In this document: piece after piece, positions 1-64,000 of the stretch
How the letters are laid out: every line of letters begins with the position of its first letter
How positions within the stretch are numbered: the first letter of the stretch is position 1
Assembly: GCA_944387395.1 (NCBI GenBank)
Contig: CALXEU010000017.1
Span: forward strand, 92-64,091
Reading direction: 5' to 3'
Source of the DNA: an uncultured Clostridia bacterium
Lineage (GTDB): Bacteria > Bacillota > Clostridia > TANB77 > CAG-508
Length of the DNA stretch: 64,000 nucleotides
Position numbers and translations under genes: made by a program
The notes under the pieces: generated by a model
What the model was told of the DNA's origin: nothing
Database searches by the model: none
What the model saw: only the letters and a program-made list of their open reading frames with translations

Positions 1-30
1 GTAATTTTATAATTTCGTGGGAGTAATTTT

Positions 31-106
31 TGGAGCCATTAGGCAGAATCGAACTGCCGACCTCCGGGTTACGAATCCGGTGCTCTACCAACTAAGCTAC
101 AATGGC
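31..106 (-). tRNA. tRNA-Thr (anticodon CGT)
   Basis: Reverse complement folds as a cloverleaf. Acceptor GCCATTG/TAATGGC, T-arm GGCAG-TTCGATT-CTGCC, anticodon loop TTCGTAA, encoded CCA. Confidence 0.8.
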
Positions 107-120
107 ATCACATATTTTGA

Positions 121-149
121 ATTATAGCACACAAATTTACAATTAGCAA
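121..149 (-). promoter_or_regulatory. sigma-A type promoter for tRNA-Thr (TTGCTA-17-TATAAT)
   Basis: Minus-strand read: TTGCTA, a 17-nt spacer, TATAAT. The -10 sits about 14 nt upstream of the tRNA 5' end. Confidence 0.5.
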
Positions 150-163
150 TACATAAATTTTAA

Positions 164-209
164 TAAAAAAACAAGTATAATTAGAATATTTTTTACTCTA
201 ATTATACTA
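164..209 (-). terminator. rho-independent terminator
   Basis: Perfect 12-bp inverted repeat AGTATAATTAGA/TCTAATTATACT with a 12-nt loop. It is followed on the minus strand by a T7 run, just downstream of the YjcZ-like gene. Confidence 0.7.
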
Positions 210-242
210 AGTATTTACACTAATTAAAATTATGTCTTACTT

Positions 243-434
243 CTAACGGCAGCATCCACAACATCCATTATTTGTAAACAATAATAAGAATATAATTATA
301 AAGAATAATATTCCGCTATTTCCACAGCTAGAACCACAATTATTACCTCCAAAAAAACTTCCAAGATTGCAACAACATCCACAGTTATTTCCTCTTTGTG
401 ATTCTTCTACTCTACAATTTCTATTTTCGTCCAT
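243..434 (-). CDS. YjcZ-like tiny sporulation membrane peptide (tiny-TM family; Cys/Gly/Asn-rich ends flanking a hydrophobic core)
   Basis: 63-aa ORF. CGCC/GCCGCC-type Cys-Gly motifs flank a 20-aa hydrophobic stretch. Two paralogs lie at 53.4 kb. Confidence 0.6.
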   Translation of the reverse strand: MDENRNCRVEESQRGNNCGCCCNLGSFFGGNNCGSSCGNSGILFFIIIFLLLFTNNGCCGCCR

Positions 435-587
435 TAAATAACACGTTCCTTTCTTTTAATTTTTATATTATATAGTATGAAAATTCTAAAATTTATGTTA
501 CAATATACTTGTTATATAAAATTAAGTAATATATATTTTAACTTTTTTTAAATGCAACAAATATATAATTCCTTAGAAAGGATTAGT

Positions 588-3062
588 ATGAATAAATTAA
601 ATAATAGTAATAATTATATAAAACCTGAACTATTAATCCCTGCCGGAGATTTTAGTTGTGTTAGAGCTGGTGTTCAAAATGGTGCCGATTGTATTTATTT
701 TGGTGCAAATAGTTTTAGTGCTAGAGCAAATGCAAAAAACTTTTCACTAGAAGAACTAAAACAAGCCATTGAATACTGCAAGATTAGAAATGTAAAAACA
801 AATTTAACAATAAATACACTACTTACTGATAAAGAATTTGAAGATGCAATTGCCCTTGCTAAAAAAGCTTATGAATTTGGAATAGATGCAATTATAGTAC
901 AAGATTTAGGATTTGCAAAATATTTAATAGATAATTTTCCAAACCTAGAAATTCATGCAAGTACCCAAATGTCTGTACATAATTTAGAAGGAGTATTAGA
1001 ACTAGAAAAACTTGGTTTTTCCAGAGTTGTTCTATCTCGTGAAGTTCCTATAAATGAAATTGAATACATTAGAAATAACACTAAAGTAGATTTAGAAATA
1101 TTTATACACGGAGCACTTTGTATTTCATACTCTGGTCAATGTTTATTTTCAAGTTTAGTTGGAGGACGTTCTGGTAACAGAGGAAAATGTGCTCAACCTT
1201 GTAGACTTCCATACGAATTAATTGAAAGTAATAATTATAAACCAGAAGATGGTAAATCTATTGATAAAGGTTATTTACTAAGTCCAAGAGATTTATGCTC
1301 GCTCGAATATTTTCCTACTTTGGTTAAACTTGGTGTAAATTCTTTTAAAATTGAAGGTAGAATGAAAACTCCAGAATATGTTGCTACAGTTACTAGAATT
1401 TATAGAAAATACATAGATTTAGCCCTAAATGATAATCCTTTTGTAATAGATGAAAAAGATAAAAAAGACTTATTGCAAGTATTTAATCGAGGTGGATTTT
1501 CTTCTGGTCATTTAGCAGATCATGAAAATAGAGATTTTATTTATTCACAAAAATCTAATAATATGGGGTTATATGTTGGTAATATATCTAATTATAACCC
1601 AAATCATGGTTATATTACTTTAAAACTAAATGAACCTATAGAAATTGGAGATTCTATATCCATAGATGGAGAAACCGGAACTTATACTGTTTCTGAACTT
1701 ATAAAAGGTAATGCAAATTTAAAGTCAGCAAATATTGGAACTATTGTAAAGCTTGGACGTATGAAAGGGCATATTAAAATTGGCAGTAAAGTTTTTAAAT
1801 TATCTAGTAAAACATTAACAGACTCTGCTAAGCTTACATATTCAGAAAATTCTGAATTAAAGAAGATTCCTCTAAAAGCACATATTACAGTAAAAAGAAA
1901 TTGCCCTATTACTCTTAAACTAACAGCAAATTGTGAACCTTTTTATAAAAATATAAATGTATCTGTTGTATCAGATATTATTCCTGAGGAGTCAGTAAAC
2001 TCTCCTATTACAAAAGATAGGTTAATTAGTCAAATTTCTAAACTTGGTAATACTCCTTATTATTTTGAACATATAGATGTTCAGCTAGATGATAACTTAC
2101 ACATTCCATCAATTAGTGGCTTAAACAATCTAAGAAGAACAGCAATAGATAAAATAATGGAATCAGTATTAGAAGAATTTAATAAACATAGACAATCAAT
2201 AAATATTACTCCTCTACTAAGTTCAAAAATTCGTAAAGAACTTCCTATTAGCGATAGAAAGGTTAGTATTTTACTTGAAAAATTAAGTACAAATTTTGAT
2301 TATTCTACAATATCTGGAGCCGATAATGTTTATATTCCTCTAAGATACTTTTTGGATAAAAAATATGAGTCAATAATATTGAAATTAGAAAAATTTAATG
2401 TTTTTATTTACATGCCCACAATTATTAAACCTAACTATAAAAACATATTACTTAACAATCTTTCTGAAATTGTTTCAAAATTCAATATAAAAGGTTTTGT
2501 AATTAGTAATATTTCAGAATTTACATTTTTAAAGAATTATATAAAAAATAAAGACTATGTTTTCGTTGCAAATTATACTATGAATGTTTTTAATACTCAT
2601 ACTATTTCTGAACTAAAAAATCTCGGTATAGATGTAGTAACTCCTTCTATTGAGATTAACAATGAGATTTTGCAAAGTCTATGTACTAATAGTCCAATTG
2701 ATATTGAACAAATAGCTTATGGTAGAGCAGTTTTAATGAATATGTCGTATTGTTTACTTGGCAAAAGTAATAAATGCTATCCTGATTGTAAAACACGTTG
2801 CCTAAGTAATAATTGTTATTATCTTAAAGATCGAATGGGATTTTATTTTAGAATTCTTCCAGATAATATTCAGACAGTTACTTCTGTTTATAATAGTAAA
2901 GTTACTTCGATTGATACTTCTTGTTTAAATATTAATTCTGTTAGAGTTAATATTTTAGATGAAAACGTTTCTGAAATAAATTCTATTATAAAGACTGTAA
3001 AAGAAGGTAAGAGATTAGAAGGTAAAGAATACACAAGCGGTAATTTAAATAGAGAAATATAA
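588..3062 (+). CDS. peptidase U32 family protein (collagenase-like / RlhA-TrhP-type, long form)
   Basis: U32 hallmark region with conserved Cys (CAQPCRLPYEL). An AAAGGA RBS sits 6 nt before the ATG at 588. An alternative upstream ATG at 552 lacks an RBS. Confidence 0.8.
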   Translation: MNKLNNSNNYIKPELLIPAGDFSCVRAGVQNGADCIYFGANSFSARANAKNFSLEELKQAIEYCKIRNVKTNLTINTLLTDKEFEDAIALAKKAYEFGIDAIIVQDLGFAKYLIDNFPNLEIHASTQMSVHNLEGVLELEKLGFSRVVLSREVPINEIEYIRNNTKVDLEIFIHGALCISYSGQCLFSSLVGGRSGNRGKCAQPCRLPYELIESNNYKPEDGKSIDKGYLLSPRDLCSLEYFPTLVKLGVNSFKIEGRMKTPEYVATVTRIYRKYIDLALNDNPFVIDEKDKKDLLQVFNRGGFSSGHLADHENRDFIYSQKSNNMGLYVGNISNYNPNHGYITLKLNEPIEIGDSISIDGETGTYTVSELIKGNANLKSANIGTIVKLGRMKGHIKIGSKVFKLSSKTLTDSAKLTYSENSELKKIPLKAHITVKRNCPITLKLTANCEPFYKNINVSVVSDIIPEESVNSPITKDRLISQISKLGNTPYYFEHIDVQLDDNLHIPSISGLNNLRRTAIDKIMESVLEEFNKHRQSINITPLLSSKIRKELPISDRKVSILLEKLSTNFDYSTISGADNVYIPLRYFLDKKYESIILKLEKFNVFIYMPTIIKPNYKNILLNNLSEIVSKFNIKGFVISNISEFTFLKNYIKNKDYVFVANYTMNVFNTHTISELKNLGIDVVTPSIEINNEILQSLCTNSPIDIEQIAYGRAVLMNMSYCLLGKSNKCYPDCKTRCLSNNCYYLKDRMGFYFRILPDNIQTVTSVYNSKVTSIDTSCLNINSVRVNILDENVSEINSIIKTVKEGKRLEGKEYTSGNLNREI

Positions 3063-3064
3063 AT

Positions 3065-3092
3065 AAAGTGTCAAATTGACACTTTATTTTTA
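3065..3092. terminator. bidirectional terminator between convergent genes
   Basis: Palindrome AAAGTGTCAAATTGACACTTT flanked by A/T runs on both sides. Confidence 0.6.
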
Positions 3093-3110
3093 AATGAAAT
3101 ATATTATGCT

Positions 3111-3425
3111 TTAATAATTATGCATAGCTGACAATTTTATAATTAAGTCCATATTATCGTCTTTAGCAGCTTTATTTTTTCTTAACATTCCGCATTTTCT
3201 GCATTTAAATATTATTACATAACCTTTTTTACTATCTAATTCTACCCCAACTGGCTCTAATATGCCATGACATTCTTCTAATCTATCCCCTGGATTAACA
3301 TCCACATGCTTAGAATGCAAGCAATATGGACAATGGTTTCTGCAAGAATACCCTAGCTTTGAGACCTTTTTTCCACAATTTTCACATATAAATTCTTCAT
3401 CTATTTCTGTAAAATTACCAGCCAT
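3111..3425 (-). CDS. RNHCP domain-containing protein
   Basis: Literal RNHCPYC motif plus further CxxC pairs. RBS AAAGGAA. Confidence 0.75.
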   Translation of the reverse strand: MAGNFTEIDEEFICENCGKKVSKLGYSCRNHCPYCLHSKHVDVNPGDRLEECHGILEPVGVELDSKKGYVIIFKCRKCGMLRKNKAAKDDNMDLIIKLSAMHNY

Positions 3426-3454
3426 TTTTTACATTCCTTTCCCTTTTCTTATAT

Positions 3455-5068
3455 CTAATAATCAAAAGCACTTCCTCCAATAAACTCTCTAAGTAATGAA
3501 TTTCTTGGAACAAATTCTTCATCTATATCATCAAAATATTTCAAGAAATCTACTAATCTTTTTGCCTCTGAGTATTCTGGTTCTTTATTTGTTATTTCTT
3601 CAAGAAGTGGTAATGCATGTTTTTTTAGCAGGCTTATTTCATATATTAGAGATGAGTTAAACATTGCATCACAATTTTCTTGGAATGGGAATATATTTTT
3701 ATTTTCTCCTCTATTTACACTTCCCCATGTTCTTAAAGTATGTAGTGCACTATATCCTCTGTAATTATTATCACGTACAATTCTTCTTATTAATCGTGTA
3801 TCTGTAGTTGAAATACGATTATAGTAATCTATGTTTAATACTGTTAAATCACTTATATAAATTTTATATTTTTGACTCATAGGAATTGATGAAGTTAATT
3901 TATCATTTAAGCAATGTATTCCCTCTATTACAAGGATTTCATCATTTGCTAATCTCATTTTTTCTCCATTATAACATTTGCTACCAACTTTAAAGTCAAA
4001 TGTTGGTACATCTATTTCTCCACCATCTAATAAAGTCTTTATGTGTCTATTAAATAGTTCTAAATCAATTGCTTCTAGACATTCAAAATCATAATTTCCA
4101 TTTTCATCTCTTGGGTTATCTTTTCTTTCTACGAAATAGTTATCCACAGATATTGTTACTGGTTTTAATCCATTTAATCTAAGTTCTATTCCTAATCTTT
4201 TAGCAAATGTTGTTTTTCCTGATGATGATGGTCCAGCAATTAGTACCATCTTTACGTCCTTATGTTTTGCAATATCATCCGCAATTTGAGCTATTTTTTT
4301 CTCATGTAATGCCTCTGATAAAAGTATTACATTTTTTGGATTCTCGTGTATTTTTTTATTTAATCTATAAAGAGTATTAATTTCTAATACTTTATATATA
4401 TCGTCATACTCTTGTAATGTTGACATTAATTTTTTATTTTCTTTAAATTCTGTTAATTCATTTGGATTTGATTGTGATGGATATCTTACAATAAATCCGT
4501 CTTTATATAATTTTAGTTCAAATATATTTACAATTCCTGTAGAAACAGGCATTACTCCAAAAAAGTAATTATAATAATCTTCGCAATAATATAAAGAAAC
4601 TCCTTCTTTTTGTTTGTTATCCATCTGAAGAATTCCTCTTTTTTTATTCTCCTTTTTATAGAATTCTTCCGCTTCTATTTTGTTCATTACTACTTTTTTT
4701 ATTTCTAAGTTTTTTGAAATTATTTCTTGCATTTTCATAGTTATATTATCTATCATTTCTTGTGTAACAGAAATATTTTCTATTTCACAGAACATTGCAT
4801 TTGAAAGCTGATAATTTATTGAAATCCATGCTTCTGGATATAATTCAGCTATAGCTTTTGACATTATATATAATATTCCTCTTACATAAACTCTGTGTCC
4901 ATCTTTAGTTGATGTATCTAATAATTCTATTTCATCATTTTCTTTTACGTCATAATTTAATGATTTTACTTTATTATTACGCATACATGCTATAATTTTT
5001 CTACCTTCCTCATTTGCTTTTTTTATTTCTTCTGCATATTTTTCTAATACTTTCATAATTTTCTTCAT
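3455..5068 (-). CDS. nucleoside/uridine kinase family protein with N-terminal TGS-like domain
   Basis: P-loop LIAGPSSSGKTTFAKRL and PRK/uridine-kinase-like C-terminal half. The N-terminal ~90 aa resemble a ThrRS/TGS fold. Confidence 0.6.
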   Translation of the reverse strand: MKKIMKVLEKYAEEIKKANEEGRKIIACMRNNKVKSLNYDVKENDEIELLDTSTKDGHRVYVRGILYIMSKAIAELYPEAWISINYQLSNAMFCEIENISVTQEMIDNITMKMQEIISKNLEIKKVVMNKIEAEEFYKKENKKRGILQMDNKQKEGVSLYYCEDYYNYFFGVMPVSTGIVNIFELKLYKDGFIVRYPSQSNPNELTEFKENKKLMSTLQEYDDIYKVLEINTLYRLNKKIHENPKNVILLSEALHEKKIAQIADDIAKHKDVKMVLIAGPSSSGKTTFAKRLGIELRLNGLKPVTISVDNYFVERKDNPRDENGNYDFECLEAIDLELFNRHIKTLLDGGEIDVPTFDFKVGSKCYNGEKMRLANDEILVIEGIHCLNDKLTSSIPMSQKYKIYISDLTVLNIDYYNRISTTDTRLIRRIVRDNNYRGYSALHTLRTWGSVNRGENKNIFPFQENCDAMFNSSLIYEISLLKKHALPLLEEITNKEPEYSEAKRLVDFLKYFDDIDEEFVPRNSLLREFIGGSAFDY

Positions 5069-5257
5069 CCTTTCTTTTAATTGTATTTATTATTAAAGTA
5101 TATTATTTTTTTCATATTTTTTTTACTGTTGGATATAATTATATTAATTTCTATATTTTTTATAACTTTCCTATTTGAGATTGTAATAATTTTAAGTTTA
5201 TTTAGTTAATGCTATAAAAGTATTAACACTATATATTAAATATTTTTGGAGGTACTT

Positions 5258-5440
5258 ATGACTAATAAAAGAATTTGCGAAATTTTAAGAAACAAAGAAA
5301 TTAAAGATATTTATTATAATGAACAACCTGTATGGATTCAAGAAGTTCATGGTAATAAAGCTACTGTTGGATTTTTAAATTCATCGGAAACAAAAGACTT
5401 ATATATAGATGATTTATATGAAGAAAATTTGTACAATTAG
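5258..5440 (+). CDS. sspH: small acid-soluble spore protein, H-type (SspH family)
   Basis: Pattern R..EI....I.V.YN..P..IQ.V....A...F....E...L matches B. subtilis SspH. GGAGG lies 5 nt before the ATG at 5258. The track's upstream ATG at 5246 overlaps the RBS. Confidence 0.65.
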   Translation: MTNKRICEILRNKEIKDIYYNEQPVWIQEVHGNKATVGFLNSSETKDLYIDDLYEENLYN

Positions 5441-5482
5441 TTTACAATTAAAACTTTTTATAAATTATACAAAATAAATTTG

Positions 5483-5540
5483 CGAACACCTATATTCTTC
5501 ATAAAAATAATATATTAGTGTTCGCTTTATTTTTTTATTT
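5483..5540. terminator. bidirectional rho-independent terminator
   Basis: GCGAACAC...GTGTTCGC 8-bp stem with T-runs on both strands, between sspH (+) and the 136-aa ORF (-). Confidence 0.6.
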
Positions 5541-5945
5541 ATTTTTTGTTGAATATTGTGTTACTTTTTCTAAAATTGTTTCCTTAACTTTATTTACTAA
5601 TTCTTCTTTATTTACAATTCCATCATTAATAAATTTAATTGCAATGTTTCTTATATTACTAGAAATTCTATCCTCTAGTAATAGATTTTCTTGTTTTTTC
5701 TTAAATTTTCTGTGTTTAAATATTCTTGTAAATAACCCTAATTTTTTGTATTCATATTTTTCTATTTCATTTTCGCAAATATCTGTTAATCTGTTTCCCT
5801 TTTTACAAAATTTTCTACCTGATGCAATATTTTTAAATTGAATTGCATCTTCCTTTGATGTTATTTCAAATACTATAACTTCTTTGTTTTCATTTGTTTC
5901 TTCCATAATCTCTTCACCTTGATTTATATTCTTTTTCATTTCCAT
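5535..5945 (-). CDS. hypothetical protein (Lys/Glu-rich, 136 aa), last gene of the 11061..5535 operon
   Basis: Protein-like composition. The overlapping + frame ORF at 5518..5841 is low-complexity hydrophobic and looks spurious. No recognisable family. Confidence 0.45.
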   Translation of the reverse strand: MEMKKNINQGEEIMEETNENKEVIVFEITSKEDAIQFKNIASGRKFCKKGNRLTDICENEIEKYEYKKLGLFTRIFKHRKFKKKQENLLLEDRISSNIRNIAIKFINDGIVNKEELVNKVKETILEKVTQYSTKNK

Positions 5946-5985
5946 TCTACTAGAACATCACAAAAATATCAAGCATTTTTATAAA

Positions 5986-7734
5986 TTATTTTTTTAATCT
6001 TAAATATCCTAATTCTGTCCATCTATTATAGGCAAGATTTAAATTAAACAATACTTTTGGTTTTGCTCCTGCTCTGTTCTTGTCTACTACACATACATAG
6101 TATCTTTCATCTGGATCTTCATAATCTTCTAAGTCAAAAAATTTTGTATCAACCTCATTTGCTGAATACTCATATCTATAGTAATCTCCCTTATGAATTT
6201 GTTTAAATAGACACAAAGTATCTAATACTTCTTTTACTGTACTACTTACAGATAAATCATTAATGCTTAAATTTAAAGGTTCTGTTTCTGTTTCTTTAAG
6301 TTGCAATGTTGAGCCAATAAACATTTTAAAATTTTGTGCTAAGTTTGCAAGAATTGTCGCTGTTTTCTTTATTTCTGCTGCATTTCCTATGTTGTCTATA
6401 TCTGCTTTTAATGTATCGTAAAATACATATTCTACCTGTTCTTTATAATAGTAGTTCATTATAACTTTTTTTAGTTCGTCATTTGTATGATCTGTTATGT
6501 TTATAAAATACATTGAATTTTCTACTTGTTTATTATACCAACTTGTTGCTCTAACTACTTTATTAAATTCTGTAGAAATTTCAGCAAGTCTTCGTGCAAA
6601 TTCTGCTTGAGTTTCGCCTTTTTCTTTTAAAACATATCCATTTTCATCTACCTTACATTTAGATGGATCATCTGGTATAAATTTAAATTCTAGTAATCTT
6701 CCTTCTGTTATGTGTAAATCTTGCCCATGTAATTTTTGTATTTCTGGATTATTTAGTATAGTCGTAATTAAGCATAATTTCATTTTTTCCTCAGACATCT
6801 CATTTGATATTAATAATACTTTCTTTTTGTGTACTAGTGCAATATATGCTGCTAAATTAATTGTAAATCTACTTTTACCATAGTTTGAAGGCATTGCAAA
6901 TGCTGTAGTTTCTCCCTTTCTTAATCCTTTAAATACACTAGACAATATTTTAAATGGAATAGATAATCCTGTTGTTAGAGTATTCTCTCCTTTTACCAAA
7001 AATCCTGTTAAATCATCATTTAAAATTGATCTTTTAAATTTTTCAGTACTTGTTACTTGGTCAATAGCTTTTCTTACTTCCTCATCTGTCATACTATCAT
7101 ATAATTTATAATTTATTATATCGGCAATTTGGTCTTGTAAGTGTTTTGCAGGATGTTCTTTACATGCTTCTCTTAGTATAAATAACTTCTTTAATTCAGA
7201 ATATGTTTTATCCATTCTGAATTTACTTCCTTCAAAGTCAGATTGGATTTGATATTTTAAATTAGTAAGTTCTTCTGTATTTTTTGCAAAGTTAAAATCT
7301 GCTTTAGCTACTTCTGGAGCGTATTGCTCTGCATCTGTAAATAGAATTGTTTTATATATTTCAAGTAATTTATTATCTAAAAATTGACATTCTTTATGCA
7401 AGAAATAGTATACAGATATATATCTTAAGTCATTTAATAATAAACCAATATACCTTTTTTCTAAATCAGTGCTTGCTAAAATACTAGGTATTCCAATTTC
7501 TTCTCTTTTAATTTGTTCTTTAATCTTCTTTTCTTTTTCTTTAGCCTCTGTATAATCTATATATTCTATATTTCCTGCTTTTTGAAGTATTGCAAGCTCA
7601 TCTACTGCTTCTTGATATTTTTTATTATCTAAATATTTTCTTATTCTCTCTATTATTTCTCTGTTCTCATCTGTTATTTTTATTCTGTCTAATAAATCAT
7701 AAATAACATTTAAATTTTCTCCTTCTGTAGCCAT
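5986..7734 (-). CDS. divergent DnaB-like (RecA-fold) ATPase domain protein
   Basis: C-terminal half follows the DnaB helicase C-domain layout: GL.kGettafAmPSnyGKSrF.iNLAayiA then a V..S.EMS Walker-B region and later blocks. Walker A is the unusual GKS. No DnaB N-terminal domain is recognisable. Confidence 0.5.
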   Translation of the reverse strand: MATEGENLNVIYDLLDRIKITDENREIIERIRKYLDNKKYQEAVDELAILQKAGNIEYIDYTEAKEKEKKIKEQIKREEIGIPSILASTDLEKRYIGLLLNDLRYISVYYFLHKECQFLDNKLLEIYKTILFTDAEQYAPEVAKADFNFAKNTEELTNLKYQIQSDFEGSKFRMDKTYSELKKLFILREACKEHPAKHLQDQIADIINYKLYDSMTDEEVRKAIDQVTSTEKFKRSILNDDLTGFLVKGENTLTTGLSIPFKILSSVFKGLRKGETTAFAMPSNYGKSRFTINLAAYIALVHKKKVLLISNEMSEEKMKLCLITTILNNPEIQKLHGQDLHITEGRLLEFKFIPDDPSKCKVDENGYVLKEKGETQAEFARRLAEISTEFNKVVRATSWYNKQVENSMYFINITDHTNDELKKVIMNYYYKEQVEYVFYDTLKADIDNIGNAAEIKKTATILANLAQNFKMFIGSTLQLKETETEPLNLSINDLSVSSTVKEVLDTLCLFKQIHKGDYYRYEYSANEVDTKFFDLEDYEDPDERYYVCVVDKNRAGAKPKVLFNLNLAYNRWTELGYLRLKK

Positions 7735-7748
7735 ATAAACTTCTCCTT

Positions 7749-8447
7749 TTAATCTATCATTGTTATTTTTTCAATTATAGGTTGATTTTCCTTTAATACT
7801 GTTCCATTATCATCTTCTACCTTTGTATCAGCACATATTTTGTCTACTATTTCCATTCCTGATGTTACTTTTCCAAATCCTGCATACTTTCCATCTAAAA
7901 ATGTACTATCTTCATGTACTATAAAGAATTGAGAACTTGCACTATCGTACGATGTTGCTCTTGCCATTGAAATTGTTCCTCTTGTATGAGAAATGTTATT
8001 TTTTACACCGTTTAATAAAAATTCTCCTTTTATTTCTTCATCACTTCCACCTAATCCAGTGCCTAATGAATCTCCACCTTGAATCATGAATCCATCAATT
8101 ATTCTATGAAATGTTAATCCATCATAGAATCCTTCATTTACTAATTTGACAAAGTTTGTAACTGTTATTGGTGCAACGTCTGCATCTAATTCTATAGAAA
8201 TTGTTCCATAATCCTTTATAACAATCTCTGCATGATGTAATCCTGTCATATAAGTTTCCTCCTCATTTTGTTCTGTTTCATTATTTATTACATTTTCATT
8301 ATTTTGCACATTTTCAATATTTTCTTCATTCTTTGAATCAGTTTCAGTTATATTTTCTTCATTAATTCTTTTATTTTTTGAATATATAGCTAAAATAACT
8401 GCTATTATTAGAATGACAATTAATGCTATTATATAATATTTTTTCAT
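7749..8447 (-). CDS. peptidyl-prolyl cis-trans isomerase, cyclophilin type, membrane-anchored/secreted
   Basis: Signature HRIIDGFMIQGGD. N-terminal TM helix then an Asn/Glu-rich linker. AGGAGA lies 6 nt before the ATG at 8447; the track start at 8453 abuts the RBS. Confidence 0.8.
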   Translation of the reverse strand: MKKYYIIALIVILIIAVILAIYSKNKRINEENITETDSKNEENIENVQNNENVINNETEQNEEETYMTGLHHAEIVIKDYGTISIELDADVAPITVTNFVKLVNEGFYDGLTFHRIIDGFMIQGGDSLGTGLGGSDEEIKGEFLLNGVKNNISHTRGTISMARATSYDSASSQFFIVHEDSTFLDGKYAGFGKVTSGMEIVDKICADTKVEDDNGTVLKENQPIIEKITMID

Positions 8448-8484
8448 TTTCATTCTCCTAATTTATTATCTCTTGATTTTTTTA

Positions 8485-11061
8485 TTACTCTGTTCTTAAT
8501 GCTTCTACAGGATCTTTTTTAGCTGCCATTCTAGCTGGTATTCCTCCCGCAATTACTGTTAAAAGCATACTTATTATTACTAAAATTATTGCTCCACCTG
8601 TTGGTAATTTAGAAATTCCTGAAATTCCTGTTATTAATTTAATCCCCGCATTTATTGGAATATTTAGTAAAATAGTTACACCTATTCCTAAAATTCCAGC
8701 AAGTACACCCTCTATAAAGGTTTCTGCTCTAAATACTCTAGAAATATCCTTCTTAGAAGCTCCTACTGCTCTTAGAATTCCTATTTCTTTAATTCTTTCT
8801 AGTACTGAAATATAAGTTATTATTCCTATCATTATTGATGATACAACTAATGATATTGCCACAAACGCAATTAATACATAACTTATAATATTTATTATTG
8901 TTGTTACTGAGCTCATTATTGTACCCACTAAATCAGAATAATTAATTACATTTTCTTCTTTTCCTTCATCTTGCCATCTTTTATTATAGTTTTCAATATC
9001 TTGCTTTATTAAATCTTTACTTTCAAAGTCTATTGGATATATGCTAATCATTGATGGAGATTCTATATCTACAACTCCTAATGTTTCTAGATTTGTTTCA
9101 TATGTTGCTCCAGCATTATCGGCATAGGCTTTCATTAGTTCTGCAAGTTCTTCTTGTGAAAGTGTAGATATATATGCTTTTTGCTCGTCTGTTAAATTTT
9201 CATAGTCAATCTTATTGTCTTTGTTACTTTCAGAAAATTCCATTCCTGTAAATATATTTATATCTTGATTTGCTTTTTGTTCTTTTACTATTTCTGCTTC
9301 GTTTGTTTTATTTATTGCATATGTTGTTAGATCCTTAGTATATCCTATTAAACCTGTTGAGTCAGATGATATACTACTTTCTGGATTTACCTTTACAATT
9401 CCAACTACTTCTATTTCTACAGCGTCTTCTAATTTTGATTTCATAAATTCTTCATCATCAGACATATCTATCCATAATCCATTTTGTTTTTCGTAAATAT
9501 CTGTGTTTAAAAGTAATTTAAACTTTAGATTTAGTAATTCTTCATAAGAGAAAACTTGTTCCTCATCTTCTTCAACCGCATCTCCATTTTTAATTTTATT
9601 CATTTTATCTTTTAGCTCATTTACATCTCTAATACCTAAACTATATAATGTATAATCACTTATTTCATTATTCTCATCAACCATTAATACAACTTGATTG
9701 TATTCTTCTGGCATATGACCTGCTAAAACAATATACTGAGACTCTAATAATTCTTCATTATCCAATAATTCTTGCCATACATTTACTCCTTTATAGGTAC
9801 TTCCTCCTGAAAAAGTTCCCATTATTTCGTCCATTACTGTACTTGGATTTACTTTTACAATACCATTTTCAGTATCTTCTTTATATATATTTATAGGAAT
9901 GTTGTATGAATACTGTATTGCATTAGAGTTTTGCCTTATTACATTATCCTCTGTATCTAAATATTTTTTTAGTTCTTCCAAATTATTAGTTTGAACTTTC
10001 TCTGATACAGAGCTTATCATACTAGTCATAATATTTTTTGAATATACTTTATTAGAATCTCTTTCTTCTACTTCACTTTCTTGTTGTTCCATCATAGCTG
10101 TCAAAACCGTACTCATATCTACAGATTCTGCAGCTATTGTTATTGGGTATTCAGAAAGTGTGTCTTCTTCTACCTTTGCAATATAATTTCTTACTCCTGA
10201 TGATAGAGATAATATTAATGCTATTCCTATAATTCCAATACTTCCTGCAAAAGCTGTTAAAAATGTTCTTCCTTTTTTAGTAAGTAAGTTGTTTAGACTT
10301 AAAGATAATGCAGTTAAAAAATTCATAGATGTTTTTAGTTTTTTACCTTTTTTATCTTTTTCTGGCTCACTTCCCTCGTCTGTCTTATATGGATTTGAGT
10401 CATCTGTTATAACACCATCTAATATTTTTATTACTCTACTAGAATATTTTTCAGCAAGTTCTGGGTTATGTGTTACCATTATAATAAGTTTTTCCTTAGA
10501 AATTTCTTTTAAAATTTCCATTATTTGAACACTAGTCTTTGTGTCTAATGCTCCAGTTGGTTCATCTGCTAAAATTATATCTGGATTATTTACTAAAGCT
10601 CTTGCTATTGCAACTCTTTGCATTTGTCCACCAGAAAGTTGATTTGGTCTTTTATGAATTTGCTCTCCTAATCCTACTTGCTCCAATACTTTAATTGCTC
10701 TTTGTTTTCTTTCTTTTCTGGATACTCCAGATAGGGTAAGCGCAAGTTCAACATTTGAAAGTATTGATTGATGAGGTATTAGATTGTAACTTTGGAATAC
10801 AAAACCTATAGAATAATTTCTATATGCATCCCAATCTCTATCTTTAAATTCTTTAGTCGACTTTCCATTTATAATTAAATCACCAGTCGTGTATTTATCA
10901 AGGCCACCTATTATATTTAAAAGTGTAGTTTTGCCACATCCACTTTGTCCTAGAATAGAAACAAATTCGCTTTTTCTAAATTCTATACTAACTCCTTTTA
11001 ATGCTGTGACTTTGCTTCCAGCAGTAATATAGTCTTTAGTAATGTTTTTTAATTTTAACAT
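8485..11061 (-). CDS. ABC transporter ATP-binding/permease fusion (MacB/FtsX-like)
   Basis: N-terminal Walker A GQSGCGKTTLLN and signature LSGGQMQRVAIARAL. Large extracytoplasmic domain, then C-terminal FtsX-type 4-TM permease. RBS AAAGGAG. Confidence 0.85.
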   Translation of the reverse strand: MLKLKNITKDYITAGSKVTALKGVSIEFRKSEFVSILGQSGCGKTTLLNIIGGLDKYTTGDLIINGKSTKEFKDRDWDAYRNYSIGFVFQSYNLIPHQSILSNVELALTLSGVSRKERKQRAIKVLEQVGLGEQIHKRPNQLSGGQMQRVAIARALVNNPDIILADEPTGALDTKTSVQIMEILKEISKEKLIIMVTHNPELAEKYSSRVIKILDGVITDDSNPYKTDEGSEPEKDKKGKKLKTSMNFLTALSLSLNNLLTKKGRTFLTAFAGSIGIIGIALILSLSSGVRNYIAKVEEDTLSEYPITIAAESVDMSTVLTAMMEQQESEVEERDSNKVYSKNIMTSMISSVSEKVQTNNLEELKKYLDTEDNVIRQNSNAIQYSYNIPINIYKEDTENGIVKVNPSTVMDEIMGTFSGGSTYKGVNVWQELLDNEELLESQYIVLAGHMPEEYNQVVLMVDENNEISDYTLYSLGIRDVNELKDKMNKIKNGDAVEEDEEQVFSYEELLNLKFKLLLNTDIYEKQNGLWIDMSDDEEFMKSKLEDAVEIEVVGIVKVNPESSISSDSTGLIGYTKDLTTYAINKTNEAEIVKEQKANQDINIFTGMEFSESNKDNKIDYENLTDEQKAYISTLSQEELAELMKAYADNAGATYETNLETLGVVDIESPSMISIYPIDFESKDLIKQDIENYNKRWQDEGKEENVINYSDLVGTIMSSVTTIINIISYVLIAFVAISLVVSSIMIGIITYISVLERIKEIGILRAVGASKKDISRVFRAETFIEGVLAGILGIGVTILLNIPINAGIKLITGISGISKLPTGGAIILVIISMLLTVIAGGIPARMAAKKDPVEALRTE

Positions 11062-11218
11062 AGTCGTCTCCTTTAATTTTATCTATTTTTCTTTGCATGG
11101 TTAAATTTCTATACTTTAACCAACATAAAATAAATATCTCCTACAGAATATTAATTTCTAAATTTGTTATTTTTGTGTCCTTTTCTTGTTTTTTTCGCAA
11201 ATTATTAATATTTTATTT

Positions 11219-12016
11219 TTAAATTTTCTTTATGTATTTTATATTCTCTATATTACTATTCTTGCTTCTTTCTACCATGCAATTATAAACTTTATTTCTT
11301 AGATTATTTTGCATTTCTTTAGGTGTTAGTCCTTCATCTGCAAAAAATGGCCCATCTATATATGTAACTATTTTAATCTTATCCTTCTTTTTTCCATAAC
11401 TTTGGTATGTATTTGTCATGCAAAATGTAGGAGTATTCCATTTTACTGGATATTTAAATGATACAGATTTGAAAGGTCTTATTTTTGTATAGAATGGCCA
11501 TATATGTGCTTCTGGATAAATTGTAATTGATGATTTGCTCTTTATCTTACTTTCCAATGTATCTATAAAATTTTTTGTTGCTGTTTTATTTCCTGGAACT
11601 GGTATTGCACCTAGCATCTCTACTACAGTTTTTAATCCTTTCATAGATATATTCTCTGGATTAACAATTACAAAATTACGTTTAGGATATACTCCAACAC
11701 TTGGAATAAAGGTATCTGCAAACTGCTGTGTATGATTTACATATACAAAATATCCTTGTTTTTTATAAGGCTTTAACTTATTCTTTCCTACATATTTTAA
11801 TCTAAACCTTATATTCTGATATGGAACTTTTATTACCATACTTATAAAATTTTGTAAGATATATGAAGTTATATCCCATAATTTGTTATGCTTATATTTA
11901 TAGTTTTCGTCTATTATTCGTGGTTCTATATTTGCTGTTGAAAATTCATCATTTAGTTCATCTGTATAATAAATTATTGGTTGCTTTTTATATTTTTTCA
12001 AGCTTTTACTCTCCAT
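11219..12016 (-). CDS. lysophospholipid acyltransferase-like protein
   Basis: PlsC-like blocks (VNHTQQFAD, IYPEAHIW). The start abuts the stop of the upstream gene. Confidence 0.45.
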   Translation of the reverse strand: MESKSLKKYKKQPIIYYTDELNDEFSTANIEPRIIDENYKYKHNKLWDITSYILQNFISMVIKVPYQNIRFRLKYVGKNKLKPYKKQGYFVYVNHTQQFADTFIPSVGVYPKRNFVIVNPENISMKGLKTVVEMLGAIPVPGNKTATKNFIDTLESKIKSKSSITIYPEAHIWPFYTKIRPFKSVSFKYPVKWNTPTFCMTNTYQSYGKKKDKIKIVTYIDGPFFADEGLTPKEMQNNLRNKVYNCMVERSKNSNIENIKYIKKI

Positions 12017-13816
12017 TTATTTAATTGTTTTTATTGTAGTATATGTAAGTGGAACTTTATAAAAATCTTCATATACTTTTTTCCAAACATTATAATTTTC
12101 TTCCTTCATTTTTTCTGTATTTTGTTTTTCACTTAGGTCATCTTGTGGATATATTGGTTTTTCTATATTTACGTAGTATTCTTGTATTGGGAATCCATCA
12201 TCTCCTATTATATTGCTATCCTTCATGGTTATAAATACTGGTATTACTGGAACTTTGTTTCTTGCTGCCATTTTGAACGCTCCGTTTTTTAATGGCTTTG
12301 GTTTTCTATAATTCCACCACATACTCTGTTCTGGATATATTAGTATAAAATCTCCTCTTTGCAATATTGTATCTACTGCTTTCATGAAATTTATCATAGT
12401 TCTCTTATTTGAGCTTAATGGGAGAGTATCACAGTTTCTAAAAAAGAAACCATATAATCCTGGGAAATTAGTATAATTTCCTTCTCTTATTACTTTATAT
12501 AATTTTTTATTTTCTGATTGACCCGATGTTCTAAATACGCTTTCTATTGTAAATGAATCAAATGGGTTGAAATGATTACATGTTATCATTGCACCAGTTT
12601 GCACTTTTTGTAAATTTTCTATACCATTTATTTCTTTTATAATTAACTTGTTATCCCTTAATATATCTTTTAAGAATTTTTTTGCCATTGTATTTGCAAC
12701 TTTGCTTTTTATTTTGCTATAGCTTTTCTTTCTTAAATAGTCTATGTTTTCCGGTGTTAATATTATTGTTTCAGGATCATTTTCTACATCTTCATCAAAT
12801 CTTCCTTCTCTTTCAAGTTTCTCTATTTTTTCTAGAACCATTACTCTTTCTTTTGATTTTGAAGGTAATTCTTCCTCTCCTACTCTTTTTTTCATTCTAT
12901 CGTCCCCTACACAATCAGATTCTTTTTTTGCTAATGCAATTAGATTATTTGTTGTTTCTGCGTCATTAAATTTTTGTTCTTCCGTGTAATTATTTTTTAT
13001 TCTTTTTATTTCCTCATAAAATTCTGTTTCTTTAGCGTATTTCCAGAAATGTTCTTCATATAGTATGTTATCATTATGCCAAGGTTTTAATCCTAAATTA
13101 TAGTGTATAATTTTTAGTTCATTTTCATCTAATTTTAGTTCTTCAATTGGCATAGCATTCCAGCCTTTATCAATAATCTTTGCTCTACCTTTACAAATTC
13201 TATTTAAGTAGTCTTGGTCTTGAGCAACAGTAAATTTTATTGTTCCTAGCAAATATAAAAATTTTTCTAAGAATCTAAATTTTCTTAATTCATCTAAGTT
13301 CATTAATAAAATTCCTGCATTAAAGTATTTATTATAATCATTTATACCTACTACTTTTTCAACGTACTCTTGAAATATAGGAACTGATTGTATAACACCA
13401 TCTGGTACACCTGCAACAAGATTTTGACCTATATCTATATTATATAAATTTGCTATATCTTCTAAAATTGTAATATCACTATCTAAATAGATTACCTTAT
13501 TATATTGAGGATATAAATCTGGTAGGAATAATCTAAAATATGTAGTTTTTGTGTAATAGTCTCTTGTATATAATTTATCTTTAATTGTTTCTACATATGA
13601 CGTTAAGTCTACAAATTCTACTGAAACATTTTCTTTATTATATTTGTATATTTTTTCCATATTTTCTTTTTTTATATCTGTATATAATATTTTAATTATA
13701 TATTTGTTTTCTTTTTTAGAATTTTGTATTAATGATTCTATGGCTACTGATAAACATGGTATATATGCATCATCTACTGCAAAAAATATTGGTATTTCGT
13801 TTAAATTTTGTTCCAT
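12017..13816 (-). CDS. bifunctional glycosyltransferase family 8 / lysophospholipid acyltransferase fusion
   Basis: N-terminal GT8 fold with DxD (YLDSDITIL). C-terminal PlsC-type domain with NHFNPFD (HX4D) and IYPEQSMWW. Confidence 0.65.
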   Translation of the reverse strand: MEQNLNEIPIFFAVDDAYIPCLSVAIESLIQNSKKENKYIIKILYTDIKKENMEKIYKYNKENVSVEFVDLTSYVETIKDKLYTRDYYTKTTYFRLFLPDLYPQYNKVIYLDSDITILEDIANLYNIDIGQNLVAGVPDGVIQSVPIFQEYVEKVVGINDYNKYFNAGILLMNLDELRKFRFLEKFLYLLGTIKFTVAQDQDYLNRICKGRAKIIDKGWNAMPIEELKLDENELKIIHYNLGLKPWHNDNILYEEHFWKYAKETEFYEEIKRIKNNYTEEQKFNDAETTNNLIALAKKESDCVGDDRMKKRVGEEELPSKSKERVMVLEKIEKLEREGRFDEDVENDPETIILTPENIDYLRKKSYSKIKSKVANTMAKKFLKDILRDNKLIIKEINGIENLQKVQTGAMITCNHFNPFDSFTIESVFRTSGQSENKKLYKVIREGNYTNFPGLYGFFFRNCDTLPLSSNKRTMINFMKAVDTILQRGDFILIYPEQSMWWNYRKPKPLKNGAFKMAARNKVPVIPVFITMKDSNIIGDDGFPIQEYYVNIEKPIYPQDDLSEKQNTEKMKEENYNVWKKVYEDFYKVPLTYTTIKTIK

Positions 13817-13848
13817 TCTTTTCTCCTTTTAAATTCATTTTATAAAAA

Positions 13849-14691
13849 TTATTGTTTTATATATTCTTTTTCTTGTTCAAATTTTTCTTTTAATTTTTTG
13901 TATTCTTCTAAATCTTTATCAAATGTGTAACATTTTAAATAACGGTGTATTTCTTCTACATTCCACTGTTTATAGTTTTCTGTGTGTGGATATGGTGTTA
14001 ATAATAGCCTTTTGCAAAAGTGACATATTATTGTACCTTTTCTATTGAATTTAGATTGTTCATTATATTTTCTTGGTAAAATCATTTTTTTTGTTGTTGA
14101 CCAAAATATTGCATCTTGATCTGCAAATATTAGTTTACGTTTTTTTAATAGAGCTCTTGCTTTTTCAAAAAGTCCTGTTTCTTTTATTTTATTCATGTTT
14201 AATAATAGCATTCCTGCATTTATGTAGTCCGGCCTTATAAATACTGAACCGTATTTTTCCTTTACCGCTGCATATTCGTATTCAGATATGTCTGTATTAT
14301 ACAATTCCGATATATCTCCATCTGCCATCATATCTATATCTAAGTATAATATTTTTTCTGGTATTTCCTTAACTTTATCTGCTAAAAGGCGCAATAAGGT
14401 ATATGGCGTGCAATAGGCATTTTCATTTTTTCCTCCACCAAATTCTTCTTCATATAAGTTTGTTACATCTATCTTTGTTACATTGTTTTCTTTATTTTTA
14501 GTTTTTACTACTTCATCTAAAAATTTTACTTGTTCATCTGTTATACAAGTATATTCTTTTTTTATTCTTGAAACATCCATTGTGAATATATAACAGTTAA
14601 TTGTTTCTTTTGTTTTGTTTGTTATTGATATGAGTTCAGATAATGCTCCATCAAATACTCTTTGGTTTCCACATAAAAGTATATTAATCAT
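13849..14691 (-). CDS. glycosyltransferase family 8 protein
   Basis: GT8 motifs including DxD (LDIDMM). Similar to LPS 1,3-galactosyltransferase / GspA-like enzymes. Confidence 0.65.
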   Translation of the reverse strand: MINILLCGNQRVFDGALSELISITNKTKETINCYIFTMDVSRIKKEYTCITDEQVKFLDEVVKTKNKENNVTKIDVTNLYEEEFGGGKNENAYCTPYTLLRLLADKVKEIPEKILYLDIDMMADGDISELYNTDISEYEYAAVKEKYGSVFIRPDYINAGMLLLNMNKIKETGLFEKARALLKKRKLIFADQDAIFWSTTKKMILPRKYNEQSKFNRKGTIICHFCKRLLLTPYPHTENYKQWNVEEIHRYLKCYTFDKDLEEYKKLKEKFEQEKEYIKQ

Positions 14692-14798
14692 TTTTTTCCC
14701 CTATTTTTACTTCCTTTAATTTTACATTTAACATTATACTCTATAAAGAAAATCTTTTCAACTTTTTTATGATTTTTTACTGAGAGCATAATAAAAAA

Positions 14799-14827
14799 TT
14801 GACAAATTTAAAATATATATGTATAAT
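14799..14827 (+). promoter_or_regulatory. consensus sigma-A promoter (TTGACA-17-TATAAT) driving a short antisense RNA
   Basis: Exact TTGACA at 14799-14804, a 17-nt spacer, exact TATAAT at 14822-14827. Confidence 0.7.
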
Positions 14828-14834
14828 AAATATA

Positions 14835-14926
14835 GGAAAAAGAAATCGCAGAAATGCGATTACCAAATATTATTTGAATAACGACACATCGCTCTGCAGA
14901 AGCAAATGTGTCGTGTTTTTATTTTA
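14835..14926 (+). ncRNA. candidate cis-antisense sRNA (type I antitoxin-like), ~90 nt
   Basis: Predicted TSS about 7 nt after the -10. 5' stem-loop AAATCGCA-gaaa-TGCGATT. 3' terminator CGACACAT(16-nt loop)ATGTGTCG followed by TGTTTTTATTTT. Fully complementary to the 3' end and 3' UTR of the peptide gene opposite. Confidence 0.5.
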
Positions 14927-15029
14927 TCTGACTATTAACCCATTTTATGTATAAAATACATAGCAAGGCTAAATTCATTGTTATTGATATCATTAATCCT
15001 ATTACTAGGAATACAAATACTTCTAACAT
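14919..15029 (-). CDS. 36-aa hydrophobic peptide (candidate type I toxin), MLEVFVFLVIGLMISITMNLALLCILYIKWVNSQIK
   Basis: Absent from the ORF track. Strong RBS GGAGGTGAGG 6 nt upstream. A single TM helix then a polar K-terminated tail. Its own terminator (hairpin at 14843-14861 plus T-run) lies inside the sRNA. Confidence 0.5.
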   Translation of the reverse strand: MLEVFVFLVIGLMISITMNLALLCILYIKWVNSQIK

Positions 15030-15247
15030 ATAGCCTCACCTCCTTGCTCTCGATTAACCGAGTTTCAGAGGTAACACACACATCTGCTAACTTTCTTTTT
15101 CCTATTCATCTACTATACTATATGTTTTACTAAAAAACAAGTAAACTTTCTAAAAATCAATAAATTTATTTTGTTAATTTAAATTTGTAACATGTATATT
15201 TTTAATTTCAATAAAATACAATAATACAAAGGAGGACTACTTAATTT

Positions 15248-15706
15248 ATGGCAAAATTTAAAATTTTTGCGAAGTCTATACTTATTCCTGTTATGGTTGG
15301 TTTATTTGTTGGCTTAATTATTTCTAACTCTATTGATTACAATTCCTTAAACAAACCATCTCTTGCTCCACCTGCTATTTTGTTTCCGATTGTATGGACT
15401 ATTCTTTATGTTTTAATGGGTATTTCTTATGGAATTCTTGAAAGCGAAGAACTTGTAGACTCTAAAGTAAATTTAATTTATTATAGTCAGCTTTTTGTTA
15501 ATGCTTTGTGGCCAATTTTTTTCTTTGTACTAAAATTAAGATTATTTTCTTTTATTTGGATTATCTTTTTAGTAGTTTTGGTTTCAATTATGATTTATAC
15601 TTTTATAAAGAAAAATAAATGGGCAGGATTATTACAAATTCCATATCTTGCTTGGACTATTTTTGCCACATATTTAAATTGGTTTGCTTATGTTCTTAAT
15701 AAATAG
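15248..15706 (+). CDS. tspO: TspO/MBR family tryptophan-rich sensory protein
   Basis: Five TM helices with TspO signatures (KP..APP..FPIVWTILY.LMG; YL.W..FA..LN). RBS AAGGAGG. Confidence 0.8.
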   Translation: MAKFKIFAKSILIPVMVGLFVGLIISNSIDYNSLNKPSLAPPAILFPIVWTILYVLMGISYGILESEELVDSKVNLIYYSQLFVNALWPIFFFVLKLRLFSFIWIIFLVVLVSIMIYTFIKKNKWAGLLQIPYLAWTIFATYLNWFAYVLNK

Positions 15707-15737
15707 TTTCTATATAATAATTTTTTCTAAAATAATA

Positions 15738-15780
15738 ATATCGTATTCTTAGCTTTGTGTAAGGATACGATATTTTATAT
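15738..15780. terminator. bidirectional terminator between tspO and sigK
   Basis: ATATCGTAT...ATACGATAT extended hairpin with T-runs on both strands. Confidence 0.55.
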
Positions 15781-15812
15781 TAATTATTTATAAAATTAAT
15801 TTTTTAATATTT

Positions 15813-16511
15813 TTATTCTCTAAATTCTTTAGCTAGTTTTCCTATTGCTTTTGTCTCTATTCTTGAAACATAGCTTCTGGAAATTCCCATCATTTTTGCA
15901 ATTTGCATTTGTGTCTTAGGTTTGTTTCCATTTAGTCCAAATCTTAATTCGATAATCGTTCTTTCTCTATCTTTTAGTACCTCTTTTATTTTAGCATACA
16001 ATTTTTTTACCTTTAGTTTTAAATCAACCTCTTCTTCTACATTTTTTCCATCACTTTCTAAAACTTCCTGCAGGGTAACTGTATTATCATCCTTATCTTT
16101 TCCTATACTGTCCTCTAAGTAGACTTCTGTCCCCTGTTTTTTTATAGATCGAAGATACATTAATATTTCATTGTCTATACATCTAGATACATATGTAGAA
16201 AGTCTAACTCCTTTATCTTGTTTAAAACTATTTATTCCTTTTATCAATCCTATACTTCCAATCGAAATCAAATCATCTGGGTCTATATTTGTACTATTGT
16301 ATTTTTTACTTACGTGTGCTACTAATCTTAAATTTCGTTCTATAAGAATATTTTTTGCATCTTCATCGCCTTTTTCTAGTTTATCTAAATACATTTTTTC
16401 TTCTTCTGAATCTAATGGTTCTGGAAATAAACTATTATTCGAAATATATCCGACAACAAATACTGCCGTTTGTAAGAACGCAAAAAAGCCCATCATAGAA
16501 ATGGTTAGCAT
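15813..16511 (-). CDS. sigK: RNA polymerase sporulation sigma factor pro-sigma-K
   Basis: Residues match SigK rather than SigE: NN.FP.PL..EEK.YL...GDE.A.N.LIE.NLRLVAH, GLIKGI. A hydrophobic ~20-aa pro-sequence is present. GGAGGTG lies 8 nt before the ATG at 16511; the track start at 16541 overlaps the RBS. Uninterrupted, with no skin-like insertion. Confidence 0.85.
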   Translation of the reverse strand: MLTISMMGFFAFLQTAVFVVGYISNNSLFPEPLDSEEEKMYLDKLEKGDEDAKNILIERNLRLVAHVSKKYNSTNIDPDDLISIGSIGLIKGINSFKQDKGVRLSTYVSRCIDNEILMYLRSIKKQGTEVYLEDSIGKDKDDNTVTLQEVLESDGKNVEEEVDLKLKVKKLYAKIKEVLKDRERTIIELRFGLNGNKPKTQMQIAKMMGISRSYVSRIETKAIGKLAKEFRE

Positions 16512-16576
16512 TAAAAGCACCTCCACTTTTATTCTTACCATTAATATATGATTAGGCTTTTATTTTTGTGCCTGAC

Positions 16577-18163
16577 CTATTTTTTTATTTTTTCAAATAA
16601 TGGGTTTATATTTTCTAGCTTAATTTCGTGGCTTACTATTATCTTTTCCCATTTGTTTAAATCTATATTTAAGTATTTTCCTAAAGTTTGTGATGTTGTA
16701 GGCATAATTGGCTCAAATAAATTTGCTAAGTTTGCAATTATATTTATACAGTTGTACATTACATACTTAAACCCTTCCATATCTTCTTTAAATAATACCC
16801 AAGGTTTATTTTCATCATAATATTTGTTACCAAATTCTACTAGGCTCATAATTTCTTCTACAGCCTTCTTAAACTCTAGTTTTTCTATATTATCAGATAC
16901 TGTCTTATATGTTTCTTCTATTTTTTCATCTACTTGTTTATCTATCTTTGCAACTTCTATCTTATCTAAGCCCTTAAATTTTAATGTTCTGTTAGCAAAG
17001 TTTCCAAATTTATTAACCATATCTGCATTATGAACTGTTTTGAAGTCATCTAAAGAGAAGTTTGAATCTTTTTTCTCTGGTCCATTGTTTATAAAATAGT
17101 ATCTTATTGAATCTACGTTGTATTCATTTGCAAGATCTAGAATTGTTATTCCATTTCCTTTACTCTTTGATATTTTTTCGTCATTAATGTTTAAATATTC
17201 GCATGATACTATTTTGTCTGGAAGTTTCATGTTATCATTCATCGCTAGAAGTAGTCCTGGTAAAATTATGCTATGGAAAATTATATTGTCTTTTCCATGA
17301 ACCATATACATTGTTGCATTTTGATTTTTCCAGTAATCTTCCCAATTTAAATTATTTTCTTCACAGTATTGCATTGTAGCTGTTAAATATCCAAGTACAG
17401 CATCTATCCATACATACATTTTTTTGTTTTCATATCCTTTAACTGGAATATCTACACCCCAGTCTAGGTCTCTCGTAACAGCCCTGTCTACTAATCCCTG
17501 TTTTAAATATTTTAGAGTTTCGTTTTGAGAATTTTTTCTCCAATTTTCTTTATTTTCTTCATAATATTTTTCTATTAATGGTTGTAGTTTTGATAGTGCA
17601 ATATACAAATTCTTATCTAATTTTTCTATAACTTGACTACCACAGGCTTGACATCTTGCTTTTTTTAAATCTTCAGCTGTTGGATTATAACCACAATCGC
17701 ATTCTTCTGCTTTTGTTTCTTTTCCACAATTAGGGCAAGTTAAAATAAGCTCTCTGTCTGCTAAGAATTTATTACAATTTGGGCAATATGCTTGTGGTTC
17801 TTCTTTTTCTATTATATATCCATTGTCATATATTTTTCTGAATAATTGTATTACTTTTTCTTTGTGATAATCACTTTCTGTTTGAGTATATAAGTTATAA
17901 GAAAAATTCATTGTATTAAAGGTTTTTGTAAATTCCTCGTTATAATGATCTGATATTTCTTTTGGACTTTTTCCTTCTTTTCTTGCTCTTACCGTAATTG
18001 GTGTTCCGTGGCAATCTGTTCCTGAAACATAAATTACTTTGTCTCCTACTTTTCTATGATATCTTGCTAAAATATCTCCAGGCAAAAGTGCTACTAAATG
18101 TCCTAAATGTAGTGAGCTGTTTGCATATGGCCACGCTCCGCCAATTATTACATTTCTATTCAT
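16577..18163 (-). CDS. metG: methionine--tRNA ligase (short form lacking C-terminal tRNA-binding domain)
   Basis: HLGH-type motif (SLHLGHLVAL), KMSKS-like KISKSKGN, and a Zn knuckle CPNC...CDCG. Confidence 0.9.
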   Translation of the reverse strand: MNRNVIIGGAWPYANSSLHLGHLVALLPGDILARYHRKVGDKVIYVSGTDCHGTPITVRARKEGKSPKEISDHYNEEFTKTFNTMNFSYNLYTQTESDYHKEKVIQLFRKIYDNGYIIEKEEPQAYCPNCNKFLADRELILTCPNCGKETKAEECDCGYNPTAEDLKKARCQACGSQVIEKLDKNLYIALSKLQPLIEKYYEENKENWRKNSQNETLKYLKQGLVDRAVTRDLDWGVDIPVKGYENKKMYVWIDAVLGYLTATMQYCEENNLNWEDYWKNQNATMYMVHGKDNIIFHSIILPGLLLAMNDNMKLPDKIVSCEYLNINDEKISKSKGNGITILDLANEYNVDSIRYYFINNGPEKKDSNFSLDDFKTVHNADMVNKFGNFANRTLKFKGLDKIEVAKIDKQVDEKIEETYKTVSDNIEKLEFKKAVEEIMSLVEFGNKYYDENKPWVLFKEDMEGFKYVMYNCINIIANLANLFEPIMPTTSQTLGKYLNIDLNKWEKIIVSHEIKLENINPLFEKIKK

Positions 18164-18204
18164 TTTAAATCAGTCCTTTCGTAATTTTTAAGACACTATT
18201 TTAA

Positions 18205-19587
18205 TTAAAATTCTATTTTTTCTTCAATCCATTTTGATACATCGTTTATATCTATTCTTACTTGTTCCATCGTGTCTCTGTCTCTTATTGTTACTTTATT
18301 ATCTTCTAATGTATCAAAATCTATTGTTACACAATATGGTGTTCCTATTTCGTCTTCACGTCTATAACGTTTTCCAATACTTCCAGCCTCATCGTAATCA
18401 CACATAAATTTCTTTGATAACATTTCATATACTTCCTGTGATTTTTCAGATAATTTTTTAGAAAGTGGTAATACTGCAACTTTGTAAGGTGCTAATGCTG
18501 GATGTAAATGTAATACAACTCTGGTATCTCCTTCTGCTATTTCTTGCTCTTCATAGGCATTGCATAAGAACGCAAGAGTTACTCTATCGCATCCTAAAGA
18601 TGGTTCTATTACATATGGTGTATATTTTTCGTTTGTTTCTGGATCTTGGTATGATAAGTCTTGTTTTGAATGTTCCATGTGTCTTGTTAAATCATAATCT
18701 GTTCTATCTGCAATTCCCCATAATTCTCCCCATCCAAATGGGAATGCAAATTCTATATCTGTGGTTGCTTTGCTGTAAAATACTAGTTCTTCTTTGCTGT
18801 GATCACGTAGTCTAATATTTTCTTCATTCATTCCTAAACTTATTAAAAAGTTTTTGCAGTAGTCTTTCCAGTATTTAAACCATTCTAAATCAGTATTTGG
18901 TTTGCAGAAGAATTCTAATTCCATTTGCTCGAATTCTCTTGTTCTAAATGTAAAGTTTCCAGGTGTAATTTCGTTTCTAAAAGCTTTTCCTATTTGAGCT
19001 ATTCCCATAGGTAGCTTTCTTCTTGTTGTTCTCATTACATTCTTGAAGTTTACAAATATTCCTTGTGCTGTTTCTGGTCTTAAATATATTTGTGATGTTG
19101 AGTCTTCTGTAACTCCTTGGAATGTTTTGAACATTAGATTAAATTTTCTAATTCCTGTAAAGTTCTCTTTTCCACAGTTTGGGCATGCTATGTGATGGTC
19201 TTTCATGTATGAAATCATTTTTTCATCTTCCCATCCATCTACTATTTCTTCACAATTATGTTCATGCATCCATTCTTCTATTAATTTATCTGCTCTATGT
19301 CTTGTTTTACATTCTTTGCAATCTATTAACGGATCACTAAAACCTGCTACGTGCCCAGTTGCAACCCATGTTTCTGGATTCATAAAAATTGCAGCATCTA
19401 GTCCTACATTATACTTGTTTTCTTGAATAAATTTCTTTCTCCATGCATTTTTTACATTGTTTTTTAGCTCAACTCCCAATGGGCCGTAATCCCATGTATT
19501 TGCAAGTCCTCCGTATATTTCAGAACCTGGATATATAAATCCTCTAGTTTTGCAAAGTGCTACTATTTTGTCCATGTTTTCTACCAT
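18205..19587 (-). CDS. glyQS: glycine--tRNA ligase (homodimeric class II GlyQS)
   Basis: N-terminus [23 protein letters not shown] is typical of alpha2 GlyRS. Length 460 aa. RBS GGAGGA. Confidence 0.9.
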
Positions 19588-19803
19588 TGTATTATCCTCC
19601 TACAATATTAAAAATTGATTTATTAAATGATAAATTTCAATTTTACTTTATTCTCTAAATTCACATACATTATATTACCATTATTTTGGTGTAAAATCAA
19701 TATTTTTGAGGGATTTGATTATAAAATAAAATTATCATTCATTCTATACTCTTATGTTTACTCAAATTAGTCTAAAATGTATTTCAAAAATTATACACAT
19801 ACC

Positions 19804-19834
19804 TGTGGATAATGTGGATAACTTTGTGGATAAC
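19804..19834. promoter_or_regulatory. cluster of three perfect DnaA boxes (TGTGGATAA = TTATCCACA), same orientation
   Basis: Exact 9-mers at 19804, 19814 and 19826. They sit in the recG-glyQS intergenic region, ~115 bp upstream of a TTGATT-17-TAATAT glyQS promoter (about 19660-19692, minus strand). Confidence 0.6.
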
Positions 19835-19962
19835 TTTATTATCAAGGTTTTAGGTGTAACGAGTTATACACATTTTTATGTATAATTAATTTATGGAAAC
19901 ATTAATCAATCTTTTTTTAATCTATTATGTCGATTTTTAGAACAAAAATTTGTATTTTGTTA

Positions 19963-22011
19963 TTAAAGCTCTATTTTTTCTTCTCTTAACTTATTTACTA
20001 GTTTTTTTAGCTTTGCATTTTCTTCATTTTTCAATTCTGGATCTTCGTTTTCTATTTGTATTGCAAGAGCCTGTGCTATTTTTAATAATTCTATATCTTC
20101 AAATATATTTGCTATTTTAAATTCAGGTAGTCCATGTTGCTTTGTTCCAAAAAATTCACCTGAACCTCTTAATTCTAAGTCTTTTTCTGCAATTTTAAAT
20201 CCATCGTCTGTTTTTACCATAGTTTCCATTCTTTGTCTAATTATATTTGAATTACCTTCGTACTTCAATACACAATATGATTTAAACTCTCCTCTTCCAA
20301 CTCTACCTCTAAGTTGATGAAGTTGTGCTAACCCAAATCTTTCTGCATTTTCTATAACCATTATATTTGCATTTGGAACATCTACTCCTACCTCTATTAC
20401 AGTTGTAGAAATTAATATACTTATTTTATTTTCCTTAAAGTCCTGCATAACTTTTTCTTTATCTTTCGGTTTCATTTTTCCATGTAATATTTCGACATTG
20501 TAATCTTTAAAAACTTCTTCCTTGTATGTTTTAGCAAGCTTCTCCACAGATTTTATATCTTCCATTTCTTCATTTTCATCTACAAATGGGCAAACAATAT
20601 ATGCTTGTCTTCCTTCATCTACGTTTTTCTTTATAAAATTATTTATTCTTTCTGTCATATTACTTTTTACAGCAATAGTGTCTATTTTTTTTCTATTTGG
20701 TGGAAGTTCATCTATAATAGATATATCCAAATCTCCATATACTATTATTGCTAGTGTTCGTGGTATTGGTGTTGCAGTCATTACTAAAACATCTGGATTT
20801 TCGCCTTTTGCCGCAATTGTTGCTCTTTGCTTTACTCCGAACCTGTGTTGCTCATCTGTTACAACTAAACCTAAATTTTTAAATTCAACATTTTCTTCTA
20901 GCAGGGCATGAGTTCCTATTATAATATCTATTTCTCCATTTTTTAGCTTATTTAATACTGTTTCTTTTTGTTTTTTAGTAAGACTGCTTATTAATAATTC
21001 GCATTTTATTCCATATTTTTCTAATATTTTGTTAAAGTTTACTATGTGCTGACTTGCAAGTATTGTAGTCGGTGCCATTATTGCAACCTGATACCCTGAT
21101 TTTACTGCCTTATAGCTTGCAATTATTGAAACTACAGTTTTTCCTGAACCAACATCACCTTGAAGAAGCCTGTTCATTGGCTTTTGAGATTCCATGTCTT
21201 TGTCTATATCTTCTAGTACTCTTAGTTGTGCTTTAGTAAGTTTAAATGGTAGTTCATTTATTACATCTGACATATAAACATCTTTACTATATTGTATTCC
21301 TCTTTTTTCACTTTTATATTGACTTTTTAAACTCATTAAGGCTAGTTCAAATGTTAAAAGTTCTTCAAATGCCAGTCTTTTTCTAGCATTTTTTATATCT
21401 TCTATTTTATTAGGAAAATGAATTTTCTGTATTGCATTTGTTTTTTCCATAAAACTATATTTTTTCTTTATGTATTCTGGAAGTGGATCTTCTACTTGCA
21501 TTTCAATCATTTGCAAAGCATTTTCCATAGCTTGTCTTATTGCAGTCTGTGAAAGATTTTTAGTTGTTGGATAAACAGGCATAATTTTACTTGTGTTTTT
21601 ATTTTCTCCTTCTTCATCAAATATAGGTGTATCCATTTCTGTTTTTCCAGATTTCTTTATAACTTTACCATAAAATTTATAAACTTCATGTGGTTTTATT
21701 CTTGTTTTTACATAGTCTTGATTAAACCATGTAACCTGCATTTTTCCCGTACCATCTTCTACTAGTAATTTAGATATAGACATATTTTTCCTTATTCTGT
21801 ATGAAGTTACACCTGTTACAGCAACAGCTTTCACTAATGCAGTTTCTCCGTCTTGCAATTCTTCTATTTTTTTAATGTTTGTTCTATCTTCATATGTTCT
21901 AGGATAATAATTTATTAAATCTTCTATTGTAAATATTCCTAGTCCATTTAGTAACTTTGCTCTATTAGGTCCTATTCCTTTTAAATATTGAACATTTTGT
22001 TTTAAATCCAT
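19963..22011 (-). CDS. recG: ATP-dependent DNA helicase RecG
   Basis: Wedge/OB domain followed by SF2 helicase motifs (GDVGSGKT, DEQHRFG, VMTATPIPRT). Confidence 0.9.
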   Translation of the reverse strand: MDLKQNVQYLKGIGPNRAKLLNGLGIFTIEDLINYYPRTYEDRTNIKKIEELQDGETALVKAVAVTGVTSYRIRKNMSISKLLVEDGTGKMQVTWFNQDYVKTRIKPHEVYKFYGKVIKKSGKTEMDTPIFDEEGENKNTSKIMPVYPTTKNLSQTAIRQAMENALQMIEMQVEDPLPEYIKKKYSFMEKTNAIQKIHFPNKIEDIKNARKRLAFEELLTFELALMSLKSQYKSEKRGIQYSKDVYMSDVINELPFKLTKAQLRVLEDIDKDMESQKPMNRLLQGDVGSGKTVVSIIASYKAVKSGYQVAIMAPTTILASQHIVNFNKILEKYGIKCELLISSLTKKQKETVLNKLKNGEIDIIIGTHALLEENVEFKNLGLVVTDEQHRFGVKQRATIAAKGENPDVLVMTATPIPRTLAIIVYGDLDISIIDELPPNRKKIDTIAVKSNMTERINNFIKKNVDEGRQAYIVCPFVDENEEMEDIKSVEKLAKTYKEEVFKDYNVEILHGKMKPKDKEKVMQDFKENKISILISTTVIEVGVDVPNANIMVIENAERFGLAQLHQLRGRVGRGEFKSYCVLKYEGNSNIIRQRMETMVKTDDGFKIAEKDLELRGSGEFFGTKQHGLPEFKIANIFEDIELLKIAQALAIQIENEDPELKNEENAKLKKLVNKLREEKIEL

Positions 22012-22154
22012 AATAATTTTTCCTTTAAACCGTATTATTCACTTATCATGGAATAATAATATCACAAACAATTGTTTTTGTCTAGTAGTTTATTTTTAAC
22101 AAAAAGATTACTAGTCTGCATATTCTTTTTATACGCAAACTAGTAACTATTATT

Positions 22155-23012
22155 TTATTTTAAATATATATTTGGATCAACATTCTTTCCATTTTCTTTT
22201 ATTTCAAAATGAAGATGTGTTTCGTCTGCAATTTCAAATGTTGCTGTATTTCCAACTGTACCTATAGAATCTCCTTGTTTTACTTCTTCACCAACTGTAA
22301 CAAATTCACTGCTTAATAAACTTGAATATATACTTTCAAAGCCACCTGTATGTTCTATTACAATTGTTAATCCATAACGAGGATCATTTTTTATTGATTT
22401 TATAATTCCATCTGCTGATGCTTTTACAACTTCTGTTTTATTAGCTGCAAAGTCTATTCCTAAGTGAGTTGTCCATTCTTCTAAGGTATTTGAATAAATT
22501 AGATTATCTTTTGCATAATCTTTTATTTTCTCTCCGCTAACAGGAAATGTAAAACTTGGAACTTGGCTTTCTTCGTTATTTTCTTCCACTTTTTCTTCTT
22601 CTTCTGCTTCTGTATTTTCTACAGTCTCATTTTCTTCATTTACTTCCTCTTTATTTTCTGTGTTAGTAGATGTTGTTTCTGTTTGTTCATTACTTACTGT
22701 ATTTTCTATAATGCTTGTATTTACAGCTACTTTTGTGTCGTTTTCTAATTCATTTACAGTTTTTCCTATTGAGCTACTTGCTTCTTCTGCATTTTCATAT
22801 ACACTTAATAAATTTATTGAATTTGCAACTTCATTTTTAGCTGCTATTTGTCCCTCATTACCAGTACTTGATTTTGCATTTTTTCTTAATGTATTACTAT
22901 ATAATACATAAGACAATATAAATGCTCCGACTATTACAAATACTATACTTGCTAGTACTATAATATTAATTTTATTTTCTTCACTATTAAACCTATTTTT
23001 TCTTCTATTCAT
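22155..23012 (-). CDS. membrane-anchored M23 family metallopeptidase (LytM domain; SpoIIQ-like architecture)
   Basis: N-terminal TM helix and an acidic linker. The C-terminal LytM domain keeps intact HxxxD (HLGID) and HxH (HLHFEI). Confidence 0.6.
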   Translation of the reverse strand: MNRRKNRFNSEENKINIIVLASIVFVIVGAFILSYVLYSNTLRKNAKSSTGNEGQIAAKNEVANSINLLSVYENAEEASSSIGKTVNELENDTKVAVNTSIIENTVSNEQTETTSTNTENKEEVNEENETVENTEAEEEEKVEENNEESQVPSFTFPVSGEKIKDYAKDNLIYSNTLEEWTTHLGIDFAANKTEVVKASADGIIKSIKNDPRYGLTIVIEHTGGFESIYSSLLSSEFVTVGEEVKQGDSIGTVGNTATFEIADETHLHFEIKENGKNVDPNIYLK

Positions 23013-23116
23013 ATAAAAATCCTCCTCAATATTTATTGTTTAGAGTATTTCCATATTTTCTAGTTTTATACATTTTACATTAAACTTATAAAACAATTAC
23101 CTTAGAAAAAACTTTC

Positions 23117-24424
23117 TTAAATAAACTTTTTAATATATTCTATTAGAAAGAATGGTATATTTATTATTTTACCATCTTTTGTTAAATTGTTCATAGAGAA
23201 TCTTATAGATATCTCGTTATTATATTTTTCATTATACCTAGTTAAACTTATATTATTGGTTGATTTATTTGACTTTACTTCTATTGGAATTATCCTATTT
23301 TTGTTTTGTATAATAAAATCTATTTCATGTCTATCAAAAGTAAAATAATTTGGCACTTCATCAAATGTAACATTTAACATATTTAATACATAATTTTCTG
23401 TAAAAGCTCCTTTAAATTCTCTAAATAATTTATCTCCTTCTACTACTATTCTGCTATCTAAATTTGACATTTTTCTAAGTAGGCCTACATCGTTCATATA
23501 AATTTTAAATGAACTTAAATCATCATATGCCTTTAGAGGAAAATCTGTTTTTGTTACATTATATATTTTATAAATTAAATTTGCATCATTTAACCAATTT
23601 AGAGCATTCTCATATTCTCTGGCTCTTGCTCCTTCTTTCAGTGTTTGATATAAAAACTTTTTATTCTCTTTTGCAAGCTGAGATGGTATACTATTCCATA
23701 TTAAAGATATTTTATTTGCTTCACTGTTTTGTGTATGTTTTGAAAAATCACTTTCATATGCTCTTAATATATTTTCCTGTACTTTATTTACAAGCTCAAT
23801 ATCTTTTTCCTTTACCCAAATATTAACTGCTTCTGGCATTCCTCCTATTATGAAATATGCTTTTAGCTTTTCTTCTAGTTGATTAAAAAATATATCTGGA
23901 ATATTTTCAATACTTGTTATACTTTTCATATACTCTACTAAATTTTCGCAATTATCTGCAATTAAAAATTCACTAAATGTCATTGGATACATGTTCAAAA
24001 ATTCTACTTTACCTACTGGAAATGAAGTGTGTGATAATCTAATACCTAATAGACTTCCAGCACAAGCTATATGATATTCGTTTGCTTCTTCTTGAAAATA
24101 TTTTAAACTATTCAAAGCATTTGGGCATTCCTGAATTTCGTCAAATATTATTAATGTTTTTTCTGGTAGTATTGCTTTTCCATATATAAAAGATAATTGT
24201 TCTAATATCCTTTTTGGATTTTTTGTATTGTTAAACAAATTATATAAATCTTCATCATGATCAAAGTTAAAATACGCTACACCTTCGTAGTTTTGCTCTC
24301 CAAATTGCTTTAAAATATATGTTTTTCCAATTTGCCTTGCTCCTTTTAAAATTAGCGGTTTTCTGTATTTACTTTCTTTCCATTTTATTAGTTCATTTAA
24401 TATAAATCTTTTCAACAGTATCAT
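23117..24424 (-). CDS. AAA+ ATPase with C-terminal DUF4143-type domain
   Basis: Walker A GARQIGKTY. Overall similarity to the archaeal-ATPase-like 'ATP-binding protein' family. Confidence 0.6.
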   Translation of the reverse strand: MILLKRFILNELIKWKESKYRKPLILKGARQIGKTYILKQFGEQNYEGVAYFNFDHDEDLYNLFNNTKNPKRILEQLSFIYGKAILPEKTLIIFDEIQECPNALNSLKYFQEEANEYHIACAGSLLGIRLSHTSFPVGKVEFLNMYPMTFSEFLIADNCENLVEYMKSITSIENIPDIFFNQLEEKLKAYFIIGGMPEAVNIWVKEKDIELVNKVQENILRAYESDFSKHTQNSEANKISLIWNSIPSQLAKENKKFLYQTLKEGARAREYENALNWLNDANLIYKIYNVTKTDFPLKAYDDLSSFKIYMNDVGLLRKMSNLDSRIVVEGDKLFREFKGAFTENYVLNMLNVTFDEVPNYFTFDRHEIDFIIQNKNRIIPIEVKSNKSTNNISLTRYNEKYNNEISIRFSMNNLTKDGKIINIPFFLIEYIKKFI

Positions 24425-24466
24425 CTCCCAATATTATAAATCTTTATAAAATATATTATACTGTCT

Positions 24467-24562
24467 TTATCACATTTTCGCAAGCTTTTTTCAATATTTT
24501 ATCACACTTTTGCAAGTATTTTTAACTATTTTATCACATATTTGCAAATTTTATAGCTGTTT
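24467..24562. repeat. 3 x 32-bp tandem direct repeat array (core TTATCACAyWTTTGCAAr + T-run)
   Basis: Units start at 24467, 24499 and 24531, an exact 32-bp period. Located between the spoIID stop and the start of the AAA+ ATPase gene. Confidence 0.6.
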
Positions 24563-24578
24563 TATATTAAATCTAATT

Positions 24579-25595
24579 TTAGAAATTTGCATCTTTAACC
24601 TCAACACCAGTATAAAAGTGTTTAATTATATCTTCATATCCGCTTCCACTTTTGGCTAAACTATCTGCTCCTGTTTGACTCATACCAACTCCATGGCCAT
24701 AACCAATTACTTCAAATTTTATATTATCTCCTTCAATTTGAACTGTAAAATTAGCAGACTTAAGAGATAACATACTCCTTACTTCAACACCTGAAAGCTC
24801 TAAATTGCCAAGTTTTAATGTTTTTACTCTATTTCCTTCTGTATATTCTAATATTTGAATGCAATTTTCTTCATCATAATTTATAGAAAATTCTGGATGA
24901 TTCTTTTTTACCATTTCATCTAATTCTGCTTTTGTTAGTATAACTTCCGAAGAATATTGAGTATAACCTTCTTCTCCTGCTGTCTCTACGCTCTGCAAAT
25001 ATGGTAAATCTGCTCCTCCCCATACTACAGAAACATTTTCTGTTTTTCCTCCGCTATTAGCATGAAAAAAAGCATCTATTACTTCATTGTTATATGTAAT
25101 AATTTTTCCCTTTGTTTCATTTACAGCTTTCTCTATTTTGTTCCAGTATTCCTCACGATTTAATTCATCCCATTTACTTAATCTATCTTCTTTATTAATC
25201 CAAGCCTGACAACATGCAGAATTAGTACAAATGTCCGCTCCTTCTGCTTCATGCTTATTTCCATTTTTTATTACATATATTGTATATGTTCTTGCTACAA
25301 CCGCTTGTGCTTTTAAAGCTTCTTGCTCATAACTTGCAGGCATTTCTGCAGACACAACACCTAACAGATATGTATCTAAATCTATTTCTTCTACTTCCAT
25401 TGTATCGTGATGTAATAATTTTATAGTATTAAATTCACCATAATTGTATTGTATTTCCTCATTTACTGTATTTGTTACTGTATTATTTTCTAAAGTTACT
25501 GCTGTATCATATGTTTGAAATTGCTTTGTAAAAATAATTGGAAGTAAAAAAGTAATAAATATCACTCCTAGTGTAATTAATAATAAATTCTTCAT
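24579..25595 (-). CDS. spoIID: stage II sporulation protein D (SpoIID, lytic transglycosylase)
   Basis: SpoIID core LLGVVSAEMP...EALKAQAVVARTY. Start taken at M5 to match the SD-to-ATG spacing seen in the other two copies of the upstream element. The track start is 25607. Confidence 0.8.
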   Translation of the reverse strand: MKNLLLITLGVIFITFLLPIIFTKQFQTYDTAVTLENNTVTNTVNEEIQYNYGEFNTIKLLHHDTMEVEEIDLDTYLLGVVSAEMPASYEQEALKAQAVVARTYTIYVIKNGNKHEAEGADICTNSACCQAWINKEDRLSKWDELNREEYWNKIEKAVNETKGKIITYNNEVIDAFFHANSGGKTENVSVVWGGADLPYLQSVETAGEEGYTQYSSEVILTKAELDEMVKKNHPEFSINYDEENCIQILEYTEGNRVKTLKLGNLELSGVEVRSMLSLKSANFTVQIEGDNIKFEVIGYGHGVGMSQTGADSLAKSGSGYEDIIKHFYTGVEVKDANF

Positions 25596-25607
25596 TATTC
25601 TTCGCAT

Positions 25608-25755
25608 TCCTTCTTAAGGAAAAATTTGATTGGAAAAGAATTAAATTTTGGCTAGGAAAGCAAGTTTTAAATTTATGAGGCGTACTCATTGTACGTTGAT
25701 TAAATTTAAAATGAAGATTGTGGGCGCCAAAATTGTAATTATTTTTCAATCCTTC
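25608..25755 (-). repeat. structured ~150-nt leader-like element, copy A (family of 3), upstream of spoIID
   Basis: About 85% identical to 55157..55315 and 61605..61752. Long closing helix (ATTGAAAAATAATTA...TAATTCTTTTCCAAT, plus ATTTTGGC/GCCAAAAT). Internal hairpin AAATTTA..ACGTAC-loop-GTACGT..TAAATTT. Ends at SD-like GAAGGAATG. Confidence 0.6.
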
Positions 25756-25773
25756 CTCGTTTCATAATTTATA

Positions 25774-26505
25774 TTAACCTACTAATTTTCTTTTCATAGA
25801 AATTAGTATCTTTTTCTCTATTCTAGATACTTGAACTTGGCTTATTCCAAGCTTATTTGCAACTTCCGATTGTGTTTTGCCATAAAAATATCTTAACATA
25901 ACTATTTCTCTTTCTCTTTGAGGTAATTCTTCTATTAACTTATTTATTGTCAATTTATTTGCTATATTTAACTCTTCATCTTTATTATCTGGTATTATTT
26001 CCTCAATTGTACTTTGCTTATTTGAATCTCCACTATTTATTGGTTCGTTAAAAGAAGTTACAATTGTTGCAGAAGTTGCATCTATTGCAGCAGCAATTTC
26101 TTCCTTTGGAACTTTAAGTATTTTTGATATCTCTTCTATTTTTATTTCTTTTCCTTTTTTATCTAAATATTCTTTTTGTATCTGTCTTATCTTGTTAGAT
26201 AATTCTTTTATACTTCGGCTAACTTTTATTGTTCCATCATCTCTTATATATCTTTTTATCTCTCCCATTATAAATGGAACAGCATAGGTTGAAAGTTGAA
26301 CACTAAACTCATTATTAAAATTTTTTATTGATTTTATAAGTCCTATTGTTCCTACTTGTTTTAAATCTTCTAATTCAAACCCTCTACCTATAAATCTTTT
26401 AGCAATATTGTAGACTAGCCCTAAATTATTATCAACAAGGCTAGTCATTGCTTCATTATCTCCCGATTGTGCTTTAGCAATTTCTTCATAAGTGTTATTA
26501 TACAT
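25774..26505 (-). CDS. sigF: RNA polymerase sporulation sigma factor SigF
   Basis: STYAVPFIMGEIKRYIRDDGTIKVSRSIKEL is near-identical to the B. subtilis SigF region 2-3. Third gene of the spoIIA operon. Confidence 0.85.
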   Translation of the reverse strand: MYNNTYEEIAKAQSGDNEAMTSLVDNNLGLVYNIAKRFIGRGFELEDLKQVGTIGLIKSIKNFNNEFSVQLSTYAVPFIMGEIKRYIRDDGTIKVSRSIKELSNKIRQIQKEYLDKKGKEIKIEEISKILKVPKEEIAAAIDATSATIVTSFNEPINSGDSNKQSTIEEIIPDNKDEELNIANKLTINKLIEELPQREREIVMLRYFYGKTQSEVANKLGISQVQVSRIEKKILISMKRKLVG

Positions 26506-26619
26506 ATGCTTTCCTCTCTTTTTATAAATTACTGGACACTTATTTGATTTTTTATGTATTAATTGCTAAATATATTTCTAAATCTATTACTATATATAAT
26601 AAATATGTATTTTTACTTT

Positions 26620-27069
26620 CTATGTTTCTTCTTGCTTTTCCTTATTTATATATTTTTTCATTGTAATTTTTGTACCAATTTCTGGTATTGACTCTACCTT
26701 AAACTCATCCATAAAGCTTTCCATAATTGTAAATCCCATTCCAGATCTTTCTAGGTTTGCTTTTGTTGTATATAAAGGTTTTTTTGCTTGCTCTACATCT
26801 ACAATTCCTTTTCCAGTATCCGAAATCTGTATTTCTATGCTATTATCTTTTAATTTACATTCTATTTTTACTATACCTATTGTATTCTCATATCCATGAA
26901 TTATACAGTTTGTTACCGCCTCAGAAACAGCAGTTTTTATATCTGCAAGTTCATCTATTGTTGGGTCTAATTGAGAGGCAAAAGCTGCAACGCTAATTCT
27001 TGCAAAAGCCTCATTGGTGGATTTACTCGCAAATTCTAATTTCATTTCATTATCATATATTCCTAACAT
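26620..27069 (-). CDS. spoIIAB: anti-sigma F factor SpoIIAB (serine protein kinase)
   Basis: GHKL-type kinase motifs. Sits between the STAS protein and sigF. Confidence 0.85.
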
Positions 27070-27075
27070 ATTTTT

Positions 27076-27387
27076 TTATCCTCCACTATTGGAATTATTT
27101 TTAATATTCCGGCTTAACTCAAAAATTTTTTCTACTTGCTTATTTGCATTAGTTATTGCAAGTTCTCCTCCCAGCATTTTTATTAGCTTATATCTTCCTA
27201 GTAACATTCCTATTCCTGCACTGTCCATGAAAGTAACGTTACTAAAATCAAATATAGTTTTTCTAGGCAAAAATCTAGTAATTTCATTATCTATCTTCCT
27301 CCTTAGTTTGTCTGTTTGGTTATCATCAATGTCTTCTGAAAGTTTAAAAGTTAAAAGCTTGTCTTTTGGTACATAAATACAATCCAT
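27076..27387 (-). CDS. spoIIAA: anti-sigma F factor antagonist SpoIIAA (STAS domain)
   Basis: STAS fold with the phosphorylatable Ser context (FMDSAGIG). Confidence 0.85.
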   Translation of the reverse strand: MDCIYVPKDKLLTFKLSEDIDDNQTDKLRRKIDNEITRFLPRKTIFDFSNVTFMDSAGIGMLLGRYKLIKMLGGELAITNANKQVEKIFELSRNIKNNSNSGG

Positions 27388-27616
27388 ATTTTCCTCCTTC
27401 GGTTTTAAATTAAGTTGTGTAAAATAATAATTTATTCAACTTATTTCCTTTGTTTTATGCGTTTATTATACTCTCAATTCCATAAAATTCCAATAGCAAA
27501 CATTGACAAGTTTTGTCTTATTTTGAAAAATTTTCGACAAATTTTGAGGGGTCAAATCTAGCTTCGTTAGACATTTTCTCTACTTTTTACATATGAAATT
27601 CAATTTTCTATAATGT

Positions 27617-27655
27617 AAAAATAGAGTAGATATTTAAATCTACTCCATTGTTTTT
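27617..27655. terminator. bidirectional terminator downstream of the S41 protease gene
   Basis: Hairpin GAGTAGAT-n6-ATCTACTC with T-runs on both strands. Confidence 0.55.
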
Positions 27656-27668
27656 ATATATTATTTTT

Positions 27669-28865
27669 TTATTTATTTAAAACCTCTATTGCTTTATTTA
27701 ATTGAGTATCTTCTGTATAACTTGTTAAATCTACTTCATAGTCAGGTTTTATACCAACTTTGTTAATTTGATTATGATTTGGTGTATAATATTCATCTGT
27801 AGTAATTTTTAATCCACTTCCATCACTTAGTGTATATACTGTTTGTATTACACCTTTTCCATATGTTGTTTTTCCTACAATTTTTGCTCCATATAACTCT
27901 TTTAAAGCTCCCGCAAGTATTTCTGAAGCACTTGCAGTGTTTTCATTTACAAGTATAACTAAAGGTATATCTTTTATTACTGGATCTATTTTTGCTTTAG
28001 TTAATTTTTCATCATTCTCGCCTTTTCCTTTTGTTATTAGAATTGTTTTATCTTTTTCAACAAATAAATCTGCAATATCTGTTGCTTCAGAAACAATTCC
28101 ACCTCCATTGTTTCTTAAATCTATTATTATCTTTTTAGCACCTTTATTAATTAAATCTAAAGCTTTTTCTTTAAATGAACTTGCAACTCCACTATCAAAT
28201 GAATCTATTTGTAAATAAGCTATATCATTTTCTAACATTTCTGAACTTACATGTTCTACTTTTATCTTCTTTCTTGTTACTTGTACGTTTAACTCTTCTC
28301 CATCTCTTTCGATGGTAATATTTACAGTTGTACCTTCTTCATCTTTTAAAACAGCAGTTGCTTTTTCTAATTCTTCTCCCTTATATTCAACACCATCTAT
28401 TTTTTTTATAATGTCCTCGGCTTTTATACCTGCTTCTTCTGCAGGTGAGCCTTCCATTACTCCTGCTACATATATTTGATTATTTATATTTGATACATAA
28501 ACTCCTATTCCAACATATTGACTACTTGTCTCTTCATTGAAATCTTCCATTTCACTTTTTCCAAGATATTCAGTATAAGGATCACCTAATCCTGCAACAT
28601 AGCCTTTTAATGCACCTTCTATTAAATCTTCTTCATTTATTTCTCCAATATATTTAGCTTCTAATATACTTTTAAAATTTTCTAATGTTTTTAATAGACC
28701 TATTTCATCAGAAGAAACATTATCACCTAGAATTTCTGATGTATACATATTTTTTATTTCTTTATATATAAATAATGTTGTAACTGTAAATGTTATTACA
28801 ATAGTTAATATTAAAAGCATTATTATTTTATAAATACGTTGTAGCTTTGCCTTTCTCTCGTTCAT
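27669..28865 (-). CDS. S41 family C-terminal processing peptidase (CtpB-like) with PDZ domain
   Basis: S41 catalytic region and PDZ segment. N-terminal signal/TM. Lies next to the spoIIA operon, as ctpB does. Confidence 0.8.
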   Translation of the reverse strand: MNERKAKLQRIYKIIMLLILTIVITFTVTTLFIYKEIKNMYTSEILGDNVSSDEIGLLKTLENFKSILEAKYIGEINEEDLIEGALKGYVAGLGDPYTEYLGKSEMEDFNEETSSQYVGIGVYVSNINNQIYVAGVMEGSPAEEAGIKAEDIIKKIDGVEYKGEELEKATAVLKDEEGTTVNITIERDGEELNVQVTRKKIKVEHVSSEMLENDIAYLQIDSFDSGVASSFKEKALDLINKGAKKIIIDLRNNGGGIVSEATDIADLFVEKDKTILITKGKGENDEKLTKAKIDPVIKDIPLVILVNENTASASEILAGALKELYGAKIVGKTTYGKGVIQTVYTLSDGSGLKITTDEYYTPNHNQINKVGIKPDYEVDLTSYTEDTQLNKAIEVLNK

Positions 28866-28886
28866 TATTTTTCCTTCCTCCTTAAA

Positions 28887-30146
28887 TTATTGTATAACTA
28901 TAACATTATTTAATTGTGTATTATCTACATTAGTTTGATTTTCGCCATTACTTGATTTTAAATAGTTTAGTGGATTAACAACAGTTCCATTTACTCTTAC
29001 CTCAAAATGCAAGTGTGGTCCAGTTGAATTTCCTGTAGATCCCACTGTCATTATTATATCTCCCTGTTTTACTTGATCTCCTACTTTTGCAATAATATCT
29101 TGCCCATGTCCATATAGTGTTATTATTCCATTACCATGACTAATCATTACACAATTTCCATAACCTCCCATTTCAGATGCATAAGTTACTACTCCATCCA
29201 TTGCTGCTACTATTGGTGCACCAAAACCAGCATTTCCTATGTCCAATCCTGAGTGATATTTATACACACCTTGTATAGGATGTAATCTGTTTCCATATCC
29301 TGATGTAATGTATGTACCAGACTTTGCAATAGGCCATATCATTAAGCCTCCTGTATATTGAACCTCAAATTCTCCACTCCAAGCAATTGCTTCTTGTATT
29401 TGTCTTTCTAGTTCTTCCTCTTGAGCCTTAAAGTCTGCTATTTTCTGTTGTAGTTGTTTTTCTTCTTCTGAAAGTTGAAGTATATAACTTTCCTGCAAAA
29501 TTTTATTATTTTCCATTAGAACTTTCATTCTGTTTGCATTTGTTTTTGCCATTTGTAATGTTTCTTGCTGTTTTTCTTGTTTTGCTTTTTCAAGCATTAT
29601 TTCTGATTTTATCTGCTCTAATTCTTCTAATAAATCATTATCAAATTCGATTATTTGTTCTAGTAAGTAATAATTTGATAAAAATTCTAGTATACTATTA
29701 GATTTTAATAGTACATCTAAATATGATGTCTCTCCTTGTTCATACATAGCAACTGTTCTTTTTTTGAGAATTTCTTCTTTTTTATTATATACCTCTTCTG
29801 TTTGTTTTAATTTCTCATTGGTTTCATTTATTTTGTTTTCCATTTCAATAATCTGATTATTTAAATTATTGTATTCTTCTTCATATTGTCTAATTGAATC
29901 ATCTAATTCCTGTACTTTTTGAAGAGTTGCTGAAAGTTCTCCTTCAACATATTCCAATCTATCTGATGATTCTTGTATTTGGTTTTCTATCTGTTGTACT
30001 TGTTCTTCTAATGTAGCATTTGATATTTCATTAGTTGAATTTGTCTCTGATAATTGATTACTAATTTCATTGTTTGAAAAAACATTAACTGAAAAGCTAA
30101 TTAAAAATAATATTGTAATTATACATATTACTATTTTTCTTCTCAT
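28887..30146 (-). CDS. coiled-coil M23 peptidase (EnvC-like murein hydrolase activator/peptidase), paralog 1
   Basis: Signal peptide and a long Gln/Glu-rich coiled coil. C-terminal LytM with HSGLD and HLHFEV intact. Confidence 0.75.
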   Translation of the reverse strand: MRRKIVICIITILFLISFSVNVFSNNEISNQLSETNSTNEISNATLEEQVQQIENQIQESSDRLEYVEGELSATLQKVQELDDSIRQYEEEYNNLNNQIIEMENKINETNEKLKQTEEVYNKKEEILKKRTVAMYEQGETSYLDVLLKSNSILEFLSNYYLLEQIIEFDNDLLEELEQIKSEIMLEKAKQEKQQETLQMAKTNANRMKVLMENNKILQESYILQLSEEEKQLQQKIADFKAQEEELERQIQEAIAWSGEFEVQYTGGLMIWPIAKSGTYITSGYGNRLHPIQGVYKYHSGLDIGNAGFGAPIVAAMDGVVTYASEMGGYGNCVMISHGNGIITLYGHGQDIIAKVGDQVKQGDIIMTVGSTGNSTGPHLHFEVRVNGTVVNPLNYLKSSNGENQTNVDNTQLNNVIVIQ

Positions 30147-30281
30147 AGAAGTATCTCCTAAATTAGCTTATATAAGCTAGTCTAGTCCATCCTTTCTTTA
30201 TTAATTTTATTCACAAAATTCAACATTTATGCATTCTCTTCTTGGAAGTTTCCAAGAAGAGAATTTATGTAAATATTAATT

Positions 30282-31469
30282 TTAGTCTAGTATTGTGTAA
30301 CCGCCTGGTAGATAATCTAAAGGATCTAGCCAATTGTTTCCAAAGAAATCACTAAATGATGTTGCTTTTCTTATTTCGAAATGCAAGTGAGCTCCTTGGC
30401 TTGCTCCAGAGTTTCCTGAAGTTGCAATTACTTCTCCTTGGCTTACATATTGACCATTTGATACATGGCTTTCTGATAAGTGACCATATAATGTTACATA
30501 CCCATCTCCATGGAATACCATTACATACACTCCATATCCATTTGCATCGTATTCGTTGTATGCATATCCAGATGCAGATGCATATACATTTTCGTATGAA
30601 GCTCCTATGTCTATTCCTTTATGCCATCTTCCCCATCTCCACTTCATTCTTGAAGTAACATATTTATTATTGCATGGCCATATAAAGCTTCCATCAAAGT
30701 TTAGTCCATTTGTACCATTATTCTGCTCATTTTTTGCCATTTCTTCAGCAGCTTTTCTTGCTGCTTCTTCAAGAGCTGCATTTACTTTAGCCATAGCTTC
30801 GTTGTATGAGTCTATTTCTGCTTGAACAGCTTGTTCTTCAGCAGATAAATTTTCTAATTCTTCTTGCTTACTTTTTTGTAATTGTTCTAATTCTGCATTT
30901 TTTATTTCTTGTTCTTTTTTTAGATTTTCTACCTCTGCTTTTTGCTCTTCTAGTTCATTTTTATTTTTTTCTAAATCAACTTTTTCTTGTTCTAACTTTT
31001 CTATTAATTCTGTATCTGATTCTACAATTTGTTGAACAAGAGAATAGTTAGAAAAGAAGTCTAATATGCTTTCTGAATTGAATAATACATCTAAAAATGA
31101 AGTGTCTCCAGATTCATACATTGCTACCATTCTTTGTTTTAAAAGTTCATCTTTTTCTTTTATTTCTTCTTCTTGTTTTCTTATTTCTTCTTCTTTTACT
31201 GTAATTGCTTCATTTATAGCTTCTAGTTCAGATTTTATTGAAGCAAGTTCGTTTTGTGCATCTGATACTTTTACTGTTAATTCTTCTAGTTCACTTTGTG
31301 CTTCATTCTTATTTCCAGCAATATCATCTAATTGCTGTGTTGCATTATTTATTTTGTCTTGTAATTCTTCTTTATCTTGTTCTGTTACTGCTAATAATCT
31401 AATTTCTAATGTAAATAACAGTAGTATTATTGTAAAAACTGTTATTACTGAATAGATTGTCTTTTTCAT
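30282..31469 (-). CDS. coiled-coil M23 peptidase (EnvC-like), paralog 2
   Basis: Same architecture as paralog 1. HKGID and HLHFEI motifs intact. Confidence 0.75.
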   Translation of the reverse strand: MKKTIYSVITVFTIILLLFTLEIRLLAVTEQDKEELQDKINNATQQLDDIAGNKNEAQSELEELTVKVSDAQNELASIKSELEAINEAITVKEEEIRKQEEEIKEKDELLKQRMVAMYESGDTSFLDVLFNSESILDFFSNYSLVQQIVESDTELIEKLEQEKVDLEKNKNELEEQKAEVENLKKEQEIKNAELEQLQKSKQEELENLSAEEQAVQAEIDSYNEAMAKVNAALEEAARKAAEEMAKNEQNNGTNGLNFDGSFIWPCNNKYVTSRMKWRWGRWHKGIDIGASYENVYASASGYAYNEYDANGYGVYVMVFHGDGYVTLYGHLSESHVSNGQYVSQGEVIATSGNSGASQGAHLHFEIRKATSFSDFFGNNWLDPLDYLPGGYTILD

Positions 31470-31517
31470 CTCTAAATTTCCTCCTATGGCTCATTGCCAA
31501 TTTAATCTTATTGTTTT

Positions 31518-32441
31518 TTATACATCTAGGTATTTTCTCATTGATATTGCACTTCCTAAGCTTCCTATTCCTATTCCTAGTGCTAGGTAAACTATTACAA
31601 GTAGTGTAATCATATCTTCAAATCCTAAAAGTGCCATTCCCATTTTGTTGATTACTATTGAACTTGAAATTGCATCTGATGCAAAATTATATATTAAACC
31701 AATTACAACAAGTGAAAGTATAGCTGCTAAAATTCCTATTATAATACCTTCTACTATAAATGGCCATCTAATAAAGCTATCTGTTGCTCCTACATATTTC
31801 ATTATTGATATTTCTTTTCTTCTTGCATGCACTGTTAGTTTTATTGTATTTGCAATAATGAAAGTAGAAATAACTACAAGTAATATTAATATTGTCATAG
31901 ATATTATTCTTACGATATTTGCTACACTTATTAAGCCTTTTATTGTCGTATCTTTGCTTGATATTTCTGCAACATTATCTATTTTATTTATTTCTTCTTG
32001 TACTTGATCACTTAAATTTAAGTCTGTTAATGTTACAAAATATGATGCTCTAAATGGGTTTTCTTCGTCCCAGCCTGCAATTAATCCTTGCTTGTCCTTT
32101 AATCTTTCCTTTACTTGATTTAGAGCGTCTTCCTTTGATACATATGTTATTTTGTTCACACCTTCTATTACTTTAATTTGATCTTCTATTTGAGCAATTT
32201 GTGAATCTGTTGCTTCTTTTTCTATAAACACTTGCATTCCTTGCTCTGTTTCTATTGTTTTTATTATGTAATTAATATTTTCTATAATCAAGAAAAATAA
32301 TCCAAATATAAGCATTGTAGCACACATTATTGCAAGTGAGGCTCCTGTTGATTTTTTGTTGTGTGTTACGTTTCTAAATCCTTCTCCTAATAAATATCCA
32401 AATACACTATGCTTCACCGTCATACCCACCTTTTTTGTCAC
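31518..32441 (-). CDS. ftsX: cell division permease-like protein FtsX
   Basis: N-terminal cytoplasmic KHS..EGFRN, a large extracellular loop and 4 TM helices. Overlaps the 3' end of ftsE. Confidence 0.85.
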   Translation of the reverse strand: MTKKVGMTVKHSVFGYLLGEGFRNVTHNKKSTGASLAIMCATMLIFGLFFLIIENINYIIKTIETEQGMQVFIEKEATDSQIAQIEDQIKVIEGVNKITYVSKEDALNQVKERLKDKQGLIAGWDEENPFRASYFVTLTDLNLSDQVQEEINKIDNVAEISSKDTTIKGLISVANIVRIISMTILILLVVISTFIIANTIKLTVHARRKEISIMKYVGATDSFIRWPFIVEGIIIGILAAILSLVVIGLIYNFASDAISSSIVINKMGMALLGFEDMITLLVIVYLALGIGIGSLGSAISMRKYLDV

Positions 32442-33090
32442 TAATTATGTTTCCATTTTCTATACGAATAACTCGTTTGTTCATTTTATCTACTATGTCT
32501 TTTGCGTGTGTTGCAACAACTAGAGTAGTTCCTCTTAAATTTATTTCATTTAACAATCTCATTATATCCCAAGCAGTGTCAGGGTCTAAGTTTCCTGTTG
32601 GCTCGTCTGCTATTAACATTGATGGATTATTTACTAAAGCTCTTGCAAGCGCAACTCTTTGTTGTTCTCCTCCAGATAGCTCATTTGGATAAACTTTTGC
32701 TTTATCACTTAGACCAACCATTGATAAAACCATTGGAACTTGACGTCTTATATGTTTTGGTGTTGCTCTTACAATATGCATTGCAAATGCTACATTGTCA
32801 TATACGGTTTTGTCTGGTAAAAGTCTAAAGTCTTGAAACACAACTCCCATACTTCTACGTAAATATGGAATTCTTTTTGGTTTTAAAAATGTTGTATCTT
32901 TTCCATTTATTATTATGTTTCCTGATGTTGGTTCTTCTTCTTTAAGTATTAATTTTATTAGTGTTGATTTTCCTGAACCTGATGATCCTACTAAGAATGC
33001 AAAGTCTCCTTTGTTTATTTTAAAATTTGCATTATGGACGGCCTCTGTTCCTGTGTCGTATGTTTTGCAAACATTTCTAAATTCTATCAT
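32407..33090 (-). CDS. ftsE: cell division ATP-binding protein FtsE
   Basis: ABC ATPase with GSSGSGKST and LSGGEQQRVALARAL. Length 227 aa. Confidence 0.85.
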   Translation of the reverse strand: MIEFRNVCKTYDTGTEAVHNANFKINKGDFAFLVGSSGSGKSTLIKLILKEEEPTSGNIIINGKDTTFLKPKRIPYLRRSMGVVFQDFRLLPDKTVYDNVAFAMHIVRATPKHIRRQVPMVLSMVGLSDKAKVYPNELSGGEQQRVALARALVNNPSMLIADEPTGNLDPDTAWDIMRLLNEINLRGTTLVVATHAKDIVDKMNKRVIRIENGNIISDKKGGYDGEA

Positions 33091-33300
33091 TTTTATAATT
33101 CATGCTTGCTAAATTTTAGAAAGCATTACTCCTTCCTTATTAATATTAAATCTATATTTCTCTTTTTTATAATATCAATAATCGACTTTTTTTGCAATAC
33201 TAATTAATAAAAAAAAGAAAAACTTTAGTGAATTTTTTGTGAACAAAAAAATATAACCGTCTTGAAGTAAATAGGATAAATTCACCTCAAAACGGAATTT

Positions 33301-34242
33301 TTAAAACATATTGCAAATAGCCTCTGCATCTATTTTATATTTTTTCATTAACTCTTCTGCTTTTCCAGATTCTCCAAATGTATCATTTATTCCCATTCTT
33401 ATTACTTTAGCTGGGTAATTTTCTGATAATATTTCACATACAAGGCTTCCAATTCCACAATTTATACTATGATCCTCTATTGTAATTATTTTTTTAGTTT
33501 CTTTCGCACATTTAATTATTAACTCTTTATCTACTGGTTTTATAGAATACAAATCAACTATCCTAATATTTATTCCTCTTTTTCTTAAAGTTTCCTGTGC
33601 CTTTAGCGCTTCTACAACGGTTACTCCTGTCCCTATAACTGTTGCGTCTGTCCCATCTCCTATTTGAATTGCTTTTCCTATTTCAAATTTTATATTATTC
33701 TCTTCTATAAATTTCTCATCATATATTATAGGCGTTGCTAGTCTGCACAATCTTAAATATACTGGTCCTTTTATTTTTGAAATTTCTTTAACTGCCCATC
33801 TTGTTTGTACATCATCTGATGTAGATATTACAGTCATGTTTGGCAAATTTCTCATCATACCTATATCTTCTAACATCTGATGTGTTGCTCCATCTTCTCC
33901 AACTGTTATACCGCAATGTGTTGCACATATTTTTACATTTGCATTTGTATGTGCTATAGAATTTCTTACTTGGTCATAAGCCCTTCCTGCTGCAAATACT
34001 GCAAAAGTATTTACATATGGAATTTTGCCAAAGTTTGAAATTCCTACTGCAGTTCCCATCATATCTTGTTCTGCAATTCCTATATCAAAAAATCTATTAG
34101 GAAATTTTTTTGCAAAAATTGATGTTTTAGTAGCACTTGCTAAATCTGCATCTAATACAACTATATTTTCATTTTTTTCTCCAAGCTCTGCCAAAGCTTC
34201 ACCATAACTTTGTCTTGTCGCAATTTTTTTATCTAAAATCAT
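33301..34242 (-). CDS. transketolase, C-terminal subunit
   Basis: Pyrimidine-binding and C-terminal transketolase domains. Paired with the N-terminal subunit gene upstream. Confidence 0.85.
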   Translation of the reverse strand: MILDKKIATRQSYGEALAELGEKNENIVVLDADLASATKTSIFAKKFPNRFFDIGIAEQDMMGTAVGISNFGKIPYVNTFAVFAAGRAYDQVRNSIAHTNANVKICATHCGITVGEDGATHQMLEDIGMMRNLPNMTVISTSDDVQTRWAVKEISKIKGPVYLRLCRLATPIIYDEKFIEENNIKFEIGKAIQIGDGTDATVIGTGVTVVEALKAQETLRKRGINIRIVDLYSIKPVDKELIIKCAKETKKIITIEDHSINCGIGSLVCEILSENYPAKVIRMGINDTFGESGKAEELMKKYKIDAEAICNMF

Positions 34243-34268
34243 AAAACTTCTCCTATTCTTATCAAAAA

Positions 34269-35114
34269 TTACTTAACAATTGATTTTTCAAGTTCCTCTA
34301 TTGCAATTTTATATTCTACTTCAGATGGTGCTTTTCCGTGCCACTCAGCTTTGTTTTCCATAAATGACACTCCTTTTCCCTTTATTGTTTTTGCAATAAT
34401 AATACTAGGTTTTCCCTTAGTTTGTCTTGCAAGTTCAAAACTATTAATAAGTTCTTCTATATTATGACCATTAGCTTCTATTACATTAAATCCAAATGAA
34501 TCCCACTTGCTTCTTAAACAGTCTAATCCTTTTACTTCTTCAACAGTTCCATCTATTTGAAGTCTGTTATAGTCTAAAATTACACATAAGTTATCTAATT
34601 TGTATTTATTAGCCGTCATTGCAGCTTCCCAGATTTGACCTTCTTCTATTTCTCCATCACCTAATATGCAATAAATTCTACATCCTAAACTATCCATTTT
34701 AGAGGCAATAGCCATACCATTTGCGATAGATAATCCCTGTCCAAGCGAACCTGTAGACATGTCTATTCCATTTACCAATTCCATATCTGGATGTCCTTGT
34801 AATTTGCTTCCTAGCTTTCTAAAAGTTTTTAGTTCATCTTTATTTATATAACCTTTTTCTGCAAGGACTGCATATAAAGCAGCAACAGCATGTCCTTTAG
34901 ATAATACCAGTCTATCTCTTAAATTTGAATTTGGGTTTTCTTCAGATATATTCATCTGATTAAAGTATAGAACTGTTAATATATCGGCAATTGATAAAGC
35001 TCCACCCGGATGTCCAGATTTAGCTTCATATACTTGTTTTATTATGCTTATTCTAACATTATTAGCTATTTTTTCTAGCTCTTTTATATCTGTTACTTTC
35101 AAAAAATCACACAC
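34269..35114 (-). CDS. transketolase, N-terminal (TPP-binding) subunit
   Basis: SGHPGG and the GDG..EG TPP-binding motif. GTG start codon. Confidence 0.8.
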   Translation of the reverse strand: MCDFLKVTDIKELEKIANNVRISIIKQVYEAKSGHPGGALSIADILTVLYFNQMNISEENPNSNLRDRLVLSKGHAVAALYAVLAEKGYINKDELKTFRKLGSKLQGHPDMELVNGIDMSTGSLGQGLSIANGMAIASKMDSLGCRIYCILGDGEIEEGQIWEAAMTANKYKLDNLCVILDYNRLQIDGTVEEVKGLDCLRSKWDSFGFNVIEANGHNIEELINSFELARQTKGKPSIIIAKTIKGKGVSFMENKAEWHGKAPSEVEYKIAIEELEKSIVK

Positions 35115-35231
35115 CTTTCAATTTTAATTATATTATTTTCTAAATGCTATCATATTATTTTCTTTTTTTCAATAATTAATTTTAAAATGGAACAGGACTG
35201 ATCTTTCGATAAGCCCTGTTCCTGGATGCAT

Positions 35232-35942
35232 TTATTCAATTAAATCGAGCTTTAGCCCCTTTTCGGGTTCTACACTGAATACTCTTGCCCAAACCTTCTG
35301 CCCAGGCTTTAACTTATCCAAGGTTCTTGGCTTTCCGGAGACAATTCCGGGAATTCCTGGAGTTACCTCACAGTAATACCCCTTCCTGTTTGCTCTCTGT
35401 GCTACCATGACACAGAGTTCTTGATCTTTCCTGTATCTGTATCCTACTTCCTGAAGCGTTGGGTACAGATCCTTTCGGTCAAGAGAAACCTGGTACTTTT
35501 TCTTATCTTTATTAGAAACCATTGCTTTAATGGTTTCGCCAGCTTTAAAAAACTGTCTCATGTCTTTTAATTTTGCCCTAGAAACCTCTTTAAAGTGTAT
35601 CAAGCAGGTAAGTTCACTTTCAGGGGGATTGACAAAAATTCCCCAATCAGTTATCCCTTGAATCCGAAATGTGTATTCTTCCCACTCCACAAGATTATTG
35701 AAGTCTTCCTTCATAGCCTCCGCCCTGGAAGCAATTATTACATCATCTTGTTTTTCGAGAGGAATGCAGTAGATGCCCTTTTTAAGCATCTCATCTACCT
35801 CCCATCCTTGAATTTTGCCATGGTTTTGCAAAGTCATCTCTTTTTGCGGAATTATAATCCGCTTTCCATCTTCTGTCCATGCCATCATGGCACCAACTCT
35901 CGAGTCCCAATCAAGATATTCCGGCTTAATAAAGATTCTCAT
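35232..35942 (-). CDS. S1-like RNA-binding domain protein (possibly CvfB/YitL-like), atypical high GC
   Basis: Two or three S1-like OB segments. Roughly 42-45% GC against ~28% around it, with codons such as CCG, GCG, CGG and CTC that are rare elsewhere in the window. Carries its own GC-rich terminator hairpin at 35188-35223. Confidence 0.5.
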   Translation of the reverse strand: MRIFIKPEYLDWDSRVGAMMAWTEDGKRIIIPQKEMTLQNHGKIQGWEVDEMLKKGIYCIPLEKQDDVIIASRAEAMKEDFNNLVEWEEYTFRIQGITDWGIFVNPPESELTCLIHFKEVSRAKLKDMRQFFKAGETIKAMVSNKDKKKYQVSLDRKDLYPTLQEVGYRYRKDQELCVMVAQRANRKGYYCEVTPGIPGIVSGKPRTLDKLKPGQKVWARVFSVEPEKGLKLDLIE

Positions 35943-36141
35943 TACAACCTCCTTGATGCATAATGCATCCTTGTAGGGAATTTTATTGTTTTCCCTCTTT
36001 CAAATTTCGACTATGCTAATGCATATGCTTATATATTAACATAAAATAGCGTTAATTTCAACAATTTCTCTGTTTTTTCTTGCAAATTTCTTCATATTAA
36101 TATAAAATGCAATAGAAGTTTTTGAAAGGATTTTTATAATT

Positions 36142-36564
36142 ATGCATAAATTTATTTCACATTCAGAAGAAGATACAAAAAGTTTTGCTGAAAACTTTGC
36201 AAAAAATTTAAACAAAGATTCCATTATTATTTTAACTGGTGATTTGGGATCTGGTAAAACAAAGTTTACCGAAGGTATTTTAAAATATTTTGGTCTAGAA
36301 AACGAAATATCCAGTCCAACCTTTACAATAGTTAATGAATATAATGCTAAAGATTTAAATATTTATCACTTTGATTTATATAGACTTGAAGATTATGATG
36401 AATTTTATGCTATGGGTGGCGAAGAATATCTTCATAATGGAATATGTATCTTTGAATGGGGAGAAATGCTTGAATCTATTTTGAAAAAGGGGTATACTAA
36501 AATAACATTTAGTAGAAATCTAGAAAATGAAAATTATAGAACTTTACAAATTGAGGAATTTTAA
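36142..36564 (+). CDS. tsaE: tRNA threonylcarbamoyladenosine biosynthesis protein TsaE
   Basis: P-loop GDLGSGKT. About 140 aa. Followed by tsaB and rimI. Confidence 0.85.
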   Translation: MHKFISHSEEDTKSFAENFAKNLNKDSIIILTGDLGSGKTKFTEGILKYFGLENEISSPTFTIVNEYNAKDLNIYHFDLYRLEDYDEFYAMGGEEYLHNGICIFEWGEMLESILKKGYTKITFSRNLENENYRTLQIEEF

Positions 36565-36582
36565 TTATAATTGGAGGTTATT

Positions 36583-37323
36583 TTGAAAATTTTAGCTATA
36601 GACACATCATCTTCTAATTGCTCTGTTTCAATTGTAGAAGCAGACTCAAACAGTTTTAATATAATAGAATCAAAAGATAGTAACGACGAAAAAACTCATT
36701 CTCAGAAATTAATGCCTATGATTAACGAAATATTTACATCATCGAATCTTTCATTAGACAATATTGATTTACTCGCCTCTTGTATAGGCCCTGGTTCTTT
36801 TACAGGAATTAGAATTGGTATTGCAACTGCAAAAGCATTATCAGATGTAAAAAACATAAAAACAGTTGGTGTAACTTCTTTAGAAAGCTTGGCTTATAAT
36901 GTTTCTGAAGAAGGATATATTTGTTCTCTTTTGGATTGCAAAAATAACAATGTTTATGCTGCTTTATTTATGAAAAAAGAAGGAAAATATTATCAGTTAG
37001 GAGATAATATTGCAGAAAGCATAGATTTAGCACTAGATAAAATAAAAGAAATTTTGGCTCAAAATGAATACAATTCATCAACTTCTAATATAACATTTGT
37101 TGGAGATGCTAGTGTTTTATATAAAGATTTAATTTGTGAAAAATTTTTAAATTTTAAATTAAACTTTTCAGAACATAATATTCAATCATCTATTTCACTT
37201 AGCCAATGCGCTTATGATAAATATACTTGTGGTAATTTTGGAGATTCAAATGCAATTTCTCCTTTATACCTTAGAAAATCACAAGCAGAACGAAGCTTAG
37301 AAGGAAATAAAAGAGAGGTTTAA
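36583..37323 (+). CDS. tsaB: tRNA threonylcarbamoyladenosine biosynthesis protein TsaB
   Basis: N-terminus KILAIDTSS. GGAGG lies 5 nt before the TTG at 36583. The track start at 36571 is a TTG that overlaps the RBS. Confidence 0.8.
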   Translation: MKILAIDTSSSNCSVSIVEADSNSFNIIESKDSNDEKTHSQKLMPMINEIFTSSNLSLDNIDLLASCIGPGSFTGIRIGIATAKALSDVKNIKTVGVTSLESLAYNVSEEGYICSLLDCKNNNVYAALFMKKEGKYYQLGDNIAESIDLALDKIKEILAQNEYNSSTSNITFVGDASVLYKDLICEKFLNFKLNFSEHNIQSSISLSQCAYDKYTCGNFGDSNAISPLYLRKSQAERSLEGNKREV

Positions 37324-37331
37324 AATTTTTT

Positions 37332-37784
37332 ATGCAAGAATTTAAAATTTTTCCAATGAATTTGGAAGATTTAGAACTAATAAAAAATACTTTGATTTCA
37401 GATTTTGATGAATTTTGGAATTATGATATTTTAAAAACAGAACTTTTATCTTCTAATTCAAAGTATATTGTTGTAAGAAATAAAGATAATAATATTGTAG
37501 GTTTTGCTGGTATCAAAATTATTTTAGATGAAGCAGAAATTATGAATATTGTTACAAAAAAATCTGAAAGAAATTTAGGAATTGCAAGTTTAATGCTTTC
37601 TTATTTAATAAAACTGTGTTCCAAGTTTAGTATTAATAAAATAAATTTAGAGGTAAATTATAAAAATTATATTGCAATTAATCTCTATAAAAAGTATAAT
37701 TTCACTGAAGTTGGACTTAGAAAAAAATATTATGATAATAAAGATGATGCCGTACTTATGACTTTATCTATAAAGAATACATAA
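37332..37784 (+). CDS. rimI: ribosomal-protein-alanine N-acetyltransferase RimI (GNAT)
   Basis: GNAT acetyl-CoA site and the conserved tsaE-tsaB-rimI gene order. Confidence 0.75.
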   Translation: MQEFKIFPMNLEDLELIKNTLISDFDEFWNYDILKTELLSSNSKYIVVRNKDNNIVGFAGIKIILDEAEIMNIVTKKSERNLGIASLMLSYLIKLCSKFSINKINLEVNYKNYIAINLYKKYNFTEVGLRKKYYDNKDDAVLMTLSIKNT

Positions 37785-37802
37785 TTTTAGGAGGATTTAC
37801 GA

Positions 37803-40199
37803 ATGAAAAATGAATTTGAACTTTCATACAAAGAATTAAAATCTACTTGTAACTCTAATCTATTTAAATTTGAAACTACTCAAGAGTTAGAACCTATAAC
37901 TTCTGGTATAGGACAAGAGAGAGGTATTAGAGCCTTAGAGTTTGGATTAAATGTAGATATTAATGGATATAATATTTATTTAGAGGGGCCTTCTGGCGTT
38001 GGAAAAACAATGTATACAAAACACTATTTGGATACTATTTCAAAAAAGAAAAAAGTTCCTCAAGATTGGTGTTATGTTTATAATTTTGATACACCAAACG
38101 AGCCAATTGCTATCCCACTATCTGCAGGACAAGGAAAAGAATTTCAGTCTGCTATGGATAGATTTATTAAAGATATAAAACACGATATCAAAGAAACTTT
38201 TAGTAATGAAGATTTCGAAAAAGAAAAGGCTCTAATTAAGCAAGATTATGAGCAAAAACGTGCTAATTTAATGGAAAAATTAAATAAAACTTCTTCTCAG
38301 TATGGTTTCCAAGTAAAATCCGCAAAAAATGGTATTTATATGATGCCTGTTGTTAATGGAAAAACAATCGAGGAAGAAGAATTTGAAAAATTAGATGAGG
38401 AAACTAAAAAGGATTTTGAAGATAAATCCGCAATTGTTCAACAACATGTAATGGAAGCAATTTCTCAGATAAAAGCAATTCAAACAGAATCCGATAGAAA
38501 AATTAACGAATGGCAATCTAATGTTGCCCTACTTACTGTTAATGCTCATATTAATTATATAAAGTCTAATTTTAAAAGAAATAAGAAAATTAATAAATTT
38601 TTAGATGATGTAAAAAAAGATATATTAAAAAATGTAAGTGCATTTTTAGTAGATGAAGATAATAAGAATCCACAAAATCAAGTTCCAAATCAAAGACAAG
38701 ATATTCACAAACCTTGGCTAAATTATAGAGTTAACTTATTTATAGATAATAGTAATCGTGAGGGTGCTCCAGTTATTATGGATTCTAATTACTCATATCC
38801 TAACTTGTTTGGAAAACTTGAATATGAGAATTATTATGGTAGCTTAAAAACTGATTATACTATGTTAAAACCAGGTCTACTTCATATTGCAAATGGTGGT
38901 TACCTAATAATGCAGGCTACTGATCTTTTATCAAATCAGTCTTGCTATGAAACTTTAAAAAAAGTTTTAAGAACTAAGGAACTAGGAATTGAAAATTTAG
39001 TTGATCAACATTCTTCTATGGTTATGGTTTCATTAAAACCTGAACCTATTCCCCTTAATTTAAAGGTTATTTTAATTGGAAATGAAGCTATTTATCAAAC
39101 TTTAATTTCTGTTGATAATGACTTTAGAAAATTATTTAAAATTAAGGTAGAATTCGAAGATGATGCTCCTCTATCATCAGAAAATATTAATAAACTTGCT
39201 CAAGTTGTTCATGGCTTTTGTCAAAATGAGGAACTTCCCCCTCTTGATAAATCTGGCATGGCAAAAGTTATAGAATTTGCATCTAGACTTGCAAATGACC
39301 AATCAAAACTTTCTACAAGATTTAGTGAAATCACTCAAATTGTTGGAGAAGCTGCAACACTTGCAAAATTAAGTAGATTTAAAATTATTACAGGCAAAAT
39401 TGTTGATGATGCTCTTAAGTTTAGAGAAGAACGTGTACAAAAATATAGTGAAAAATATCAAGAAATGATAAATAACCATACACTATTAATAGACACTAGT
39501 GGATTTAAAGTTGGTCAAATAAATGGTTTAACAGTTATGAGTCTTGGCGATTATTCATTCGGTCTTCCAGCAAGAATTACTGCAAGCACTTATGTTGGAA
39601 AGAGCGGTATAATAAACATAGAAAGAGAAGTTGAAATGTCTGGTTCAACACACTCAAAAGGTGTTTACATTCTTACCGGATATTTGGGTAATATGTTTGC
39701 TCAGGAAATGCCTCTTTCTCTTACTGCAAGTATCTGTTTTGAACAATTATATAATGGAGTAGATGGAGATAGTGCTTCTAGTACAGAACTTTATGCAATA
39801 CTTTCTAGTTTATCAGGAATTCCTATTAATCAAGCAATTGCAGTTACTGGCTCAGTAAACCAAAAAGGTGAAATTCAACCAATAGGTGGAGTAAATGAAA
39901 AAATAGAAGGATTCTTTAAAATATGTAATTCTCGTGGTTTGGATGGTTCACAAGGAGTTATGATTCCAAGACTTAATGTAAAAAATCTAAACTTATCAGA
40001 TGAAGTTGTGGAAGCTGTAAAAAATAAGAAATTCCATATATATGCAATTTCTACAATAGAACAAGGAATTGAACTTTTAACAGGTGTTCCTGCTGGCAAA
40101 AAAGATGTTAATGGCAAATTCCCTGCAGGTTCAATAAATGCTTTAGCTTATGATAGACTTCAAAAGTACGCTAAGATTAGTAAAGATATTGAAAAATAG
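37803..40199 (+). CDS. Lon-family ATP-dependent protease (COG1067/LonB-like: AAA+ ATPase + S16 peptidase domain)
   Basis: N-terminus IGQERGIRALEFGL..YNIYLEGPSGVGKT. C-terminal Lon proteolytic domain with Ser in the DGDSAS context. Confidence 0.7.
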   Translation: MKNEFELSYKELKSTCNSNLFKFETTQELEPITSGIGQERGIRALEFGLNVDINGYNIYLEGPSGVGKTMYTKHYLDTISKKKKVPQDWCYVYNFDTPNEPIAIPLSAGQGKEFQSAMDRFIKDIKHDIKETFSNEDFEKEKALIKQDYEQKRANLMEKLNKTSSQYGFQVKSAKNGIYMMPVVNGKTIEEEEFEKLDEETKKDFEDKSAIVQQHVMEAISQIKAIQTESDRKINEWQSNVALLTVNAHINYIKSNFKRNKKINKFLDDVKKDILKNVSAFLVDEDNKNPQNQVPNQRQDIHKPWLNYRVNLFIDNSNREGAPVIMDSNYSYPNLFGKLEYENYYGSLKTDYTMLKPGLLHIANGGYLIMQATDLLSNQSCYETLKKVLRTKELGIENLVDQHSSMVMVSLKPEPIPLNLKVILIGNEAIYQTLISVDNDFRKLFKIKVEFEDDAPLSSENINKLAQVVHGFCQNEELPPLDKSGMAKVIEFASRLANDQSKLSTRFSEITQIVGEAATLAKLSRFKIITGKIVDDALKFREERVQKYSEKYQEMINNHTLLIDTSGFKVGQINGLTVMSLGDYSFGLPARITASTYVGKSGIINIEREVEMSGSTHSKGVYILTGYLGNMFAQEMPLSLTASICFEQLYNGVDGDSASSTELYAILSSLSGIPINQAIAVTGSVNQKGEIQPIGGVNEKIEGFFKICNSRGLDGSQGVMIPRLNVKNLNLSDEVVEAVKNKKFHIYAISTIEQGIELLTGVPAGKKDVNGKFPAGSINALAYDRLQKYAKISKDIEK

Positions 40200-40209
40200 A
40201 TATAAATAA

Positions 40210-40255
40210 AAAGAGAACAATTTATTCATTATTTTCTGATTAAACTGTTCTCTTT
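40210..40255. terminator. bidirectional terminator (lon-like / rplS convergent)
   Basis: AAAGAGAACA...TGTTCTCTTT 10-bp stem with flanking T/A runs. Confidence 0.6.
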
Positions 40256-40261
40256 AATTAA

Positions 40262-40732
40262 TTATTTATTTTCTGTATTTTCTTCTACAGTTGTTTCTGT
40301 AGCTTCTGTTGAAACTTCAGCTACTTCTTCTACTGCTGGCTCTTCTGTTAAATCTTCTTTAATATCTATGTATTTAGATTCAATTTTAGCACCAACATTT
40401 TCCTTAGTCTTAGCTGCTTTTCCAACTCTGTCTCTTAGATAGTATAGTTTAGCACGTCTTGCCTTTCCTACTCTAACTACCTCTACTTTTTCTACTAATG
40501 GAGAGTGTACTAAGAATGTTTTTTCTACTCCTACTCCATAAGCTATTCTTCTAACTGTAAATGTTGCATTTACACTTCCACCTTGTTTTTTTATGACAAT
40601 ACCTTCAAAAACTTGGATTCTTTCTCTATTTCCTTCCTTAATTCTTTGATGTACTCTAACTGTATCACCAACTTTAAGGTCTGGAATTTTATTCTTCAAT
40701 TGTTCATGCTCGATTGATTTTATAATATCCAT
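40262..40732 (-). CDS. rplS: 50S ribosomal protein L19 with ~40-aa acidic C-terminal extension
   Basis: L19 core ([24 protein letters not shown]). Glu-rich tail after residue ~115. Confidence 0.9.
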
Positions 40733-40772
40733 TGATATTCTCCTTTCTTAAATTTTATTATATCGATATTTT

Positions 40773-41465
40773 TTATAATTTTTTTGCTTCTTCTATTTCT
40801 TGCTGTGTAAGAAGCTCTGGTCTTTTCAAGAACGTATTTTTTAGCGAGCTATTTTTTCGCCATTCTTCTATCTTTTTATGATTCCCTGATTGTAATACTT
40901 CTGGAACTTTTATTCCTAAAAATTCTTCAGGTCTTGTGTATTGATTATATTCTAAATAACCATTTGAGAATGATTCCTCCGCAGTTGAACCTTCTGCTAG
41001 AACTCCTTGTATATATCTACTAACAGAGTCTATTAGTACCATTGCAGGCAACTCTCCTCCTGTTAATACATAATCTCCTATGGAAATTTCTTCATCAACA
41101 ATTTTATCTAACACTCTTTGGTCTATTCCCTCATAGTGTCCGCATAAAAGAATTAGATGCTGCTCTTTTGCTAGTTCTTGAACTTTTTCTTGATTTAGTT
41201 TTTTGCCTTGAGGAGATAAAAATATTACTTTTGCATTTTCATCTTCAACAGATTTATATGCATCGTATACAACATCTGCTCTCATAACCATGCCTGCACC
41301 ACCACCATATGGTGTATCATCAACTTTCTTATGCTTATCTTTAGAAAAGTCTCTAATATTAATTAAATTAATATCAATTAATTTTTGTTTAGATGCCCTT
41401 TCTATAATACTGTGTTTTAATGGTTCAAACATTTCTGGAAATAATGTTAATATGTCGTATTTCAA
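40773..41465 (-). CDS. trmD: tRNA (guanine37-N1)-methyltransferase TrmD
   Basis: SPOUT-fold motifs and the rimM-trmD-rplS gene order. Confidence 0.9.
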   Translation of the reverse strand: MKYDILTLFPEMFEPLKHSIIERASKQKLIDINLINIRDFSKDKHKKVDDTPYGGGAGMVMRADVVYDAYKSVEDENAKVIFLSPQGKKLNQEKVQELAKEQHLILLCGHYEGIDQRVLDKIVDEEISIGDYVLTGGELPAMVLIDSVSRYIQGVLAEGSTAEESFSNGYLEYNQYTRPEEFLGIKVPEVLQSGNHKKIEEWRKNSSLKNTFLKRPELLTQQEIEEAKKL

Positions 41466-41482
41466 TATTAGTCCTCCATTTT

Positions 41483-41989
41483 CTAAATCAATCCTTCAAT
41501 TAAATGAACTATTATTTTTCCTCTTTCTAAATCAATTTGCTTTAAAACATCTTTAATAGCAGGTATTAATATTTTCTGTCCTTTTTCATCTTTTATTTCG
41601 TATATATCACTGCTTCCATGATTATATATGTCTTCTACTTTTCCAAGTAAAATTCCCTGGTCACTATATACTTCTAACCCTATAAGATCTGCTATGTAAT
41701 ATGTGCCTTCTGGAAGTTTTGGCTCGTCTTTTCTATCTATTTTTAGATAACAATTTCTTAAGCTATCTGCTTGTTCTATTGTATCTATTCCTTTTAGTTT
41801 TAGAATTACAACGTTTTTGTGATATTTTACGTTTTCTATTTCAAATAGTTTTAATTCTTTTTTCTTTTCTACAAAGATATCTTTTAGATTTTCAAATTTT
41901 GTAATGTCGGATGTAAATGGATTTACTTTTACTTCTCCTTTAATTCCAAAAGTATTCACTATTTGACCTATTTCTAAGTATTGTTGCAT
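41483..41989 (-). CDS. rimM: ribosome maturation factor RimM
   Basis: N-terminus G.I...G.KGE.KV and a PRC barrel. Conserved operon position. Confidence 0.85.
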   Translation of the reverse strand: MQQYLEIGQIVNTFGIKGEVKVNPFTSDITKFENLKDIFVEKKKELKLFEIENVKYHKNVVILKLKGIDTIEQADSLRNCYLKIDRKDEPKLPEGTYYIADLIGLEVYSDQGILLGKVEDIYNHGSSDIYEIKDEKGQKILIPAIKDVLKQIDLERGKIIVHLIEGLI

Positions 41990-42019
41990 TTTTTAGAATT
42001 TTCCTTCCTTTAGAAGATA

Positions 42020-42250
42020 TTATTCTTCAAATATTATTCCTACTTTTTTATGTTTCTTAGCTGTTATTGATTTCATAACAGTTCTTATTGCTTTTGCTGT
42101 TCTTCCTTGTTTTCCAATAACATTTCCCATATCCTCTTGATCTACTTTTACTTTTAAAAGTATTCCTCTTTCATCATCAACTCTTGTGATTTGGACTTGT
42201 TCTTTGTTATCTACAAGATTTTCTATTATTGTTTTTAAAATTTCTTCCAT
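42020..42250 (-). CDS. KH domain RNA-binding protein (YlqC family)
   Basis: 76 aa. KH fold with GxxG (VIGKQGRTAKAIR). Lies between rpsP and rimM. Confidence 0.8.
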   Translation of the reverse strand: MEEILKTIIENLVDNKEQVQITRVDDERGILLKVKVDQEDMGNVIGKQGRTAKAIRTVMKSITAKKHKKVGIIFEE

Positions 42251-42277
42251 AATATTGCCTCTTTTATTTCACAGTGA

Positions 42278-42511
42278 TTATTGTGCTTTTTCTATTAAAG
42301 CTTTAACTGTGTCTGTTGGTTTTGCACCATTTTTAATCCATGTTGCAACTTTTTCTTTGTCTAATTTTATTGTTGCTGGATTTGTCATTGGATCATATGT
42401 TCCAATTTTCTCTACTATTCTTCCATCTCTTGGAGATCTTGAATCTGCAACTACGATGTGATAGAAAGGAGCTTTTTTTGCACCAACTCTTTGTAATCTT
42501 ATTTTTACCAT
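42278..42511 (-). CDS. rpsP: 30S ribosomal protein S16
   Basis: [17 protein letters not shown] is the canonical S16 N-terminus. Confidence 0.9.
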
Positions 42512-42774
42512 TTTTAATTCACCTCCATAATATTTGCTTTAATAATATAACAAATTTGAAAACCTATAAGTTTTTAAATTGTTCTTATATAATAGGAAAG
42601 TCTTTCTGACTTTCTATTATATAAAATATTGCACACAAATTTATTACATAAATTTGGCGCAGAACAAATTTACGAAAAGTCAAAGAGAAAGACAAAAATT
42701 TTAGTAAATTTTAAGACTTTCCGATTTGTTCTATAAAATTGCTACTATTTTTAGTAGTAATATTAATAACTTTT

Positions 42775-44142
42775 TTATTTCATTGAATTTTTAATTTTTT
42801 GTAATTCTTTTGAATCCATATTTTTCATTTGACTCATCATTTTCTTCATTGATTTTCTGTCTTTTACTTTCTTCATCATTGTTTGTGTCATTTCAAATGA
42901 TTTAATGAATCTATTTATTTCTGGCACTGTTGTTCCAGAACCTTTTGCTATTCTTAGCCTTCGTTGCCCATTTAATATTTTAGGGTTTTTTCTTTCTTTT
43001 GCAGTCATTGAACATATTATTGCTTCTATTTTTATAAATTCTTTGTCATCTACTTTTAAGTCTTTTATATCTGCCATTCCAGGTATTAATTTAAGTAATG
43101 AAGAGAATGAACCCATTTTTTTTACTTGTCTTAGTTGTGCTAGATAATCATTTAAATCAAATTCTTTCTTTTCTAATTGTTTTGCAAGTTCTTCTGCTTC
43201 TTCTTGGTTTATTGTTTCTTCTGCTTTTTCAATTATTGAAAGTACATCTCCCATTCCAAGAATTCTAGAAGCCATTCTTTCTGGATTGAATGTTTCTAAT
43301 TCACTTAATTTTTCTCCTACACCAACAAATTTTATAGACTTTCCTGTTACTTTCTTTACAGATAGTGCTGCACCACCACGGGTATCTCCATCTAATTTTG
43401 TTAGAATTACTCCATCAATTCCTACTTTTTTATTAAATGTATTTGCAACATTTACAGCTTCTTGTCCTGTCATTGAATCAACTACTAATAGAATTTCATG
43501 TGGATGAACGTTTTGTTTTACTTTTTGTAGTTCTTCCATAAGTGCTTCATCTATTTGCAAACGACCTGCTGTGTCTAATATTACAACATCATTCAATTTT
43601 GAGTATGCTATGTTTAATGCTTGTTTTGCAATATGTACAACATCTTTTGAATTTTCGTTAGCAAATACCGGTATATTTAACTGTGCTCCCACTACTTGTA
43701 ATTGTTTTATAGCTGCTGGTCTGTATACATCACATGCAACTAATAATGGATTTTTACCTTTTTTTCTTAGTAGATTTGCAAGTTTTCCTGCTGTTGTTGT
43801 TTTTCCTGAACCTTGAAGTCCAACTAACATTATTATTGTTGGTGGATTTGGACTAAATGCAATGTCACTTTGTGTTCCTCCTAATAGTTCTACTAACTCA
43901 TCTTTTACAATTTTAACAACTTGTTGTCCAGGAGTTAAAGATTTTAAAACGTCTTGGCCTAAGGCTTTTTCTCCTATGTCTGCTATAAATTCTTTTACAA
44001 TTTTATAATTTACATCTGCTTCTAAAAGTGCAAGTTTTACCTCTCTTAACATTTCTTTTAAATCTGATTCGGTAATTCTTGTTTTTCCTCTTAATTTTTT
44101 TGTAAATTCCTGTAATTTTGAAGATAGTCCTTCAAATGCCAT
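42775..44142 (-). CDS. ffh: signal recognition particle protein Ffh
   Basis: NG domain (GLQGSGKTTT, DTAGR) and a Met-rich M domain. Confidence 0.9.
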   Translation of the reverse strand: MAFEGLSSKLQEFTKKLRGKTRITESDLKEMLREVKLALLEADVNYKIVKEFIADIGEKALGQDVLKSLTPGQQVVKIVKDELVELLGGTQSDIAFSPNPPTIIMLVGLQGSGKTTTAGKLANLLRKKGKNPLLVACDVYRPAAIKQLQVVGAQLNIPVFANENSKDVVHIAKQALNIAYSKLNDVVILDTAGRLQIDEALMEELQKVKQNVHPHEILLVVDSMTGQEAVNVANTFNKKVGIDGVILTKLDGDTRGGAALSVKKVTGKSIKFVGVGEKLSELETFNPERMASRILGMGDVLSIIEKAEETINQEEAEELAKQLEKKEFDLNDYLAQLRQVKKMGSFSSLLKLIPGMADIKDLKVDDKEFIKIEAIICSMTAKERKNPKILNGQRRLRIAKGSGTTVPEINRFIKSFEMTQTMMKKVKDRKSMKKMMSQMKNMDSKELQKIKNSMK

Positions 44143-44175
44143 TTTTTAAAACCTCCTTTTTCTATTGTTTATGTT

Positions 44176-44526
44176 TTAAGCATTTAAGCTTGTTAGTTCT
44201 TTGCTTATACTATTCAATATTCTTTCTATTTTTTTATCTGATGCATTGTCTTTAATTTTGCTTAATTCTGAAAGAACATTTTGAATTAGTTTTTCTTGTT
44301 CTATTGTCTTTTTCATGATTCCTAACTTTTGCTCGTATTGCAAGAGTCTTGCTTCTCCTTTCTTAACAATGTCGTTAATTGCCTGTCTTGTTGTTTTATT
44401 GTTTTGGGCGATTTCTGTTAAAGATAAGTCTTGATTAGCGTAGTCATTTATAACATTTCTTTGCTTTTGTGTTAAGAGATTTCCATATATGTCACATAAC
44501 ATTCCTAACTCTACTTTCTTTTCCAT
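44176..44526 (-). CDS. ylxM: YlxM/UPF0122 putative DNA-binding protein
   Basis: About 110 aa with a sigma-70 region-4-like HTH. Immediately upstream of ffh. Confidence 0.75.
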   Translation of the reverse strand: MEKKVELGMLCDIYGNLLTQKQRNVINDYANQDLSLTEIAQNNKTTRQAINDIVKKGEARLLQYEQKLGIMKKTIEQEKLIQNVLSELSKIKDNASDKKIERILNSISKELTSLNA

Positions 44527-44699
44527 ATTATCACCGACCTTTAATAAATATAAGACATTATTTTATTGTTAATTTTGTAATGCTAATATACTTTACAATA
44601 TTTTTTGTGTTTTGTCAAGTATTTTAGCGCATTTTACATTTATTTTAGAAAAATTAATCGTATAAATTTAAAATAATAGATAAAGTTAATCTATGGTAT

Positions 44700-44728
44700 T
44701 TGACAGTTTTATGTAAATGTACTATAAT
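44700..44728 (+). promoter_or_regulatory. consensus sigma-A promoter (TTGACA-17-TATAAT) for the orphan gene at 44863
   Basis: Exact TTGACA at 44700-44705, a 17-nt spacer, exact TATAAT at 44723-44728. Predicts a ~128-nt 5' UTR. Confidence 0.6.
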
Positions 44729-44862
44729 AAATTCAAATTACTTTTTGGTTTTACTCCTTTTACACCTTATGGATATTTAAGCTAAATTGTAAAATAATTA
44801 TTGGGAGTAAATAAAATTGTAAAGGTGTGCACATTGAAAAATGAATAGGAGAGTTTACTATT

Positions 44863-45834
44863 ATGAACAGAAATGAAGTTGTTTCTCAGTTGAGCACTAG
44901 TGTTTCCAAACTTATTGGTCACGAGATCAGTGTAGATAATGTCCACACTGATCAATTCGGTTGGTTTGACCGAATTCCGGTTAAATCCCTACCCAGTTTT
45001 CGTCCCATTATCATAAGTGATTCTCGGGGAAATCTTTCATTAGTTCTCCCTACAGACGACTTAGGATGGTTAAAACACGAAGTTTTTTCCATTCAGGACT
45101 ATATCGATAGCTCCGTATGGAGCTACGGTTATTACAATGATATCAGTCCCCTTTCTGAATCTGTACTTTACAGATTCAGATGGCAACCTTTGGAAACTTC
45201 GGGGATTCATGATACCGAAATGGTTTCTAGGTATATTTCTTACCTACTAGCAAATGGAACCAACCCTCATTATATACAAAAAGTACGTCATGTTTTAAGA
45301 ATCTACAAAGAAGACCCAAAAAATATTATTAGGGTCGAGGAGGTTGATGACCGAATCGCATTATACTTAGAGCTTTCTAGAAAAATTCAGAATCGCTTTG
45401 GTTTTGAGACACGCAACTGTGATTATCATGATAGGGACGATGTTATCATTGTCCCTAATGAACTGGAAAATGTGGTAGACCTATATCTACCACAATACTT
45501 AATGGTTGACTTGCTTTGTAATCCTGGAAAGTATTCTGTGAAGGAACTCGCAAGTAGTCTAATGTTGGAAATTAGTATTCCAACTAAAAAACGATTCGGT
45601 TCCTATTTTTTTCCCTCTGGTACTCCTGTCACTGAGGAAACAACCACTCAGCACTTTTACGAAATCTGGAAAAAAGAATGTCCAGATTTCGTAGACGGAT
45701 GGTTTCCTAAGGAGGATGTACCAGAAATAAGAAAGGATGTTGAAGTTTCGAGTATAGAGGTCAAAACTACTTTTGTTAGGAAAGCATTAAAATGGTTTAA
45801 ACAGTTCTTCCATTTAGATTGCAACTGCATTTAA
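44863..45834 (+). CDS. hypothetical protein, 323 aa, atypical GC (~40%)
   Basis: Long ORF with a good RBS (AGGAGAG). No recognisable motifs. Composition clearly richer in G+C than the neighbours. Confidence 0.55.
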   Translation: MNRNEVVSQLSTSVSKLIGHEISVDNVHTDQFGWFDRIPVKSLPSFRPIIISDSRGNLSLVLPTDDLGWLKHEVFSIQDYIDSSVWSYGYYNDISPLSESVLYRFRWQPLETSGIHDTEMVSRYISYLLANGTNPHYIQKVRHVLRIYKEDPKNIIRVEEVDDRIALYLELSRKIQNRFGFETRNCDYHDRDDVIIVPNELENVVDLYLPQYLMVDLLCNPGKYSVKELASSLMLEISIPTKKRFGSYFFPSGTPVTEETTTQHFYEIWKKECPDFVDGWFPKEDVPEIRKDVEVSSIEVKTTFVRKALKWFKQFFHLDCNCI

Positions 45835-45852
45835 TTTCCTATTCTAGCACAT

Positions 45853-45895
45853 AAGCCCAATGAAGAATTATTAATTCTCCATTGGGCTTTTTTAT
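45853..45895 (+). terminator. rho-independent terminator
   Basis: AAGCCCAATGAAGAATTA / TAATTCTCCATTGGGCTT long hairpin followed by TTTTTT. Confidence 0.75.
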
Positions 45896-45933
45896 AAATA
45901 TCTTATTTTATTTTTTGTACCAAAGTATAACTA

Positions 45934-46389
45934 TTATTTTACTTCTTTTCTATTATTTTCTATAATTTTCAATGCATCTTCTAGAGCAACTTGAATTCCT
46001 GCTAGTATACTGTCTGCATATGCTTTAGTTCCATTAGAAATTTCTCTAGCCATATCGTTTGCATTTTCAATGATTTTACTTTTTTGTTCATATGCTTTTT
46101 TAGTAATCTCATGTTCATCTATCATTGATATTATTCTATTTTCTGCTTCTTTTACTATTTCGCCTGCCTCTTCATTTGCCTTACTTATTATTCTATCATG
46201 TTCTTCTTTAATTACTTGCGCTTGTTTAAGTTCTTCTGGCAGTTTTAATCTTATTTCTTTTATTATTTCTAGAATTTCATTTTTATCAATAACTGCTTTA
46301 TGAGAAAACGGTATCTGCTTACTGTTTTCTAACATATCTTCAATTGTTTCTAATAATGTAAAAATTTCCATTTCTTTAATTCCTTTCAT
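45934..46389 (-). CDS. hypothetical coiled-coil protein (151 aa)
   Basis: Glu/Lys-rich helical protein. Translationally coupled to rsmD upstream. Confidence 0.4.
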   Translation of the reverse strand: MKGIKEMEIFTLLETIEDMLENSKQIPFSHKAVIDKNEILEIIKEIRLKLPEELKQAQVIKEEHDRIISKANEEAGEIVKEAENRIISMIDEHEITKKAYEQKSKIIENANDMAREISNGTKAYADSILAGIQVALEDALKIIENNRKEVK

Positions 46390-46940
46390 TTAAGAAATAT
46401 TAATGATGCTCTGCCATATTTTCTTAAATCATATATTTTATATAAATTTATTTCTTCTAATTCCTTTGTATCTCGTTCTTGTTCATCTGTTTCAATTATA
46501 ATAGCCCCTTCTTCTTTTAATAGTTTATAGCTATTTATTAGTTTAATTGCTTCAATAGATAAATTTTGCTTATATGGAGGATCTAAATATATAAAATCAA
46601 ATTTTTGTCCTTCATTTTTTATTTTTAGTAATGTTTTTGTAAAATCATCGTTATATAATATTGCCCTATCTAGTAATTTTGTTCTTTCTAGATTCTGTTT
46701 TATCATTTTTATAGCTTCAGTTGACTTATCACAAAGATATGCTTTAGTAGCTCCTCTACTTAGAAATTCTATTGCAACTTGTCCACTCCCAGCAAATAAA
46801 TCTAATACCACTGTGTCCTTTATTTGATTTTGCAATATATTGAATAAGGATTCTTTTACTCTGTCTAATGTTGGTCTAGTATTTATATCATCTATAGAAT
46901 GTAATGTTGTTCCTCTTGCTGATCCACTTATTACTCTCAA
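46386..46940 (-). CDS. rsmD: 16S rRNA (guanine966-N2)-methyltransferase RsmD
   Basis: LDLFAGSGQVAIEFLSRGA and DPPY motifs. GGAGG lies 7 nt before the TTG at 46940. The track's ATG extension is hydrophobic junk. Confidence 0.75.
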   Translation of the reverse strand: MRVISGSARGTTLHSIDDINTRPTLDRVKESLFNILQNQIKDTVVLDLFAGSGQVAIEFLSRGATKAYLCDKSTEAIKMIKQNLERTKLLDRAILYNDDFTKTLLKIKNEGQKFDFIYLDPPYKQNLSIEAIKLINSYKLLKEEGAIIIETDEQERDTKELEEINLYKIYDLRKYGRASLIFLK

Positions 46941-47151
46941 AATAATTCCTCCATTTTCAAAAAGTAAAATTATAGATACCAGTATATAGTACTTTATATT
47001 ATTTTTTTCTTTAATTGTCAATATATATAACTTAATTGTAATATACATTTAACATAGCTGTAATATTTATTTTAATAATCAAATAGAAATAAAGGGAATT
47101 AAGAAAGATTTATTGTCTTCTTAATTTCCCTTAACTTTTGTTTCTCATATA

Positions 47152-47610
47152 TTATTCTTGTGTTTCTTTATTTATATCCTTTAGTAACTCTAATTGAGAT
47201 ATTAATAATGATTCCATTTTTGCTTTATATACATCAAATTGTTTTTGTAAATCATCTAGTTCTTTCTTTCTTAGTTCAATTTGTTGTTCTAATTTTATTA
47301 TTGTTTCTTTTGCTTCTACTTCTGAATTTTTTATAATTTGTTCTGCTTGTTGTTTTGCAACATTTTTTATATCTTCAGCTGTAGATTGTGCCATTATTAA
47401 TGTATTATTTAAAGTTCCTTCTATAGATTTATAATGTTCTAATTTTTGTTCATATTCTGCAACTTTTGTATCAAATTCGCTTCTTTCCTTGTATAACTTT
47501 TCATAAGACGCAGTTATCTCATCTAAAAAGTCATCTACTTCTTCTACACTATAGCCATTCATTATTTGCTTTGAAAACTTTTTGTTTTCTATATCTAACG
47601 GTGTAACCAT
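47152..47610 (-). CDS. divIVA: DivIVA domain cell-division protein
   Basis: N-terminus MVTPLDIENKKFSKQIMNGYSVEEVDDFLDEI followed by a coiled coil. Start at M6; the first ATG overlaps the GAGGAGG RBS. Confidence 0.8.
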   Translation of the reverse strand: MVTPLDIENKKFSKQIMNGYSVEEVDDFLDEITASYEKLYKERSEFDTKVAEYEQKLEHYKSIEGTLNNTLIMAQSTAEDIKNVAKQQAEQIIKNSEVEAKETIIKLEQQIELRKKELDDLQKQFDVYKAKMESLLISQLELLKDINKETQE

Positions 47611-47628
47611 TATTCTCCTCCTCAAAAG

Positions 47629-48096
47629 CTAATTATTTCCTGAATTTTTTAGCCAAGATACAGATAATTTATTTTTTATTTCTTCCCTAGCCATTTCATT
47701 TGTAATTTCATAATTATATGGAGCAATTAAAAATATAGAATTAGATACTTTTTGAATATGTCCATCAAGCGCATGAACAGCTCCACTTACTACATCTATT
47801 ATTCTTCTTGCTACATCCTTATTAACATATTCTAAATTTACAATTACAGATTGTTTTTCCTTTAATAAGTCACATATATCCTCTGCTTGATCAAAAGTTG
47901 TTGGTTGAGATATAACCATTTTTATTTGTTGTACTTGTGGCATTGAAACTACTTTATTTTTTCTTCCAAATAATCTGTTGTTTTCTCTTTCGTCATCTTC
48001 TTCTACAACTTCTTCTTCGTTGTCGTATCCGTTTTCTTCTTCTTCTTCAGCATCCATTCCAAATGCTCCCCATATTTTATTCATAATTGCTGACAT
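47629..48096 (-). CDS. sepF: cell division protein SepF
   Basis: DUF552 core (FDQAEDICDLLKEKQSVIVNL...IFLIAP) and an acidic N-terminal linker. Confidence 0.8.
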   Translation of the reverse strand: MSAIMNKIWGAFGMDAEEEEENGYDNEEEVVEEDDERENNRLFGRKNKVVSMPQVQQIKMVISQPTTFDQAEDICDLLKEKQSVIVNLEYVNKDVARRIIDVVSGAVHALDGHIQKVSNSIFLIAPYNYEITNEMAREEIKNKLSVSWLKNSGNN

Positions 48097-48235
48097 TATA
48101 AACCTCCTAAAAATTATTGTCCTATGTATTTTCTATTTTATACAAAATTAACATTTGCATATAGTATCTATCTTTTTATAAATATTGTCAAGAGTTTTTA
48201 AAGTAATGTAATTGTAATTTAATTTTTTTGTAATA

Positions 48236-49546
48236 CTATTGTAATAAATGTTGTTCTGTTGGATTTAAAACAATTTCATCATATAGTGCTATATTTTTCA
48301 TGCTATATATCTCAGAACTCGAAAATCCTAATTCTTTTAGTTCATCACTACTATATGAAGATACTATACTAAATTCTTCATTCTGGTTTTGTATTTTAAC
48401 AAGCATTTTATCGTAATAACCGTTTCTGTTTCTTATAACATAAGATAATTCTCCAATTTTATATATTGCTTCATTTGGAACTCTAAATCCCTCTTCGCTC
48501 CACCATATTATATCTATAGAAATTTTTCTGTAGGGAATTAAATCCTCCACATTTTCTGATATTTTTATTGCAATTGTTCTACTTTCGTCATCTTCTTCTA
48601 TTATATTAACTATTTCTGCTGAAACCTTAACTGAATTAGGTAACCTAATTTTTAAATCATCTCCAACATTTACACCTTTTGATTGTTCTGATTTTGAATT
48701 TAATATAATATAGCATTCATAATTGTTAATTATCTTTCCTGTTTCTTCGCTAGTTGGAATTATTTGAGAAGTCTTTAGATTTAAGTTTTCTAAAAATTTC
48801 TTATCCAAAGTACCAAAACTTTGTGGAGTTAAAACATTTTCTAATCCATCAACTCTATATGACACAACTCCACTTTCTGGCGCATTTACATACTCAGCAT
48901 TTGCAGTCAAACTTTCTTTGTATTGATTTTTTTGCTCAATTAGTTGTTTTAACTCCGAATTTGCAGGGCTATATTCTCCAGCTATTTCTGCCTTTTTATT
49001 TATATACGTATTTATATTGTTTTTGTAATCTTTTATTTTTTGAATTGAGTTTTCACCATCTAATGCTGCTATTTGTTCTTCTATCTGACTCTCAAGCAGT
49101 TTTATATCCCTTGGAAAAACTGTTTTCTGATTTTGCATTATTTCTTGTATTTGATTATCTATTTCTGCTATTTTTTCTTTTATTTGTTCTTCTCCTGATG
49201 TATAGTATCTATATATTGAATCTCCTTTTGCTACTCTTTCTCCTTCTTCTTTAATCCTTATCATTCCATTTTTATAGTTTTCGCCCTGAACCGTTATTTC
49301 ATCTCTAACAATATATGCTGTTACGCTTTCCCATTCAGAAATTTCTCCTGTAGTTACTAAAAATGTATCAGTTGGATTGCTTATAAAGCCTATTGTTGAA
49401 TATGCTATTATTATAATAAGAATGATTGCAAATACACTGAATATACCTAATTTTATTTTATTAACCTTTCTGCTTTTTTTCATATTATTTTCGTAAAAAT
49501 AATTTTTTTCTACATTTATTTTATTTTTTTCCACCTGTAATTTCAT
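48236..49546 (-). CDS. HlyD-like membrane fusion/adaptor-type protein (single N-terminal TM, coiled coil, beta domain)
   Basis: Architecture only. The start is placed at the ATGA overlap with the miaA stop codon. Confidence 0.45.
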   Translation of the reverse strand: MKLQVEKNKINVEKNYFYENNMKKSRKVNKIKLGIFSVFAIILIIIIAYSTIGFISNPTDTFLVTTGEISEWESVTAYIVRDEITVQGENYKNGMIRIKEEGERVAKGDSIYRYYTSGEEQIKEKIAEIDNQIQEIMQNQKTVFPRDIKLLESQIEEQIAALDGENSIQKIKDYKNNINTYINKKAEIAGEYSPANSELKQLIEQKNQYKESLTANAEYVNAPESGVVSYRVDGLENVLTPQSFGTLDKKFLENLNLKTSQIIPTSEETGKIINNYECYIILNSKSEQSKGVNVGDDLKIRLPNSVKVSAEIVNIIEEDDESRTIAIKISENVEDLIPYRKISIDIIWWSEEGFRVPNEAIYKIGELSYVIRNRNGYYDKMLVKIQNQNEEFSIVSSYSSDELKELGFSSSEIYSMKNIALYDEIVLNPTEQHLLQ

Positions 49547-50472
49547 TCCTTCCATATAGAACTAGAGTGTAAAATGGCTTTTATATTGTCTTCTATATTA
49601 TCTAATCCGTTAAGCCATTTTATATTCTCTATTTTTCTAAACCATGTAAGTTGTCTTTTGGCATATCTTCTTGTTTCCATTTTAATCTTTTCTATCATTT
49701 CTTCTTTTGTATATAAATTATTTATATAGTCAATAACTTCTTTATATCCAATAGCTTGAGCAGAAGTATATAATTCTTTTCCGTATTTTTTGTAGAGTCT
49801 TGTTACTTCATCAATTAATCCCGCTTCTAACATTAATTCCACTCTTTTATTAATTCTTTCATATAAAATTTCTCTAGGAAAATCTATTCCATAAACATCG
49901 TAATTATATGGTACTCCATTTTTTCTTGATTCTTCTTCTAATTGTGTTTTAGTTTTTCCTGTTTGTTTATATATTTCAAGAATCCTTAATATTCTTTTTT
50001 GATCATTTTGACTAATTTTTAAAGTTGCTTCTTTATCTATCTTCATTGCTTTTTCATATAAATATTGTAATCCATTATTTTTTGCAATTTCTTCTAATTC
50101 TCTTCTATATTCTAAATCAGTCTCAACTTCTGGATAATCTATTCCATATATTAGTGAATTTACATATAAGCCTGTCCCACCAACAACTATTGGTATTTTT
50201 TCTTTTTCTATTATTTCATTTATTGCAATTAGAGCGTTCTTCTTATATTCTGCAACGCTGTATCTTTTAACTGGTGATATTCCTCCTACCATGTAATGTT
50301 TTATTCCCTGCATTTCTTCTTTTGTTACTTTAGCAGTTCCTATATCCATTTCATCATAAATTTGCATTGAGTCTGCAGAAACTATTTCACCATTTATTTT
50401 TTTTGCAAGTTCAATGGATAATGCAGTTTTTCCGCTTGCAGTAGGGCCACATATTACTATTACTTTTTGCAT
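49543..50472 (-). CDS. miaA: tRNA dimethylallyltransferase MiaA
   Basis: P-loop GPTASGKT and the MiaA core. Confidence 0.9.
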   Translation of the reverse strand: MQKVIVICGPTASGKTALSIELAKKINGEIVSADSMQIYDEMDIGTAKVTKEEMQGIKHYMVGGISPVKRYSVAEYKKNALIAINEIIEKEKIPIVVGGTGLYVNSLIYGIDYPEVETDLEYRRELEEIAKNNGLQYLYEKAMKIDKEATLKISQNDQKRILRILEIYKQTGKTKTQLEEESRKNGVPYNYDVYGIDFPREILYERINKRVELMLEAGLIDEVTRLYKKYGKELYTSAQAIGYKEVIDYINNLYTKEEMIEKIKMETRRYAKRQLTWFRKIENIKWLNGLDNIEDNIKAILHSSSIWKE

Positions 50473-50496
50473 TTTCTATAAAAATCCTTTCGAATT

Positions 50497-50955
50497 TTAA
50501 TTATTTATTACATTTTCATTAACGCTATTTGACATTTCGTTCATCATTCTAATTATTCCATTTTGAATATTTCTAAAGTAAAAGAATTCTGAAATTATTA
50601 AAAAGATTGCTATCACTCCTATAATAATAACCCTTTTATTAAAATTCTCCATTTTTATTTCTTTTCTTCTTGCTTTTTTATAAGAATTAATAAGAAATGG
50701 TAATATTATAATTGAATTAACTGGTACAAATGTAAAAGTTATCATATTTTTACTATTTTCAGATACTTCTTTTTCAATTCCTATAGAGCTAAAGAAATAT
50801 GTAATAGATATTACTATATACATTACTCCAACAGCTATCATTGTATATAACATTCTCTTATTTTTATCTATTTTTTTATCAAATGAATGATATGTTAAAA
50901 GTAGCGCTACACAGTTTGCTACAAATATAAATAGTACTATAACTAATTTATCCAT
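50497..50955 (-). CDS. hypothetical membrane protein (4 TM)
   Basis: Hydrophobic segments only. No family assigned. Confidence 0.45.
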   Translation of the reverse strand: MDKLVIVLFIFVANCVALLLTYHSFDKKIDKNKRMLYTMIAVGVMYIVISITYFFSSIGIEKEVSENSKNMITFTFVPVNSIIILPFLINSYKKARRKEIKMENFNKRVIIIGVIAIFLIISEFFYFRNIQNGIIRMMNEMSNSVNENVINN

Positions 50956-51000
50956 ATTTAATACACTATCCCTTCTCTTATTTCATGTTAATAATTTTCT

Positions 51001-53214
51001 TTACTGTATTCTCGAAAATTTCTTTTCTATATCATATTTAGTCAATTTCATTGCAACAGCATTACCATCTATTCCTATAAATGGATTAGGTAGTACAAAT
51101 AAAGAATCTAATAATTTTATTATTTCTGGTGTTTCTAATTTTTTCTTTTCTTGTTTTGCTACATTTTTTGCTATTGTTTGTATAAATTTTTCTTCAATTC
51201 CTGCTTTGTCTGTTCGAGCGACTGTATTTATAGAATCTAATATTTCTATAAATATATCTTTTGTTTCTAAATCTATTATTAGTTCTGGTACTCCGCTTAG
51301 TTTTACAGTATTTTCTCCAAATTCTTCTACCATAAAGCCTGCTTTTCTTAACATTTCTACATTATCTCTATATATTCCCATTTTTTTATAATCTAATGTA
51401 ATTATGTCTGGTAATAGCATTAGTTGTGAATTTTTTTCTCCTTCATTTGAATAATATTCTTCTTTCATTTTTTTATATATAATTTTTGCATTTGCTTCCT
51501 GCCAGTTTATTATATATAAATTCTCATTCATCTCCACTACAATGTATGAATCAAATGCTATTCCTATATATTTATATATTGGTTTTGTGGCATATTGTGA
51601 TACATTTTCAAATAGAGAAATATTTTTTTCTGTTGTAACAGGCTTAAATTCATTTGATATATCTGTTTTATCTGTATTTTCCTGTTTTTTTACTGCTAGT
51701 CCAAAGTTTTTTTCATACATTTCTAAGAATTTGCTATCTATTTTTGAGTCATTTTGCGTTGCTGTATTATTTTCTACAATATTATTATTGTTAATTTTCT
51801 GGCTTTCATTTTTTTCTTCATATTTTTCGCTATTTTCTACTGTCTTTTCTTCTTGTGTTGTTGCAGTATTTATTTCATTTTCTTGTTTTATTGTTTCTTC
51901 TTTTTCTATATTTTCATTTTCTTGATTTATTTTTTGAATATTTTGTTCTTTTGAATTTCTAAGTGTTTCGTTCATTTTCTTTATTCGTTCTAATATATTT
52001 TCAAATGCTTCTTCACTTTTCTTTTCAATATCTTGTATAGTCTGATTTGATTGTTTTTGAGTATCATTTAAATTTGTTGTTTCTATATTTTGAGTTGGTG
52101 TTGATATTATTTTATCTATTTTTTCTATTTGCTTCGTTGTTTCCATTGTTTTTGGTTCTGAATATGGATTATAATTTTCTTTATTTATAAAATCAAATTG
52201 GGTATTTACTGAATTAGATGATTTTGTTTCACCTTTTAGTCCTTCTTTTATTGCATGGTATATTGCTTTAAATACCTGGTTTTCTTCTTGAAACCTTACT
52301 TCAAGTTTAGCTGGATGTACATTTACATCTACTTTTTTAGAATCCATTTCTAAATCTAAAATTAGAAATCCATGTCTTCCACTTGCTATTATATCCTTAA
52401 ATGCTTGTTCTGCAGCACTAGATAGTGTTTTGTCTTTTACAAATCTTTTATTTACATAGAATAATTGATTTGATCTATTTGATCTTGAAATTTCTGGTTT
52501 TCCAATTACTCCTTTTACATACATATCTTCATATTGGTATTCTATATTTATAAGATTTTCTGCTATTTCTTTTCCATATATATTATATATTACACTTCTT
52601 ATATCTCCATTTCCAGGAGTCTGTATTACTGTTCTTCCACTATTTATTAATTTTATTGCAATTTCTGGGTGTATTAATGCTATTCTTGTTACTGCATCTT
52701 CTATGTATCCTGCTTCTGTAAAATCTTTTCTTAGGAATTTATATCTCACAGGTGTGTTATAAAATAGATTCTCTATTGTTATTATTGTACCATTAGGACA
52801 GGCGGCTTCTTCTTTTTTTAAAATTTTTCCACCTTCTATTACTACTTCATATCCATTATTTTCATCCGCTGTTTTAGAAAGTAAACTTACTTTTGCAATT
52901 GCAGCTATACTTGCTAATGCCTCTCCTCTAAACCCCATAGTATTTACATAGTCTAATTCTTCTGCATTTCTTAATTTACTGGTTGCATGACGCTCGAATG
53001 CGATTTCCATATCGTCTTGCATTATTCCTTTTCCGTTGTCAGTTACACGAATGTATGAAATTCCACCATTTCTAATCTCAACTGTAATTTGTGTTGCTCC
53101 TGCATCTATTGAGTTTTCCATTATTTCTTTTATTGCTGAAGCAGGTCTTTCTATTACTTCTCCAGCTGCTATTTTGTTTATTGTATCATTATCTAATAAA
53201 ACTATTTTTCCCAT
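51001..53214 (-). CDS. mutL: DNA mismatch repair protein MutL
   Basis: GHKL ATPase N-terminal domain (AAGEVIERPASAIKE), a long low-complexity linker and a C-terminal dimerisation domain. Confidence 0.9.
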   Translation of the reverse strand: MGKIVLLDNDTINKIAAGEVIERPASAIKEIMENSIDAGATQITVEIRNGGISYIRVTDNGKGIMQDDMEIAFERHATSKLRNAEELDYVNTMGFRGEALASIAAIAKVSLLSKTADENNGYEVVIEGGKILKKEEAACPNGTIITIENLFYNTPVRYKFLRKDFTEAGYIEDAVTRIALIHPEIAIKLINSGRTVIQTPGNGDIRSVIYNIYGKEIAENLINIEYQYEDMYVKGVIGKPEISRSNRSNQLFYVNKRFVKDKTLSSAAEQAFKDIIASGRHGFLILDLEMDSKKVDVNVHPAKLEVRFQEENQVFKAIYHAIKEGLKGETKSSNSVNTQFDFINKENYNPYSEPKTMETTKQIEKIDKIISTPTQNIETTNLNDTQKQSNQTIQDIEKKSEEAFENILERIKKMNETLRNSKEQNIQKINQENENIEKEETIKQENEINTATTQEEKTVENSEKYEEKNESQKINNNNIVENNTATQNDSKIDSKFLEMYEKNFGLAVKKQENTDKTDISNEFKPVTTEKNISLFENVSQYATKPIYKYIGIAFDSYIVVEMNENLYIINWQEANAKIIYKKMKEEYYSNEGEKNSQLMLLPDIITLDYKKMGIYRDNVEMLRKAGFMVEEFGENTVKLSGVPELIIDLETKDIFIEILDSINTVARTDKAGIEEKFIQTIAKNVAKQEKKKLETPEIIKLLDSLFVLPNPFIGIDGNAVAMKLTKYDIEKKFSRIQ

Positions 53215-53440
53215 TTGTTAATAAATTCCTTTCTTTTGTCGTGGAGTATTTGGTATGTATTATATCATTAAAATTTGTGTTTTGTATACCTTTTTTAGAA
53301 AATAATTCTAAGTTGTTATAACTTAAATTTAGTATAATTATATTTGTTTAATTGTAACACTTATTTTAAATTAGAATATTATATATTAAACTAAAGAATT
53401 TATAAATTAATTTATATTCTTTGTAAGGAGGTATTTTTAT

Positions 53441-53572
53441 ATGGGAATGTGTTGCGGTAACAATAGTGAACTTCTTTGGTTCATAATTTTATTCTTACTT
53501 CTTTTCTGCTGCGGTTGTGGAAATAATTGTGGATGTAATAACGGATGCGGAAACAGTTGTGGATGTAACTAG
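53441..53572 (+). CDS. YjcZ-like tiny TM peptide (43 aa) MGMCCGNNSELLWFIILFLLLFCCGCGNNCGCNNGCGNSCGCN
   Basis: Not in the ORF track. RBS AAGGAGG 8 nt upstream. A hydrophobic core is flanked by Cys/Gly/Asn repeats. Confidence 0.6.
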   Translation: MGMCCGNNSELLWFIILFLLLFCCGCGNNCGCNNGCGNSCGCN

Positions 53573-53620
53573 TTAGAGTACTTAGAATAAATTAATTATA
53601 TTTTAGGGGAGGTGAATTGC

Positions 53621-53740
53621 ATGCAAGACAATAGATGTTGTGGTGGTAGCAATATTTTCGGTGGAAATAATTGTTGCTGGATTTTTATAGTATTAATTCT
53701 TATATTCTGCTGTTGTGGATCAAACAATGGTTGTTGCTAA
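53621..53740 (+). CDS. YjcZ-like tiny TM peptide (39 aa) MQDNRCCGGSNIFGGNNCCWIFIVLILIFCCCGSNNGCC
   Basis: Not in the ORF track. RBS GGGGAGG. Tandem with the previous peptide gene, 48 nt apart. Terminator follows immediately. Confidence 0.6.
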   Translation: MQDNRCCGGSNIFGGNNCCWIFIVLILIFCCCGSNNGCC

Positions 53741-53746
53741 CATAAA

Positions 53747-53778
53747 ATAGCTTAGGTATATACCTAAGCTATTTTTTA
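53747..53778 (+). terminator. rho-independent terminator
   Basis: ATAGCTTAGGTA-ta-TACCTAAGCTAT followed by TTTTTT. Confidence 0.8.
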
Positions 53779-53783
53779 TTATT

Positions 53784-53858
53784 TGGTTGGGCTGGCTAGA
53801 TTCGAACTAGCGCATGCATGAGTCAAAGTCATGTGCCTTACCGCTTGGCTACAGCCCA
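53784..53858 (-). tRNA. tRNA-Gln (anticodon TTG)
   Basis: U1:A72 acceptor TGGGCTG/CAGCCCA. Anticodon arm CATGA-CTTTGAC-TCATG. T-arm GCTAG-TTCGAAT-CTAGC. Encoded CCA. Confidence 0.85.
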
Positions 53859-53876
53859 ATGTATTTATTAAATTAC

Positions 53877-53954
53877 TGGGGTGGAATGTGGGACTCGAAC
53901 CCACGGTCTCCAGTGCCACAAACTGGCGCGTTAACCAACTACGCTAAATCCACC
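53877..53954 (-). tRNA. tRNA-His (anticodon GTG)
   Basis: Extra 5' G(-1). Anticodon arm CCAGT-TTGTGGC-ACTGG. T-arm GTGGG-TTCGAGT-CCCAC. Encoded CCA. Confidence 0.85.
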
Positions 53955-54059
53955 ATTTAGATAATGCATTAGTTAAACCTAAATGCATTATCTATTTTAA
54001 CTCATTTTATACTATTTTGTCAACTATTAATTTAAATTTTTTTATTTTATTTTAAATTA

Positions 54060-54740
54060 TTATTCTTCTATTGCCCAGATAACTAGTCTTTTATTCGCCT
54101 GAGAGTTATCCGTACAAGTTGATAATGATATTTCTCTCTTTCCATTTGTTTCTCTAGTAAGGAAATCACTATCTTCACCAGTTGTTTCATATATATTGTA
54201 AATATTATATTTTATTTTTGTTCCTGAATTATCTGTTATATAGATTTTATCTCCCAATTGTAACTTATCATTGTTTCCAAAGAATGAACCATTTCTATAG
54301 TTGTGGCCAACTATTGTAGTATTTCCTATTTGGTTAAGTCCTGGTCCATATAGTATAGCAACTGCAGCTTCTATAGAATCTCGAGTTGTTCTTTCTAAAA
54401 CTGGATACTTTAAATCTATTGCTGGTATTTCTATAGTTCCTTCAACATTATACCCTTTATATGTAACTTTACTTGGAGTTGAAGGTGTTGATGGTTGTTC
54501 AGGATTTGGTACTTGTGTATTTGTTTCTATAGATGGTATCTCTATATTTTCTGTGTTTTCAGTATTTTGAGTTGTTTGATTTAAAGTTTCGTTAAATTTT
54601 CCTAATACTTCTGATACTTCTTGTTCTGTCATATATTTGTTTATTACATCATATCCTAAAAATCCTAATAAAATTAAGACTCCTATTGCAACTATTATTA
54701 GTAATATTGTTAAAAATTTTCCATATTTACTATCAGTCAT
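54060..54740 (-). CDS. sortase family protein
   Basis: N-terminal TM anchor. Catalytic His region (GHNYRNGSFFG) and the LSTC active-site Cys motif. Confidence 0.7.
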   Translation of the reverse strand: MTDSKYGKFLTILLIIVAIGVLILLGFLGYDVINKYMTEQEVSEVLGKFNETLNQTTQNTENTENIEIPSIETNTQVPNPEQPSTPSTPSKVTYKGYNVEGTIEIPAIDLKYPVLERTTRDSIEAAVAILYGPGLNQIGNTTIVGHNYRNGSFFGNNDKLQLGDKIYITDNSGTKIKYNIYNIYETTGEDSDFLTRETNGKREISLSTCTDNSQANKRLVIWAIEE

Positions 54741-54811
54741 TTACTTCTCTCCTTTTTTCTACATATATACTTTTATTATATCATATATTGTCTAATTTGA
54801 GTAGTATATTT

Positions 54812-55156
54812 TTAAATTATTTTTGGTCCCATTTTGCAACCTGCAAGTAAATGAAAGTGTAAATGCATTACCTCTTGTCCTGAATCTCTTCCACAGTTAC
54901 TTATAATTCTAAAACCGTCTTCTTGTATTCCTAATTTTTCAGCTATTTTATTGATTGCTGAAAAAATATCTGCATAAATCATTGTATCTTGTTCTTTTAC
55001 ATCTAATATATTGTTATAATGTTTTTTAGGTATTATTAATACATGTATTGGTGCAGCAGGGTTTATATCTTTAAATGCATATATGTTTTCGTCTTCATAA
55101 ACTTTTTGAGATGGTATTTCTCCTTTTACAATTTTGCAAAATAAACAATCTTCCAT
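54812..55156 (-). CDS. HIT family protein (histidine triad nucleotide hydrolase)
   Basis: HxHxHxx motif (HLHFHLL). 114 aa. Confidence 0.85.
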   Translation of the reverse strand: MEDCLFCKIVKGEIPSQKVYEDENIYAFKDINPAAPIHVLIIPKKHYNNILDVKEQDTMIYADIFSAINKIAEKLGIQEDGFRIISNCGRDSGQEVMHLHFHLLAGCKMGPKII

Positions 55157-55315
55157 TTTTATTCACATTCCTTTCTAGGCATAAAACTGGTTGGAAAAGA
55201 ATTAAATTTTGACTAGAAAAATGAGTTTGAAATTTATGAGGCGTACTCCTTGTACGTTGATTAAATTTCAAATGAAATTTGACAACGTCAAAATTGTAAT
55301 TATTTTTCAACCTTT
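55157..55315 (-). repeat. structured ~150-nt leader-like element, copy B, upstream of the HIT gene
   Basis: Aligns with copies A and C. Closing helix GGTTGAAAAATAATTA / TAATTCTTTTCCAACC. Inner helix ATTTTGAC/GTCAAAAT covaries with A and C, which have GGC/GCC at the same positions. Ends GAAAGGAATGTGA. Confidence 0.6.
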
Positions 55316-55334
55316 CCTCCATTTTTATAACAAT

Positions 55335-57089
55335 CTAACAAAGTATAGCCTTAATTCTTCTAACTCCTGCAGAACTTGCTTCTTCTTTCTTTATTTTAAA
55401 TATTCCAAGTTCACTAGTATTTTTAACATGTGGACCTCCGCATAATTCTTTAGATATATTTCCAATAGAATAAACGGTTACTATATCTGGATATTTTTCT
55501 ATAAACATACATTCTGCACCTGATTTTATTGCATCTTCTTTGCTCATTTCTTCACATTTTACATCTAATCCTTCTTGTATCCACTTGTTTACTTGCTCTT
55601 CAACTTTTTGTTTTTCCTCATCTGTAAGTTTGTGGTCACAGTTAAAGTCAAAACGCATTCTTTCTTCTGTTATATTTGAGCCTTTTTGATGTATGTCTTT
55701 ATTTACTATTAATTTTAATGCTGCATTTAAAAGGTGTGTTGCTGTATGATATTTTGTTTCTATTTCGCTGTTTCCTGCAAGTCCACCTTTGAATTTATGT
55801 TCGCTTCCCATTCTTGATTTTTCTTGGTGTTCTTTGAATAGTTCATTAAATTTTTCAGCATCTATTTTATAGCCTTTTTCTGTTGCTAAGTCTTTTGTAA
55901 CCTCTGGTGGGAATCCATAAGTTTCATATAGTGTAAATAGGTCTTGTCCTGAAATTGTATCTTGTTTTTCATTTTGTAATTTTGTTATTATTTTATTAAA
56001 TTCTCTTTCTCCTCTTTCTAGAGTTTTGCCGAATTTATCTTTCTCTTCTAATATTACATTTTTTATTCTATCTTTATTTTTTTCTAATTCTGGATACATT
56101 TCTTTTAGTATGTCTATATTTAAGTCAATTAATTCAGAAAGTTTATTTAAATCTATTTGTAATTTTCTTAAATGTCTTACCATTCTACGAATTAATCTTC
56201 TTAAAATGTATCCTCTATCTACATTGCTTGGTATTCCACCGTCTAGAATTATCATCATACTAGCACGTAAGTGTTCTGCTACTATTCTTCTGCTAGCGAT
56301 ATCATCTACTTCTGAAAGTTCTTCTAATTTTTCCATTATTGGACTAAATATTTCTATTTCAAATGGTGTTTGTTTACCTTGTAATAACATTGCCATTCTT
56401 TCTAATCCTAATCCTGTATCTACATTGTGTTGTTTTAATTTTGTATAATGTCCATCTTTATCTTTAAAATATTCCATAAATACGTTGTTCCATATTTCTA
56501 CATATTTACCGCATCCACATGATGGATTACATTTTTCTGAGCATTTTGGCTTTCCTGTATCATAAAACATTTCTGTGTCTGGTCCACATGGTCCTGTCTC
56601 GCCTGCAATCCACCAGTTGTCATCTTTTCCAAAATAGTAAATTCTCTCTTCCGGTATTCCTGCTTTTTTCCAACATTCTGCAGTTACTGTATCTCTTGGG
56701 CAATCTTCGTCTCCAGCAAAGCAAGTTACTGATATTTTTTCAGCTGGAATTTCTAATTCCTTTGTTAGAAATTCATAACTCATTGCAATTGATTCTTCTT
56801 TAAAATAGTCTCCTAATGACCAGTTTCCTAACATTTCAAAATATGTTAAATGACGATTATCTCCTACTTCGTCAATATCATTTGTACGTAAGCATTTTTG
56901 ATAGTCTGTAAGCCTTGTTCCTTCTGGATGCTTTTTTCCTAGTAAATATGGTACTAATGGTTGCATTCCAGCTGTTGTAAATAAAACTGATGGATCGTTT
57001 TCTGGTATTAGTGGGCTACTTGGTATTATTTTATGTCCATGCTCTTCAAAAAATTTTAAGTATTTATTTCTTATTTCTATTGCCTTCAT
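55335..57089 (-). CDS. alanine--tRNA ligase-like protein lacking the C-terminal (C-Ala) domain
   Basis: AlaRS catalytic and tRNA-recognition domains, then the editing-domain core (H..THLL ... CGGPHV). Only 584 aa against ~870 for canonical AlaS. Confidence 0.7.
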   Translation of the reverse strand: MKAIEIRNKYLKFFEEHGHKIIPSSPLIPENDPSVLFTTAGMQPLVPYLLGKKHPEGTRLTDYQKCLRTNDIDEVGDNRHLTYFEMLGNWSLGDYFKEESIAMSYEFLTKELEIPAEKISVTCFAGDEDCPRDTVTAECWKKAGIPEERIYYFGKDDNWWIAGETGPCGPDTEMFYDTGKPKCSEKCNPSCGCGKYVEIWNNVFMEYFKDKDGHYTKLKQHNVDTGLGLERMAMLLQGKQTPFEIEIFSPIMEKLEELSEVDDIASRRIVAEHLRASMMIILDGGIPSNVDRGYILRRLIRRMVRHLRKLQIDLNKLSELIDLNIDILKEMYPELEKNKDRIKNVILEEKDKFGKTLERGEREFNKIITKLQNEKQDTISGQDLFTLYETYGFPPEVTKDLATEKGYKIDAEKFNELFKEHQEKSRMGSEHKFKGGLAGNSEIETKYHTATHLLNAALKLIVNKDIHQKGSNITEERMRFDFNCDHKLTDEEKQKVEEQVNKWIQEGLDVKCEEMSKEDAIKSGAECMFIEKYPDIVTVYSIGNISKELCGGPHVKNTSELGIFKIKKEEASSAGVRRIKAILC

Positions 57090-57175
57090 TTAAACTTCTC
57101 CTTCTTACATTTATTCTATGTAATTTTACCATCTAATATAATTTTGTCAAGTTAGCTTTTTGTGTTTTTATTTTA

Positions 57176-58441
57176 TTATTTTAATATTTTTCCTTCTAAT
57201 TCTCTTGTATCTTCTCTATTTTCTTCTACTAGTACACTTAGAATATTATTAACAAATAAATTTTCTTGTTCTTTTGTTCCCGGAACATTAACCATAATAT
57301 AGTTCTTTGTATGACCTTTAAAAAATCCATTATCAAATTCTTCAAACAAAACATTTACTGTTTTTCCAATATATGAATTATTATGTTTATTTTCATTTTC
57401 ATTAGATAATTCTATTAGTCTATTGCTTCTTTGTTCTTTTATATTTCCATCTATTTGCTTTGGCATTTTTTCTGCAGGTGTTCCTTTTCTTTGAGAATAC
57501 TTAAATATGTGCATTCTATAAAAATCTACATCATTCAAAAAATTATATGTTTCTTCAAATTCTTCATTAGTTTCTCCTGGAAAACCTACTATTACATCTG
57601 TTGTAAAACTAACATTTGGATAATAGTCTCTTAATAAATCTGTTGCTTGCTTATATTGTTTAGTTGTATATTTTCTATTCATTCTTTTTAAAACAGAATC
57701 ACAACCACTTTGCAAAGATAAGTGAAAATGATCACATATTTTTTCTAATTTAGAAAGTCTTTCTACAAATTCTTTATCTATTAGAGTTGGCTCTAAAGAA
57801 CCTAATCTTATTCTTTCTATTCCATCTATTTTATTAATTGCCTCTAATAAATCTATTAACCTAATTTTTTTGCCTTCTGCATCAAAGTCTTTACCATAAG
57901 AAGCAACATGTATTCCTGTTATTACAACTTCTTTAATTCCACTTTTTGCAATTTTTTCTATTTCTGAGACTACACTTTCTATTTTTCTACTTCTAATTCT
58001 TCCTCTCGCATAAGGAATAATACAATATGTACAAAACATATTGCATCCATCTTGTACTTTTATAACTGCTCTATTTTTTTCTGTATATGTAACATCTCCA
58101 AAATCTATAAATTCGCATTGTGTTGATACATCTGAAATTCTTTCAACTTTTTCTTTATTATTAATATATTCTTCAACAATTTTAACAATATTATTTTTTT
58201 CGTTAGTTCCTAAAATAATATCTATTTCTGGAATTTTTTCTAATTCTTTACTTGCAACTTGAGCATAGCATCCACACACAACTAAGATTGAATTTTTATT
58301 TAATTCCTTTACTCTTCTTAACATTTGACGCGATTTTCTTTCTGCCATATTTGTTACTGTGCAAGTATTTATTACATAAATATCCGCTTCTTTGGTGTTT
58401 TCTACTATTTTATATCCACAATTTATAAACTGTTGCTCCAT
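57176..58441 (-). CDS. mtaB: tRNA methylthiotransferase MtaB-like (radical SAM MTTase); N-terminus disrupted by an apparent +1 frameshift
   Basis: Radical SAM CxxxCxxC (CNMFCTYC) and a TRAM-like C-terminus. The expected N-terminus MKTVAFYTLGCKVNQYETNA is encoded upstream (to 58502) in another frame, separated by one extra nucleotide near 58474. Confidence 0.7.
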   Translation of the reverse strand: MEQQFINCGYKIVENTKEADIYVINTCTVTNMAERKSRQMLRRVKELNKNSILVVCGCYAQVASKELEKIPEIDIILGTNEKNNIVKIVEEYINNKEKVERISDVSTQCEFIDFGDVTYTEKNRAVIKVQDGCNMFCTYCIIPYARGRIRSRKIESVVSEIEKIAKSGIKEVVITGIHVASYGKDFDAEGKKIRLIDLLEAINKIDGIERIRLGSLEPTLIDKEFVERLSKLEKICDHFHLSLQSGCDSVLKRMNRKYTTKQYKQATDLLRDYYPNVSFTTDVIVGFPGETNEEFEETYNFLNDVDFYRMHIFKYSQRKGTPAEKMPKQIDGNIKEQRSNRLIELSNENENKHNNSYIGKTVNVLFEEFDNGFFKGHTKNYIMVNVPGTKEQENLFVNNILSVLVEENREDTRELEGKILK

Positions 58442-58742
58442 TGCATTTGTTTCGTACTGATTTACTTTACAACCGTAATGTATAAAATGCTACTGTTTTC
58501 ATTTATTTTTCGTCCCCTTATTTAGAAATGTCTATTAATTTTACCACCATTTAGCTCAGATTTCAATATTTTTATGTAAATTAAGTGTATTTTTTACCCT
58601 TAATTTAGGTATATTTGTAATAATATAAATTTAAATTTATTTTTACTATTAGATAAACATTAATTAACTGATTTCTGTAAATATTAATCTATGTATGATA
58701 TAAATTTTATAAATAGTTAATTATTTATTAAGAGGTGAAATT

Positions 58743-59066
58743 ATGGCAGTTGATTATAGTATTATTGGTCATAGACTAAAAAACGCAAGATTAGATGCAG
58801 GACTAACACAACAAGAACTTGCAGAAAAGACAAATCTTTCTGTTGCATTTATTAGTAGAGTAGAACGTGGTAATTCACATATTAATTTAAAAAGACTAAC
58901 TCAATTTTGTAATTTACTTGGAATTTCAGAAGGAGAAATTTTAACAGGAGTTTCTGATTCTGATCAAGAATATTTATTTACTGAATTTAATGAGATTTTA
59001 AAGAACTGCTCCCCTGAAAAGCAAAAATTAATATATAAAATTGCAAAAATGATTGCAGAAGATTAA
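58743..59066 (+). CDS. XRE family helix-turn-helix transcriptional regulator
   Basis: HTH LTQQELAEKTNLSVAFISRVERG. 107 aa. RBS AGAGGTG. Confidence 0.75.
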   Translation: MAVDYSIIGHRLKNARLDAGLTQQELAEKTNLSVAFISRVERGNSHINLKRLTQFCNLLGISEGEILTGVSDSDQEYLFTEFNEILKNCSPEKQKLIYKIAKMIAED

Positions 59067-59091
59067 AATATTCAGATTTTTTAATACATAA

Positions 59092-59130
59092 ATATATAGT
59101 GTGTTTTATATACTATATATTTTTTTATTT
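59092..59130 (+). terminator. rho-independent terminator after the XRE gene
   Basis: ATATATAGT-n11-ACTATATAT followed by TTTTTTT. Confidence 0.5.
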
Positions 59131-59302
59131 TTACATTTTTTTCATTGATAATTATTATTCCGTATGTTAATATTATTAGAGTATTAATTTATTAATATAA
59201 AGTAAAATTTATCCAAATAATTAAATTTTTCATATTATAATATTAATAATTAATGCAAAACTAAAAATATATGTACAATTAATTCATAGGAGGTATTTAT
59301 TT

Positions 59303-61534
59303 ATGGAATTCAATCAATGGAACAGATTTGAAAAGGGTGAATGGACAAAGGAAATAGATGTAAGAGACTTTATTCAAAAAAATTATACTCCATATACTGG
59401 AGATGATAGCTTTTTGGTTGGTCCTACTGAAAAAACAAATAATCTTTGGAATAAGGTTTTAAATTTATATGAAAAAGAAAAGGAAAATGGAGTTTTAGAT
59501 GTTGATGTAAAAACTCCATCTGGAATTAATAGATATGAAGCAGGATATATCGACAAAAATCTTGAAGAAATAGTTGGTCTTCAAACAGATGCCCCATTAA
59601 AAAGAGCAATTATGCCAAATGGGGGTATTCGAATTGTTGAAAAATCTTGTGAAGCATATGGATATAAAGTAGATGATGAAATTGAATATGTTTATCATAA
59701 TTTAAGAAAAACACATAATGATGGTGTTTTTGATGTATATACTCCAGACATTAGAGTTGCACGTTCTCATCATTTATTAACCGGTCTTCCAGATGGATAT
59801 GGACGTGGTCGTATAATCGGAGATTACAGAAGAGTTTCCTTATATGGTGTTGATGCACTAATTGCAGAGAAAAAGGAAGAATTAAATATTTTAGATGTAG
59901 ACGAATTTACAGAGCAAGTAGTTCGTGATAGAGAAGAAATATCTGAACAAATAAAAGCATTAGAAGATTTAAAGAAAATGGCTTTAAAATATGGATTTGA
60001 CATTTCAGTTCCAGCAAAAGATTCTAAAGAAGCTGTTCAATGGCTATACTTTGCTTATTTAGGAGCTGTAAAAGACCAAAATGGTGCTGCTATGTCTATT
60101 GGAAGAATTTCTACCTTCTTAGATATTTATTTTGAAAGAGACTTAAAAGCAGGTACAATTACAGAAGAAGAAGTTCAAGAGCTTATGGATCATTTTGTTA
60201 TGAAATTAAGAATGGTACGTTTCTTAAGAACTCCAGAATATAATGAATTATTCTCTGGAGATCCTGTTTGGGTTACTGAAAGTATTGGTGGTATGGGAAT
60301 TGATGGTAGAACATTAGTTACAAAAAACTCATTTAGAATGCTTCACACACTTGAGACTCTTGGTGCTGCACCAGAACCTAATTTAACTGTTTTATGGTCA
60401 AAAAATCTACCAAAGAGTTTTAAAGATTATTGTGCAAAAATTTCTATTAAAACATCTTCTATTCAATATGAAAATGACGACTTAATGAGAATTACTTTAG
60501 GAGATGATTATGGAATAGCATGCTGTGTTTCTGCAATGAAGATTGGTAAACAAATGCAATTCTTTGGAGCAAGAGCAAATTTAGCAAAAGCATTACTTTA
60601 TGCAATTAATGGTGGTAGAGATGAAAATACAGGAAAACAAGTAACACCTCTATTTGCCCCTATTACTTCTGAATATTTAGACTATGATGAGGTAATCAAA
60701 AAATATGATCAAATGTTAGATTATGTTGCTAAAATATACATGAAATCTTTAAATGCAATTCATTATATGCATGATAAATATTCTTATGAGGCATTAGAGA
60801 TGGCTCTACATGATAAAGATATCTTAAGAACTATGGCTTGTGGAATTGCTGGTCTTTCAGTTGTAGCAGATTCCCTATCTGCAATAAAATATGCAAAAGT
60901 AAAAGTTATTCGTGATGAAACAGGACTTGCAAAAGACTATGTTATTGAAGGTGATTTTCCTAAATACGGAAATGACGATGATAGAGTTGATGAGATTGCC
61001 GTAAGTATTGTAAAATCATTTATGAAAAAATTACAAGGACATTACACATATAGAGGCTCAAAACCAACACTTTCAATATTAACAATTACCTCAAATGTTG
61101 TATATGGAAAAGCAACAGGAAATACTCCAGATGGTCGTAGAGCAGGTGCTCCATTCGGACCTGGTGCAAACCCACTACACGGAAGGGATTCTCAAGGTGC
61201 ACTTTCTGTTATGAATACTATTGCTAAGCTTCCATATGAGTATTCAGAAGATGGAATATCTTTCACTTTCTCGATTACACCTGGAACTTTAGGTCATGAA
61301 ATGCAAACAAGAATTGATAACTTAGTTGGAATGCTTGATGGATATTTTATCCAAACAGGACACCATATAAATGTTAATGTATTTGATAGAAGTCTACTTG
61401 AAGATGCAATGGAACATCCTGAAAAATATCCTCAACTTACAATCCGTGTTTCTGGATATGCTGTAAACTTTGTAAAATTAACTAGAGAGCAACAATTAGA
61501 TGTTATAAATAGAACTATTCATGAAAGAATTTAG
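59303..61534 (+). CDS. pflB: formate C-acetyltransferase (pyruvate formate-lyase)
   Basis: 743 aa. Glycyl-radical C-terminus (RVSGYAV) and the PFL active-site Cys pair (CCVS). Confidence 0.9.
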
Positions 61535-61604
61535 TTTAAACAATTCAAATTATTATATGGAGCCAAAGTATTGATATTTGGCTCCTAAATTTAAGGATAA
61601 CAAA

Positions 61605-61752
61605 GGTTGAAAAATAATTAGGATTTTGGCGTTGTCAATCTTCATTTTTAATTTAATCAACGTACAATCAGTACGTCTCATAAATTTAAAATTCGCTTTC
61701 CTAGCCAAAATTTAATTATTTCCCAACCGAATTTGTGCCTTTGGGAAGGAAT
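61605..61752 (+). repeat. structured ~150-nt leader-like element, copy C, between pflB and pflA
   Basis: Same family as copies A and B. The 3' strand of the closing helix (TTCCCAACC) can alternatively pair with the SD region (TTGGGAAGG). Confidence 0.6.
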
Positions 61753-61761
61753 GAGAAAAAA

Positions 61762-62496
61762 ATGGAACAAAATTCACAATTAGAACTAACTTGCCCTATT
61801 CACTCTTTCGAAAGTCTTGGTGCAGTTGATGGACCTGGAATAAGATTTGTAATTTTTACACAGGGGTGTAATTTAAGATGTAAATATTGTCAGAATAGGG
61901 ATACTTGGTGTCATAGTGCTGGAACAGTATATACAGTTAAAGAAGTTTTATCAAAAATTTTACGTTATAAAAATTATATTGTGCCTTCTGGCGGCGGTGT
62001 TACTGTAAGTGGTGGTGAACCTCTTATTCATATACAATTTTTAATTGCTTTATTTACTGAATTAAAGAAGTCTAGTATTCACACTGCAATAGACACATCT
62101 GGTGTTTTTTATCTTACAGATGAAATGAAGAAATTAATAGATTTAACTGATTTGTTTTTATTAGATATAAAATGTATTAACGATGAAATTTGTAAAGATT
62201 TAACTGGCGTATCTAATCAGAAAGAACTTGAATTTGCAAAATATTTAAGTAATATCGGAAAGCCTATGTGGATTAGACAAGTTTTAGTTCCGGGTTACAC
62301 AGATAAAGAAGAAGACTTAATAAAACTAAAAGAATTTCTTGACAGTTTAAGAACTGTACAGAATATAGAAATTCTTCCATATCATGATATGGGAAAACAT
62401 AAATGGACTGAACTAGGATTTTCTTATCCTTTAGAAGGAAATAGAACTGCAAATCGAGAAGATGTTGATAGAACTAAAAAGATTTTAGGAATTTAA
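61762..62496 (+). CDS. pflA: pyruvate formate-lyase activating enzyme
   Basis: Radical SAM CNLRCKYCQN and the PflA family. Start placed at MEQNSQ, which is 10 nt after the SD-like GGAAGGAATGAG. The track's upstream ATG at 61735 lies inside the repeat element. Confidence 0.85.
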   Translation: MEQNSQLELTCPIHSFESLGAVDGPGIRFVIFTQGCNLRCKYCQNRDTWCHSAGTVYTVKEVLSKILRYKNYIVPSGGGVTVSGGEPLIHIQFLIALFTELKKSSIHTAIDTSGVFYLTDEMKKLIDLTDLFLLDIKCINDEICKDLTGVSNQKELEFAKYLSNIGKPMWIRQVLVPGYTDKEEDLIKLKEFLDSLRTVQNIEILPYHDMGKHKWTELGFSYPLEGNRTANREDVDRTKKILGI

Positions 62497-62498
62497 TA

Positions 62499-62550
62499 AA
62501 TAAGACCTCAAATAAGAAATTCATTTTTCTTACTTGAGGTCTTATTGTTT
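62499..62550. terminator. bidirectional terminator (pflA / permease convergent)
   Basis: AATAAGACCTCAA...TTGAGGTCTTATT long hairpin with flanking T-runs. Confidence 0.65.
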
Positions 62551-63404
62551 TAAAATATTAAATCTATAATTATTCCTGAAATTACTGAGATTATATACAT
62601 TATAGATAATATGCTTATGTTTTGTTTTAGATTTTTATTTGTTTTAAATAAAATTAATGTTCCAACACCAGAGCCTACTAACAATCCTGCAATCATTGAT
62701 CCAATGCTTATTACATTAGATAAATATAGTTGGGTTAATATTACAGAACTTGCACAATTTGGTATTATTCCTACTAATCCAGAAATTAATATTCCAACAA
62801 TAGGCATATTTAGTATTAATTTAGAGATATTATCCTCTCCTATGAAATAGATTAAAGTATTTATTACAAAAGTTACTATTAATATAAAAATTACTATATT
62901 TATAGTATGCTTTAATGCTGATTTTAAAATACCTTCTTTTTCACAGTGGCAATGACCATCCTCACAAAGATGATGTATTGCCTCTTCTGTTTCATTCTTT
63001 TCTTTATTTTTTCTAAATCTTAATACAAAGTCTATTGCAAAACCAGCAAGTATTCCTATTGTTAGTTTAATAGCTAGAATTTGCAAGATAATACCTATTG
63101 GTGCCGCTTCGGAAATTAATATTGGAAGCATTTCATCTGATGTAGACAAAAACACTGCAACTAATGTTCCAACACTTATTATTCTTCCTGCATAAAGATT
63201 AGCAGCTGTTGCAGAAAAACCACATTGTGGAAATATTCCAAGTAATCCTCCCCATAATGGCCCAAATTTTCCTGATTTTTTGATTATGTTTTTTGTTTTA
63301 GAGCTAGTTTTATGTTCTAAATATTCCATTAATAGATATGCTAAAAATAAAAATGGTATTAATTTTAAGCAGTCTATAATTGTTTCTTCTATTACTTCTA
63401 TCAT
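62550..63404 (-). CDS. putative metal-ion permease/exporter with His/Cys-rich cytoplasmic loop (ArsP_2/DUF2899-like)
   Basis: About 8-10 TM helices. Central loop HHLCEDGHCHCEKEG. FGPLWGGLLGIFPQCGF-type segment. Confidence 0.45.
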   Translation of the reverse strand: MIEVIEETIIDCLKLIPFLFLAYLLMEYLEHKTSSKTKNIIKKSGKFGPLWGGLLGIFPQCGFSATAANLYAGRIISVGTLVAVFLSTSDEMLPILISEAAPIGIILQILAIKLTIGILAGFAIDFVLRFRKNKEKNETEEAIHHLCEDGHCHCEKEGILKSALKHTINIVIFILIVTFVINTLIYFIGEDNISKLILNMPIVGILISGLVGIIPNCASSVILTQLYLSNVISIGSMIAGLLVGSGVGTLILFKTNKNLKQNISILSIMYIISVISGIIIDLIF

Positions 63405-63588
63405 TTTTTCATTCCTTTATTATATATTTTGACTCGCTTTTTATATTACCATATTTTTTTAGTTTGCGCAAGTAAAGTTTTATAAAATTTACATAAAAGT
63501 TTTATGTTGTTATTATCTAAACTCTGTAATATTTTTTAAATTTGCTAATATATTTTAATACAATAAAAAAGTTTAAGGAGTTTTATTT

Positions 63589-64000
63589 TGATATCTTCTA
63601 GTTCTTCTATTTTACAAAATAAGTATAGAACAAAAACAAGGAGCAAAAGCTTATTTGCTTCTTTACGAAAAAACTTACTTTGCATTATATTTGTTACCTT
63701 TACTTTATCTTTGGTCGTATTTTCTAAAAGTAATTTAGCAGCTGCAAAATCTGGTTTAAAACTTTGGGCAAATAACGTTGTTCCAAGTTTATTTCCATTT
63801 TTTATTGCAACCAATTTGCTTTCTCACACCGATGTTATAAAATATGTTAGCAGAGTTTTTAATAAGATAATGAGACCTATTTTTAATGTTCCTGGAGAAT
63901 CTGCTTATGCTTTTATTTTGGGATTAATTTCTGGATACCCCGTTGGAGCTAAAATTGTAACAAATCTTCGTAACTCTTCTTTATGCACAAAAGATGAGGG
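63589..64000 (+). CDS. ylbJ: sporulation integral membrane protein YlbJ (partial, continues beyond the window)
   Basis: Not in the ORF track (TTG start, truncated). Translation LW.NNVVPSLFPFFIATNLL...GYPVGAKIVTNLR matches the B. subtilis YlbJ blocks. AAGGAG lies 7 nt before the TTG. Confidence 0.65.

Follow-up and report, generated by a model that had tools for sequence, protein, structure and literature searches.

The antisense RNA SR4 of the Bacillus subtilis bsrG/SR4 system triggers RNase III-dependent decay and, in addition, tightens the sequestration of the Shine-Dalgarno (SD) sequence from a distance. In the par locus of the Enterococcus plasmid pAD1 (fst/RNA II), the repeats are direct, which makes the two RNAs complementary at their 5' ends, where they interact. 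In general, toxin-antitoxin systems of type I have been described as consisting of an mRNA of 150-400 nt, a protein of 20-60 aa and an antisense RNA of 60-200 nt that pairs with the toxin mRNA (PMC8594479), and an arrangement in which the two transcripts overlap at their 3' ends is listed for Gram-positive type I families (PMC8594479; also PMC6563280). In Staphylococcus aureus, SprA1AS acts via a non-overlapping domain that binds the ribosome-binding site (PMC8594479). The type I toxins of C. difficile have 34-59 aa and a transmembrane domain, and the systems help to maintain mobile elements (PMC6563280, PMC7699646). Interactions between the 5' and 3' ends of the mRNA are used as descriptors in T1TAdb (PMC8594479).

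The locus analysed here lies in an intergenic gap of 556 bp (14692-15247) within a 64-kb stretch of DNA, hereafter the window. A reading made from the letters alone (the sequence-only reading) had put this gap at 550 bp, in good agreement, and had proposed in it a type I toxin-antitoxin module spanning 14799-15110. All the sequence features that it had claimed are present, each in its place, and the comparison with other genomes indicates that they are not there by chance. The start of the proposed module stands, whereas its end at 15110 omits the mRNA promoter: the conserved block extends from about 14799 to 15145, and in the between-genome comparison similarity drops to background beyond both promoters (Table 1). 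Our results suggest that this cassette is, in all probability, a type I toxin-antitoxin module belonging to a hitherto undescribed family. Everything that such a module would lead one to expect at the computational level was found, and the predicted mRNA of about 275 nt with its 36-aa ORF, as well as the predicted antisense RNA of about 100 nt that pairs with it, fall within the limits of the class.

Table 1. Positions of the predicted features of the cassette in the window
Feature	Position	Strand	Details
Whole conserved cassette	14799..15145	.	~345 bp; column identity 0.7-0.95 inside, 0.45-0.55 beyond both promoters
Antisense RNA promoter	14799..14827	+	TTGACA-17-TATAAT, 12/12
Predicted antisense small RNA, candidate antitoxin	14833..14931	+	~100 nt; covariance model and fold
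Antisense RNA stem-loop 1	14844-14861	+	AATCGCA/TGCGATT
Antisense RNA terminator hairpin	14882-14913	+	CGACACAT/ATGTGTCG
Antisense RNA U-run	14914-14927	+	directly after terminator hairpin
Peptide mRNA promoter	15117..15145	-	TTTACT-17-TATAGT, 9/12
5' arm of mRNA 5'-3' pairing	15070..15105	-	AUAGGAAAAAGAAAGUUAGCAGAUGUGUGUGUUACC; near-copy of antisense RNA 5' end
Upstream anti-SD	15067..15075	-	GUUACCUCU; pairs with SD in predicted minimum-energy fold
5' UTR small hairpin	15049..15062	-	CUCGGUUAAUCGAG
Shine-Dalgarno site	15034..15043	-	GGAGGTGAGG; 4 nt before ATG
36-aa peptide ORF, candidate toxin	14919..15029	-	stop codon included; translation MLEVFVFLVIGLMISITMNLALLCILYIKWVNSQIK
In-ORF element complementary to SD	14962..14970	-	AGCCUUGCU, codons 20-23
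3' arm of mRNA 5'-3' pairing	14832..14864	-	GGUAAUCGCAUUUCUGCGAUUUCUUUUUCCUAU; contains terminator-like hairpin 14861-14844

The minus-strand ORF for a 36-aa peptide, which the sequence-only reading had pointed out as missing from the ORF track, is indeed present, and so is the strong SD site that had been read in front of it. The peptide consists of a single hydrophobic helix, predicted to span the membrane once; hydropathy exceeds 1.6 in all 19-residue windows with a start at residues 1-13, a set that spans residues 1-31. In the family alignment Asn19, located mid-membrane, is invariant and Ser15 is nearly so. The C-terminal tail is short and weakly basic, with only about one positive charge, which is less than the C-terminal charge of many characterised type I toxins. 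Across the family the ORF has 34-36 codons. An ATG, a stop codon and the SD motif GG[AG]GGTGAGGC were found in 57/60 loci as first parsed, the SD motif being conserved in nearly all of them; closer inspection showed the ORF of L067 to be intact too, as are those of L006-L008. By codon position, variability amounts to 14.5 / 4.1 / 22.6, and pN/pS in the family alignment is 0.375 in frame vs 1.33 and 3.12 in the shifted frames, so that the ORF is truly coding. By these measures the ORF is under purifying selection, and it is intact in more than 60 loci. An ORF not conserved as coding in relatives while the RNA is, the outcome that the sequence-only reading had named as telling against its proposal, did not occur.

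On the opposite strand, the exact consensus promoter that had been claimed for the antisense RNA matches at all 12 positions. Only two perfect TTGACA-17-TATAAT sequences occur in the 64-kb window, with 0.06 expected by chance. The more general form TTGAC[AT]-16..18-TATAAT scores 11-12/12 in 60/60 loci, that is, in all those with enough flanking sequence; its -10 box ends 87-102 nt past the stop codon, on the opposite strand, in the same 60/60, and its spacer sequences vary freely between loci. The predicted transcript is ordered as a 5' tail, stem-loop 1, a linker, a terminator hairpin and a U-run. It had been described as an RNA of about 90 nt, and while the stem-loop and the terminator hairpin of that description hold, the length is nearer to 100 nt (about 14833-14931). 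Since it is encoded in cis, the predicted RNA is fully complementary to the mRNA 3' UTR, and the perfect complementarity includes the last few codons.

The structure of this small RNA is also conserved. Its fold energy has z = -3.7 relative to shuffles, and a covariance model (R1) built from 27 sequences scores 111 bits at 14831-14933 in the window and detects the antisense RNA in all 64 related modules. In the 64-sequence alignment, which was fitted to the same covariance-model structure that it tests, 98% of cells are paired and compensatory changes occur at 12/19 pairs (one terminator pair, for example, is UA 27 / GC 17 / AU 14); shifted-pairing controls were far lower. RNAalifold on the raw small-RNA alignment missed the terminator hairpin, a variable loop having shifted the register, and the covariance-model alignment recovers it. 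Stem-loop 1 shows 54 G-U vs 7 A-C on the small-RNA strand, and this hairpin is therefore selected in the small RNA. The antisense RNA put forward by the sequence-only reading is thus borne out as a candidate by a conserved promoter and by a conserved RNA structure with compensatory changes.

The promoter that had been judged plausible for the peptide mRNA, TTTACT-17-TATAGT, is found at 15145-15117, and the 5' UTR that follows from it measures about 80 nt instead of the 75 nt first estimated. At the equivalent position in related loci this promoter scores 8-11/12, consistently weaker than the antisense promoter. The main structural feature of the mRNA, a co-evolving pairing of its 5' and 3' UTRs, had been overlooked. 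Approximately the first 40 nt of the mRNA are a near-copy of the 5' end of the antisense RNA; the first 12-14 nt are identical between the two RNAs in every locus and co-vary between loci. The 5' end of the small RNA and the 3' end of the mRNA are reverse complements, and the two ends of the mRNA are therefore complementary to each other.

In the window, the minus-strand mRNA folds with z = -7.1 relative to shuffles, its 5' and 3' ends pairing mutually, and the duplex between the 5' and 3' arms has an energy of -38.4 kcal/mol. RNAalifold on 56 full-length mRNAs places a long-range helix between 5' UTR columns 31-65 and 3' UTR columns 300-332. On a plain MAFFT alignment 96.6% is paired, with 13 pairs changed on both sides; none of the 500 shuffles was as good, and shifted partners gave much lower values. 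Cognate 5' and 3' arms form duplexes of -40.6 kcal/mol and non-cognate ones of -31.4 kcal/mol (permutation 0/5000), vs -12.3 kcal/mol for shuffled sequences. Covariation shows that the two ends of the predicted mRNA pair, which would close the molecule. The exact 3' end of the mRNA is uncertain, given that the terminator U-tract is poor in the largest subfamily.

The sequence-only reading had suspected that the 5' UTR pairs with the SD; this pairing is real, and it covaries. In the predicted mRNA fold the SD pairs with the upstream UUACCUCU, and anti-SD columns 60-65 form with SD columns 100-105 a second helix, mutually exclusive with the 5'-3' helix, in which the pair (65,100) is UA in 25 and CG in 23 sequences. 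The anti-SD columns also covary with the 3' UTR, as seen at (62,303), GC 29 / AU 20, and at (65,300), CG 22 / UA 19, and the covarying columns change at least 6-10 times on the ORF-based tree. A small hairpin within the 5' UTR, columns 75-80 with 86-91, is 95.5% paired, with compensatory changes at 3 pairs. The same RNAalifold analysis of the 56 full-length mRNAs also predicts a helix between the SD and the ORF, columns 101-108 with 175-182, in which 98% of cells are paired, without compensatory changes. Synonymous sites in this part of the ORF are frozen: Ala21 is encoded by GCC in 48/48 sequences and Leu23 by CTA in 47/48, and the GCC is kept in a genome of 28% GC; Tyr27 is likewise TAC in 48/48. 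The in-ORF AGCCUUGCU is a candidate SD-pairing element.

In the modelled mRNA the SD is unpaired with a probability of 0.12, falling to 0.05 when the 3' UTR is masked to mimic the antisense RNA, and the pairing between anti-SD and SD rises from 0.35 to 0.71. Since the SD is mostly paired whether the antisense RNA is present or not, these values argue only weakly for a translational switch. The small RNA carries the same GUURCC motif as the mRNA anti-SD, and its action in trans on the SD was also considered; this is unsupported, since the predicted duplex of the small RNA with the SD region (-17.3 kcal/mol) is no better than that obtained with shuffled sequences (-18.2 kcal/mol).

Intact homologues of the peptide occur at more than 60 loci in about 57 species of gut Clostridia. 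A HMMER search of 1.84 billion representative proteins returned nine relatives with 56-77% identity, several of them over-long gene calls whose extra residues are translated conserved 5' UTR; entries for the family in public protein databases are nearly all unnamed gene calls wrongly extended at the N-terminus. A peptide-alignment scan of one genome per species (185,579 species) yielded 60 loci, all of them in uncultured gut Clostridia or Clostridium sp. assemblies whose samples came from humans, mice, rabbits and chickens. The contigs L001-L003, 99% identical to the window and from the same species, are uninformative. Five genomes hold two copies, and in one of these, that of L059, the RNA model revealed a third module 4.8 kb from the first. 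Three further modules, with a divergent 37-aa peptide (...GLIGVTIINIALIITLVIILSK) in the same RNA framework, came from a metagenome scan seeded on the small RNA, in which a degenerate pattern gave mostly chance matches, 3 of the 80 loci searched being true.

That the cassette turns up in many unrelated neighbourhoods, conjugative elements among them, fits the proposal of an inserted accessory module; no empty site was found to set beside it, the nearest relatives of the window being of the same species or on contigs of insufficient length. The 221 neighbouring proteins form 153 clusters, which indicates that there is no fixed neighbourhood, and the TspO homologue locus L005 does not share its gene order with the window. 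About 10 loci are embedded in a type IV secretion module for conjugation, with PrgI and a VirB4-like ATPase on one side and a sortase on the other, and 7 lie beside a tyrosine integrase with DUF6076, NUDIX and ASCH genes. Damage on the peptide side was observed at four loci, and consists of a deletion within the ORF plus a frameshift (L066), loss of the 5' half (L068), replacement of the promoter and 5' arm (L053) and replacement of the whole 5' UTR (L007). All four keep the antisense gene, as judged by a promoter of 11-12/12 (L053, L007) or by RNA-model scores of 67-114 bits. Among the loci found, none has an intact ORF with a damaged antisense RNA gene.

Searches of catalogued families were carried out for both components. 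Rfam cmscan with E up to 10 over 14300-15600 gave only two chance matches elsewhere in the interval, and at gathering thresholds only tRNAs were detected in the window; the small RNA matches none of the known Rfam antitoxin RNA families, of which 13 exist (PMC8594479). The window peptide has no match in Pfam-A and NCBIfam, and 56 distinct family members gave no significant match there, only weak chance matches to transmembrane segments. No profile of Fst/Ldr, Hok, TisB, Ibs or other catalogued toxin families matches the peptide, and neither PADLOC nor the PDB returned a match for the family. A tblastn search of 72,556 plasmids, 50,697 phage genomes and IMG/VR found none, in a comparison where the BLAST low-complexity filter may hide a hydrophobic peptide, and the peptide motifs were not found in the literature searched. 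Of the match to txpA/ratA, bsrG/SR4 and fst/RNAII drawn by the sequence-only reading, the layout remains; homology does not, none having been detected to any catalogued toxin or antitoxin family.

The main alternative to a toxin-antitoxin module is a non-toxic small membrane protein under antisense control, for instance a transporter or envelope modulator tuned by its cis-antisense RNA, with no part in toxicity or addiction. That the ORF and the antisense RNA are conserved is evidence of function, not of toxicity; the peptide is only weakly charged at its C-terminus; and two loci, the window and L006/L029, adjoin glycosyltransferase genes. We nevertheless consider a harmless protein unlikely. 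No gene recurs as a neighbour, the cassette is carried by conjugative and integrase-bearing elements, and there are multiple copies per genome. Where modules are damaged, it is the peptide side alone that is affected, and the antisense RNA is kept in every case. The SD is sequestered in several ways and the antisense promoter is stronger than that of the mRNA, both of which are typical of genes whose product has to be kept off. The one-sided damage, the heavy sequestration of the SD and the carriage on mobile elements are indirect hints that the peptide may be toxic.

Two other explanations start from the surroundings of the ORF. It is flanked by inverted repeats, 14809-14845 and 15092-15129, which might be the terminal inverted repeats of a small non-autonomous transposon in which the ORF, promoters and hairpins are incidental; that the repeats change together between loci, and that the cassette occurs in many contexts, would agree with this. 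However, mismatches in the long-range helix are mostly G-U on the mRNA strand (170 vs 23 A-C), an asymmetry that points to selection on RNA pairing and against DNA-level terminal repeats, and on which the transposon was rejected as very improbable. Moreover, the repeat begins at the predicted transcription starts and not where the conserved block begins and ends, purifying selection acts on the ORF, and no second copy of the peptide or of the region was found within the 64-kb window. Hardly any credence can be given to the proposal that the plus-strand RNA is a leader or attenuator of tspO, or the peptide mRNA a leader of its own downstream gene. In the window tspO (15248-15706) does lie downstream of the small RNA on the same strand, and a TspO gene is near L037 as well, but elsewhere the small RNA is followed by a different gene, usually on the opposite strand. 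The small RNA also stops 315 nt short of tspO, at a strong and conserved terminator, and no Rfam cis-regulatory family matches. Because the neighbours vary, a tspO leader was discarded, as was a link to the glycosyltransferases.

For a type I toxin-antitoxin module, the following mechanism may be proposed. The weak minus-strand promoter would give an mRNA of about 275 nt for the one-helix peptide, the putative toxin, and the near-consensus plus-strand promoter an antisense RNA of about 100 nt, the putative antitoxin. The closed mRNA would be stable and poorly translated by itself, its SD pairing alternatively with the upstream anti-SD or with the conserved in-ORF element. As the antisense RNA shares its 5' sequence with the 5' UTR, it could displace the 5' UTR from the 3' UTR, forming with the latter a duplex of about 100 bp that would likely be cut by RNase III; the displacement would free the anti-SD to close the SD. 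Upon loss of the cassette or decay of the antisense RNA, the peptide would be made and would damage the membrane, and in this way mobile elements and chromosomal regions bearing the cassette would be stabilised. The translational part of the model is held loosely, because the predicted shift at the SD is modest.

A more specific version, which we put forward tentatively and regard as somewhat doubtful, is a three-way RNA switch. The antitoxin would mimic the 5' UTR, both would compete for an SD-like decoy in the 3' UTR, and the anti-SD would move between this decoy and the true SD. In that case the antitoxin would govern translation at a distance of about 250 nt and leave the ribosome-binding site itself untouched, and the toxin mRNA, which its closed structure would make long-lived, may serve as a memory for killing after the loss of a conjugative element of gut Clostridia. 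As far as is known, such a switch has not been described for type I toxin-antitoxin systems.

The comparative support for both RNAs is unusually clear, and the host group, low-GC uncultured gut Clostridia, is understudied. That the cassette occurs within conjugation modules suggests that it has a part in the persistence of mobile elements in gut communities. The co-evolving 5'-3' pairing, together with a 5' UTR that copies the antitoxin, offers a concrete model, open to testing, in which a distant ribosome-binding site could be controlled by an antisense RNA bound at the 3' end. In addition, the toxin and its antisense RNA could become tools for counter-selection or containment in Clostridia.

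Among the described systems, several share part of this arrangement. As in S. aureus sprA1/SprA1AS, the antisense RNA overlaps the 3' end of the mRNA of a small membrane peptide, with the difference that the pairing predicted here between small RNA and SD region is no better than for shuffled sequences. The C. difficile systems (e.g. CD2517.1/RCd8, CD0956.3) likewise have Clostridia as hosts, transmembrane toxins and convergent antisense RNAs; the family described here is set apart from them by the plasmid, phage and literature searches. With par, of the Fst/Ldr superfamily, the locus has in common convergent transcripts with a shared bidirectional terminator region, carriage on mobile elements and a peptide of 33-36 aa with one transmembrane helix. 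However, the repeats of the present locus run in inverted orientation, and its two RNAs have identical rather than complementary 5' ends.

The long-range 5'-3' lock of the full-length mRNA, combined with sequestration of the SD, recalls hok/Sok of plasmid R1 and aapA1/IsoA1 of H. pylori, and the role in mobile-element maintenance proposed here would be a further likeness. Those systems belong to Gram-negative hosts, their antisense RNA binds the 5' region and there is no homology; unlike them, the antisense RNA of the present locus is complementary to the 3' partner of the long-range helix and would compete for it with the mRNA 5' UTR. We know of no description of an antisense RNA that combines binding to the 3' end with a copy of the mRNA 5' UTR and with competition for the 3' partner in a long-range helix. 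The bsrG/SR4 and txpA/RatA systems of B. subtilis resemble the locus in their convergent genes, small hydrophobic peptide and antisense RNA of about 100 nt or more over the 3' UTR and the end of the ORF. They differ from it in that the co-evolving 5'-3' pairing of the mRNA, with a 5' UTR that copies the antisense 5' end, is found only here (to our knowledge it is known in neither of them), and in that the present hosts are uncultured gut Clostridia, with some copies on conjugative elements rather than on prophages. Nevertheless, the logic of SR4, in which decay is combined with closure of the SD from a distance, appears by analogy to be the same as that proposed for this cassette.

Loci from other genomes or metagenomes (L handles) carry the candidate toxin-antitoxin module in several kinds of neighbourhood. 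In L009, L014, L020, L026, L034, L039, L041, L050 and L058 it is embedded in a set of type IV secretion genes for conjugation. This set encodes PrgI, a VirB4-like ATPase and a sortase, together with a large membrane protein whose C-terminal region, judged by eye, resembles a cell-wall hydrolase domain; Pfam returned no match for this region. DUF6076, NUDIX and ASCH genes adjoin the module in L010, L016, L017 and L022-L025, with a tyrosine integrase upstream in four of these loci (L010, L016, L024 and L025).

Glycosyltransferases lie beside the module in more than one setting. The cluster upstream of the cassette in the window includes a GT8 enzyme of 599 aa that carries a fused acyltransferase domain, and in L006/L029 GT2 and PMT_2 glycosyltransferase genes are found on either side of the module. 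Given that there are 153 neighbour clusters, this shared proximity is probably a coincidence. On an unrelated Clostridia contig, a ToxN_toxin gene of a type III toxin-antitoxin system (L005, 1357-1869) is located 2 kb from a TspO homologue.

A motif scan of the window found one exact TTGACA-17-TATAAT match besides the antisense promoter, at 44700-44728 (+), where Rfam at gathering thresholds gave no family match. It lies ~135 nt upstream of the ORF 44863..45834.

The peptide side of the module is damaged in the copies at L066, L068, L053 and L007, and in all four the antisense RNA gene appears undamaged; L007, a contig of 604 nt, could be a chimeric assembly. The contig L059 bears two complete modules (155-347 and 5001-5198) separated by 4.8 kb, the second of which encodes MVEILLFLIIGLMLSTTINIALLCIIYIMWTDKQI and was detected only by the covariance model of the antisense RNA.

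Coordinates of the window cluster and of divergent and damaged modules (local to each locus)
Feature	Locus	Coordinates	Strand	Description
Glycosyltransferase cluster upstream of cassette	window	11219-14691	-	GT8 glycosyltransferases
Divergent module	L073	488-859		
Divergent module	L118	7330-7700		
Divergent module	L124	625-995		
Peptide-side damage	L066	4980-5157		deletion within ORF and frameshift
Peptide-side damage	L068	4985-5155		5' half lost
Peptide-side damage	L053	4909-5000		promoter and 5' arm replaced
Peptide-side damage	L007	205-300		entire 5' UTR replaced

In the divergent branch (L073, L118 and L124), the peptide has 37 aa and follows the pattern M[IV]E..LL..I.LLFYGLIGVTIINIALIITLVIILSK, while the 5' UTR, the Shine-Dalgarno site, the antisense promoter and the small-RNA framework are those of the main family. 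The C-terminal half of the peptide is therefore less conserved than the RNA framework. In the peptide gene of the window, the final codons ATA AAA TAA and the adjoining A-run (14919-14931) are the reverse complement of the U-tract of the small-RNA terminator, and thus the conserved C-terminal Ile-Lys-stop is constrained by both the coding and the terminator functions.

Follow-up and report, generated by a model that had tools for sequence, protein, structure and literature searches.

Most studies of DnaA action away from the replication origin concern B. subtilis, E. coli and a small number of other model organisms. The DnaA-box clusters (DBCs) of B. subtilis usually lie near oriC and their position relative to oriC matters. 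The gene glyS is, to our knowledge, not among the known DnaA targets. The genes ywlC, gcp and thdF/trmE are tRNA-modification genes (tsaC, tsaD and trmE). The consensus DnaA box of B. subtilis is TTATNCACA, and DnaA binds DBCs outside the origin, with sda being activated and ywlC, vpr, yydA, trmE-noc and ywcI-sacT being repressed (PMC4447404). Six of these clusters together restrain initiation, deletion of all six leads to early initiation, and the genes that DBCs precede differ between Bacillus species (PMC3245932). In E. coli, the datA locus combines high- and low-affinity boxes with an essential IHF site to promote the hydrolysis of DnaA-bound ATP; both datA and DARS2 need IHF, and DARS2 additionally needs Fis (PMC5742627).

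The cluster described here was found in the window, i.e. the whole analysed stretch of 64 kb from an uncultured Clostridia lineage (GC content ~28%). It is located in the 375-bp intergenic region between recG (19963..22011, minus strand) and glyS (glyQS; 18205..19587, minus strand), which encodes a dimeric-type glycine--tRNA ligase of 460 amino acids. With recG upstream and glyS downstream, both genes are co-oriented with the boxes, and both scored far above the respective NCBIfam cut-offs, in agreement with the first-pass annotation. An exact search confirmed the three perfect DnaA boxes of the same orientation that had been reported between these genes. Box 1 (TTATCCACA, 19825..19833, minus strand) is the 5'-most box on the glyS-coding strand, box 2 (19813..19821, minus strand) follows 12 nt after it, start to start, and box 3 (19804..19812, minus strand) abuts box 2 at a start-to-start distance of 9 nt. 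The position 19804 had thus been given correctly, positions 19814 and 19826 were each off by one, and the reported spacings of 10 and 12 had to be replaced by 9 and 12. The nearest box was measured at 129 bp from the recG stop codon, close to the ~130 bp estimated before.

The three perfect boxes are accompanied by weaker sites. One inverted box (TTATACACA, 19791..19799, plus strand) is situated 4 nt beyond box 3, and a second one of the same sequence (19864..19872, plus strand) precedes box 1 by ~30 nt in the reading direction of glyS; each carries one mismatch and fits TTATNCACA. A repeat finder additionally revealed a weak box with two mismatches (TTATACATA, 19877..19885, minus strand). Read along the glyS-coding strand, the weak box comes first, then an inverted box, after ~30 nt the three direct boxes and, 4 nt further on, the other inverted box, so that six box-like sites fall within 95 bp (19791-19885). 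Each of the inverted boxes faces a minus-strand box to form a convergent pair, with the site at 19864-72 being paired with that at 19877-85.

This accumulation is not random. The perfect sequence TTATCCACA occurs four times in the 64-kb window, with three of the copies located within 30 bp, whereas 100 windows shuffled with preservation of the dinucleotide composition contained a mean of 0.66 boxes and never reached four, which bears out the earlier view that a chance arrangement is very unlikely. The fourth perfect box (4140-4148, plus strand) is isolated within an open reading frame for a uridine-kinase-domain protein (3455-5068, minus strand) and is probably of no significance.

The cluster shares several features with the DBCs of B. 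subtilis. It is likewise an intergenic array of near-consensus TTATNCACA sites in a low-GC Firmicute, located away from dnaA-dnaN and upstream of a co-oriented, translation-related gene, and, like a DBC, it has several near-TTATNCACA sites within ~100 bp, namely three perfect, two one-mismatch and one two-mismatch box. That DBCs precede different genes from one Bacillus species to the next also matches the pattern found for the cassette. The strongest DnaA-binding regions of B. subtilis comprise box arrays that are apparently larger than the six sites of the window, whose cluster of three perfect and three weaker boxes is small by comparison. A further difference is the rigid 12 + 9 head-to-tail geometry of the window cassette, which recurs across many genomes. 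The boxes also resemble those of DnaA-regulated promoters (dnaA, autoregulated; sda, activated; ywlC and yydA, repressed) in that they overlap, or lie directly before, a promoter-like site and precede a co-oriented gene, but the overlapping promoter of the window is only predicted and is unconserved, and the clear glyS promoter of the relatives is found 100-980 nt further downstream. The likeness to non-origin DnaA-box clusters and DnaA-regulated promoters of B. subtilis, which had been proposed in the first-pass annotation, is thus supported by the non-randomness of the boxes, their conservation as a block and their non-origin context.

Similarities to the E. coli elements are looser. Like the window cassette, datA and DARS1/DARS2 are short non-origin loci with few DnaA boxes at fixed spacing, and the essential boxes of datA are co-oriented in the same way as the three main boxes of the window (PMC5742627). 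In the DARS core, an opposite box adjoins co-oriented ones, loosely as in the window (PMC5742627), but there box I is opposite to boxes II and III (with I and II head to head), whereas in the window the three co-oriented boxes are flanked by an opposite box on either side. The architecture of the DARS core was not found in the window cluster, and the window cassette has no sequence homology with datA or DARS1/DARS2. Judging by its sequence, the window element is an example of the known class of non-origin DnaA-box clusters and not a new kind of element or system.

The gene metG (16577-18163, minus strand) directly follows glyS after a gap of only 41 nt, so that the cassette probably precedes a joint transcript of two aminoacyl-tRNA synthetase genes. 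All genes neighbouring the cassette (recG, glyS, metG and sigK) are encoded on the minus strand. A scan for intrinsic terminators between recG and the boxes found none. A small open reading frame or sRNA driven by the boxes was also considered, but the intergenic region contained only short open reading frames of low complexity (20-56 amino acids), and Rfam returned no RNA family in the intergenic region or beside the cassette. The best match to the glycyl-tRNA synthetase (GlyRS) in a species-level genome collection was 90% identical and came from a human-gut MAG. The surroundings of the locus are dense in sporulation genes, comprising a gene for a SpoIIQ-like M23 peptidase (22155-23012), spoIID (24579-25607), spoIIAA-spoIIAB-sigF (25774-27387) and an apparently uninterrupted sigK (15813-16541), and the organism is therefore probably a spore-former.

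The best-scoring promoter-like site of the intergenic region is a candidate sigma-A promoter, TCCACA-17-TATAAT (19790..19818, minus strand), whose -35 element lies inside box 2, whose spacer covers box 3 and whose -10 element overlaps the inverted box. This site is not conserved in relatives. Its TATAAT hexamer (19795-19790) had been described as abutting the third box; it is in fact located 8 nt beyond it. The previously noted glyS promoter TTGATT-17-TAATAT was recovered as a candidate proximal promoter with a TG extended -10 element (19672..19700, minus strand), 85 nt upstream of the ATG, although its distance from the last box is 103 bp and not ~115 bp. Relatives possess a strong, conserved proximal glyS promoter of the form TTGAC[AT]-17-TAAAAT, 38-55 nt from the ATG, which is separated from the cassette by 104 to 981 nt. 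Four of these loci (L016, L018, L096 and L003) contain an extra inverted perfect box just upstream of the proximal promoter. Such a box would fit DnaA-mediated looping, a mechanism inferred genetically at the B. subtilis origin (PMC6669920).

Three other motifs are found at fixed distances from the boxes on the minus strand. ACATAAG (19751..19757) is the window copy of the motif (A)ACATAA[T/A/G], which is located 45-48 nt after box 3 in 11 of the 15 family members; CCATAAA (19890-19896) occurs 59-62 nt before box 1 in the family; and ACATAAT (19924..19930) lies 96 nt 5' of box 1, with a copy at 93-96 nt being present in 7 of 15 members. None of the three is a DnaA box, and all resemble -10 elements. 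The ACATAAT motifs were considered as DnaA boxes or canonical -10 elements and rejected as a poor fit, with the window copy after box 3 ending in G and no -35 element being conserved. Perfect Spo0A boxes (TGTCGAA) were detected near the cassette in 5 of the 15 family members, ~10-fold more than the ~0.5 expected from background, at 37 nt before box 2 (L011 and L012) or 68-132 nt before it (L014, L096 and L139). The window itself has only a one-mismatch site, TGTCGAT (reverse complement of 19925-19931). Spo0A may thus provide an input at the cassette in these spore-formers.

Conservation was assessed in 80 loci (~690 kb) that were picked only by the similarity of their GlyRS to that of the window. 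Within these ~690 kb, clusters of at least three boxes (with at most one mismatch) were found only upstream of glyS and in the same orientation as the gene, at loci L003, L011, L012, L014, L016, L018 and L056, to which L001 can be added as a case with a degenerate third box. Perfect 9-mers are rare both in the window and in the related loci, and the objection that such boxes might be very frequent therefore fails to refute the finding. The order and spacing of the boxes in relatives match those of the window; in L003, for example, the spacings are 37 nt from the inverted box to the first direct box, 12 and 9 nt between the three direct boxes, and 13 nt from the third to the next inverted box. 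In an ungapped register of 15 family members, the mean pairwise column identity was 0.93 over the three boxes as compared to 0.31-0.44 in every flank segment, a contrast that is somewhat inflated because part of this set was chosen for having perfect boxes. Even allowing for this ascertainment, the flanking sequences evidently vary freely. The MAFFT alignment A2 shows no variation in boxes 2 and 3, with box 2 being identical in all 14 aligned relatives, and box 1 is replaced in most relatives by the variant TTATTCACA, which fits TTATNCACA (alignments A1 and A2). The site corresponding to 19864-72 is kept as TGTGnATAA in 12 of 14 aligned sequences (A2 columns 113-121), and an inverted box at the position of 19791-99 recurs in L003, L096, L139, L166, L155 and L127. 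Relatives bearing the cassette have GlyRS identities down to ~76%. Several related intergenic regions thus retain the boxes upstream of glyS, with the flanks and the upstream genes changing around them.

The upstream neighbour of the cassette varies: the window has recG, the loci L001, L003, L014, L016, L096, L155 and L166 have polC (with or without a DUF1294 gene), L011 and L012 have a divergent gene of the sulfatase family, and L018 has an epimerase gene. As recG and glyS are adjacent in none of the 80 related loci, the recG-glyS pair was rejected as a conserved unit; the cassette goes with glyS or polC and not with recG. The ancestral order in the clade of the window is likely to have been polC-(DUF1294)-cassette-glyS. 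From this order, glyS with a cassette but without polC is seen in the window, L011/L012, L018 and L090, whereas L127 and L140 have kept polC and the cassette, followed by a TetR gene instead of glyS. A further case is L002, in which polC-DUF1294-glyS is kept and the cassette has been lost. Since it is absent from L002 and from ~15 of the 23 closest glyS loci, the cassette is not required for glyS expression. The exceptions L002, L127 and L140 indicate that it is maintained as a unit of its own, one that some lineages can do without and whose link to glyS is not strict.

To follow the cassette beyond glyS, metagenome contigs were scanned for the core ACANNGTTATCCACATTATCCACA, which yielded at least 120 matching contigs with a GC content of 25-54%; the matches listed formed 65 groups at ~88% identity. 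Among them, the box that was left mostly unspecified by the pattern carried no more than one mismatch in 38 of 63 groups and no more than two in 57 of these 63. Because this box is still well matched, the three-box 12 + 9 geometry appears to be general, with the consensus aGTTaTnCACAaAG-TTATCCACA-TTATCCACA. The neighbouring open reading frames were clustered and representatives were compared with Pfam. Among the matches listed, 39 loci have murC upstream and, as co-oriented downstream genes, a DnaB_2-domain (DnaD/DnaB-like) gene and then a gene for a DnaC/DnaI-like ATPase. The co-oriented downstream gene is hpf, which encodes the ribosome hibernation factor, in 17 loci, glyS in L090, L096, L139 and L166, and a TetR gene in 3 loci; single cases were pth, a trmB-type methyltransferase gene, dnaN (L119, the one metagenome locus with the core upstream of this gene) and genes for a solute-binding protein and an enoyl-CoA hydratase. 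With respect to the boxes, the downstream gene was co-oriented in 38 of the 65 groups listed and opposite in 16, with the remaining 11 being unassigned.

Two of these settings differ in what they suggest about function. In the murC/dnaD-like loci, a second triple-box copy lies ~100-130 bp downstream and reaches the -35 region of a TGnTATAAT promoter, an arrangement that looks like DnaA control of the helicase-loader operon (DnaB_2-domain and DnaC/DnaI-like genes). Double cassettes were noted in L081, L084, L102, L106, L145, L158 and L180, with the second copy 100-250 nt downstream of the matched core. In seven of the groups listed, by contrast, the cassette has a convergent gene on each side, as a rule an NlpC/P60 gene on one and the last gene of a V-ATPase operon on the other, and this setting argues for a promoter-independent role. 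The cassettes located between the 3' ends of these genes in L089, L082, L116 and L110 gave no Rfam match and have no obvious gene to regulate. The box strand showed a positive GC skew in 31 loci and a negative one in 18 (among the matches listed), with boxes and genes of the murC-dnaD group being on the C-rich strand; this split was too weak to explain box orientation by the direction of replication, and the idea was discarded.

A T-box leader of glyS/glyQS would occupy the same regulatory region of the same gene as the window cassette, but it is an RNA leader, whereas the window element consists of predicted protein-binding sites in DNA. Neither a T-box (RF00230) nor another RNA leader was detected by Rfam in the recG-glyS spacer at the gathering score or even at E<=10, and an RNA leader for glyS in the window was rejected on these grounds. 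T-boxes are present upstream of glyS in C. sporogenes, C. culturomicium and C. subterminale (L024-L026) and were not found there in the closest relatives of the window. Cassette and T-box coexist in L018, where a T-box match just under the gathering score of 93 (3747-3930; 84.2 bits, E=9e-19) is located between the cassette and glyS. In L001, a T-box (127 bits) was seen at 6412-6639, downstream of glyS, followed by a metG-like tblastn match at 6849-7289.

It is very probable that the window cassette is a DnaA-binding element under selection. The explanation that we prefer for the region 19791-19885 as a whole, and that we hold to be probable, is a selected high-affinity non-origin DnaA-binding cassette of the DBC class that would modulate transcription into glyS and sequester DnaA. 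Domain IV of DnaA would contact the three co-oriented consensus boxes (12 + 9 nt), whose head-to-tail array would favour a short cooperative oligomer of ATP-DnaA, and the flanking inverted boxes would contribute added occupancy and possibly looping. Positioned in the recG-glyS spacer, the bound complex would make transcription into glyS dependent on DnaA status. Its most probable route would be the occlusion of TCCACA-17-TATAAT over boxes 2 and 3 combined with a block of read-through from recG, with basal glyS expression being provided by the proximal promoter. DnaA sequestered by the cluster would in turn feed back on initiation. The boxes, their non-random occurrence, their joint conservation, the co-oriented gene downstream of them and the reuse of the cassette at other loci are observed, whereas DnaA binding, the sign of regulation and titration are what we infer for the window cassette.

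A regulatory role is favoured because a co-oriented gene usually follows the cassette and because the cassette abuts promoters in the dnaD-like loci. Counting against it are the lack of conservation of the overlapping promoter, the variable promoter distance (104-981 nt) and the replacement of glyS by a TetR gene in L127 and L140, and the chances that the cassette affects transcription of the downstream gene at all are judged to be about even. The repressive route, consisting of occlusion and a read-through block, was chosen because most of the characterised DnaA targets of B. subtilis are repressed; that the effect is a repression is considered less likely than not. Titration of DnaA would inevitably accompany regulation and could be the main role, which is supported by the convergent contexts, the variable promoter distance and the independence from glyS.

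An alternative is a pure element of DnaA homeostasis, i.e. a titration or inactivation site like the DBCs or datA that would restrain initiation by taking up or processing DnaA, would have no role for glyS and would owe its adjacency to this gene to an accident of ancestry. The persistence of the cassette on either side of rearrangement breakpoints (glyS without polC, or polC without glyS in L127 and L140) would be expected from such an element, as would the variable distance to the glyS promoter and the several groups with a cassette between a converging NlpC/P60 gene and V-ATPase operon. Head-to-tail box arrays are a feature of datA (PMC5742627), and one DBC restrains initiation even at ectopic sites (PMC3245932). 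However, a co-oriented gene is found just downstream in 38 of the 54 resolved contexts (among the matches listed), the boxes abut the promoter -35 element in the dnaD-like loci, and a single site of three to six boxes titrates only little DnaA. We regard this alternative as possible but doubtful. A protein other than DnaA that recognises a TTATCCACA-like repeat is very improbable as the ligand of the site. The conserved fixed-distance motifs (ACATAAT and CCATAAA) and the ~10-fold enrichment of perfect Spo0A boxes near the cassette in relatives could be read in its favour, but these extra motifs lie outside the boxes, and the repeat corresponds exactly to the universal DnaA consensus, varies across relatives according to TTATNCACA and is also present at dnaN and upstream of replication-initiation genes.

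A replication origin, whether as a displaced oriC, as a secondary origin or as that of an integrated element, would account for consensus DnaA boxes clustered in AT-rich DNA, and the same core upstream of dnaN in the metagenome locus L119 points in this direction. Yet recG and glyS are co-oriented, the GC skew remains negative across the boxes without a change of sign, no dnaA, dnaN or rep gene is present among the 30 annotated open reading frames of the window, no trinucleotide (DnaA-trio) array was found beside the boxes and the intergenic region comprises only 375 bp. Trios, divergent genes and a skew switch, which are expected of a chromosomal origin, are thus missing from the cluster, whose location between two minus-strand genes away from dnaA and dnaN is that of a DBC. 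The orientation of the genes, the GC skew and the lack of DnaA-trios led us to reject an origin, in agreement with the first-pass annotation, and it is scarcely credible here. Even less credence is given to a functionless tandem repeat that arose by chance or slippage. Tandem Repeats Finder reported the boxes as exact 9-nt and 12-nt repeats, such as replication slippage could give, but the arrangement has been kept down to ~76% GlyRS identity next to flanks with 31-44% column identity and recurs in at least 120 unrelated contigs, so that conservation effectively refutes this reading.

A broader extension of the preferred explanation, which is speculative and on balance unlikely, would be that GTTATNCACA-NN-GTTATCCACA-TTATCCACA marks a conserved DnaA regulon of Clostridia, linking the status of the initiator to translation capacity and helicase loading. 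Its members would be glyS, hpf, pth and the trmB-type methyltransferase gene together with the dnaD/dnaB-like and dnaC/dnaI-like genes, and in the clade of the window the cassette would have taken over the control of glyS from a lost T-box.

Literature searches found no papers on a string of abutting boxes or on DnaA in connection with glycyl-tRNA synthetase, nothing on DnaA away from the origin (as a transcription factor or titrated pool) in Clostridia, and no description of the glyS link, the 12 + 9 cassette or its recurrence upstream of dnaD/dnaI-like, hpf, pth and trmB-type genes. What is new here is modest: the link of a DnaA-box cluster to an aminoacyl-tRNA synthetase gene, the rigid and widespread 12 + 9 cassette, and the fact that in many uncultured Firmicutes this cassette also precedes dnaD/dnaI-like genes, hpf, pth and a trmB-type methyltransferase gene. 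For the window, the finding can be taken as a sound annotation of a predicted regulatory DNA element. More generally, gut and environmental Firmicutes carry a compact cassette of DnaA sites with fixed geometry next to replication-initiation and translation-related genes (at least 120 related loci). If DnaA acts at this cassette, it would allow DnaA-controlled genes of uncultured Clostridia to be predicted from a simple sequence signature and would point to a coupling of replication initiation with protein-synthesis capacity.

Follow-up and report, generated by a model that had tools for sequence, protein, structure and literature searches.

A previously undescribed, probably mobile DNA hairpin beside the start codons of genes in uncultured gut Clostridia

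We have identified a repeated hairpin sequence in a 64,000-nt stretch of DNA from an uncultured Clostridia bacterium (the window), and we describe it as a previously undescribed mobile DNA hairpin of uncultured gut Clostridia. The element is inserted DNA that is present or absent between near-identical strains, and it lands in the translation-initiation region of genes, practically always in the gene's orientation. It is probable, at roughly 60%, that the three window copies (A, B and C) belong to a non-autonomous, hairpin-forming, MITE-like repeat that carries a portable ribosome-binding site (RBS) and is confined to a clade of uncultured low-GC gut Clostridia.

Anatomy of the repeat and its family

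The window copies lie at 25596-25752 (-; copy A), 55157-55312 (-; copy B) and 61605-61761 (+; copy C), where the original prediction had placed three ~85%-identical sequences, and their mean column identity is 84%. A 38-nt core gave three matches in the window at ≤3 mismatches, with 0 expected from shuffles, and an nhmmer search of the whole window (E ≤ 10) returned neither a fourth copy nor a remnant. All three copies occupy the same strand as the downstream gene, as had been predicted, these genes being spoIID, a HIT gene and pflA; Pfam assignments for them, or for their ≥90%-identical cluster members, were SpoIID, HIT and Radical_SAM/Fer4_12 (the pflA product). Gaps between the upstream stop codon and the element measured 21, 22 and 70 nt, which corrects the earlier range of 3-60 nt. 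The predicted Shine-Dalgarno (SD)-like motif, GGAATG, was found 8-9 nt upstream of the start codon, near the 10-11 nt first proposed.

Folding of copies A, B and C yielded a single long hairpin each (z = -5.5 to -6.5), so that the proposed complementarity of the 5' and 3' ends is real, and the conserved central hairpin (ACGTAC-loop-GTACG) was seen in the window copies. Both compensatory exchanges described earlier were read correctly: the outer pair is A-U in copy A where copies B and C have G-C, and the TTTTGRC/GYCAAAA pairing has A-U in copy B where copies A and C have G-C. A TTGAC-N3-GTCAA palindrome does exist in copy B, as noted earlier, but its independent conservation was not upheld, no covariation supporting the palindrome; the GAC of copy B is simply a variant pairing with GTC of the 3' arm.

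The hairpin core of copy A (25628..25752, -) opens with two variable closing pairs (GA..TC), followed by TTG...CAA imperfect inverted repeats and the central ACGTAC-loop-GTACG hairpin. Its 3' tail, AAATTTTTCCTTAAGAAGGAATGCGAAGAATA (25596..25627, -), bears the presumptive replacement SD and extends to the start codon of spoIID (25595), and the SpoIID product starting there has an exact match on record. The list of open reading frames opens spoIID at the ATG of GGAATG, which is not the true start. Copy B consists of a core at 55189..55312 (-) and a tail, AGTTTTATGCCTAGAAAGGAATGTGAATAAAA (55157..55188, -), that ends at the HIT gene start (55156). Five nucleotides upstream of the copy B TTG is an SD-like GGAGG (55316..55320, -), presumed to have served the HIT gene, or a recombined partner, as its native RBS. 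The core of copy C (61605..61728, +) is followed by the tail GAATTTGTGCCTTTGGGAAGGAATGAGAAAAAA (61729..61761, +), which ends at the pflA start (61762); the PflA product from this position also has an exact match on record, and the copy C site is filled in two other loci, L123 (99% identical) and L007. After pflB and upstream of copy C, outside the repeat, we read from the sequence a GC-containing, terminator-like hairpin, GGAGCCAAAGTATTGATATTTGGCTCC (61559..61585, +).

A core-motif scan, with the exact core motif used for retrieval, served as a census of the family and gave 133 occurrences of the element, distributed over 114 loci. About 58 species-level assemblies contributed these loci, and almost all of the assemblies represent uncultured low-GC gut Clostridia. 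The unit is a ~125-nt imperfect palindrome, NN-TTGAAAAATAATTACAATTTTGGC ... GCCAAAATTTAATTCTTTTCCAA-N'N', whose terminal inverted repeat arms are imperfect, about 26-28 nt long, AT-rich and not self-palindromic, and whose entire core folds as a hairpin. Roughly 70% of copies continue beyond the hairpin into a conserved ~32-nt 3' tail, which contains an SD-like AGrAAGGAATG and then a 9-nt spacer that abuts the downstream start codon. Copies within one MAG are 98-99% identical, and one of these occupies a site that is filled in the window too. Where flanking genes show 70-80% identity between species, the copies themselves show ~90%, a value inflated by retrieval through the exact core motif and one that could also reflect a host-level function. 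Comparison with Rfam, to which the original prediction had pointed, placed no family at the element: Rfam 15 at the gathering threshold returned only three tRNAs over the whole window, and a permissive search over copy A gave only noise. BLAST of the consensus against PLSDB plasmids and INPHARED phages produced no match, nor did a core-motif scan of IMG/VR.

Insertion between native SD and start codon

The clearest filled and empty pair is at copy A. In L121, a near-isogenic locus with flanks 97-98% identical to the window, the 155-nt segment 25599-25753 is lacking and the sigF-spoIID distance is 30 nt. The insert sits between the native SD and the ATG of spoIID, and a remnant of the native spoIID RBS, GAAACGAGGA (25754..25763, -), remains upstream of copy A; the same letters directly precede G-ATA-ATG in the empty allele. 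In this pair, the insertion has stranded the native SD of the gene upstream. More distant empty sites were found in L056, L001 and L055, and another lies within the window (44521-44569). In L112, the sigF-spoIID junction holds a second palindromic element with no other copy in the sampled loci.

The hairpin can also be lost later while the tail remains. Internal-deletion footprints join the 5' half of the repeat to the tail, and L126-L129 retain an element remnant with the intact tail of copy B but not the hairpin. These four loci had been candidates for the empty site of copy B and were rejected as such, since inspection revealed a deletion remnant and not a pristine site.

Comparison of the flanks of all copies, and of one near-isogenic filled/empty pair, revealed no general target-site duplication (TSD). 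The junctions of the near-isogenic pair share only an imperfect 6-nt CGAGGA/CGAAGA, the flanks adjoining TTG/CAA are inverted complements (two bases) and not direct repeats, and spacers before the ATG are common to unrelated sites. The upstream purine run was considered as a duplicate of the tail SD and was rejected because the tail is constant regardless of the 5' flank. The element thus has the small non-coding size (core 125 nt, tail 32 nt), terminal inverted repeats and dispersed polymorphic copies of a MITE and lacks the direct TSD. No autonomous IS with the same ends was found in ~0.98 Mb (window plus loci), which held only deletion footprints, and no transposase for the element was identified in this sample, searched for IS with matching ends. 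At all multi-copy loci the copies share one orientation, and no ORF is flanked by inverted copies.

Placement relative to genes is strict. Co-orientation with the downstream gene was observed in 79 of 81 copies, and only one copy lies between convergent genes, where 7.6 were expected. Without exception the element falls in the leader of the downstream gene or in the intercistronic RNA ahead of it, and it bears that gene's SD. In 46/61 tail-bearing copies AGrAAGGAATG is 8-9 nt upstream of the start, the tail-to-start spacer is exactly 9 nt in 36/61, and sequence conservation ends at the ATG. An SD-like motif, moreover, precedes the element by 5-9 nt in 49/60 tail-bearing copies, compared with a background of 11%. 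The copies are scattered among syntenic core genes (sigF-spoIID, pflB-pflA, pta-ackA) without forming an array, and the downstream genes are diverse housekeeping genes, including those for MetRS, ExoIII, Pyk, Def, Upp, RNase HII, UppS, DapA, IspH and Pta. With no common functional theme among these genes, the copies do not form a regulon.

According to the original prediction, copy A must carry the spoIID promoter, as it fills the sigF-spoIID gap. The promoter need not lie in the element, because the two genes are only 30 nt apart in L121, where the element is absent. A scan for sigma-70-type promoters yielded no match contained entirely in copy A; a single weak 9/12 match crosses its 5' edge, and the total for the region equals the shuffle mean. 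The sigma-E-like string reported in all three copies is exact in copies A and C and differs in its last base in copy B (CGTACAAG), and its -10 overlaps the hypervariable loop. Given these results and the housekeeping genes downstream, a promoter within the element is disfavoured.

Strand asymmetry and competing explanations

Compensatory change, an excess of which the original prediction had anticipated, is extensive. Of the 40 pairs, 19 were altered on both sides in a set of 77 distinct copies taken from other genomes, versus 5.6 in shuffles and ≤6 with slid partners, and 98.6% of cells across the helix alignment are paired. The helix stops sharply 2 bp outside TTG/CAA, and the two outermost base pairs covary freely. 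The sequence is therefore no plain repeat, as had been suggested: the element is directional, forms a hairpin and is maintained by compensatory change. When a long inverted repeat covaries strongly, this alone is no evidence for a functional RNA, however, and covariation here cannot separate RNA from DNA.

The two strands differ consistently in folding. The antisense strand folds better in 77/77 copies (sense -32.9 vs. antisense -45.0 kcal/mol), and three conserved A.C mismatches of the sense strand would be G.U on the antisense strand. On the sense strand, wobble pairs are not commoner than A.C/C.A (13 vs. 22 cells), and many of the compensations are transversions without a wobble intermediate. 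The hairpin structure is not tuned for sense RNA. The earlier alternatives of a structured mobile leader cassette and a structured cis-acting RNA fared differently: the former was close to the mark, and the latter was not supported, the sense strand folding more weakly in every copy. In predicted ensembles, accessibility is 0.56 at the tail SD and 0.61 at the AUG, versus 0.34 in the hairpin body.

In the MITE-like reading, the tail would be the working RBS of the downstream, often essential, gene, which is why such insertions would be tolerated. Tolerance of the sense orientation would arise because the hairpin in the mRNA is there ~12 kcal/mol weaker and the SD faces the gene. The hairpin would be kept because the element's own propagation needs it; a putative trans-acting enzyme would recognize it, probably as folded or duplex DNA, and it need not serve the host as RNA. 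The transcribed hairpin may, as a by-product, influence how the mRNA is processed or how stable it is. Ordinary MITEs accumulate between convergent genes, a placement that this element avoids, so that either its targeting is mechanistic or selection is unusually strict. Tentatively, the element may be a mobile RBS-replacement cassette, the spread of which is mechanistically tied to translation-initiation regions and is not explained by selection alone, with the SD-AUG spacer or the AUG as the target. Such targeting might rely on hairpin DNA in a strand-specific manner, or on copy-paste events at RBS microhomology. If this is true, the cassette rewrites RBSs of essential genes clade-wide in gut Clostridia, and the tail becomes a permanent RBS after hairpin loss.

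A more specific version of the MITE-like reading, which adds a mechanism of spread, is a single-strand hairpin-DNA element of the IS200/IS605-PATE or REPIN-RAYT type, or copy-paste via RBS microhomology. Activity would reside in the bottom strand, which folds better, and insertion would be sequence- or structure-guided beside the ATG without duplication. REPINs (REP doublets mobilized by RAYT) and IS200/IS605-derived PATEs resemble the element in being hairpin-shaped and non-autonomous, with compensatory change, no target duplication, one-strand action and long persistence within a clade. Strict directionality, the missing TSD, depletion from convergent regions and the 98-99% identical copies within one MAG are all consistent with such a mechanism, as are a right junction at the ATG and a left junction after the native SD-spacer. 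The antisense strand gains its ~12 kcal/mol through G.T/G.U positions, and the freely covarying outermost pairs recall guide or cleavage-site pairing. Several features nevertheless make this version doubtful. There is one long hairpin and not two subterminal ones, the arms are not short GC-rich REP palindromes and have no GTAG-type motif, and the 5' flank is variable, with no conserved tetra- or pentanucleotide. Unlike in REPINs and PATEs, the better-folding strand is antisense to the genes, and, among the sampled loci, no RAYT or TnpA partner and no Y1/HUH gene flanked by copies was seen. Two inverted REP palindromes and a conserved 5' tetranucleotide, both marks of a REPIN, are lacking, as is, in the sampled loci, a RAYT flanked by REPs; PATEs insert 3' of a fixed tetra- or pentanucleotide, and the ATG on the 3' side of the element coincides with gene starts and is confounded by them. 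IS608-type elements use the lagging-strand template, whereas the bottom strand here is the leading-strand template for co-directional genes.

It is rather less likely that the element is, as the original prediction mainly read it, a host-beneficial cis-acting RNA module, in which the transcribed hairpin and tail form a selected leader or intercistronic device. This could be an RNase III processing site, a 5' stabilizer that uncouples cistrons, or a translational-coupling leader, and it would have spread by duplication and then been kept by selection on RNA structure. Orientation that follows transcription almost without exception, a position in the mRNA always just 5' of the RBS, strong covariation and high cross-species conservation would all suit such a module. 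In tail-bearing copies, the native SD also lies at start-codon distance from the element TTG, and this TTG opens a ~48-codon frame ending in the tail, a geometry suited to termination-reinitiation coupling. This frame, however, is broken in ~30/86 copies, including copy C, and has no codon periodicity. The hairpin is dispensable at single sites, as seen in near-isogenic empty alleles and in hairpin-deleted footprints with only the tail. The weaker-folding sense strand with its conserved A.C mismatches, the absence of an excess of G.U intermediates over A.C, the common compensated transversions, the lack of a functional theme downstream and the lack of an Rfam match likewise argue against an RNA module.

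The same TTG-initiated frame of ~48 codons (MKNNYNFGVVKLHLKFNQRTKSTPHKFQTRFPSQNLILFQPDLCLRKE) might be a real, duplicated micro-protein gene. It is open in the consensus, where the other two sense frames are closed, and is preceded by the SD-like motif in most tail-bearing copies (49/60). Premature stops occur in ~30/86 copies, some of them from helix-preserving double changes, and the copy C frame stops after 4 codons. Codon positions 1, 2 and 3 show 4.94, 3.91 and 4.82 substitutions per column, respectively, and there are 94 synonymous, 304 nonsynonymous and 28 to-stop changes. We rejected the protein-coding reading as very improbable on the basis of the frequent stops and missing codon periodicity.

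Least probable of all is a site-specific recombination site marking gene cassettes, for although the element recalls integron attC sites (Vibrio cholerae repeats) in its size, its ~125-nt imperfect dyad symmetry, its highly similar copies, its co-orientation with ORFs and its better-folding bottom strand, attC membership was rejected on motif order, the ends GTTG...CAAC (GTTGAAA ... TTCCAAC) being the reverse of RYYYAAC...GTTRRRY, and on genomic organization, the copies being dispersed among syntenic core genes without an array and the same gene pair being adjacent with and without the element.

Related mobile repeats and genomic consequences

Rickettsia palindromic elements (RPEs) are likewise ~150-bp palindromic mobile repeats, and expression-compatible sequence allows them to survive where insertions are normally forbidden. 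RPEs enter coding regions in-frame and are translated along with them, whereas the element described here lies immediately outside the ORF and would supply a substitute RBS. Correia elements (CREE/NEMIS) of Neisseria and the MITEs ERIC, RUP, BOX and Chunjie are 100-160-bp non-coding repeats with ~26-bp terminal inverted repeats. Like the present element, they have many dispersed copies that vary in presence between strains, are co-transcribed with their neighbors and form long RNA hairpins. Insertion of Correia elements duplicates a TA target, and these elements also contain IHF sites and promoters, whereas no TSD was found here; unlike in Correia elements and MITEs, orientation is nearly absolute and the SD and spacer abut the start codon. 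Pneumococcal BOX, RUP and SPRITE repeats are enriched between convergent genes (PMC3049150), in contrast to the depletion seen here (1 vs. 7.6 expected).

The Neisseria REP2 repeats and the Borrelia plasmid IR sequences are dispersed directly upstream of unrelated ORFs and contain an RBS up to the ATG (PMC3184786, Delihas 2011). Both have internal inverted repeats that form stem-loops, carry a promoter and have no terminal inverted repeats (PMC3184786). Compared with REP2 and the Borrelia IR by description only, our element is similar in lying directly upstream of ORFs with an SD-like RBS, and differs in forming one long terminal-inverted-repeat hairpin without a sigma-70 consensus promoter, in being mostly intercistronic and in coming from another phylum.

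If the MITE-like reading holds, the element would be an example of harm-minimizing mobile DNA, in which a selfish repeat can occupy the few bases between SD and start codon, where a gene is most sensitive, by bringing a substitute RBS, and it may turn into the permanent RBS of essential genes. The filled and empty spoIID alleles constitute a natural pair for the effect of a 125-nt leader hairpin on expression. Short-read contigs break inside the element, which could help explain why assemblies of these uncultured gut Clostridia are fragmented; when contigs were looked up by the exact HIT and SpoIID proteins, the first matches were all contigs that end within the repeat. The element also marks a genome rearrangement, as a synteny breakpoint in L118 coincides exactly with the element edge, homology to this locus starting precisely at the 5' edge of copy B.

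Copies, anatomy and relatives of the repeat

The three ~150-nt stretches that the original prediction took for one repeated sequence are indeed copies of a single element (84% mean column identity in the three-way alignment). Copies A (25596-25752) and B (55157-55312) run on the minus strand, copy C (61605-61761) on the plus strand. A 38-nt core with up to three mismatches matched three times in the window and not once in 100 shuffles, and a profile built from 77 related copies found no fourth copy in the window, even at E ≤ 10. The flanking genes named earlier (sigF and spoIID, the HIT gene, pflA) were also borne out: copy A is flanked by sigF and then spoIID, copy B by a gene for a 584-aa AlaX/AlaRS-like product and then the HIT gene, and copy C by pflB and then pflA. 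A terminator-like hairpin, GGAGCCAAAG...TTTGGCTCC, lies at 61559-61585 between pflB and copy C. Every window copy folds as a single long hairpin (z = -5.5 to -6.5), and the opposite strand of each folds better still.

In 76/86 copies the core takes the form of a 120-nt imperfect palindrome, TTG...CAA, flanked on each side by two variable closing base pairs; pairing outside TTG/CAA occurs in 82/83 copies at the first position and 68/83 at the second, with a background of 28/83 beyond that. A conserved tail, ..AGATTTGTGCCTTAGrAAGGAATGnGAttAAAa, reaches the start codon in 61/86 copies. Its GGAATG is placed 9 nt from the start in 36 copies and 8 nt in 10, and conservation ends at the ATG. A minority of copies have a short form, ending after about AGATTTGT, that is located 21-365 nt upstream of a gene with its own canonical SD and often directly 3' of the upstream gene's stop codon. 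Three more [AG]A[AG]GGAATG motifs (3440, 49552 and 63418, all minus strand) were found in the window at least 6 nt upstream of ATGs with no hairpin nearby, where base composition predicts 0.2-2; these could be relic tails or merely local SD flavour.

The family was scanned using the core AATCAACGTACAANNAGTACG and one genome per species, which yielded at least 114 loci; a profile search of these gave at least 133 places for the element. At least ~58 assemblies are represented, with up to five aligned full-length copies from one assembly among the listed matches. Uncultured low-GC Clostridia or 'Clostridium sp.' MAGs of human, rabbit, chicken and mouse gut account for nearly all listed loci, and the listed carriers include one complete 1.57-Mb circular chromosome. 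Mean copy identity is 90% between assemblies and 92% within, with paralogues in one MAG 98-99% identical, all figures inflated by the 19 exact core bases required for retrieval; orthologous genes flanking the element are only 70-80% identical. Neither PLSDB plasmids nor INPHARED phages matched the consensus, nothing in IMG/VR matched the core motif, no Rfam 15 family matched the element, and no description of it was found in Rfam or by full-text literature search.

Insertion, decay and placement

The element is DNA that can move, or can at least be inserted; it has strict polarity and carries its own SD and spacer. Copy A sits between a native SD and the ATG, as seen in a near-isogenic pair. 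A contig from another sample (L121; L numbers denote loci or contigs of other genomes) encodes a SpoIID of the same 90% cluster, has flanks 97-98% identical to the window, and has a sigF-spoIID gap of 30 nt. Its junction is GAAACGAGGA-G-ATAATGAAG, compared with GAAACGAGGA-[155 nt, 25599-25753]-ATAATGAAG in the window; thus, in the window the native SD GAGGAG is cut off from the gene on the upstream side, and the SD beside the ATG comes from the tail. The junctions of copy A share an imperfect CGAGGA/CGAAGA, which is not a general target duplication because unrelated sites in one genome carry identical 9-nt spacers. The fold predicted for copy A (25596-25763) pairs the stranded native SD, GAGGAAGGA, with a pyrimidine run, UUUUUCCUU, that starts the tail; this lengthens the main helix and would hide the old SD. 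Another MAG (L112:6628-6733) has a different palindromic element at its sigF-spoIID junction, GC-richer and 106 nt long (GTGCCAAAGGGGACGGGCTATTTTGGCAAT...ATTGCCAAAATAGCCCGTCCCCTTTGGCAC); this one too lies a short way upstream of the spoIID SD, and it has no other copy in the sampled loci.

More distant empty sites are a sigF-spoIID gap of 9 nt (L056), a ylxM-like gene in the window (44521-44569) and in L001, with L087 as the filled counterpart, and L055, compared with L040 and L098. Decay products include a 5' repeat half joined directly to the tail (L078, L065, L010, L110) and internal deletions (L043, L098, L051), and the site of copy B in L126-129 holds a short 3'-arm remnant with an intact tail, AGAAAGGAATGTAATAAAAATG; a site can thus do without the hairpin, and the tail is retained. 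At one site, pta-ackA, tandem full and partial copies are present, the Pta reading frame ending within the element's TTGAAAAATAA, and orthologous sites in related MAGs keep only a 24-50-nt stub, hence repeated insertion and deletion at the same sites (L040:2514-2713 vs L098:2794-2842; L019 vs L043:4824-4872). Short-read contigs stop within the element, a sign of a dispersed repeat. In L118, 97% homology to the window downstream of copy B starts exactly at the element's 5' edge. Here metK replaces the AlaX-like gene upstream and a second copy lies between mnmA and metK (L118:3197-3364 and 4654-4812), which suggests genome rearrangement via recombination between copies.

Copies other than copy A are found either in the stretch from the upstream stop codon to the RBS of the following gene or downstream of an SD-like motif; such a motif precedes the element's TTG by 5-9 nt in 49/60 tail-bearing copies (background 11%). 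Among copies having a called downstream gene, 79/81 are co-oriented with it, and in 62 the upstream gene is co-directional too. Relative to expectation per base of intergenic region, copies are depleted from convergent (1 observed, 7.6 expected) and divergent regions (8 and 16.4) and enriched in co-directional ones (77 and 62). GC skew is negative across the whole window and copy C still follows its plus-strand gene pair, so that in this single case orientation tracks transcription, not replication. The convergent-region depletion and the fixed ATG junction point to targeting that is mechanistic at least in part, although very strong selection might account for the same placement. That the element could be a mobile cassette whose targeting to translation-initiation regions is mechanistic, and which rewrites RBSs across a clade, is a tentative reading to which we assign about one chance in four.

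Covariation and alternative functions

Among 77 distinct copies, standard pairs fill 98.6% of cells, and 19/40 pairs, including both compensatory changes of the original prediction, have changed on both sides (5.6 ± 1.2 shuffled, ≤6 with slid partners; covariation score 0.123 vs 0.041). The hairpin is therefore under constraint or concerted correction. A structured cis-acting RNA had been one proposal. The antisense strand is, however, more stable than the sense strand in 77/77 copies (-45.0 vs -32.9 kcal/mol; consensus fold -44.6 vs -26.6). The sense strand keeps three conserved A.C oppositions whose antisense equivalents are G.U, its wobble cells do not outnumber A.C/C.A cells (13 vs 22), and many compensations are transversions (G-C to U-A, A-U to C-G) with one-sided intermediates almost absent. 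These observations argue against a structure tuned for sense RNA, and the covariation pattern fits selection on RNA no better than it fits DNA-level processes. Such processes could be recognition-driven selection on the ends or template-switch correction, which acts on quasi-palindromes.

Copy A had also been expected to carry the spoIID promoter, but the empty allele in L121 shows that spoIID can do without the element as a promoter source. A sigma-70-type scan gave no match contained entirely in copy A; a single weak one (9/12) overlaps its 5' edge, and the four matches in the region equal the shuffle mean. A protein gene is rejected on broken frames, codon-position rates and difference counts: the TTG-initiated frame of ~48 codons has premature stops in ~30/86 copies (copy C stops after 4 codons), some made by helix-preserving double changes; substitutions per column at codon positions 1/2/3 are 4.94, 3.91 and 4.82; and differences from the consensus comprise 94 synonymous, 304 nonsynonymous and 28 stop. 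In a 127-nt subfamily (L016, L100, L050, L077, L002), GCGCAGTGGCG replaces GTCAA in the unpaired 5' internal region and also cuts the ORF off at codon 18. A regulon signal is ruled out by the diversity of downstream genes (by Pfam, MetRS, exonuclease III, pyruvate kinase, peptide deformylase, Upp, RNase HII, UppS, DapA, IspH and Pta; also SpoIID, HIT and PflA), and attC by ends of GTTG...CAAC rather than ...AAC...GTT... and by dispersal among syntenic core genes.

Proposed working and relation to known repeats

Because the tail outlives hairpin loss and has higher predicted accessibility (0.56 and 0.61, vs 0.34 for the hairpin body), it probably serves as a working RBS on which essential genes would rely. 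The sense orientation is probably the one tolerated, since its mRNA hairpin is the weaker of the two and its SD points at the gene. Translation initiated at the element's TTG from the native SD may run across the hairpin and terminate in the tail; this would help to hold the tail open, but the frame itself is not preserved. As for the hairpin, it would be kept for the element's own propagation by a putative enzyme; about 0.98 Mb of sampled sequence yielded no parent IS sharing the element's ends.

In role, the nearest known elements are the REP2 repeats of Neisseria and the IR repeats of Borrelia, which lie upstream of unrelated genes and bring a promoter, an RBS and the ATG (PMC3184786); unlike REP2, the element has terminal inverted repeats and no evident promoter. 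Pneumococcal BOX, RUP and SPRITE repeats show the opposite bias, being over-represented between convergent genes (PMC3049150), where the element is depleted. Nearest in form are Correia-type MITEs and REPINs. In contrast to ordinary MITEs, the element has no detectable duplication, is near-absolute in orientation, avoids convergent regions and carries an RBS abutting the start codon.

Follow-up and report, generated by a model that had tools for sequence, protein, structure and literature searches.

Repeats of the Correia, ERIC and BOX type are found in either orientation; for Correia and ERIC the termini are defined, with duplication of TA. They belong to the high-copy intergenic hairpin repeats of 100–150 nt, which comprise Correia (CREE/NEMIS) in Neisseria, ERIC in enterobacteria and BOX, RUP and SPRITE in pneumococcus (PMC2649163, PMC3049150); where Correia, ERIC or BOX copies are co-transcribed, the neighbouring genes are affected through cleavage by RNase III or RNase E or through stabilisation of the transcript (PMC2649163, PMC3049150). 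Repeats of ca. 120–150 nt that carry a ribosome-binding site (RBS) and an ATG, and that stand in front of many unrelated ORFs, are described in PMC3184786 for Neisseria (REP2; Morelle 2003) and for Borrelia plasmids (IR; Dunn 1994).

The DNA analysed here (the window) is a stretch of 64,000 nucleotides from an uncultured Clostridia bacterium. Between its genes pflB and pflA lies a structured element, copy C, that had been read in an earlier note as a riboswitch- or attenuator-like expression platform controlling pflA translation or pflB-to-pflA readthrough. The positions and domains of both genes were confirmed, and all pairings named in that note were found in place: 7-bp complement of TTCCCAA 61720-61726 with TTGGGAA 61741-61747 (read from the sequence); closing helix between the 5' strand, starting with GGTTGAAAAATAA at 61605, and the 3' strand, ending with TTATTTCCCAACC at 61728; local Shine-Dalgarno (SD) hairpin of CCTT 61738-61741 with AAGG 61746-61749; and the analogous SD hairpin TTCCTT-aag-AAGGAA of copy A. 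Copy C is a member of a repeat family. The reading preferred here, held with good but not full confidence, is that of an undescribed small interspersed repeat of uncultured low-GC gut Clostridia that is co-transcribed with its host operon and brings along a portable RBS. The features are collected in Table 1.

Table 1. Features of the pflB-pflA junction and of the further repeat copies in the window
Feature	Position	Strand	Basis or remark
pflB (pyruvate formate-lyase, gene 5' of copy C)	59303-61534	+	Pfam PFL-like 6e-221, Gly_radical 3e-36
Hairpin 3' of pflB, GGAGCCAAAG (61559-61568) / TTTGGCTCC (61577-61585)	61559-61585	+	-14.4 kcal/mol
AAGGA, displaced native SD of pflA	61593-61597	+	ca. 165 nt from start codon; relatives' junctions
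Copy C core, rod-like hairpin AAGGTTGAAAAA...TTTCCCAACC	61603-61728	+	nhmmer 8e-33, fold, family covariation
Closing helix P1, 5' strand	61605-61631	+	P1 duplex -24.9 kcal/mol; helix 1: 12/23 pairs with compensatory changes
Apex: internal loop AATCAA/TCTCAT around hairpin CGTAC-AATCA-GTACG	61655-61681	+	read from sequence; apical stem covaries in non-seed copies
P1 3' strand, pyrimidine-rich latent anti-SD, including TTCCCAA	61700-61728	+	sequence, RNAalifold, duplex energies, accessibility
3' tail of long form, putative replacement SD GGGAAGGA at 61743-61750	61729-61761	+	tail common to copies A, B, C and 61-63 long copies
pflA (PFL-activating enzyme)	61762-62496	+	Pfam Radical_SAM and Fer4_12
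Copy A (core 25628-25754, tail 25596-25627)	25596-25754	-	between sigF-like gene and SpoIID-domain gene
Copy B (core 55189-55314, tail 55157-55188)	55157-55314	-	between AlaRS-like gene and HIT-family gene

The core of copy C consists of 126 nt (first letters AAGGTTGAAAAATAATTAGG, last letters TTTAATTATTTCCCAACC); its 5' boundary was set at AAGGTTG by comparison of window copy B with locus L201. The tail (33 nt, GAATTTGTGCCTTTGGGAAGGAATGAGAAAAAA) follows immediately and includes both the TTGGGAA arm and the CCTT/AAGG hairpin (61738-61749). The hairpin between pflB and the repeat, which had been called weak, was found where described, but it is a 9-bp stem of considerable stability (folding) and is not followed by a U-tract. 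It is native to the pfl locus and lies outside the repeat; at locus L195 it is conserved with a different loop, and other relatives have GC-rich terminators at that position. A scan of 61300-61900 returned 0 terminator-like sites, i.e. no GC-rich stem with a U-tract as expected for an intrinsic terminator or attenuator, and no sigma-70-like promoter on the sense strand. The longer pflA ORF from GTG 61735 had been suspected to be an artefact, and this is likely; the GTG lies in the tail and not in the hairpin. It shares its frame with ATG 61762 but lacks an SD. That ATG is the likely start: the frame is kept, the tail SD precedes it, and the resulting N-terminus matches that of the 86%-identical homologue at L195.

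Three occurrences of the 27-nt 5' arm were found in the window at up to 3 mismatches (0 expected), and copies A, B and C could be aligned from AAGG through the start codon with 80% column identity. A genome scan with the exact apex pattern (one genome per species) yielded at least 114 loci; those listed are nearly all from gut MAGs assigned to uncultured Clostridia, Clostridiales or Clostridium (human, rabbit and chicken samples), with at least 44 assemblies represented among the first 80 matches listed. A profile was built from 98 copies, and opposite-strand hits to the same palindromes were removed before counting; the search (nhmmer) gave no copy in the window beyond the three known ones, and at least 138 unique copies in ca. 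110 loci, often 2–4 per 8 kb. No Rfam 15 family reached the gathering score at the repeat (window: 3 tRNAs only; best matches in 61500-61800, E 1.8–9), the apex pattern gave no match in viral contigs, and literature searches returned chance matches only (sequence strings) or nothing specific (keywords Clostridia MITE, RBS). A candidate solo tail at 49541-49552 of the window looks like a chance match and was discarded.

Minimum-free-energy folding of 61595-61775 gave the closing helix together with the local CCUU/AAGG hairpin (-36.6 kcal/mol, z = -2.3); the fold of copy C also contains an inner AU-rich helix and the CGUAC/GUACG apical hairpin. For the family, the core (ca. 125 nt) is a long imperfect rod: its closing helix of ca. 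26 bp is interrupted by a bulged C and by two mismatches that are conserved, and two internal loops and an apical hairpin of 5 bp complete the rod; in the long form a tail of ca. 33 nt with the SD is added. In the 98-copy alignment the structure of 44 pairs was paired in 97.0% of cells (90.8% in shuffles), 24 of the 44 pairs showed changes on both sides (208 such cells; 35 expected), and 0 of 500 shuffles attained any of the five observed measures; with the partner slid by 1–3 columns pairing fell to 24–53%. Distribution of pairs: columns 65/105, G-C 62, A-U 19, U-A 12; columns 39/125, G-C 71, A-U 22; outermost columns 15/149 and 16/148, G-C, A-U and U-A all found. That the rod-like hairpin is real is strongly supported by these data. 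The invariance of the apex in this alignment reflects in part the way the copies were collected, since the apex was the search pattern; copies recovered by the profile alone have compensatory apical stems (CATAC/GTATG, TGTGC/GCACA, CGTGC/GCATG) and retain the CCUC-type 3' loop. The numbers of G.U (54) and A.C (118) cells are dominated by two columns and do not indicate the folding strand. A possible AAUCA:UGAUU pairing of apex and tail was noted by eye, the apex being the search seed.

For placement, ORFs of at least 80 aa served as gene proxies and 112 unique full-length copies were classified. Where the flanking genes were co-directional, 77 copies were sense and 2 antisense; 13 copies had convergent and 4 divergent neighbours, and for 16 a single flanking ORF was called. 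The long copies (61–63) end 0–2 nt 5' of a start codon and have AAGGAATG 5–10 nt upstream of it, an RBS of the REP2 type; their tail consensus is AGATTTGTGCCTTAGGAAGGAATGWGATWAAAW. Among the long copies, 37 of 63 have a strong SD-like motif within 15 nt 5' of the repeat's UUG; among the short copies, 4 of 45 do. The short copies begin no more than 10 nt from an upstream stop codon in 33 of 41 cases, and in the short TAAT/TTTG...CAAA/TTA subfamily the repeat's own TAA is the stop codon of the upstream gene. The genes around the repeat are unrelated housekeeping genes: a SpoIID-domain gene and a HIT gene follow copies A and B in the window, and the neighbours in MAGs include M23 peptidase, ABC transporter, grpE, hrcA, dnaK, ackA, pyk and a MiaB-like gene. 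No transposase was seen among the 14 largest neighbour-ORF clusters of the at least 114 loci (judged from sequences). Locus L018 has an in-frame fusion of the repeat to pyruvate kinase, one of the annotation errors for which the repeat accounts.

Survivorship in compact operons can explain much of this placement: long forms would be tolerated only where the SD comes to lie 8–10 nt from a start codon, short forms only 5' of a native SD. The sense bias extends to the tail-less short forms, for which simple survivorship does not account; there may be a function behind it, or a mechanism of insertion linked to transcription. GC skew tracks the gene strand in the window, and orientation to replication is thus inseparable there from orientation to transcription. 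Gene calling in the window has produced false ORFs of 75–80 aa in copies A and B, a start of the SpoIID gene at 25607 and the pflA start at GTG 61735.

Relatives of PflA were examined at 85 loci (66–86% identity). The repeat was present in 0 of 80 metagenome loci encoding relatives of 66–80% identity (ca. 3.7 kb each), and it was also missing at L195, L196 and L197-L199 (three closest PflA homologues: 86, 83 and 81%); copy C recurs unchanged at locus L200, in another sample of this species. The pflB-pflA junctions of the relatives range from 12 nt (TAA-AAGGACTTAAAT-ATG) to ca. 190 nt with a GC-rich terminator, and TTTAAGGA or AAAGGAG stands 7–8 nt 5' of the pflA ATG (junction comparison). The AAGGATAACAA that lies to the left of the repeat in the window corresponds to the SD and spacer that abut the ATG in relatives, from which it follows that the repeat was inserted between the native SD and the start codon. 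Locus L195 retains the pflB-distal hairpin and TTTAAGGAG, followed by a 40-nt palindrome before AAGAAAAAAATG; this palindrome is possibly a decayed remnant of the repeat. A solo tail was found at L193 and L194.

The site of the HIT gene (same 90%-identity protein cluster) was met in three states: full repeat behind the AlaRS-like gene in the window; near-identical repeat and HIT gene downstream of metK at L201, with a different upstream region and homology beginning exactly at AAGGTTG; and a 45-nt junction in which just TCAAAATTTGAACCT and the tail are left, at L204-L209. Other MAG pairs have 5' arm plus tail (L062, L055), a deleted apex (L086) or AAGGTTGAAAAATG alone (L066). These comparisons show that the hairpin is readily lost while the tail is retained, and that the copies act as points of recombination. 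Flank-to-flank BLAST among the loci gave deletion derivatives or diverged flanks only, and no clean empty site with a target-site duplication; a candidate AAGG/GAAAGG duplication in copies A and B failed in other copies, and inspection by eye revealed an imperfect repeat internal to the element (GGTTGAAAAAT...GATTAAAAAT) and no consistent direct repeats of the flanks. The mobility of the family is accordingly deduced from its distribution and not from an observed event.

A platform dedicated to pflA, as the earlier note had it, finds no support here: the same element stands 5' of unrelated genes, it is missing at the pflB-pflA junction in the 85 relatives, close relatives of the gene behind copy B have lost the core while gene and tail persist, and no terminator was found in 61300-61900. 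The related genes and the conservation at orthologous loci that characterise a riboswitch or dedicated leader are both wanting (unrelated genes; 85 PflA-relative loci free of the repeat). What stands of that proposal is that the helix is real, that the SD lies in the tail of the element and that a geometry capable of sequestering the SD runs through the family.

Energetics of the alternative pairing in copy C: duplex of the 3' strand with the SD, -10.3 kcal/mol, against -24.9 kcal/mol for the closing helix; enforcement of the 7-bp alternative costs 7.8 kcal/mol, which corresponds to a population ratio of ca. 3e-6 to the closing helix. Over 61 long copies the mean duplex energy of 3' strand and SD was -8.4 kcal/mol, compared with -5.0 ± 2.1 for shuffled 3' strands and with -6.5 kcal/mol for the native SD windows of other genes, and RNAalifold of the long forms returned UUCUUUU/GAAAGGA as a consensus pairing. 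The unpaired probability of the SD was 0.65 with the helix free to form, 0.66 in the tail alone and 0.22 when the upstream flank and nucleotides 1–18 of the 5' strand were held single-stranded; blocking of the 5' strand lowered SD accessibility by more than 0.2 in 43 of 61 copies and raised it in 0. The closing helix of copy C has the advantage by 7.8 kcal/mol, so that sequestration of the SD takes place in silico only with the 5' strand blocked. The TTTCCC/GGGAAA match of copy C was absent, by eye, from two other tail-bearing TTTCCC variants (L005, L076), and the P1 3' strand is also present in the tail-less short copies. In these folding models the SD-sequestering layout is a property of the family, though only as a conditional state.

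It is conceivable that this layout constitutes a conditional translational switch, in which the closing helix competes with the anti-SD:SD pairing; a ligand, the temperature or ribosomes moving over the 5' strand would tip the balance and so adjust how well the next gene, here pflA, is translated. The family-wide complementarity in excess of shuffles and of native SD windows, the one-sided response to blocking of the 5' strand, the recovery of the pairing by RNAalifold and, in the majority of long copies, a native SD with UUG next to it at the base of the 5' strand all point in this direction. The closing helix, however, is the favoured state in copy C, and its transcription precedes that of the SD; the 3' strand is shared with tail-less copies, and the complementarity may thus be a by-product of the purine-rich 5' strand; the genes downstream are functionally unrelated, the core has been deleted in close relatives without loss of the gene, and covariation of 3' strand with SD is absent beyond copy C. 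A switch is considered very unlikely on balance. The conserved internal loops and the apex could also be the binding site of a host protein, or themselves make up a small ribozyme or a processing site, in which event a domesticated RNA module would mark a post-transcriptional regulon or sites of mRNA processing. This would account for the sense-strand bias of 77 to 2, short forms included, for the asymmetries conserved within covarying helices (bulged C, A.C and U.C mismatches, loops GUUGUC/UCCUA and AUCAA/CCUCA) and for the divergent subfamilies in which the CCUC-type loop is retained and the apical stem covaries; yet the conservation of the apex is inflated by ascertainment, cores are deleted in close relatives and no Rfam ribozyme was matched, so the module is likewise judged unlikely, if with less emphasis.

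At the level of DNA, the element could be a MITE- or REP-like palindrome that is moved, in double- or single-stranded form, by a transposase acting in trans and whose fold in RNA is incidental. Long terminal inverted arms (complementary over ca. 27 nt, as in MITEs, though their outermost pairs covary), the many copies, the subfamilies and the tandem and truncated copies are in keeping with such an origin, as is the lack of an excess of G.U over A.C, expected if pairing in DNA is selected. On the other side, neither a target-site duplication nor a related transposase was found in the at least 114 loci (largest neighbour clusters), and no parent IS was seen there; the covarying outermost pairs are not fixed termini, and the SD-bearing tail is a feature of RNA or translation. 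Genes of Firmicutes are co-oriented with replication to ca. 75–85%; 2 antisense copies in 79 are a stronger bias than is expected here from a replication-strand preference acting through gene co-orientation. A purely DNA-level element is regarded as quite improbable. Known DNA elements were compared and set aside: integron attC sites, which lie in cassette arrays (reversed polarity, GGTTG...CAACC against R'' RYYYAAC 5' and R' GTTRRRY 3'; flanks are core housekeeping genes), IS200/IS605-type ends (no constant left-flank target), and REP/REPIN, which are short GC-rich palindromes mobilised by RAYT (the present copies are AT-rich, ca. 125 nt, with no 5' GTAG head by eye). There is, finally, the reading in which the UUG at the start of the core, after the native SD, opens a small protein or uORF of ca. 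47 conserved codons. In 52 of 98 copies no stop interrupts this frame within the core (0–4 for the other five frames), but copy C stops after 4 codons, a compensatory change in the stem creates TAA in 19 of 98 copies, conservation does not differ among the three codon positions, and in divergent subfamilies the 'peptide' is wholly replaced while the pairs are kept; the stop falls anywhere from -32 to +26 nt of the downstream ATG, and even farther off, and openness is independent of the upstream SD. A coding role has next to nothing left in its favour; it was rejected, and the element was treated as non-coding.

The preferred reading, a co-transcribed repeat with a portable RBS, suggests the following course of events. 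Membership in the family, the structure, the bias in orientation, the context of insertion, the lack of the repeat at orthologous sites, the core deletions and the relative energies are observed; that the repeat is transcribed, that its tail SD is used, that an RNase processes it and how it spreads are inferred. Each copy would be transcribed within its host operon. At the pfl locus the repeat comes between AAGGA 61593-61597 and ATG 61762; it thereby separates the native SD from the start codon, so that pflA would now be translated from the SD of the repeat. With the closing helix formed, the tail SD is in the models as accessible as in the tail alone, and the 3' strand could mask it only while the 5' strand is held open, e.g. 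by a ribosome arriving from pflB or loading on the orphaned native SD and the UUG that follows. By analogy with Correia, ERIC and BOX, the long helix is likely to be cut by a double-strand RNase or to hold up exonucleases; cleavage or blocking at this point would give pflB and pflA mRNA segments separate fates. The core would be dispensable to the downstream gene and the tail, once inserted, indispensable, and the spread of the family is probably that of an element that moves or recombines and is selfish or near-neutral. A bolder version is thought quite improbable too: a new RNA-level, sense-confined mobile cassette, composed of a self-folding insulator hairpin and a portable RBS, that homes to gene boundaries (long forms to SD/start, short forms to stop codons, which some subfamilies provide themselves) by a route linked to transcription or translation or guided by base pairing, or else a regulon that a protein or RNase reads through the conserved loops.

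With 24 covarying pairs the repeat is a well-supported candidate for a new structured-RNA family in poorly studied gut Clostridia, and it explains, and allows one to correct, systematic annotation errors in these MAGs. Insertion into the most sensitive few nucleotides of an operon would be tolerated because the repeat brings its own SD; the downstream gene would then depend on the tail even after loss of the hairpin, and copies act as recombination points that put genes behind new upstream regions, as at L201. The combination of a hairpin with its own RBS resembles designed genetic insulators and may be of practical interest. Regulation of pflA in this organism is better sought in the pflB-distal hairpin and in promoters than in a riboswitch.

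In comparison with known systems, the repeat shares with BOX the false ORF calls made by gene finders. It differs from Correia, ERIC and BOX in its 77 to 2 sense orientation, in outermost pairs that covary, in that no duplication was found and in its SD-bearing tail. The likeness to SD-sequestering switches (riboswitch platforms, fourU and ROSE thermometers) is that the SD GGAAGGA has a possible partner in the pyrimidine stretch UUCUUUUCC and that a competing helix decides; unlike these, the repeat has no conserved aptamer tied to gene function and is not conserved at orthologous loci, and its 'off' pairing is the minor state by ca. 8 kcal/mol. REP2 and the Borrelia IR, which together with the Correia, ERIC and BOX type come closest, stand directly 5' of many ORFs, keep their RBS at a constant spacing from the start codon and have stem-loops within. 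No sequence similarity was noted. REP2 also has a promoter, whereas none was found on the sense strand around copy C (61300-61900). The repeat described here, unlike REP2 and IR, forms a single long closing hairpin with a 3' strand complementary to the repeat's own SD; its place is within operons, either between native SD and start codon or, for the tail-less form, directly behind stop codons.

The hairpin directly 3' of pflB was strong and lacks a U-tract; the closest relative keeps this hairpin with a different loop, and GC-rich, U-tailed terminators stand at the equivalent position in other relatives. For the ratio of pflB to pflA transcripts this hairpin is a better candidate determinant than the repeat. 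At the orthologous pflA site of a relative carrying an 86%-identical PflA homologue (L195:470-528), a 40-nt palindrome, AATTAATCAATTAAATAGATTATTTATAATTGATTA, lies between AAGGAG and the ATG, and there is no SD close to the pflA start codon; the palindrome is a repeat remnant that has decayed or, alternatively, a hairpin bridging SD and start codon.

Coordinates of features in the window and of adjacent repeat copies at other loci (L-numbers)
Feature	Position	Strand	Remark
80-aa ORF within copy A	25507-25749	-	ORF-finder call
75-aa ORF within copy B	55095-55322	-	ORF-finder call
GTG start called for pflA	61735	+	ORF-finder call, attributed to repeat
Upstream ATG called as SpoIID-domain gene start	25607	-	ORF-finder call, attributed to repeat
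Hairpin directly 3' of pflB	61559-61585	+	9 bp, -14.4 kcal/mol
spoIIAA/spoIIAB/sigF-like operon	25774-27387	-	directly upstream of copy A
tRNA gene	34-106	-	Rfam match
tRNA gene	53787-53858	-	Rfam match
tRNA gene	53880-53953	-	Rfam match
Adjacent repeat copies	L022:181-286 and 347-452; L060:2525-2715; L038:6762-6956; L024

The HIT gene and a near-identical repeat were found again at L201:190-345, behind an upstream region different from that of the window (55315-55400); this region lies downstream of metK and contains a promoter-like TATAAT as well as an AAGGAG of its own. Homology between the two loci begins exactly at AAGGTTG. The arrangement suggests that repeat copies recombine and thereby reshuffle the sequences upstream of genes. 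Some MAGs carry tandem, duplicated or partial copies side by side.

The repeat misleads ORF finders, predicted ORFs extending into the copies; in L018, pyruvate kinase was called as fused in frame to the UUG frame of the repeat.

Rfam matches in the window were confined to the three tRNA genes. The sigF-like operon is present, and the organism is therefore a spore-former or descends from one. GC content across the window was 25-32%; the GC and AT skews track gene strand, and a block at roughly 36-40 kb is reversed.

Among the collected copies, one subfamily (L002, L025, L051, L075) has 7 nt inserted into the second internal loop (GCGCAGTGGCG context; columns 46-52 of the alignment A2), and another (L008, L015, L022, L026) has GACTGCTC in place of CCTAGTC; at the base of this loop a G.A to U.U change recurs (GGCG...AGCC vs GGCT...TGCC). 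GC-richer elements in L017, L072 and L111 (Eubacterium/Roseburia MAGs) and in L058, L090, L084 and L101, all recovered solely with the apical hairpin region as search seed, have outer stems quite unlike those of the repeat but share its apical motif (AATCAA-CGTAC-loop-GTACG-YYTCAT); they may represent distantly related subfamilies from other lineages of Clostridia.
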